DNA of 22,643 nucleotides, from contig CAZUBM010000026.1 in the NCBI GenBank assembly GCA_964618805.1, positions 1 to 22,643 of the forward strand. The letters run 5' to 3'. The position numbers and the translations under genes were made by a program. Shown here in pieces: positions 1 to 22,643 of this stretch (within the stretch, counting starts at the first letter, position 1; each line of letters begins with the position of its first letter). This DNA comes from an uncultured Nitrososphaerota archaeon (GTDB lineage: Archaea; Korarchaeota; Korarchaeia; Korarchaeales; Korarchaeaceae). The notes under the pieces are model-generated. The model was not told where the DNA came from and searched no databases. It was given only the letters and a program-made list of their open reading frames with translations.

Positions 1-206
1 GGCATGTTTATGTCGTTTATTATCTCATTAAGTATGGATATAGCTTTACTGGCTCTAACTCCATAGCTCTGACTTTCATCCCTTAGGGCATCTATAGCCT
101 CTGTAGCAGCCCTTCTAATGTTTTTAGGAACACCTCTATCTTGGGAGATTCTATCTAAGATTTGGACAGCTCTCTCAATCTCTGAAATATATTCTTGCTT
201 TCTCAT
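1..206 (-). CDS. UPF0147 family protein (runs off the window edge, 3' end missing)
   Basis: Manual translation from ATG at 206: MRKQEYISEIERAVQILDRISQDRGVPKNIRRAATEAIDALRDESQSYGVRASKAISILNEIINDINMP. The D-x-x-VP-x-NIR-x-A and D-x-NMP motifs are typical of UPF0147. SD GGGGAGGTGA at 211-220. Not in the ORF track. Confidence 0.9.
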   Translation of the reverse strand, partial: MRKQEYISEIERAVQILDRISQDRGVPKNIRRAATEAIDALRDESQSYGVRASKAISILNEIINDINM

Positions 207-231
207 GATATCACCTCCCCAATTAATGGGA

Positions 232-258
232 ATGTGCTAACAAGTCATCGTAGCACAT
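232..258. repeat. Perfect inverted repeat ATGTGCTA-N11-TAGCACAT (possible operator or 5' leader hairpin)
   Basis: Arms at 232-239 and 251-258, between an AT-rich promoter-like tract (~270-285) and the SD of the UPF0147 gene. Function is inferred. Confidence 0.4.
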
Positions 259-466
259 CGACTTCTGCCTTTAAAATCTTATTTTGCCACTCAGCTCATA
301 GGAGCAGAAAAACCTTTAGCAGTTATAAAGCTATTTTAACGCTATATTTTTAATGCTAGCAACTCTCCTCCATCTGATACTTAAGTTCATGAAGCAGTAA
401 TCTTCTCCTTTAAAGATAACAGGAATAATGAGCGAATGGCGATCATAAGCTCATTTTAAGCCTTAA

Positions 467-877
467 TTATAGTAGCGGTATCCTCTCCACCTCCTTGACC
501 TCATCGAAGTCTTCGTCGTCGCTTATGAGCTTCTTTAGGTTCCTATTTATCGCTGAAGCAACGTGAATAGCGTCGCGCGGCTTGAGCTTGTATCTGTCTA
601 TTAGACTTTGGGCCGTACTCAACACTCTCTTATCCACATCTATGAACTGCAAATTTGGGAAAGCTAGCAATTTCCTACCTTGGTTTACCCCATCTTCTCT
701 ACCTAGCACTCTGCTTACAACCCACACCACTTCATCCCAAGTGAGTGTGGATGTGTATGCCAGCAATTCCCCTCTCTCTATTTTCATCAGGATATCTTTG
801 GATTTCTTAGCTTTCTTCTGAGCTTCAGGGCTGTAAATTACAGGATATATGAAAACGTTCGAGTCAATGTAGGCCAT
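467..877 (-). CDS. vapC: PIN-domain VapC toxin (type II TA)
   Basis: PIN acidic motifs: YIDSNVF, E in TWDEV, PRDAIHVASA, ISDDEDFD. Overlaps the end of the upstream AbrB-type gene. Confidence 0.92.
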   Translation of the reverse strand: MAYIDSNVFIYPVIYSPEAQKKAKKSKDILMKIERGELLAYTSTLTWDEVVWVVSRVLGREDGVNQGRKLLAFPNLQFIDVDKRVLSTAQSLIDRYKLKPRDAIHVASAINRNLKKLISDDEDFDEVKEVERIPLL

Positions 878-1115
878 AATCCTCGGAAGCCTCCTCCAAG
901 ATGATTTTCTTCACATCTACGGGTTTCTTCAACTTGGGTGAGCGGGTGGAGATGTAGTATTCGGTATAGCTCCCCTCTATCTTGGGTTTTGTTATGATCA
1001 CTTCATCGCCCCTGACCTCTATAAGGACCTCGACTCCTGGATGCAAGCCTAAGGCATCCCTTATTGGTTTAGGTATCAGAATCTGCCCCTTTGGACCTAT
1101 CTTCTTTCTTGGCAA
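864..1115 (-). CDS. AbrB/MazE/SpoVT-family antitoxin (VapB-like)
   Basis: KIGPKGQILIPKPIRDALGLHPGVEVLIEVRGDEVIITK is a swapped-hairpin AbrB signature. Start probably TTG at 1115, because the longer ORF start at 1145 abuts the TATA box. Confidence 0.88.
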   Translation of the reverse strand: MPRKKIGPKGQILIPKPIRDALGLHPGVEVLIEVRGDEVIITKPKIEGSYTEYYISTRSPKLKKPVDVKKIILEEASEDYGLH

Positions 1116-1146
1116 GGATAACCCATAGGTTCTAATGTTTAACAAT

Positions 1147-1160
1147 TATTTATACTTTCT
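1147..1160 (-). promoter_or_regulatory. BRE/TATA promoter of the abrB-vapC operon
   Basis: Minus strand reads AGAAAG-TATAAATA about 32-45 nt upstream of the TTG at 1115. A short palindrome AACC-N4-GGTT (1120-1131) lies just before the start. Confidence 0.5.
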
Positions 1161-1379
1161 TACCATATTGTATTACTTTTTCTCAGAAGGGAGGGACGCT
1201 AGACATAAGAGAAGCGATAGAAATTCTCAAATAGGAACATAGAGCTCATTCATTGCGGAGAGCGCTATAAAGAAAGGTTCAGCATGATGCATGTTCAAAC
1301 GTATAGGGTCAGCTAGAATGTGCTAGAAAAAGAGAAGGCTCAAGTAGCAGTAGATTATAAAATCGCAAGGGGGTAATAC

Positions 1380-1763
1380 ATGGGATATCCTTTGGCAGAT
1401 TTACCGCTAGAAGAAAAATCTAGGAGAATTTCAGAGGCCCTTAAAAGAGGATGGAAAATGCTTAGTGAAGTATGTCCCAACTGCGGGGCTCCTTTATTCC
1501 AAACTGATGGCGAAACAATATGTCCAGTCTGTAATGCTAGGTTCATCTTGGTTAAGTCGGATGAAGAGGCTGCTGAAGAGTTATTAAGGTTAAAACTGAT
1601 TGAGCTGAAGGATGTCCTTTCTTCTAAAGTGGAGGAGATCACAAGGGAGATTTCTGAATCAGAAAACTATCAAGACCTTACAATTCTCGTAAACGTGCTA
1701 AATGGCCTCTTGGATGCAATTCATAAGATTAAGAGGATAACTGAGAAAGAGGGAAGTAGATAA
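1380..1763 (+). CDS. UPF0148 / autoantigen p27 (SSSCA1-like) zinc-finger protein
   Basis: L-x-x-G-W-K-M-L-x-x-x-CPNCGAPLF...ICPVC followed by a helical C-terminus. G-rich SD (GGGGGT) upstream. Confidence 0.88.
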   Translation: MGYPLADLPLEEKSRRISEALKRGWKMLSEVCPNCGAPLFQTDGETICPVCNARFILVKSDEEAAEELLRLKLIELKDVLSSKVEEITREISESENYQDLTILVNVLNGLLDAIHKIKRITEKEGSR

Positions 1764-1767
1764 CCCC

Positions 1768-2223
1768 TCACTCAAGAAGGCCAGCTTCCCAAAGCAACAT
1801 GCGTAAGACCGCTTTTGGAGATGTTCTAAATAGGCCATGCCATGGCTTTAGCTCAAGAACGATGAGTCCATCATTGTTCCTTAGAGAAAGGAGGTATTGA
1901 TCGTCAGCTAACCTTATTCTCTTATTTCTTGGCCCGAGATAGTAGTAAGAGAATGTGAGCAGGAAATCAGCAGAAACTCTGTTCCCAAAGATGAATTCTA
2001 CTGAAATTTTTGCAATCCTACTGCTATCGATTTTTGAATATCCGCAGCCATCGTTAACCCTTATAGAAATCTTTCTGTAGACGTACTTGTTTTCCCTCTT
2101 GGAGGAGATGCCCGTAAGCATGAGATCAACGCATCCATCTATTTGCAGTAAGCCGAAAAGAAACCTCACGAAACACTCCTCTTCTCTCCCCAGATTGAAA
2201 CTGTGGACCTCTGTAGCCCTCAC
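1768..2223 (-). CDS. Hypothetical protein, translationally coupled to hef
   Basis: 151-aa ORF. Its GTG start overlaps the hef stop (GTGA) and follows GAGGA. It fills the gap to the convergent UPF0148 gene. No family recognised. Confidence 0.7.
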   Translation of the reverse strand: MRATEVHSFNLGREEECFVRFLFGLLQIDGCVDLMLTGISSKRENKYVYRKISIRVNDGCGYSKIDSSRIAKISVEFIFGNRVSADFLLTFSYYYLGPRNKRIRLADDQYLLSLRNNDGLIVLELKPWHGLFRTSPKAVLRMLLWEAGLLE

Positions 2224-4472
2224 TTTTCCTCACCGTACTCCTTGTTTGCAAATTCAACTATTCTTTTGGCAATTAGAGGCCCAACTCCCTCAACTGATTG
2301 CAATTCCTCTTCTGAAGCGGAGAAAATTCTCTTCAACGTGCCAAATGAGCTTAACAAATTTCTAGCAATAACTATCCCAACTCCAGGAATTCCGGTAAGT
2401 ATTCTTTCCAAAATAGCCTTTTCATCTACTGCCGGAGGATGTTTAACTTCAGGAATTACCCTTCTATCGCTTTGCTCCCTTATTGCCAATAATCTAATTA
2501 GCTCCGCGCTTTCTTCAGGGTTATTTGCCCAAAGGATTGGTAAACCGCTGGCTACCAGGCTTGATACCAATCCCATCAATGATCTAGGGTTAACACCTCT
2601 TTTCTTTGATCTATATGGCGTTTCGCCTTCGATAAGGAGGATTGGCTTCTTGTATGTTGCTCTTAGCCTTTTTATCTGATCAAATATCCTTCCATCGACC
2701 AAAGAAGATGCTAGATCGTCTACAGTCTTCCTTTCTATTGCAATCTCATCGCTAACTATGTAGTCACCAATCTCCAATCTAGAAACGCTTATTTTTACAT
2801 CAGGATAGGATGCAAGCTTCCTGACCACTTCCCCACCTAGCTCCCTTACATCTACCCTTACAACCACCTCAAGCTTCCTTTCGCCTGGGGGCTCCTGCTT
2901 TTCCTCAGCGGAAAACTCTTCCAAAGTCGGGTGTCTTTCCCTCTCTTTTACTATATTACTCACTTCCTGGAGGGCTTTCATGATTTTCCTCTCTTTTACG
3001 ACAGTTGACCAGTAAAAGGACTCCTCTCTCTTACCAGATATCAAAACAACGACTTTTCCCGGTCTTACTCTCCCAGTCCTTCCTCTCCTCTGAATGTGCC
3101 TTATTACGGAGGGTACTGCATCATAAAAAACTACTAGATCAACCTCTGGTATGTCAAGGCCTTCTTCTCCAACGCTTGTGGCGATTAACAGGTTGTACTT
3201 CCCTGAAGAAAAGTCCTGAAGTATTCTTCTCTGCTCCTCTTGACTCATCCCTTTTAATTCCTCTCTTCTAGCTTGACCAATGAACAGCGAGGCTTTAACC
3301 CCAGCTTCTTCAGCTAAATACTGTAACACCGTTTCAGCCGTTTTCCTGTAATTTACGAATATTATTCCCCTTTTCCCAAGCTTTATCCCTTCTTTATCGA
3401 TTATAGAAACCAGTTCCTTTAATTTTGGATGAACACTCCCTTTTGGAAGGGAATTAAGCCACCTCCATGCTTTAATAACCCTCCAGTCTTCTAAGAGGAG
3501 CCTATCAGATGCCGTCCTCCTCCTTCTCCTGATGACCTTTTCTAGGTATCTTCTGGCAGGCTCTGGCCCCTGGGTTTCCAATAAGTCCATGAAGTAGTGG
3601 AGCTTTATCAGGGCAGCTACTAAAGCGGATGCAAACCTGTCCTCCATTCGTGTAACGGTCTCGATTCTCAGCCGAAGCAAGTCCTTTAGCCTGACGTAGT
3701 CCTTCTTTCCTAGCTCCATTATCCCTCTTTCTTCGAGCTTCCCAAGTAGATCTCTATAAAATGACCTTAGCTCATCCAAGATGGATCTATAATCTTCCGG
3801 AAGGGGAACCCTGATCCAATCTATCCTCAATTTTGCTACATATTTTCTCACATCAGGGCTCGTTCTGGATCTAACTTCTACGTGTTTTATTTTGAGGTTG
3901 TTGATTATCTCCAAAATCTTCTCCTTACTGCTTCCTGGAGAAGCGGTAAGTCCTAATATCCTTGGATTCTTTGCTCTATCCATGTAATGTTTTGCTATGA
4001 GCGTGTAAGGGTAGTCTCCAACAGCCCTGTGAGCTTCATCGAAGACTAATAAAACGAAGTCCGAAAGGTCCAGCCTCCCTGTAAGAATGTCGTTTTCAAC
4101 CGTTTGTGGAGTAGCCGAAAAAACTCTTCCTGAAGCCCAAAGATCAACCCTCTTCTCTGGCGCAACAGCGCCAGTTATCAAAACAATGCGTTCTCCCTCA
4201 ATATTCAGGACTTCAGAGAAAAAACGGTGGTGTTGCATTGCAAGAGGTCTGGTAGGGGCTAATATCATCGCTTTTCCATTAGGAAACTTCTGCAACCTAT
4301 ATGCCATTACCATCGCGGCTATCGAGGTTTTTCCTAACCCAGTAGGAAGTACGACTAGCGTGTTCTCCTCAATAGCTCTTGCTGAAATGAATTGCTGATA
4401 TAACCTTGCTTCTAGCTTTCCTGGTTTAATGAGCGGATGCTGAACGAAGTTTTCATTTGATCTATCTTCCAT
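2220..4472 (-). CDS. hef: Hef (FANCM/Mph1-like SF2 helicase fused to ERCC4/XPF nuclease and HhH2)
   Basis: PTGLGKT, DEAH, TAS, GEEGLDIP and QRRGRTGR helicase motifs; GDY...ERKTVDD nuclease motif; IPGVG/VEGVG HhH pair. Start probably ATG 4472 (ORF open to 4529). Confidence 0.95.
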   Translation of the reverse strand: MEDRSNENFVQHPLIKPGKLEARLYQQFISARAIEENTLVVLPTGLGKTSIAAMVMAYRLQKFPNGKAMILAPTRPLAMQHHRFFSEVLNIEGERIVLITGAVAPEKRVDLWASGRVFSATPQTVENDILTGRLDLSDFVLLVFDEAHRAVGDYPYTLIAKHYMDRAKNPRILGLTASPGSSKEKILEIINNLKIKHVEVRSRTSPDVRKYVAKLRIDWIRVPLPEDYRSILDELRSFYRDLLGKLEERGIMELGKKDYVRLKDLLRLRIETVTRMEDRFASALVAALIKLHYFMDLLETQGPEPARRYLEKVIRRRRRTASDRLLLEDWRVIKAWRWLNSLPKGSVHPKLKELVSIIDKEGIKLGKRGIIFVNYRKTAETVLQYLAEEAGVKASLFIGQARREELKGMSQEEQRRILQDFSSGKYNLLIATSVGEEGLDIPEVDLVVFYDAVPSVIRHIQRRGRTGRVRPGKVVVLISGKREESFYWSTVVKERKIMKALQEVSNIVKERERHPTLEEFSAEEKQEPPGERKLEVVVRVDVRELGGEVVRKLASYPDVKISVSRLEIGDYIVSDEIAIERKTVDDLASSLVDGRIFDQIKRLRATYKKPILLIEGETPYRSKKRGVNPRSLMGLVSSLVASGLPILWANNPEESAELIRLLAIREQSDRRVIPEVKHPPAVDEKAILERILTGIPGVGIVIARNLLSSFGTLKRIFSASEEELQSVEGVGPLIAKRIVEFANKEYGEEK

Positions 4473-4576
4473 ATACAAGCTATTCTTTCTAGCCCTTTGC
4501 TCTTTTAAACTAAATCGGCAACATTGCATTTCTTTTAAACCACTTCATCGCAATGAGTGGGCATTAAATTCAAAAT

Positions 4577-5005
4577 TTAGGACAAACCCTTCAAGTACTC
4601 TTCATACTCCTCTTGAGTTAACAAATCCTTTATCTCTGCATCTAGATTAGTGGCCTCCATTTCGATAAGCCAGCCTTCGCCGTAAGGGTCTTCTGTTATT
4701 CTCTCAAGTTCTCCTACGACAAAGGCCTCTTCCTTCTCTTCCGTAACACCTGCCTCCTTGTTAACTGCAGTTATCCTTCCGCTAACCGGAGAATAGAGGT
4801 ACTCAGCTGCCTTTGCACTTTCTATGACGCCAAAAGGCTCACCCTTCTTAATTTCAGTTCCAACAGGTTTTACTTCAACGCTTGTGAGGTCTCCTAACTG
4901 ATGAGCAGCGTAATGAGTTATTCCTACGCGAACTACATTTCCAGAAACTATAGATAACCACTCGTGTGTCTTTGTATAATATCTGTCCTTCGGAACTTCT
5001 CCCAA
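4577..5005 (-). CDS. gcvH: Glycine cleavage system H protein (lipoyl carrier)
   Basis: YTKTHEW, VGITHYA..QLGD, ESAKA (lipoyl-Lys), SPVSG, DPYGEGW. Start probably TTG 5005 after GAGGTGGGAG (ORF open to 5035). Confidence 0.93.
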   Translation of the reverse strand: MGEVPKDRYYTKTHEWLSIVSGNVVRVGITHYAAHQLGDLTSVEVKPVGTEIKKGEPFGVIESAKAAEYLYSPVSGRITAVNKEAGVTEEKEEAFVVGELERITEDPYGEGWLIEMEATNLDAEIKDLLTQEEYEEYLKGLS

Positions 5006-5058
5006 GTTACTCCCACCTCTTCCGTTTGATTTCATGAAACAAATAAAACTTACCGATC

Positions 5059-5997
5059 CTAACTAACAGGAACTATTCCTGCTTTTTCTATTGCAAATAT
5101 GGCCTCTCCTTCCTCTAAATAGGAAGAATCAACTATTCTGATGAGCCTTCTGTTTCCCTTCAACCTCCTTATCAAGAGCACCAAATTAGGAAGGTGACCC
5201 AATACAAAGCCTCCTGCTGGCTTGTATTTCTCAATTTCAACTCCTCTATTAATCCTACCAACAACCTGGTTTGTCAGGAATACGATCGCTCCTCTATCAC
5301 AGCCCTTCTTTAGGACCCTCATTAGCTCCTTAACAGCCTGTTGTCTGAGAGATAGCTCCTTTATTCCCTGAAATTCCAACCTGAATGGAGATAAAAGCGA
5401 ATCTATTACTATTAGCCCGATGTTTTCCTTCTTAATCAAATCAACTGCCCTTTCTGCAGCTATAAATAGCTCATGTGTGCTCCCTACGCCAGCATAAAAT
5501 ATGCCATCCATTATCCTCTTAGGCTCCAATCCCCTAAGGCTACACATCTCACTTATCCTCTTAGGCGAAAAGCCCCTTTCGGTGTCTATGTAAAAGACCT
5601 TCGAGCCAAGGCCTCCCCTTTCCTCCTCAAGCCTTGCATTTATTGTGATGTGCATGGCCATCTGGGTTTTTCCGGATGCAGGCCTTCCATAAAGCTCAAC
5701 CAATGTGCCTTGCTCCAATCCCCCACCTAAAAGCTCGTCAACCTCCCTAACTCCTATCTTCAACCGCTTTTTATGCGTTCTTACCTTCGAGGCAGGTTTT
5801 ATTTCAACGTACATAGAGCCTATTACCCTCAAAATCTTTCTAGCAGTCCTGATATCAACTTTTAATCTCTCAACAAGCTCTGATCCAGTCATGTAGCGAA
5901 CTTCATCTATTCCAATGCTAAACAAACGGTCTATCACCTTGGGAGATATGCCTGATTCTAGCAAAGCCTCTCTTATGTTTTCAACCCTAAGATCCAC
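5059..5997 (-). CDS. DNA repair/recombination protein RadA-like (divergent RadA/Rad51 paralog with N-terminal helical domain)
   Basis: VDELLGGG, Walker A GRPASGKT, GGL..KVFYIDTE, Walker B LIVIDS, TNQV, PAGG..LGH, DSSYL.EGEA.F.I...GI. Start probably GTG 5997 after GGGGGAG (ORF open to 6045). Confidence 0.85.
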   Translation of the reverse strand: MDLRVENIREALLESGISPKVIDRLFSIGIDEVRYMTGSELVERLKVDIRTARKILRVIGSMYVEIKPASKVRTHKKRLKIGVREVDELLGGGLEQGTLVELYGRPASGKTQMAMHITINARLEEERGGLGSKVFYIDTERGFSPKRISEMCSLRGLEPKRIMDGIFYAGVGSTHELFIAAERAVDLIKKENIGLIVIDSLLSPFRLEFQGIKELSLRQQAVKELMRVLKKGCDRGAIVFLTNQVVGRINRGVEIEKYKPAGGFVLGHLPNLVLLIRRLKGNRRLIRIVDSSYLEEGEAIFAIEKAGIVPVS

Positions 5998-6472
5998 CCG
6001 AACTCCCCCCAAACAGAACGATATCTTTGATCCTATTCGTCCCATAGTGGATTATGGGTGTTATAACCAACAGGAGGAGGAAAGTTTTCAGGGTAAGAGG
6101 CTCGATTAGGTTCGATATAATAAGAGCGAAGACAAGAAAACCCTCCTCATCAAGTACGGGCGTCCATTGACCCGGTTTCCTCTTAAGACGTCTTTTCAAG
6201 AAGGAACTCATTAAATCACCTAACAAAGCACCTAAACTCTGGAAAAAGCCGATAAAGTCCCTTCCCTGCATGGCTCCTATGATAGTACCAACTAATAGAC
6301 CAGCAAGTAGGCCTCTAAATGTTTTATGGTCTCCAAATATCCTCTCCCCATCCATCCATTTTAAGCCAAGATCTAAAGGCTTCCCCCCTCCTAATATGAC
6401 AGGAGTGGCATTGGCGAAGTAAGCTGGCAGTATATACCATAACGCAAAAGCCAGGCTGTTTAGATCAGTCAT
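5987..6472 (-). CDS. carS: CDP-archaeol synthase (CDP-2,3-bis-O-geranylgeranyl-sn-glycerol synthase)
   Basis: PAYFANATPV..GGG.PLD.G....DG.RIFGDHKT.RG and GALLGDL.SSFLKRRL....G...P.LD motifs; hydrophobic helices. Confidence 0.93.
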   Translation of the reverse strand: MTDLNSLAFALWYILPAYFANATPVILGGGKPLDLGLKWMDGERIFGDHKTFRGLLAGLLVGTIIGAMQGRDFIGFFQSLGALLGDLMSSFLKRRLKRKPGQWTPVLDEEGFLVFALIISNLIEPLTLKTFLLLLVITPIIHYGTNRIKDIVLFGGSSGGS

Positions 6473-6487
6473 CTTGACTTCGTTAAT

Positions 6488-7120
6488 TTATGGATCAAGC
6501 CTGAAGATAATCTTACTGATCTCACCACCCTCACCTTCTACCTCAAATTCAAACAAGTTACCCTTAGTTTTACACAACCTGATGCTAGTCGATGCAATTT
6601 TTTTAAGAGGAGTTCCGCCTAATGGCTCTCCAGTTGACCTCTCCTTCGTAACTATGAAAACTGTTTGACTCGAATTTTGGGAGACGTACCTCAGATATGC
6701 CGCTTGAAAAATGAGTTCTCTATGAAGCTTCATGTAACGCTTGATATCGTCCCTAATTTTGAAAAGCTGAAGGAGATAGGGGAAAGTAAATTCGTCAAAA
6801 ACGAATTTTTTGAACTCTTTTGGTATAAGACCAAACCTTAGGATCCACTTCTTCTGTTCCCTCCAATCCCTTATTGGCACCCTGAAAACCCTTTTAACGA
6901 ACTTTTCCCCAACTTTTGGACCTAAACGCCTGAAAACTTCTATTGCGTTAGAAGAATCGTATAGTAGAACCTTATCATTGGATGAAACTGTCTTTGAGAG
7001 GAGATACATGACCAAAGTGCTTTTGCCGGATCCTTCTGGTCCGTAGACCAGCACTAATCCAGGAGTACTTAGCATCTTCATGAGTTCTTCTGGTAGATCT
7101 TCTTTTACCACTCGTTTCAT
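6488..7120 (-). CDS. RadB-like RecA-superfamily ATPase (core domain only, divergent)
   Basis: Walker A VYGPEGSGKST, Walker B FVFDE, PLGG..L......IRL loop. 210 aa with no N-terminal domain. Confidence 0.7.
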   Translation of the reverse strand: MKRVVKEDLPEELMKMLSTPGLVLVYGPEGSGKSTLVMYLLSKTVSSNDKVLLYDSSNAIEVFRRLGPKVGEKFVKRVFRVPIRDWREQKKWILRFGLIPKEFKKFVFDEFTFPYLLQLFKIRDDIKRYMKLHRELIFQAAYLRYVSQNSSQTVFIVTKERSTGEPLGGTPLKKIASTSIRLCKTKGNLFEFEVEGEGGEISKIIFRLDP

Positions 7121-7214
7121 GGCAAGGCCCCTTCTAAATGCTTAAGCCTAAGGCTTGAGGATAAGAGACTCACATGTCTCTATCAATTAACTCTCCTAAT
7201 TTTAAAGGAGACTC

Positions 7215-8366
7215 ATGAAAAATTATTCCCAGGGCAACGATATGGGAAAACCTGAGAAGGCACTAGGCTTCATAATCAATCCTATAGCTGGACTAGGGGG
7301 TCCTGCAGGATTTAAGGGGACAGATCGACCTGATATAGTTGAAAAAGCTTTAAGAATGGGCATTAAGCCAAGAGCTCCTTCAAGAGGGTTCATTGCCCTT
7401 TCAAAGCTTTCCAAGCTAAACATAAAGGTCCTAGTACCTCCAAAGGAAATGGGATATGTTGTTGCTAAAAGGATATTCCCTCCAGAATGCATAGAAACGA
7501 TAAATTTGGAGCTTCCAAGTAGAACCTCTGCTATACACACTAAAATTGCTGCTAAAGAGATACTGAGGAGAAAGGTGGATTTGCTCATGTTTGTAGGAGG
7601 GGATGGAACAGCTAAAGATGTATTAGATGTTGTTGGGACGAAAATTCCAACGATAGGAGTTCCAGCCGGAGTTAAAATATTCTCAGCAGTTTTCGGCGTT
7701 ACCCCATCTCGCTCTGGTGAAGTTGCAAGGAAGTTCCTATCCGAAGGTCTACCTCTAAAGCTTGCTGAGGTCGTTGACATCGATGAAGAAGCGTACAGGT
7801 CGGATAAGCTTGTGATTAAGTTGTACGGTTACTTAAGGGTGCCCTATGAACCCTCTCTTGTACAATCCTCAAAGCATCCATCTCCAACGACTGAGGAGGA
7901 AGAGCTCGCAAGGCAAGCCATCGCCAAGTACGTCATCGAGGAGATGAAACCGGGAACGATATACATACTAGGCCCAGGACTTACCGTTTCTGAGATCGCT
8001 AAACAGCTTGGCTTCGAAAAGACCCTCCTAGGGGTGGATGTGATCCTTAACTTCAAATTGATAGCAAGAGACGTCAATGAGATCCAGCTAAATCACCTTG
8101 TTTCAAAGCATAAGGGTCCCGTCAAAATCATTCTATCTCCTTTAGGGGGATCAGGCATGTTGCTTGGTAGAGGAAACCAACAAATTGGGGATGCCGTTCT
8201 ATCTAGGATAAACAAGCAAGATCTAATTGTTGTAGCAACTAGATCAAAGCTTCATGGCCTAAGATCTATAAAGCTTGATTTAGAAGGAGAGTTAGCGCGT
8301 AAGTTCTCTGGATACCACCGAGTGATAACTGGTTATAGGGAAGAGGAGTTAGTAGTTATAGAGTGA
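7215..8366 (+). CDS. ATP-NAD kinase-like / AcoX family protein (COG3199)
   Basis: NPIAGLGG..G.KGTD, GGDGT, G.PAGVKI.S.VF, TLLGVD and GRGNQQ motifs. AGGAG SD before the ATG. Confidence 0.85.
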   Translation: MKNYSQGNDMGKPEKALGFIINPIAGLGGPAGFKGTDRPDIVEKALRMGIKPRAPSRGFIALSKLSKLNIKVLVPPKEMGYVVAKRIFPPECIETINLELPSRTSAIHTKIAAKEILRRKVDLLMFVGGDGTAKDVLDVVGTKIPTIGVPAGVKIFSAVFGVTPSRSGEVARKFLSEGLPLKLAEVVDIDEEAYRSDKLVIKLYGYLRVPYEPSLVQSSKHPSPTTEEEELARQAIAKYVIEEMKPGTIYILGPGLTVSEIAKQLGFEKTLLGVDVILNFKLIARDVNEIQLNHLVSKHKGPVKIILSPLGGSGMLLGRGNQQIGDAVLSRINKQDLIVVATRSKLHGLRSIKLDLEGELARKFSGYHRVITGYREEELVVIE

Positions 8367-8372
8367 TCTAGA

Positions 8373-9587
8373 CTAGAAGTGCATTATGTTTTCCTTACCG
8401 ATTGCGGCCTTCACAATTGCAATTATCTTTTCTTCAGGATTCTCTCCCGTTATTTCTGATTCAATTACCAACGGACCTCTGGTAGGAATGGGCGGTTTAG
8501 TCCCTGGAATGAAGTAAGGCGAAGTGACTCCGGCTACGAAGAGAATAACTCTTACCTTATCGCCAAACCTCTCATCCGTATCGACGCCTATCTTAACGTT
8601 TGCTTTAGAATTGCCCATCTTAGCCTTCACTATGTCTGCGGCCCTCATTGCCTCGTTCATTGTAAGGGTTGGGCCTCCAGTAACGACCAATAAGGCTCCC
8701 TTAGCTCCTTCGAGGGAGTACTCTAAAAGCTTGTTCTCTATCGCCATGTTCACGGCTTCTTCAACCCTTTTCTTGGGATCATCTGACTCTCCTATTCCAA
8801 CTGCAGCAACGCCTCCCGCAGACAGGAACAGGCTTCTTATGTCAGCAAAGTCGATGTTCATGTGGGTCCTCTTGTTTATGATTTCGGTGATCCCCTTCAC
8901 CATTATTGCTAAGGTGTAATCAGCAACCGCTAAGGCATCCTGAAGGGGCAGATCTCCAGTTAGTTGTCTTAATTTTTCATTTGAAATCAATATCACGGCA
9001 TTTGCATGTTTTCTAAGCTCAGCTATGCCCTTAAGAGCGATTTCCTTCTTGTCCTCGCCCTCAACTTCAAAGGGCAGCGTGACTACAGCGATAACAATAG
9101 CTCTCTTCTCCCTGGCAATCCTAGCTACTACTGGAGCAGCTCCGGTGCCAGTACCTCCTCCCATTCCTGCAGTAATGAAAACTAAATCAGGTCTGCTCCC
9201 CAGAACCTTGAATATTTTATCCCTGTCCCGTTCGGCCGCAACCCTTCCTATGAGTGGATCTCCTCCAGCCCCAAGGCCATTTGTTAACTCCTCTCCAATT
9301 AACAACTTTCCATCTGCAATAGCTCCTTCGAGATGTCTCATATCCGTGTTTATAGCCACACATCTAGCTCCTTCTATGCCTAACCTCATGAGGGTATTTA
9401 CGGTATTAGTTCCGGCTCCTCCGACTCCAACTACAATTATGTTGGCTTGTCTTTTCTTTTCTAGCATCTCTTTCCTCCAAAGAACCCTTTCCTCTGGAAG
9501 GACTTCTGATATTAACTCTGATTTACCTCTATCAGATGGAGGCTTTGAGGTCTTCAAAGCCAATGCTTCCTTTCTTATCTCCTCCAC
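8373..9587 (-). CDS. ftsZ: Cell division GTPase FtsZ (probably FtsZ2 type)
   Basis: GVGGAGTN, INTD, GLGAGG.P..G, signature GMGGGTGTG, LPF..EG, T7 loop NIDFAD. SD GGAGGTGA before the GTG. Confidence 0.96.
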   Translation of the reverse strand: MEEIRKEALALKTSKPPSDRGKSELISEVLPEERVLWRKEMLEKKRQANIIVVGVGGAGTNTVNTLMRLGIEGARCVAINTDMRHLEGAIADGKLLIGEELTNGLGAGGDPLIGRVAAERDRDKIFKVLGSRPDLVFITAGMGGGTGTGAAPVVARIAREKRAIVIAVVTLPFEVEGEDKKEIALKGIAELRKHANAVILISNEKLRQLTGDLPLQDALAVADYTLAIMVKGITEIINKRTHMNIDFADIRSLFLSAGGVAAVGIGESDDPKKRVEEAVNMAIENKLLEYSLEGAKGALLVVTGGPTLTMNEAMRAADIVKAKMGNSKANVKIGVDTDERFGDKVRVILFVAGVTSPYFIPGTKPPIPTRGPLVIESEITGENPEEKIIAIVKAAIGKENIMHF

Positions 9588-9598
9588 TTCATCACCTC

Positions 9599-9736
9599 CT
9601 ACTCGAAATATCCGATGATGAGCAAACGGATTGCATCTCTGATTGCCTCGCTCTTACTACAGTACCCATAGAGCCTTACAACCTCCTCTAACCTCCTCTC
9701 TAAAGCCTCTGGAAGGTAGAAAGAGACTACTCCCAC
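9599..9736 (-). CDS. cdrS: Ribbon-helix-helix (CopG/Arc/MetJ) regulator, CdrS-like, 45 aa
   Basis: Manual translation: MGVVSFYLPEALERRLEEVVRLYGYCSKSEAIRDAIRLLIIGYFE*. Has a beta-strand plus the GY-x-S-x-SEAIRDAIR RHH signature. SD GGTGA at 9742-9746; its stop overlaps the ftsZ SD. Confidence 0.88.
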   Translation of the reverse strand: MGVVSFYLPEALERRLEEVVRLYGYCSKSEAIRDAIRLLIIGYFE

Positions 9737-9771
9737 GCAAATCACCGAATCCATTCCTAATTCGAAATGAG

Positions 9772-9782
9772 TATATTTAAGG
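9772..9782 (-). promoter_or_regulatory. TATA box of the cdrS-ftsZ operon (second copy at 9843-9853)
   Basis: Minus strand CCTTAAATATA about 36-46 nt upstream of the cdrS GTG; identical 11-mer repeated 71 bp further upstream. Confidence 0.5.
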
Positions 9783-9970
9783 CGATCGTCCAGAGGGTCC
9801 TTAATAAATGAAGGATAAGCGGGGAGTAATTCATTCAGAGGATATATTTAAGGATAACTAAAGAAAGGAAGACAAATAACGTTGATTAATTGGAATAGAG
9901 GAAAGAACGATGTAAAAAATAGATTATTGCAATTCTAATCTTGTATTACTCTAGAAGGATTGTTAGGGAC

Positions 9971-10001
9971 GAAAAATAGGATAACCTATAACCTATTTTT
10001 C
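9971..10001. repeat. Perfect inverted repeat GAAAAATAGG-N11-CCTATTTTTC
   Basis: 10-bp arms at 9971-9980 and 9992-10001 in the divergent cdrS/gcvPA intergenic region. Confidence 0.5.
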
Positions 10002-10114
10002 CACTCCGTCAAACTCAAATTTCTTAGTTGAATTCGTACAAGAGATGTTCTCTTTCATATGTCAGGGACCTGAAATTTTATTCAAGATGCTGTTCCAATT
10101 GAACCGGGGTTGAA

Positions 10115-11494
10115 ATGCGCTATATCCCTAACACAGATAAGGAACTCATTTGCACGATGTTGAAGGAAATAGGCGTCAAAAGCATAGATGACCTTTTCTC
10201 AGATATACCAGAGAAACTTAGGCTAAAGGAACCTCCGGATATAGGGATTCCGCTGGATGAGGCTGAGCTATACCGGATAGCTAAAGAGGTTCTCTCAAAA
10301 AACGTAACTACAGAGGAATTCCTTTCATTCTTAGGGGGAGGAATATGGGATCATTACGTTCCTGCTGCTGTAGATGAAATAGCAGCTAAGCAGGAATTCT
10401 ATACCGCATACACACCATATCAGCCTGAGATCTCACAAGGAGCCCTTCAAGCAATATTTGAGTACCAATCCCTTATAGCAGAACTTACAGGAATGGAAGT
10501 AGTCAGCGCTTCCCACTATGATTGGTCCACTGCCTTGGCAGAAGCTGCGCTTATGAGCATGAGGATAAATAGAAGGAGCAAACACCTCATTTCTGCTGCC
10601 ATAAGTCCTGAGCGCTTTGAAGTCCTTAAGACGTACTTAAGCCCGCTTGGCGTCACAATAGTTCCCCTTAATTATGAGAGGGAAACGGGCTTTTTGGACC
10701 TAGATGACCTTGAGAAGAAAATAGATGATGAAACGTGCATGGTTTACGTCGAAAACCCGAACTTCTTCGGAGTAATAGATGAAAACGTGGTTAAGCTGGC
10801 CGATGTAGTCCATAAAAAGGGTGCTATATTTGTTATTGGAGTTAATACAATATCTCTTGGTGCTCTAAAGCCTCCTGGAGAATATGGAGCTGACATAGTC
10901 GTTGGAGATGGTCAGCAGCTTGGAATATATCCAAGCTTTGGAGGGCCCTTGTTAGGAATAATTGCAACTAGGTTCGACAGAAGATTCGTAAGACAGATGC
11001 CTGGCAGGCTAGTAGGGATGACTTGGAGCAAAAGGGGGGTTAGGGGATACGTAATAACCCTTCAAACTAGGGAACAGCACATCAGGAGAGAGAGGGCTAC
11101 ATCCAACATAACAACTAACGAGTCTCTTATGGCGATAAGAGCGGCTGTTTACTTGTCTTTGCTCGGAAAAGATGGAATTAAGAGTCTCTGCGAGAAAATG
11201 CTTGTTAACACGGCTTACCTCATGTCAAGGCTTGGTTCAATTGAAGGACTAGAGGTCCCCATTTTCAACTCAAAACACTTTCAGGAATTTCTAGTTAAGA
11301 GTCGGGCGAAAAAATGGTCAGAAATCCAGCAATCTTTGTTAAGAAAGGGAATTTTTGCAGGGATAGATCTAAACAAAAGATTTCCAGGATTCTTTAGCGA
11401 GCTAGGTGAGGTAGCTCTTCTAGCTACTACCGAAATTCACACAAAGGCGGATCTAGATAGGCTTGTAAGGGAGATTGAGGAGGTGATGAGATGA
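10115..11494 (+). CDS. gcvPA: Glycine dehydrogenase (decarboxylating) subunit 1
   Basis: MRYIP, FLGGG...HYVP, FYTAYTPYQPEISQG.LQ..FEYQ, PNFFG, LQTREQHIRRERATSNI.TN. Confidence 0.96.
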   Translation: MRYIPNTDKELICTMLKEIGVKSIDDLFSDIPEKLRLKEPPDIGIPLDEAELYRIAKEVLSKNVTTEEFLSFLGGGIWDHYVPAAVDEIAAKQEFYTAYTPYQPEISQGALQAIFEYQSLIAELTGMEVVSASHYDWSTALAEAALMSMRINRRSKHLISAAISPERFEVLKTYLSPLGVTIVPLNYERETGFLDLDDLEKKIDDETCMVYVENPNFFGVIDENVVKLADVVHKKGAIFVIGVNTISLGALKPPGEYGADIVVGDGQQLGIYPSFGGPLLGIIATRFDRRFVRQMPGRLVGMTWSKRGVRGYVITLQTREQHIRRERATSNITTNESLMAIRAAVYLSLLGKDGIKSLCEKMLVNTAYLMSRLGSIEGLEVPIFNSKHFQEFLVKSRAKKWSEIQQSLLRKGIFAGIDLNKRFPGFFSELGEVALLATTEIHTKADLDRLVREIEEVMR

Positions 11495-13041
11495 CAAGCT
11501 ACTTTAGACAGTCCAGATGGCAGAGGAAAAAGGAGCTAATTGAACCGACGATTTTCGAGCTTTCAAAGGGAAGAAAGAGGGGCTATTATAGGTTTTCGAT
11601 AGAAGAGGAGATGTTGAAGGCGGTGGGAGGAGTTCAAAAGCTTATCCCTGAGGAATTAAGGAGGGATGAGCTTAACCTTCCAAACCTTTCCGAGCCTGAA
11701 GTTGTTAGACACTTTTCCAGGCTTGCAGAGATGAATTATGGCATTGACAGCGGTCCCTACTGGCTGGGCTCATGTACTATGAAGTATAACCCAAAGATCA
11801 ATGAGAAAATTGCAGGAAGCTCGAAGGTAAGAAGGTTGCACCCATATCAACCTGAAGAAACTGTTCAAGGCGCCTTAAAGATAATGTATGAGTTAGGGGA
11901 GATGCTTGGAAAGATCACTGGCCTTAGGCATTGGACATTTCAAACATCCGCAGGGGCCCACGGGGAGTACCTTGGGTGTTCTATCATAAGGGCCTATCAT
12001 CTTGATAGGGGAGAAAAGCAAAGGGATGAGATGCTTATCCCTCTCTCTGCGCATGGATCCAACTTTGCTAGTGCGGCCATGGCTGGTTTCAAGGTTGTCA
12101 GGATACCAATAAATGAAAATGGGTGCACGGATCTGGCCGCTCTTAGGGCAGCAATAGGGGATAGAACTGCTGGAATGATGATAACAAATCCAAATACTCT
12201 TGGAATCTTTGAGGAGGAAGTACAAGAGATAGCTGAGCTCATACATGGTGCTGGAGGACTGTTGTATTACGATGGGGCCAATCTGAACGCTCTTCTGGGG
12301 AAGGTCCTCCTGTCAGCGATGGGGGTGGACTTGGCTCATCTCAACCTTCATAAGACATTTTCAACGCCTCATGGGACAGGAGGACCTGGGGCTGGGGCAG
12401 TTTTAGTTAGGGACGGCCTTGAAGATTTTCTGCCAATCCCAGTCCTAAGAGAGAGGGATGGGCGCTATTACTTCGATTACAAAGTGCCTAAGACCGTTGG
12501 AAGGGTAAAGGCTTTTTATGGAAATTTCGAGGTTCTAGTGAAGGCATGGGCCTATCTGAAGACCTTAGGGACTGATGGTTTGAGGGAAGTTTCTGAGATA
12601 GCTGTGCTCAACGCAAACTATGCGCTTGCAAAATTAAGAGGTCTTAAGTGGGTCTCTGTAGAGTATGGAGGGGATAGGCCAAGGAAACACGAGTTCGTAA
12701 TAAGCTTAAAGGACGCAAGGTCCAAGATCGATGCACCCGCTCTTCACATTGCAAAGAGACTCCTAGATTATGGGCTTCATCCCCCAACCATCTACTTCCC
12801 TCCGGTCGTTGAAGAGGCATTCATGATGGAACCAACAGAAACTGATAGCAAGGAGGACATAGATCGCTATGTTGAAGTAATGCGCAGGATTTTGGAGGAG
12901 GAACTCGAGGAGAACCCTGAGCTGATATTGAATGCGCCTCATAACTCTTCAATAGACCGCTTGGATGAGGTTAGAGCAGCCAGAGAGCCGATATTATCAT
13001 GGAAAATATATGAACGTTATTATAAGAGAGAAAAGGCCTAA
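11491..13041 (+). CDS. gcvPB: Glycine dehydrogenase (decarboxylating) subunit 2
   Basis: LGSCTMKYNP, AGAHGE, TNPNTLG, YYDGAN.N, PLP-lysine motif HLNLHKTFSTPHG.GGPG, EPTET. ATGA overlap with gcvPA. Confidence 0.96.
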   Translation: MTSYFRQSRWQRKKELIEPTIFELSKGRKRGYYRFSIEEEMLKAVGGVQKLIPEELRRDELNLPNLSEPEVVRHFSRLAEMNYGIDSGPYWLGSCTMKYNPKINEKIAGSSKVRRLHPYQPEETVQGALKIMYELGEMLGKITGLRHWTFQTSAGAHGEYLGCSIIRAYHLDRGEKQRDEMLIPLSAHGSNFASAAMAGFKVVRIPINENGCTDLAALRAAIGDRTAGMMITNPNTLGIFEEEVQEIAELIHGAGGLLYYDGANLNALLGKVLLSAMGVDLAHLNLHKTFSTPHGTGGPGAGAVLVRDGLEDFLPIPVLRERDGRYYFDYKVPKTVGRVKAFYGNFEVLVKAWAYLKTLGTDGLREVSEIAVLNANYALAKLRGLKWVSVEYGGDRPRKHEFVISLKDARSKIDAPALHIAKRLLDYGLHPPTIYFPPVVEEAFMMEPTETDSKEDIDRYVEVMRRILEEELEENPELILNAPHNSSIDRLDEVRAAREPILSWKIYERYYKREKA

Positions 13042-13947
13042 GATGGCTTCAATAAGGTAGATGTATAGGACTAGCTCAGGCTCTTTCATCCTCTTAAGCC
13101 TTAGAAGGAATTCTATCAGTGAAAGATGTGGCGGAGGAACTAAGAAGCCATTTTCATCTATTGTGGTCGGCCTCTTTTCCTTCATTCTCCTCCAAGATAG
13201 AAGTTTGAGAAGAAAATCAAGAGCATGAGGCAGCATCAATATCAAAAAAGGGGTAATTAGTCCCCCAACTATGGAAACGGAAGCCAAGAATGATCCCATT
13301 TGAAAGGTAGAACAGTTACCTGGGAAGGCCCTTGCTGGGTAAAAGTTAAAGATTAGGAAAGCGAGGTAGCAGGCTGAAAAGGTAGCTAGCAGAAGCATCT
13401 CCGCCCTATTACCCTTTAAATAGGCAAATAGGGAGAGAACTGAGCTTATTATAACCGAGAGGCCTGCTTCTAGGCCATTGAAACCTGCCAAAGTATTTGT
13501 AGCGTTGGATGAAAAAGTTCCTAGCAAAATGACGAGTGCTGGCACCAAATATCCCCTGAAGGAAAGTCCAAAAACTTCAATGCTATCCAAATAGAAGCCC
13601 AAGGGGATGAAGGAAGCGGCTGGTAGGAGGACTTTCTCTAAATCACTGAGAGATATTGAATCATCTAATAGGCCAATGAGAATCGCGGTTAACGAGGTTA
13701 AAAGGATTAATTCCCCATATATGCTCCCAAATTCTAAGAAAAAGACAGCGAAGGTAGAAATGAGGGCAGGAGGAAGGCCACCTATTCTAGGAACAACCCT
13801 TCTGACCTTCTTATGAATGTCCCTAGAAACAAGCTTTCGTTCTTCGCACATGTTTAGCCACTTCTTGGTTGCGATGTAGCTGAGGATAAAGCAAAGCAAA
13901 GGAAGGCTTTCAGATAAGGACAACTTCCAACCCTTATGCCCTTTCAA
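12997..13947 (-). CDS. MraY/GPT (PNPT) family UDP-HexNAc:dolichyl-phosphate HexNAc-1-phosphotransferase, paralog 1
   Basis: D.HK....VP.IGG, IGLLDD, NATNTLAGFNGLEAG, FN.YPA..FPGN; many TM segments. Exact start uncertain. Confidence 0.85.
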   Translation of the reverse strand: MKGHKGWKLSLSESLPLLCFILSYIATKKWLNMCEERKLVSRDIHKKVRRVVPRIGGLPPALISTFAVFFLEFGSIYGELILLTSLTAILIGLLDDSISLSDLEKVLLPAASFIPLGFYLDSIEVFGLSFRGYLVPALVILLGTFSSNATNTLAGFNGLEAGLSVIISSVLSLFAYLKGNRAEMLLLATFSACYLAFLIFNFYPARAFPGNCSTFQMGSFLASVSIVGGLITPFLILMLPHALDFLLKLLSWRRMKEKRPTTIDENGFLVPPPHLSLIEFLLRLKRMKEPELVLYIYLIEAILGLFSLIITFIYFP

Positions 13948-14149
13948 TAACCGTTATTGCTTGAGTGGGACAAGATACCTCGCAGGCCCTACAAACAAAG
14001 CAGTAAGGGAGCCTCTCTTCTTTTACCTTGGCCTTTCCTGACTCCACCCTATATATGTTGGCTGGACACAGTTCCTCACACAAACCGCAGCCAACGCACT
14101 TTTCTTCATCTAGAACGATTGATACACCATGCTCCTCTTGAATGCTCAT
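13934..14149 (-). CDS. 2x[4Fe-4S] ferredoxin
   Basis: Two CxxCxxCxxxCP motifs: CVGCGLCEELCP and CFVCRACEVSCP. Confidence 0.92.
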   Translation of the reverse strand: MSIQEEHGVSIVLDEEKCVGCGLCEELCPANIYRVESGKAKVKEERLPYCFVCRACEVSCPTQAITVIERA

Positions 14150-14215
14150 AGGTCGATCACTTAGCCCTCAATCATCGAATTTTATTAATTCATCCCTGGT
14201 GGCAAGATTGGTCAG

Positions 14216-15199
14216 ATGAATCTAATTATCGTTTTAGGGGCCGTCTTCATAATAGGCTATGTCTTCACAGACCTCTTACTTCGTTCGCTGATACCCAGGC
14301 TGAAATCGGCTGGGATATTGGGAGTAGACGTTCACAAGCCGAATAGACCGAAGATAGCTGAGAGAGGCGGTTATGCATTAGTTCTAGGCATAATGATATC
14401 TCAAATTGCTGTTTCAATAGCTATAAGGAAAGTTCACGGTTATTCGCTTACTCTTCTCTGCTCAACCCTTATTGCAGCCGTAATAGGATCCCTGGACGAT
14501 ATGATAGACCTTGGAGGAAAGTTGAAGCCCGCCTTATCTCTCCTCTCAGGATTTCCTCTCATCACCTCAGGTTTGCTATATCCTAGGCCCATCTTACCCC
14601 TTATAGGAAGGGCAAGGCTACATTATGTCTACCCTATAGCTGCCTTTCTCCTTCCAGGAGTATTTTCAAATGCTATAAACATGATAGATGTCCTAAACGG
14701 CATGATGGCCTCAAATAGCATAATTATCTTGCTCTTCCTATCGATCATCTCAATTATTTCAGGCAACTACGTGGGAATCATTTTGACAGCCTCGTTATTG
14801 GGTCCATTGATGGCCTTTTACAGGTATAACAAGTATCCAGCTAAAGTATTTGCAGGAAACGTTGGATCCCTCTCCTTAGGCTCATGTTTAGCTTCTACAG
14901 CTATCCTAGCTAGGTTAGAGGCATCCTTTGCCATTACAAGTATTCCCCTCCTCATAACTGGATTCATGATAATAGCAAGCGTTGGAGGGTTTAAGGAAAA
15001 AAAGGAAATGGTGCTAAGGCCAGTAGAAGTTGATGGTAGCATTATAAAGGCCAATCCCGATCCAAGAGCCCCGATAACCCTTGTTTCCATCCTAACCCTC
15101 GATGTAGGGAAAGAGGAACCGAGGATAGTCCTAGAATCGAACCTGCTTTTCATAATCTCAGGCTTTCTGGCAGTTATTACCTATCTACTACTAACTTAG
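14216..15199 (+). CDS. MraY/GPT (PNPT) family UDP-GlcNAc:dolichyl-phosphate GlcNAc-1-phosphotransferase (AglH-like), paralog 2
   Basis: GVDVHKP.RP.IAERGG, IGSLDD, NAINMID.LNG, YNKYPAKVFAGNVGS; many TM segments. Confidence 0.88.
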   Translation: MNLIIVLGAVFIIGYVFTDLLLRSLIPRLKSAGILGVDVHKPNRPKIAERGGYALVLGIMISQIAVSIAIRKVHGYSLTLLCSTLIAAVIGSLDDMIDLGGKLKPALSLLSGFPLITSGLLYPRPILPLIGRARLHYVYPIAAFLLPGVFSNAINMIDVLNGMMASNSIIILLFLSIISIISGNYVGIILTASLLGPLMAFYRYNKYPAKVFAGNVGSLSLGSCLASTAILARLEASFAITSIPLLITGFMIIASVGGFKEKKEMVLRPVEVDGSIIKANPDPRAPITLVSILTLDVGKEEPRIVLESNLLFIISGFLAVITYLLLT

Positions 15200-15208
15200 G
15201 GGGATCTT

Positions 15209-15445
15209 ATGGATAGAGGCCTTGCACTTTCCCTCTTGCTGATCTTAACCGCATGGTCCCTCGTCATCTTAGGCTTATACCTAATTGCTGAAGCCTTAAT
15301 TCCTTTAGGGGCTCAGGGCGGATTATCAGCAAAAATAGCTGGCATATTAAAGGTGGTAGGAGCATTCATACTCCTTGGAGCCCTGCTTTACGCTTGGTTC
15401 CTCCTGACCAAATACCTTGTCGTTAAGCTAAAGGCTAAGAGCTAA
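15209..15445 (+). CDS. Small two-TM membrane protein of unknown function
   Basis: 78 aa with two hydrophobic helices; GGGGGA SD; 9 nt after the upstream stop. Confidence 0.65.
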   Translation: MDRGLALSLLLILTAWSLVILGLYLIAEALIPLGAQGGLSAKIAGILKVVGAFILLGALLYAWFLLTKYLVVKLKAKS

Positions 15446-16496
15446 GTTTCCTTATTTCTTCCCATAAAACCTCTGCAGGATCTTCGCAGGAATATAGGAA
15501 GGACCTAGCCCTCTTTCTAAGGTCTTTCCTGGCTGATTCATCCTCCATATAATTGATTATCAAATTAGCTACGTCTTCAGGATCAGTAAGCCTTCTTACA
15601 AGGCCTTTTTCTACGAGAAGTTGGGTAACGCAAGGTTCTCTTGTGCCTGGAAACATAGAAATTGAGGGAACTCCAAGAAGGGCGGCCTCCCTCGTCATAG
15701 TACCGCTCGCTCCTATGAAAGCCGTTGCTCCATCCATGAGCGCCAAAGAGTCCTTCGGATCCCTAACCAATATAACATGCTTCCCTAATCTCCCATTTGA
15801 GAGGAGTTCTCTTCCCCTGGGGAAGAGATATATCTTTAGATTTGGCACTTTTCGCGCCAAGATCAGGAGGGTTTCCTCAAACAAAGGTGGTCCAGTCTCT
15901 TTATAGAGGTAGGATGCTCCGAAAGGCGCTGACCTTGCAACAACGTAAGGCTTCCCTTGCCCTTCGATTTCAGCTGAACGTTGTCCCTCCAAGTAATCTA
16001 GAACGTGAGCAACTTCTGTTACCCCTTTAAATCTTCTTACTCTCCCAAGTGCTCCACTGCTTGTAAGCACTTCCTCTGGAAAGACTTCTGGAACCACTAT
16101 TGTCTGACTTAAGGGAAAAACCAGCTTATTCACATGAAAGCTCAGGTCGTTGTCGTTTAAGTTGATAGAAGGAATTCCAAGACCAAACGCAACTCTTGCA
16201 AGCTCTGGAGAAGCTTTTGATGAGGCAACATTTGGAGAGAATTCAGCAACAATATTTGCAAGAGAAGAAACCCTCTCCAGGTGTTTTGAAAGTTTTTCAA
16301 CTAGGGAGGTGCCATGAGATCCTATTACCCTTATTTTTTCCGAATATTTAGCTAGAAAAAAACCAACGAGTTCAGGAAGGTTATCTAAACGTCTACAACT
16401 TATTAAAAGGTCATCTATCTCTTTTGAATGCTTTTTCAGTAGTCTCAAAAAGAGTCTCACGTGTGGTAGATTAACTAAATCAATCCAAAGCCTCAT
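15435..16496 (-). CDS. DUF354 family protein (GT-B fold, glycosyltransferase / UDP-GlcNAc epimerase-like)
   Basis: MRLWID..N.PHV..F, IG.HG....KL, SPELARVAFGLGIPSI..ND, GTMTREAALLGVPSIS. True start is ATG 16496; the ORF-track extension to 16622 lies inside the tRNA. Confidence 0.88.
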   Translation of the reverse strand: MRLWIDLVNLPHVRLFLRLLKKHSKEIDDLLISCRRLDNLPELVGFFLAKYSEKIRVIGSHGTSLVEKLSKHLERVSSLANIVAEFSPNVASSKASPELARVAFGLGIPSINLNDNDLSFHVNKLVFPLSQTIVVPEVFPEEVLTSSGALGRVRRFKGVTEVAHVLDYLEGQRSAEIEGQGKPYVVARSAPFGASYLYKETGPPLFEETLLILARKVPNLKIYLFPRGRELLSNGRLGKHVILVRDPKDSLALMDGATAFIGASGTMTREAALLGVPSISMFPGTREPCVTQLLVEKGLVRRLTDPEDVANLIINYMEDESARKDLRKRARSFLYSCEDPAEVLWEEIRKLSS

Positions 16497-16518
16497 TCCT
16501 GGCCACCAAATGAATATA

Positions 16519-16665
16519 TGGGCCCGGCGGGACTTGAACCCGCGACCTCCGGCTTTCTTAGGCTTCTTGGCTTCCCTAGATTGTCCGGAGCGCAGCCATA
16601 TAAGGCTTACGCGTTGGCTCATAGGAGCCGAACTCGGCGCTCCATCCAGGCTGAGCTACGGGCCC
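16519..16665 (-). tRNA. tRNA-Ile(TAT) with two introns (29/30: 16607-16634; 37/38: 16555-16598)
   Basis: Exons 16665-16635, 16606-16599 and 16554-16519 join to GGGCCCG TA GCTC AGCCTGGATG GAGC G CCGGC CT TAT AA GCCGG AGGTC GCGGG TTCAAGT CCCGC CGGGCCC A, a perfect cloverleaf with no encoded CCA. Intron 2 forms a strict BHB (CTTA/TAAG helix, GGCT/AGCC outer helix). Intron 1 forms a relaxed BHB (GCGC/GCGT, GTT/AAC). Confidence 0.88.
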
Positions 16666-16687
16666 ACCCTCTTGTGATGTCGGGTGC

Positions 16688-16702
16688 TATATTAAAAGTT
16701 TC
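16688..16702. promoter_or_regulatory. TATA element between the divergent tRNA-Ile and OB-fold genes
   Basis: Minus strand GAAAC-TTTTAATATA about 23-37 nt upstream of the tRNA 5' end. The same tract lies about 30 nt upstream of ATG 16727 on the + strand. Confidence 0.45.
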
Positions 16703-16726
16703 CATACTAATGATCTCTTAACAACA

Positions 16727-17236
16727 ATGTCTCGTTCTTACGGACCCGCGGTGAGAGTTAGAATAGAAGATATACTCAAAGGAGAGTTTGAAGAGACTAC
16801 TTTAGATGCAGCCAGGTTCCTAAGATTGCCGTCCATTCTCGGTGTTTCAAGTCTGGTCAGTCGAGTGAGGGTTCTGGGGATAGTCACCTACTCCACAGTA
16901 AGCGAGGATCGTAGGTATGGTAAAATAATCTTAGAGGATGGTACGGGAAGAATATCGCTCAGAGTATGGGAAGAGGACGTTGATCTAATATTAGATCCTG
17001 ATACAGGTGATCCATATGGTGTAGGTACGATTCTTGATGTAATAGCGAAGATAAGAGCGTATAAGGGGGAGAAATATCTTTACCCAACCTTAATCGTCAA
17101 ACTTGAGGACCCCAATTGGCTCATAGTTAGCAACCTAGAATTGATGAGACGCCGTCTAAAGTTTATAATAACGTTTTTGAGATCTTCTTCTGAAAAATTC
17201 AAGGCTACAGGGCTTGAAGAGGGCCAGAAACCCTGA
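16727..17236 (+). CDS. Single OB-fold nucleic-acid-binding protein (RPA2/RPA32-like)
   Basis: SRVRVLGIV...YG.I.LEDGTG.I.LRVW...G..LDVI.KIR.Y.GEKYL.P..I.KL.DPNW pattern. Confidence 0.75.
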   Translation: MSRSYGPAVRVRIEDILKGEFEETTLDAARFLRLPSILGVSSLVSRVRVLGIVTYSTVSEDRRYGKIILEDGTGRISLRVWEEDVDLILDPDTGDPYGVGTILDVIAKIRAYKGEKYLYPTLIVKLEDPNWLIVSNLELMRRRLKFIITFLRSSSEKFKATGLEEGQKP

Positions 17237-17311
17237 ATTAGGCGTTAAAATTCTGGAGGTATTTCGGAACCTTTTTAGACCTCCTTCGTTAGATGCAAAG
17301 GGATAGTCCGA

Positions 17312-17734
17312 ATGTCTTCGAGGGAAGAATATCTCAAAATGCTGGCTCATGCTAGGAAGAAGTTGCCTAAGATACTAATAACAGGGGAGAGATTCCACCC
17401 TCCCGATCCAGAGGTCATAATTGAAGGAGGTCAGACCCACATAGTCAACTTCAGGGAGATCGGTGAAACTCTTAGAAGGGACCTAAAGCTCATAGCTACC
17501 TTCTTATCCAAAAAACTGGGAACTCCTTACATGATAACTGAAAAGGAAAAGAAACTCGTTCTGACAGGAAGGGTAAGGCCTGAGCTGATAAAATCTAGGC
17601 TAGAAAGCTTCGTAAACACTTATGTCATATGTCCGGTCTGTCATAGACCAGACACGACACTAATAAAGTACAAGAGGAGCCTAATTCTAAAGTGTAATGC
17701 ATGTGGTGCGGAGACTCCTGTTCCAAAGATCTGA
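17312..17734 (+). CDS. eif2b: Translation initiation factor 2 subunit beta (aIF2beta)
   Basis: Y..ML..A...LP, ERF..P, T.I.NF..I...LRR, YVICPVCHRPDT.L....LKC.ACGA Zn ribbon. Confidence 0.95.
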   Translation: MSSREEYLKMLAHARKKLPKILITGERFHPPDPEVIIEGGQTHIVNFREIGETLRRDLKLIATFLSKKLGTPYMITEKEKKLVLTGRVRPELIKSRLESFVNTYVICPVCHRPDTTLIKYKRSLILKCNACGAETPVPKI

Positions 17735-17748
17735 AGGGAGGATAGTAG

Positions 17749-18084
17749 ATGAACTCGGAGGAAGAGGACTTTGAGGCAGAGATGGAGCAGCTACTTCCTG
17801 CTGATGAGGAGCTTGAGGTCTTTGCAAGGGTTATTGAGCCGCTAGGAAAAAGATGGTTCAGAGTGGAGTGCTCGGACGGAGTTGTCAGGATGGCCAGGGT
17901 TCGTGGGAAGCTGAGATCTAGAAGGCATTGGATAAAGAGGGGAGACATAGTGCTAATTAGCATCTGGCCATTTAAGAGAGACAGAGGAGACATAGCTGTT
18001 AGGTACAACCACCAACAGATAGCCTGGCTCATAAAGAAGGGCTTCATAGACAAGGATTGGGTGGCGGGAGAAGAGATGGCCTGA
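17749..18084 (+). CDS. eif1a: Translation initiation factor 1A (aIF1A)
   Basis: LP...EVFA.V...LG....V.C.DG..R.AR..GK......WI..GD.V....W.F....GDI..RY. Confidence 0.95.
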   Translation: MNSEEEDFEAEMEQLLPADEELEVFARVIEPLGKRWFRVECSDGVVRMARVRGKLRSRRHWIKRGDIVLISIWPFKRDRGDIAVRYNHQQIAWLIKKGFIDKDWVAGEEMA

Positions 18085-18881
18085 TGAACAGAGAGCTAGA
18101 CATAGATGAACTTGAGGAAAAAATGCACGAGCTTCTAGAAGAGCCTGAAAAAAAGAAAAGGGTAAAGGATTCTGAATATAGAAAAGTTAGACAACTAGTA
18201 TTCGATGAAATGACTGTTAGAATTCTTGTTAAGCTATTTAACAAGGGAGTTATAGAGGATTTCACTTGGATAGTTAGTACTGGAAAGGAGGCAGTCGTTT
18301 TGGCAGGAAAGGGTCCTGAAGGAGAGATTGCCCTAAAGATATACAAGATAGCGACGGCTAATTTCAAGAAATACCTCGAGTATATATCTTTTGATCATAG
18401 GTTCGTTCCAACAGGGGATAAGGCTAGGATAGTGCGAATATGGGCACAAAGGGAGTTTAGAAACCTAGCAAGAATGCACCAAGCTGGTGTTAGAGTTCCA
18501 AAACCAATAGAGGTTCAAGGAAACATTCTTGTAATGGAGTTTATAGGAGAGGGAGGGGAGCCCGCCCCTCTCCTAAGGGATGTCTATGATATGGATGATC
18601 CTGAGCTCTTCCTCTCTGAGATCTTGTCGGATGTTAGGAAGATATATTTGGAAGCAGAACTAGTTCACGGGGACCTTAGCGAGTATAACGTGATGTACTG
18701 GAAGTCAAAGCCTTGGATAATAGATGTTTCTCAAGCAGTTCCCTTAAATCATCCCCTTGCCCTAAGCATGCTGCGAAGGGATGTTGAAAACGTGACGTCC
18801 TTCTTTAAAAAAAGATTTGGTGTAAAGGTTCCTGATCCATATGAGTTTGTAGATGAACTTGTTTACGCTTCTCAAACTTGA
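18084..18881 (+). CDS. rio1: RIO1-type serine/threonine kinase/ATPase
   Basis: STGKEA.V, A.KIY, WA.REF.NL, VP.P, N.LVMEFIG, LVHGDLSEYNV, IIDVSQAV. The ATG overlaps the aIF1A stop (TGATG). Confidence 0.93.
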   Translation: MNRELDIDELEEKMHELLEEPEKKKRVKDSEYRKVRQLVFDEMTVRILVKLFNKGVIEDFTWIVSTGKEAVVLAGKGPEGEIALKIYKIATANFKKYLEYISFDHRFVPTGDKARIVRIWAQREFRNLARMHQAGVRVPKPIEVQGNILVMEFIGEGGEPAPLLRDVYDMDDPELFLSEILSDVRKIYLEAELVHGDLSEYNVMYWKSKPWIIDVSQAVPLNHPLALSMLRRDVENVTSFFKKRFGVKVPDPYEFVDELVYASQT

Positions 18882-18895
18882 AAGGAGGTCTTATC

Positions 18896-19456
18896 ATGAT
18901 AAGGATCCGCATCCCCAAAGAGAGGGTTGGAGCGCTCATTGGAAAGGAGGGATCGATAAAGAGCAGGATAGAAAGGCTGACAGGAGCTTCTCTAAAGATC
19001 GATAGCAAGACAGGAGAGATTGAAGTCTCATTTCCGAAGGGGGCTGAGGATCCATTAATCCCGATGAAGGTTGAAAGAGTGATTAGAGCTATAGGAAGGG
19101 GATTTAGCCCTGAGAAAGCCCTAGACTTGTTGTCTGATGATTACGTTCTTGAAATAATAGATTTAAGGGCTATATTTGGGGATAACAAGAACGCCATAAG
19201 GAGAATAAAGGGAAGGATCATAGGTGGGAGTGGAAAGGCGAGGCTTTACATAGAGAGAAGAACCGGGGCAAAGATATCTGTCTATGGCCACACCGTTGCA
19301 ATAATAGGGAGGTATTACAATGTGATCCCTGCAAAGGAGGCAATTATGGCTCTTATAGAAGGGAAGAGCCATGCTGCTGCCTATAGAAGGATGGAAAAGG
19401 AGATTTCACAGCTGAAGGAGGCTCAGTTTGCCGAAAAGAGGTTGTTAGGTGAGTGA
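18896..19456 (+). CDS. dim2: KH-domain pre-rRNA processing protein (Dim2/Pno1)
   Basis: IP..RVG.LIG..G, AIGRGFSPE.A..L, RIKGRIIG..GKAR..IE, G..H..AY. ATG 18896 follows a GGAGG SD. Confidence 0.92.
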   Translation: MIRIRIPKERVGALIGKEGSIKSRIERLTGASLKIDSKTGEIEVSFPKGAEDPLIPMKVERVIRAIGRGFSPEKALDLLSDDYVLEIIDLRAIFGDNKNAIRRIKGRIIGGSGKARLYIERRTGAKISVYGHTVAIIGRYYNVIPAKEAIMALIEGKSHAAAYRRMEKEISQLKEAQFAEKRLLGE

Positions 19457-21032
19457 TGAGGTGAAGGGAAAAATAACATCTGTTGATAGGGAGGAGCTAG
19501 AGGAGATAAGTCCAGCTGATTTCTTTTATAGGAACAAAGCTCTCGCAGGGTTCGATAATCCGGTTAAGGCAACTTACACGATAATTAGAGAGCTAGTTGA
19601 AAACGCTTTAGATGCTTGTGAGGAGGCAAGAAGATTACCAGAGGTATTGATAGTGCTGGAGAGGATCCAAGAGAAGGATTCATCCTCAAACGTCGAATCA
19701 GAAGTTCCAACAGAGCTCTATTCGCTTTCAGTGAGGGATAATGGAACAGGTTTATCCCCTGAGGAGATACCAAGGGCATTTGGCCAAGTTTTGGTGAGTT
19801 CTAAATACAAGCTGATACAGAGCAGAGGGACATTCGGGCTTGGAGGAACAATGGCCCTCCTCTATGGCCAGATCACTACTAATATGCCCTTTGAGATCAC
19901 ATCATCGACTGGCGGAAGGATCCACAAGATCACAATGAAAATAGACATACAAGCTAACAGACCAATAGTCCTAGGTGAACAGATCTTAGGAGCAAGTATT
20001 GAGCCATTTACAGAGGTAAAATTGCACTTCAGAGGGAGCTACTCGAGGGCAAAGCCGAAGATAATGGATTACCTGAAGCAAACCGCGATGATAACCCCAT
20101 ATGCCAACATAGAATTCAGGGATCCAGACGGGTCCTTCTACTTATTTGAAAGAAATGCCAGAGAACTCCCCTCATTACCAAAGGAATCCCTTCCACACCC
20201 AAAGGGAATAGATTTGGAGCTTCTACAGAGGATACTCAAGGGGACGAAGGCAAGAAGGCTTGCATCATTCCTTCAAACCGAGTTTCAGAAGGTTGGAAGG
20301 AAGACCGCCCTTGAGATACTGCAAAGGGCAAACCTTGATCCAACCTTAAAACCAAAGAAGCTAACTCAAGAACAGATTTCAGCTCTGTTTAGGGCCATGA
20401 CAAGCTATGAGAGGTTCCTTCCTCCAGATCCAAGCATACTTTCCCCTTTGGGCGAGAAGCTTCTCATGGCTGGTATAAAGAAGGAACTAAACCCAGAATT
20501 TGTCTGGGCAGTTAAAAGGCCTCCTTCTTCTGTTTGGGGTCATCCATTCCTTGTAGAAACAGCTATAGCCTATGGAGGGGACATAACGCCTACCGGAAAG
20601 GTCCAACTTTACAGGTTTGCCAACAGGATCCCCCTACTTTACGATGCATCCAGCGACGTCTCATATCTCGTTGCGAAAAGAATTAGCTGGGACGTATATG
20701 GCATTAAGTCCCTTGAGGAGGAGCCAATTGCCTTGTTCGTCCACGTAGTCTCAACCAAGATCCCATTCAAGACGGTTGGTAAGGAGTTTATAGCAAACGA
20801 ACCTGTTCTGGCAAAAGAAATTGAATTGGGCTGGAGGGAGTGCGGAAGAAGGCTTAAGGCTTATCTTTCCGGGAAAAACAGGGTTAAGAGGGCAATTAGC
20901 AGATATATCGCGTTTAAGAGGTACTATGATGTCATAGCCTCTTCTATCGAAGAGCTAACCGGAAAGAGGCCAGCTGTTGAGGAGCTGCTTCGGAAATTAA
21001 CTCCTGCAACTGTAGAGGAGGGGAGGTGTTGA
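19449..21032 (+). CDS. top6B: DNA topoisomerase VI subunit B
   Basis: ISPADFF..N...AGF, GHKL motifs RELVENALDA and DNGTG, SSKY...QSRG.FGLG, PHP.G, RFANRIPLLYD, STKIPF...GKE. Confidence 0.96.
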   Translation: MSDEVKGKITSVDREELEEISPADFFYRNKALAGFDNPVKATYTIIRELVENALDACEEARRLPEVLIVLERIQEKDSSSNVESEVPTELYSLSVRDNGTGLSPEEIPRAFGQVLVSSKYKLIQSRGTFGLGGTMALLYGQITTNMPFEITSSTGGRIHKITMKIDIQANRPIVLGEQILGASIEPFTEVKLHFRGSYSRAKPKIMDYLKQTAMITPYANIEFRDPDGSFYLFERNARELPSLPKESLPHPKGIDLELLQRILKGTKARRLASFLQTEFQKVGRKTALEILQRANLDPTLKPKKLTQEQISALFRAMTSYERFLPPDPSILSPLGEKLLMAGIKKELNPEFVWAVKRPPSSVWGHPFLVETAIAYGGDITPTGKVQLYRFANRIPLLYDASSDVSYLVAKRISWDVYGIKSLEEEPIALFVHVVSTKIPFKTVGKEFIANEPVLAKEIELGWRECGRRLKAYLSGKNRVKRAISRYIAFKRYYDVIASSIEELTGKRPAVEELLRKLTPATVEEGRC

Positions 21033-21035
21033 GAG

Positions 21036-22142
21036 TTGACGTATAAGAGACTTGAAGTTGAGAAGAAGATTCTAAAGATAGCTTCCAAGATAAACCAAGA
21101 TGTAGAACTCGGTAAGTTTCCCAAGCTGGAGTTTCCACCAAACTCAGCTTCAAACATAGCCTTTGAGGAAGACGTAGGGTATCTGTTCAAGCCAACATAC
21201 TACACAAGGGTTGACGGCAGCCACATAAAGAGCGTAAAGACGCTTGCAGGGTTGCTATATGGAATGAGTAGGGTCGTTGACCACCTGAAAAGCGGCCTCA
21301 CAATGACAAAGAGGGATTTCTATTACATGCATAAGGTTGAGAAGCTAAAGAACACCTTGTTCCCGAAGGATCAAGCTGAAACTGACTCTAGAATAGTTCA
21401 AATGGAGCTTCTCCTTGGAATGCCCAGAGAAGCCTTCTCCATAATAAGCGATCCAAGAGGGTGGATTTACGGAGACATTGAGCTTGTTGATGCGTCAGGC
21501 TACACTATAAGAGCCAATAGAATAGGAGAAATGGGATATTCCATTCCTCCAGACCCTGAGAACATAGAATTCAAGAGAATAGGCATTAAGGCAGTAGTAG
21601 CCATAGAGAAAGTTGGTCCTGCCAAAAACATGATTGAATTGAAGATTCCTGAGGAATACGGCTTAGGGATTGCAATTCTAAAGGGACAACCCTCAAGGAG
21701 CATGAGGAGGTTTCTTAGGATGCTATCTGAGCAGGGAGTGCCCATCGGAATACTAACGGACCTCTCACCTTGGTCAATAAGGATAGCAGCTACAGTCATA
21801 TATAACAGCATTAGTTCAGCTCACATTCCAGGGCTCGCAGTGCCAAACGCAGCGTTCCTCGGAATTGAGACTAGGGACATAGAGGAGGGGTTCTTCAAAG
21901 ATTACCAGCTTGCTCTTGAGGATCTTACCCCTCTCGACATAAAGGCAGCAAAGGACAACCTGAAACTCCCCAGTTTGCAGGGAGAATTCTGGCAAAGGGA
22001 GAACGAATGGTTCCTTAAGAGGAAGAAGAAGGCTGAATTGGAGATATTTAAGGCAATGTCTCCATCGGCCAAGCAGCTTAAGGAGCTTTTCGTCAAGTAC
22101 CTTAGGGAGAAGATAGAGGAGAAGCTAAAGGTAACGATATGA
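21036..22142 (+). CDS. top6A: DNA topoisomerase VI subunit A (Spo11-like)
   Basis: TKRDFYY (catalytic Tyr), Q.E.D, PRE.F.I...PRG..YG, VAIEK (TOPRIM Glu), KGQP...RRF, KAELE. Directly after top6B. TOPRIM DxD reads DLS. Confidence 0.93.
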   Translation: MTYKRLEVEKKILKIASKINQDVELGKFPKLEFPPNSASNIAFEEDVGYLFKPTYYTRVDGSHIKSVKTLAGLLYGMSRVVDHLKSGLTMTKRDFYYMHKVEKLKNTLFPKDQAETDSRIVQMELLLGMPREAFSIISDPRGWIYGDIELVDASGYTIRANRIGEMGYSIPPDPENIEFKRIGIKAVVAIEKVGPAKNMIELKIPEEYGLGIAILKGQPSRSMRRFLRMLSEQGVPIGILTDLSPWSIRIAATVIYNSISSAHIPGLAVPNAAFLGIETRDIEEGFFKDYQLALEDLTPLDIKAAKDNLKLPSLQGEFWQRENEWFLKRKKKAELEIFKAMSPSAKQLKELFVKYLREKIEEKLKVTI

Positions 22143-22263
22143 AATCCCTCTTTTCATAGGCTTCCTTCTCTCATTCCTACTGCACTCCTTCCATATGAAG
22201 GAACAAGCGCTGTTTTACGTAAAGGGACCACAAATGCTAGATTTGTGCGAAACACACCCCTTT

Positions 22264-22280
22264 GAAAATGCTTATATACT
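22264..22280 (+). promoter_or_regulatory. BRE/TATA promoter of the tRNA cluster
   Basis: GAAAATG-CTTATATA about 23-37 nt upstream of tRNA-Glu. Confidence 0.55.
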
Positions 22281-22300
22281 GCCTAAATCAAGCTAATGTT

Positions 22301-22378
22301 GCTCCGGTGGTGTAGTCCGGTCAAGCATAGGGGCCTTTCGAGCCCCAGACCCGGGTTCAAATCCCGGCCGGAGCACCA
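22301..22378 (+). tRNA. tRNA-Glu(TTC), CCA encoded
   Basis: GCTCCGG/CCGGAGC acceptor stem; GGGGC-CT TTC GA-GCCCC anticodon arm; GGTTCAAATCC T arm; ends ACCA. Confidence 0.96.
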
Positions 22379-22410
22379 ATTTTAATTAGGGTAAGAGGGT
22401 CTAAAGTTGT

Positions 22411-22530
22411 GCGGGGGTAGCCAAGCTAGGTCCAAATCTTTGGGATTCCCCTCAAAGATGACCAAAGGCGCTCGGTTCAGGGCCGAGTGGGCGTAGGCCC
22501 GCGCGGGTTCAAATCCCGCCCCCCGCACCA
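22411..22530 (+). tRNA. tRNA-Leu(CAG) with a 31-nt D-loop intron (21/22; 22435-22465), CCA encoded
   Basis: GCGGGGG/CCCCCGC acceptor stem; CTCGG-TT CAG GG-CCGAG; long variable arm GGGC-GTAG-GCCC. Intron BHB: GGTC/GACC helix, CA|A and AA|A bulges, ATCTTTG/CAAAGAT outer stem. Confidence 0.93.
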
Positions 22531-22589
22531 TAACCTTCATAAATTAGATCTAACAAAAGGGTTATGAAGCCGCATAGGTTATTTCTAGT

Positions 22590-22643
22590 AGCCCCGTGGT
22601 GTAGCGGCCAAGCACGCCGGGCTTTGGACCCGGCGACCCCGGT
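22590..22643 (+). tRNA. tRNA-Gln(TTG), truncated by the window end
   Basis: AGCCCCG TG GTGT AGCGGCCAA GCAC G CCGGG-CT TTG GA-CCCGG, followed by the start of the T arm. Confidence 0.92.

What the first reader, a model, noticed from the sequence alone, without database searches (positions are those of the whole stretch)
16519..16665. Cryptic tRNA-Ile with a UAU anticodon: non-standard AUA decoding
Seen: removing two BHB introns gives a perfect cloverleaf with anticodon TAT (16602-16600). A35 pairs with a T in the intron-2 BHB helix (CTTA/TAAG), which argues against a base-call error. ATA codons are common in the neighbouring genes. Known: almost all archaea read AUA with a CAU-anticodon tRNA-Ile2 modified to agmatidine by TiaS; UAU tRNA-Ile is reported in only a few archaea (Nanoarchaeum equitans, Ca. 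Korarchaeum cryptofilum). Inference: this organism may lack tiaS and separate AUA from AUG by a U34-based mechanism, possibly an uncharacterised modification.
Basis: partly seen in the sequence, partly recalled or inferred. Interest (0 to 1): 0.9.

Follow-up and report, generated by a model that had tools for sequence, protein, structure and literature searches.

The report
Two-intron tRNA-Ile(UAU) gene in a korarchaeote
This is a real isoleucine tRNA gene, split by two introns, with the rare UAU anticodon, and it seems to be the organism's only reader of the common AUA codon; the organism looks like a member of the Korarchaeota, where this arrangement is already known.

Summary
Window 16665..16519 (- strand) is a 147-nt pre-tRNA (Rfam tRNA 42.2 bits). 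A search of my own for splicing motifs plus a cloverleaf gives one solution: introns at 16634-16607 (tRNA position 29/30) and 16598-16555 (37/38), anticodon TAT at 16602-16600.

The genome (93.7% complete) yields 46 tRNA genes, one per expected anticodon. Only two carry CAT, an initiator-type and an elongator-Met-type. No TiaS was found and no TilS over its cut-off. ATA makes up 49% of Ile codons and aligns with Ile, Val or Leu in homologues.

The trait is lineage-wide. TiaS_FLD was found in 0 of 37 genomes of the phylum-level group. A TAT tRNA was resolved in 38 of 43, plus one truncated copy.

The nearest informatively named homologues are "Candidatus Korarchaeota". Ca. Korarchaeum cryptofilum is already known to use tRNA-Ile(UAU) without TiaS (PMC6000648, PMC8450103).

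How U34 avoids reading AUG remains untested. Interest 0.3.

The parts
16519..16665 (-). Whole pre-tRNA-Ile(UAU) gene, 147 nt. CCA is not encoded.
   Evidence: Rfam RF00005 scores 42.2 bits. My solver gives a unique cloverleaf solution.
16635..16665 (-). Exon 1: acceptor 5' strand, D arm, and the first 3 nt of the anticodon stem.
   Evidence: It is invariant or nearly so in 8 aligned orthologues.
16607..16634 (-). Intron 1, 28 nt, at tRNA position 29/30. It has a relaxed BHB motif: a central 4-bp helix, two 3-nt bulges and an inner helix, but no outer helix.
   Evidence: Solver BHB score (H, h', h) = (4, 3, 0). The intron hairpin shows a compensatory change in G001.
16599..16606 (-). Exon 2, 8 nt: the last 2 nt of the anticodon stem 5' strand and loop positions 32-37.
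   Evidence: GCCTTATA is invariant in 8 of 8 aligned orthologues.
16600..16602 (-). Anticodon TAT (UAU).
   Evidence: A 148-nt contig of run X1 covers it with 0 differences, but X1 may be the source sample.
16555..16598 (-). Intron 2, 44 nt, at the canonical position 37/38, with a strict hBHBh' motif. Its TAAG (16560-16557) pairs with loop CTTA (16604-16601).
   Evidence: Solver BHB score (4, 4, 2). The outer helix is cut short only because intron 1 interrupts the stem. Its length varies from 25 to 44 nt within the genus.
16519..16554 (-). Exon 3: loop position 38, anticodon stem 3' strand, variable loop, T arm, acceptor 3' strand and discriminator A73.
   Evidence: The T arm, acceptor stem and A73 are identical to those of the genome's tRNA-Ile(GAU).
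16688..16697 (.). A+T-rich TATA-like element TTTTAATATA (read on the - strand), 23-32 nt upstream of the mature 5' end. It lies between the tRNA and the divergent gene that starts at 16727.
   Evidence: Read directly. Its role as a promoter is inferred from the usual archaeal TATA-box spacing (my own knowledge) and was not tested.

Best explanation
This is a functional gene for tRNA-Ile with anticodon UAU, interrupted by two BHB (bulge-helix-bulge) introns at positions 29/30 and 37/38.

Proposed pathway:
1. It is probably transcribed from its own TATA-like promoter (inferred).
2. Both introns are cut by the genome's single splicing endonuclease, a 369-aa protein with a tandem two-unit architecture. 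The gene is found; its activity on this substrate is inferred.
3. The three exons are ligated, CCA is added, and IleRS charges the tRNA (all inferred).

It is the only AUA decoder of an organism that has no TiaS and no CAU-type tRNA-Ile2 (shown by absence in a 93.7%-complete genome and in relatives). ATA is the commonest Ile codon (shown). The state is ancestral to the whole phylum-level group, which looks like the Korarchaeota (shown for the group; the name is inferred from homologue labels).

How U34 avoids reading AUG is unknown. My split, by inference only:
- About 60%: a modified U34. The anticodon stem-loop differs from that of tRNA-Arg(UCU) at position 35 and at two stem positions, and an Elp3-like gene and PP-loop ATPases are present.
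- About 25%: an unmodified U34 with an adapted IleRS and ribosome, as in Mycoplasma mobile.
- About 15%: pseudouridine or another intron-dependent modification.
For: Gene and anticodon:
- Rfam scores it 42.2 bits as a tRNA.
- My solver gives a single solution, TAT.

Complete tRNA set:
- I found 46 tRNA genes, one per expected archaeal anticodon, and only 2 with CAT.
- One CAT tRNA has the initiator-type A1:U72 end. The other has an acceptor stem unlike either Ile tRNA.

Isoleucine identity:
- The acceptor stem, T arm and discriminator A73 are identical to those of tRNA-Ile(GAU). The similar Arg and Lys tRNAs have G73.

No C34-modifying enzyme:
- TiaS_FLD gave 0 hits in the genome, while the control rang in 4 of 4 archaeal control genomes.
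- tblastn with 4 TiaS proteins gave a best E of 0.023.
- The two TilS-model matches are below the cut-off, 57 and 48 bits against 93.6.

Codon use and meaning:
- ATA is 39.3 per 1000 codons and 49% of Ile codons.
- At the 21 ATA codons of topoisomerase VI B, 22 homologues have I 65%, V 23%, L 7% and M 2%.

Conservation:
- A TAT tRNA was resolved in 38 of 43 genomes of the group, plus one truncated copy. Exons are conserved, introns diverge, and the T stem shows compensatory changes.
- TiaS_FLD was found in 0 of 37 of those genomes.

Supporting genes in the genome:
- A splicing endonuclease is present.
- An Elp3-like gene is present.
Against: - There is no RNA evidence. No RNA run was listed, so splicing, charging and the state of U34 are unobserved.
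- The genome is 93.7% complete in 62 contigs, so absence of tiaS or of a third CAT tRNA in this genome alone is not proof.
- My tRNA census rests on a scanner of my own, not on tRNAscan-SE. One gene, Phe(GAA) at C12:60802-60922, was read by eye because the solver failed on it.
- Intron 1 lacks the outer BHB helix. The review PMC4090602 groups Korarchaeota with lineages that have alpha4- or alpha2-type endonucleases and places non-canonical introns mostly in lineages with alpha2-beta2 enzymes. Cleavage of intron 1 is therefore assumed, not shown.
- A haloarchaeal Ile tRNA mutated to U34 also bound AUG (PMC3895270), so a UAU anticodon alone does not explain fidelity.
Confidence: 0.9

Rival explanations
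1. The UAU tRNA is redundant or a relic. The normal tRNA-Ile2(CAU) and tiaS exist but lie in the unassembled roughly 6% of the genome.
For: The genome is 93.69% complete in 62 contigs. tRNA genes can be lost at contig ends; for example, the Asn tRNA is split between the ends of C29 and C1.
Against: - All 46 expected anticodons are already accounted for, once each.
- TiaS_FLD is absent from 0 of 37 related genomes, including a one-contig genome rated 99% complete.
- The same TAT tRNA is present in 38 of 43 relatives.
- The exons are under purifying selection while the introns drift.
Confidence: 0.03
2. The gene splices differently, or not at all, so the mature anticodon is not UAU or the gene is a pseudogene.
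For: - ARAGORN in intron mode reads it as Ser(cga) with one 72-nt intron.
- Intron 1 has a relaxed BHB motif.
- There are no RNA data.
Against: - The ARAGORN reading requires a single intron without a BHB motif. My solver found no other cloverleaf-compatible solution.
- Related genera carry the same exons with one intron only and give the same TAT loop.
- GCCTTATA is invariant in 8 of 8 aligned copies while both introns vary.
Confidence: 0.02
3. AUA is not isoleucine here. The UAU tRNA could be charged with Met or another residue, as in some mitochondria.
For: None was found. I considered this only because a U34 anticodon can also pair with AUG (PMC3895270).
Against: - ATA positions align with I, V or L in 95% of homologue residues and with M in 2%. 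ATG positions align with M in 36%.
- The tRNA shares its discriminator, acceptor stem and T arm with tRNA-Ile(GAU), not with the Met tRNAs.
Confidence: 0.01

Closest known systems
tRNA-Ile(UAU), called 'tRNA-Ile3', of Ca. Korarchaeum cryptofilum OPF8
   Same: - UAU anticodon, with no tRNA-Ile2(CAU) and no TiaS.
- Very similar to the same genome's tRNA-Ile(GAU), and contains an intron (PMC6000648, passages read; PMC8450103, passages read).
- A one-contig genome of the same family-level group (G013) carries a TAT tRNA with one 32-nt intron and has no TiaS hit. This is consistent with the published description, but I did not establish which organism G013 is.
   Different: - The window's genus has two introns (29/30 and 37/38) against one.
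- In the single-intron genera the best BHB register puts the cut one nucleotide earlier. It yields the same mature RNA.
- This is a different genus: topoisomerase VI B is only 60-62% identical to proteins labelled Korarchaeota. The runs that hold the stretch are recorded as hydrothermal vent metagenomes.
tRNA-Ile(UAU) of Nanoarchaeum equitans and of ARMAN-2, -4 and -5
   Same: - These archaea lack both TiaS and tRNA-Ile2(CAU) and encode a UAU tRNA.
- The ARMAN-2 pre-tRNA has a 25-nt intron at 37/38 in a strict hBHBh' motif, cleaved in vitro (PMC3239211, passages read).
- One small outgroup genome here (G039, 0.8 Mb, no TiaS hit) also has a TAT tRNA with a 32-nt 37/38 intron.
   Different: They are unrelated lineages with small genomes. 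The loss is presumably independent (inference).
Bacterial tRNA-Ile2(UAU) of Mycoplasma mobile
   Same: It decodes AUA without a modified C34 in an organism that lacks the C34-modifying enzyme (PMC3575796, passages read).
   Different: - It is bacterial and has no introns.
- U34 is shown to be unmodified, and a specific IleRS residue (Arg865) is shown to matter.
- Nothing equivalent was tested here, and archaeal IleRS is of the other (eukaryotic) type according to that paper.
Eukaryotic tRNA-Ile(UAU) with a Psi-A-Psi anticodon
   Same: The gene has a UAU anticodon and always carries an intron next to it. In yeast, Psi34 and Psi36 are made only on the intron-containing precursor, by Pus1 (PMC4090602, passage read).
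   Different: No TruA/Pus1-family match was found in this genome (PF01416, 0 hits). Intron dependence of any modification here is pure conjecture.

Membership tests
tRNA (Rfam RF00005) | The score reaches the curated gathering threshold, with acceptor, D, anticodon and T arms present. | tested here: met
   It scores 42.2 bits against a threshold of 29. After removal of the two introns, all four stems are fully paired.
TiaS-independent AUA decoder, tRNA-Ile(UAU) | The mature anticodon is UAU. | tested here: met
   There is a single splicing solution. Orthologues with one, two or three introns give the same loop. Only the gene was examined, not the RNA.
TiaS-independent AUA decoder, tRNA-Ile(UAU) | The body of the tRNA has isoleucine identity. 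| tested here: inconclusive
   The acceptor stem, T arm and A73 are identical to tRNA-Ile(GAU), and overall identity is 87%. However, it is 91% identical to tRNA-Arg(UCU), which differs at A73/G73 and at position 35. Charging was not tested.
TiaS-independent AUA decoder, tRNA-Ile(UAU) | There is no tRNA-Ile2(CAU) in the genome. | tested here: met
   There are 2 CAT genes among the 46 found, one initiator-type and one elongator-Met-type. The genome is 93.7% complete.
TiaS-independent AUA decoder, tRNA-Ile(UAU) | There is no TiaS and no TilS. | tested here: met
   PF08489 gave 0 hits in the genome and 0 of 37 in relatives. tblastn gave a best E of 0.023. The TIGR02432 matches are below the cut-off.
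TiaS-independent AUA decoder, tRNA-Ile(UAU) | AUA is used and means Ile. | tested here: met
   ATA is 49% of Ile codons. ATA positions align with I, V or L (one gene with 22 homologues).
Archaeal BHB intron | Two 3-nt bulges are separated by a 4-bp helix, and the cuts reproduce the exon junctions. | tested here: met
   Both introns have H = 4 of 4 pairs at exactly the junctions the cloverleaf requires.
Archaeal BHB intron | Flanking helices h and h' are both present (the strict form). | tested here: inconclusive
   Intron 2 has both. Intron 1 has h' only, with h = 0. This is the relaxed form, and cleavage by this genome's enzyme is untested.
Archaeal BHB intron | A splicing endonuclease is encoded. 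| tested here: met
   There is one 369-aa ORF with two N-terminal and two catalytic endonuclease domains. The same architecture occurs in 5 of 5 relatives checked.

The most novel reading that the evidence does not exclude
The intron next to the anticodon is retained in every archaeal tRNA-Ile(UAU) gene examined because a U34 (and/or U36) modification is made only on the intron-paired precursor, as in eukaryotic Psi-A-Psi tRNA-Ile. AUA decoding in the Korarchaeota would then be mechanistically eukaryote-like.

What fits:
- The intron is present in 38 of 38 resolved in-group genes and in one outgroup gene here.
- ARMAN-2 and K. cryptofilum also have it, according to the papers read.
- In the closed relative G013, at least 32 of 45 tRNA matches are intron-free by length, yet the UAU gene keeps its intron.

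What counts against it:
- No Pus1/TruA-family gene was found.
- Introns are common in this genome anyway, in 22 of 46 tRNA genes.
Probability: 0.12. Interest if true: 0.65.

Novelty: new member of a known kind. Interest (0 to 1): 0.3.

Why it matters
- It shows that the TiaS-free, UAU-based way of reading AUA is not a quirk of one korarchaeal genome. It appears to be the state of the whole sampled group: TiaS in 0 of 37 genomes, and a TAT tRNA in 38 of 43.
- This holds in a genome where AUA is the most used Ile codon, so the system must be efficient and accurate.
- The chemistry that keeps a U34 anticodon from reading AUG in archaea is still unknown. This lineage offers many natural sequences for testing it.
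- Practically, standard tRNA finders miss or mislabel this gene. Automated annotation of such genomes would therefore report a missing AUA decoder.

Tried and rejected
- ARAGORN in default mode missed the gene. In intron mode it gave a wrong Ser(cga) call, plus a spurious 'tat' tRNA at C12:29600-29689, which is A+T-rich sequence without a T arm.
- The whole-genome Rfam look did not list the gene.
- The first genome-contig scan, with the neighbouring DUF354 protein, found no relative. The second, with glycine dehydrogenase subunit 2, returned only distant named hits of 58% identity or less, so it was useless for placing the organism.
- The ESM Atlas gave only broad labels.
- I looked for published Korarchaeota-specific 16S primers to test on the partial 16S gene at C27. 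The one paper held names the primers without their sequences, so I dropped that test.
- PMC4615378 is not held.
- No RNA holder was listed, so I had no view of expression or splicing.
- Laying contigs of four runs gave full cover of the gene only in X1, which may be the source sample. The other three runs matched only tRNA exons of other genes, with no cover over 16582-16623.
- The TAT tRNA was not found in G017 and G049 (72% and 80% complete). It was not resolved in G031, where a 122-nt candidate in L105 had no solver solution. G030 had no BLAST match and was not examined further.
- For family f2 the borders of a third insertion in the D arm were not settled.
- Supplementary tables of PMC6000648 and PMC3575796, which list tRNA sets and TAT-bearing species, were not seen and may name further lineages.

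Full report
**What is there**

The - strand of window 16665..16519 reads as a tRNA precursor of 147 nt. Rfam's tRNA model matches it end to end at 42.2 bits (gathering score 29, E = 5e-6) and skips 83 nt inside the anticodon arm. I number the precursor from 1 = 16665.

- The acceptor strand is 1-7 and the D arm is 10-27. The anticodon stem is made of 29-31 plus 60-61 on the 5' side and 113-117 on the 3' side. The loop is 62-67 plus 112.
- Two stretches must therefore be removed: 32-59 (28 nt, tRNA position 29/30) and 68-111 (44 nt, position 37/38).
- Each is bounded by an archaeal bulge-helix-bulge (BHB) motif whose cut sites fall exactly on these junctions.
- For intron 2 the central helix is CTTA (62-65) paired with TAAG (106-109). 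The 3-nt bulges are 66-68 and 110-112, and the inner helix is 69-72 paired with 102-105.
- For intron 1 the central helix is 26-29 paired with 54-57. The bulges are 30-32 and 58-60, the inner helix is 33-35 paired with 51-53, and there is no outer helix.

**Is it more than chance?**

I wrote a scanner and a solver. The scanner looks for a T arm plus a 7-bp acceptor stem. The solver enumerates up to three BHB-compatible removals and requires a full cloverleaf. For this precursor it tested 81 candidate introns and returned one solution, the one above.

Standard tools do badly here. ARAGORN misses the gene or calls it Ser(cga) with one 72-nt intron. The whole-genome Rfam look did not list it.

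**The tRNA set of the genome**

The window is contig C26 of a 2.18-Mb, 62-contig assembly rated 93.69% complete.

- My scan and solver, with one gene read by eye (Phe GAA at C12:60802-60922), give 46 tRNA genes, one for each anticodon expected in an archaeon. 22 of them carry introns.
- Only two have CAT. One starts A1 and ends U72, the initiator type. The other has an acceptor stem unlike either Ile tRNA.
- tRNA-Ile(GAU) is at C12:22082-22178.
- A partial tRNA at the start of C1 duplicates the Asn gene at the end of C29. ARAGORN's 'tat' call on C12 is A+T-rich sequence with no T arm.
- The UAU tRNA shares its acceptor stem, T arm and discriminator A73 with tRNA-Ile(GAU). The very similar Arg and Lys tRNAs have G73.

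**No enzyme for a modified C34**

- The TiaS_FLD profile finds nothing in the genome, while it rings in all four archaeal control genomes.
- tblastn with four full-length TiaS proteins taken from outgroup archaea gives nothing better than E = 0.023.
- The TilS model gives two matches below its cut-off, 57 and 48 bits against 93.6. The four archaeal control genomes are likewise not over the cut-off.

**Codon use and meaning**

In ORFs of at least 250 codons, ATA is 39.3 per 1000 codons and 49% of Ile codons. In ten window genes I counted ATA 174, ATT 83 and ATC 60.

At the 21 ATA codons of the topoisomerase VI B gene, 22 homologues have Ile 65%, Val 23%, Leu 7% and Met 2%. At ATG codons Met is the commonest residue. 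So AUA means Ile and is heavily used.

**Relatives**

The tool's phylum-level group holds 43 species genomes, counting this one.

- TiaS_FLD was found in 0 of the 37 I searched. These were G000-G031 and five more among the 29 genomes of at least 85% completeness. They include a one-contig genome rated 99% complete.
- Five of nine outgroup archaea have TiaS_FLD.
- A TAT-anticodon tRNA was resolved in 38 of the 43 genomes, and a copy cut by a contig end was found in one more.
- It was not found in two incomplete genomes, was unresolved in one, and one genome was not examined further.
- Within the window's genus the gene has the same two introns. Intron 2 ranges from 25 to 44 nt.
- Two sister families also have the 29/30 and 37/38 introns.
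- Four other genera of the same family have one intron only. There the best BHB register puts the cut one nucleotide earlier and yields the same mature RNA.
- In the 8-sequence alignment the exons, including GCCTTATA, are invariant. The introns differ in sequence and length, and the T stem shows compensatory changes.

**What organism is this?**

- The best homologues of topoisomerase VI B that carry an informative label, at 60-62% identity, are labelled 'Candidatus Korarchaeota archaeon'. A 90%-identical protein carries the broad label 'Thermoproteota archaeon'. Below 55% the labels become Bathyarchaeota or Methanomethylicia.
- The runs that hold the stretch are recorded as hydrothermal vent metagenomes, and one of them may be the source sample.
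- The papers I read in passages state that Ca. Korarchaeum cryptofilum has tRNA-Ile(UAU) with one intron, close to its own tRNA-Ile(GAU), and no tRNA-Ile2 (PMC6000648; PMC8450103).
- The same papers and others report this for Nanoarchaeum equitans, and for ARMAN-2, -4 and -5, which also lack TiaS (PMC3239211; PMC3895270).
- I therefore read the window as a korarchaeote of another genus that shows the lineage's known trait. The name rests on labels of homologues, not on a tree.

**How it works**

Shown:
- the gene and its motifs;
- the absence of the alternative system;
- heavy use of AUA as Ile;
- a single splicing endonuclease gene of 369 aa with two N-terminal and two catalytic domains, of the same build in 5 of 5 relatives checked.

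Inferred:
- transcription from the TATA-like element at 16688-16697;
- cleavage of both introns, ligation, CCA addition, and charging by IleRS.

Unknown: how U34 avoids AUG. The background from the literature is as follows.
- A haloarchaeal Ile tRNA mutated to U34 acquired cnm5U and bound AUA, then AUG, then AUU in decreasing order (PMC3895270).
- M. mobile uses an unmodified U34 with an adapted IleRS (PMC3575796).
- Yeast makes Psi34 and Psi36 only on the intron-containing precursor, through Pus1 (PMC4090602).

In this genome an Elp3-like gene and a TruD gene are present, and no TruA/Pus1-family match was found. The anticodon stem-loop differs from that of tRNA-Arg(UCU) at position 35 and at two stem positions. 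Whatever modifies U34 there may therefore act here too. That is conjecture.

**Verdict**

The case is a new member of a known kind, not a new decoding system. The points that may be new are modest:
- the two-intron gene structure;
- the apparent universality of the trait across the group;
- the retention of an intron next to the anticodon in every copy examined.

Interest 0.3.

Noticed in passing
window 22411-22527 (+), next to tRNA-Glu(UUC) at 22301-22375: This is a tRNA-Leu(CAG) gene with a 31-nt intron in the D loop (precursor 25-55). ARAGORN misses it in default mode and calls it Pro(tgg) in intron mode.
   Followed up: partly
G000:C28, about 10944-12053 (L168:673-1782): The only splicing endonuclease gene found is a single 369-aa ORF with a tandem two-unit build (alpha2-like). 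Yet 22 of 46 tRNA genes have introns, several at non-canonical places such as the D arm, 29/30 and the variable region. The review PMC4090602 places non-canonical introns mostly in lineages with alpha2-beta2 enzymes. The same build occurs in 5 of 5 relatives checked.
   Followed up: partly
window 16688-16697: One A+T-rich TATA-like element sits between the tRNA gene (- strand) and the divergent OB-fold gene that starts at 16727 (+ strand). It is at a plausible distance from both, so it may be a shared bidirectional promoter element.
   Followed up: no
window 15435-16622 (-): The mechanical ORF of the DUF354 gene overlaps the tRNA. The Pfam match starts at residue 44, and an in-frame ATG at 16496 lies 23 nt downstream of the tRNA 3' end, so the real start is probably there.
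   Followed up: partly
window 2220-4529 (-): This is a long Hef-like protein of 769 aa with helicase, ERCC4 nuclease and helix-hairpin-helix domains.
   Followed up: no
outgroup genomes G035, G036, G039 and G040 (0.5-1.0 Mb): Four small archaeal genomes outside the group also lack a TiaS_FLD match. G039 has a TAT-anticodon tRNA with a 32-nt intron at 37/38 in a strict BHB motif.
   Followed up: partly
G000:C1:1-46 and G000:C29:18570-18642: The same tRNA-Asn(GUU) is cut at the start of C1 and is complete at the end of C29, so these two contigs probably adjoin.
   Followed up: no
G000:C27:57-824 (-): Only the 5' half of a 16S rRNA gene is assembled. It matches the archaeal SSU model in three pieces, at model positions 4-496, 517-705 and 710-751, at a contig end.
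   Followed up: no
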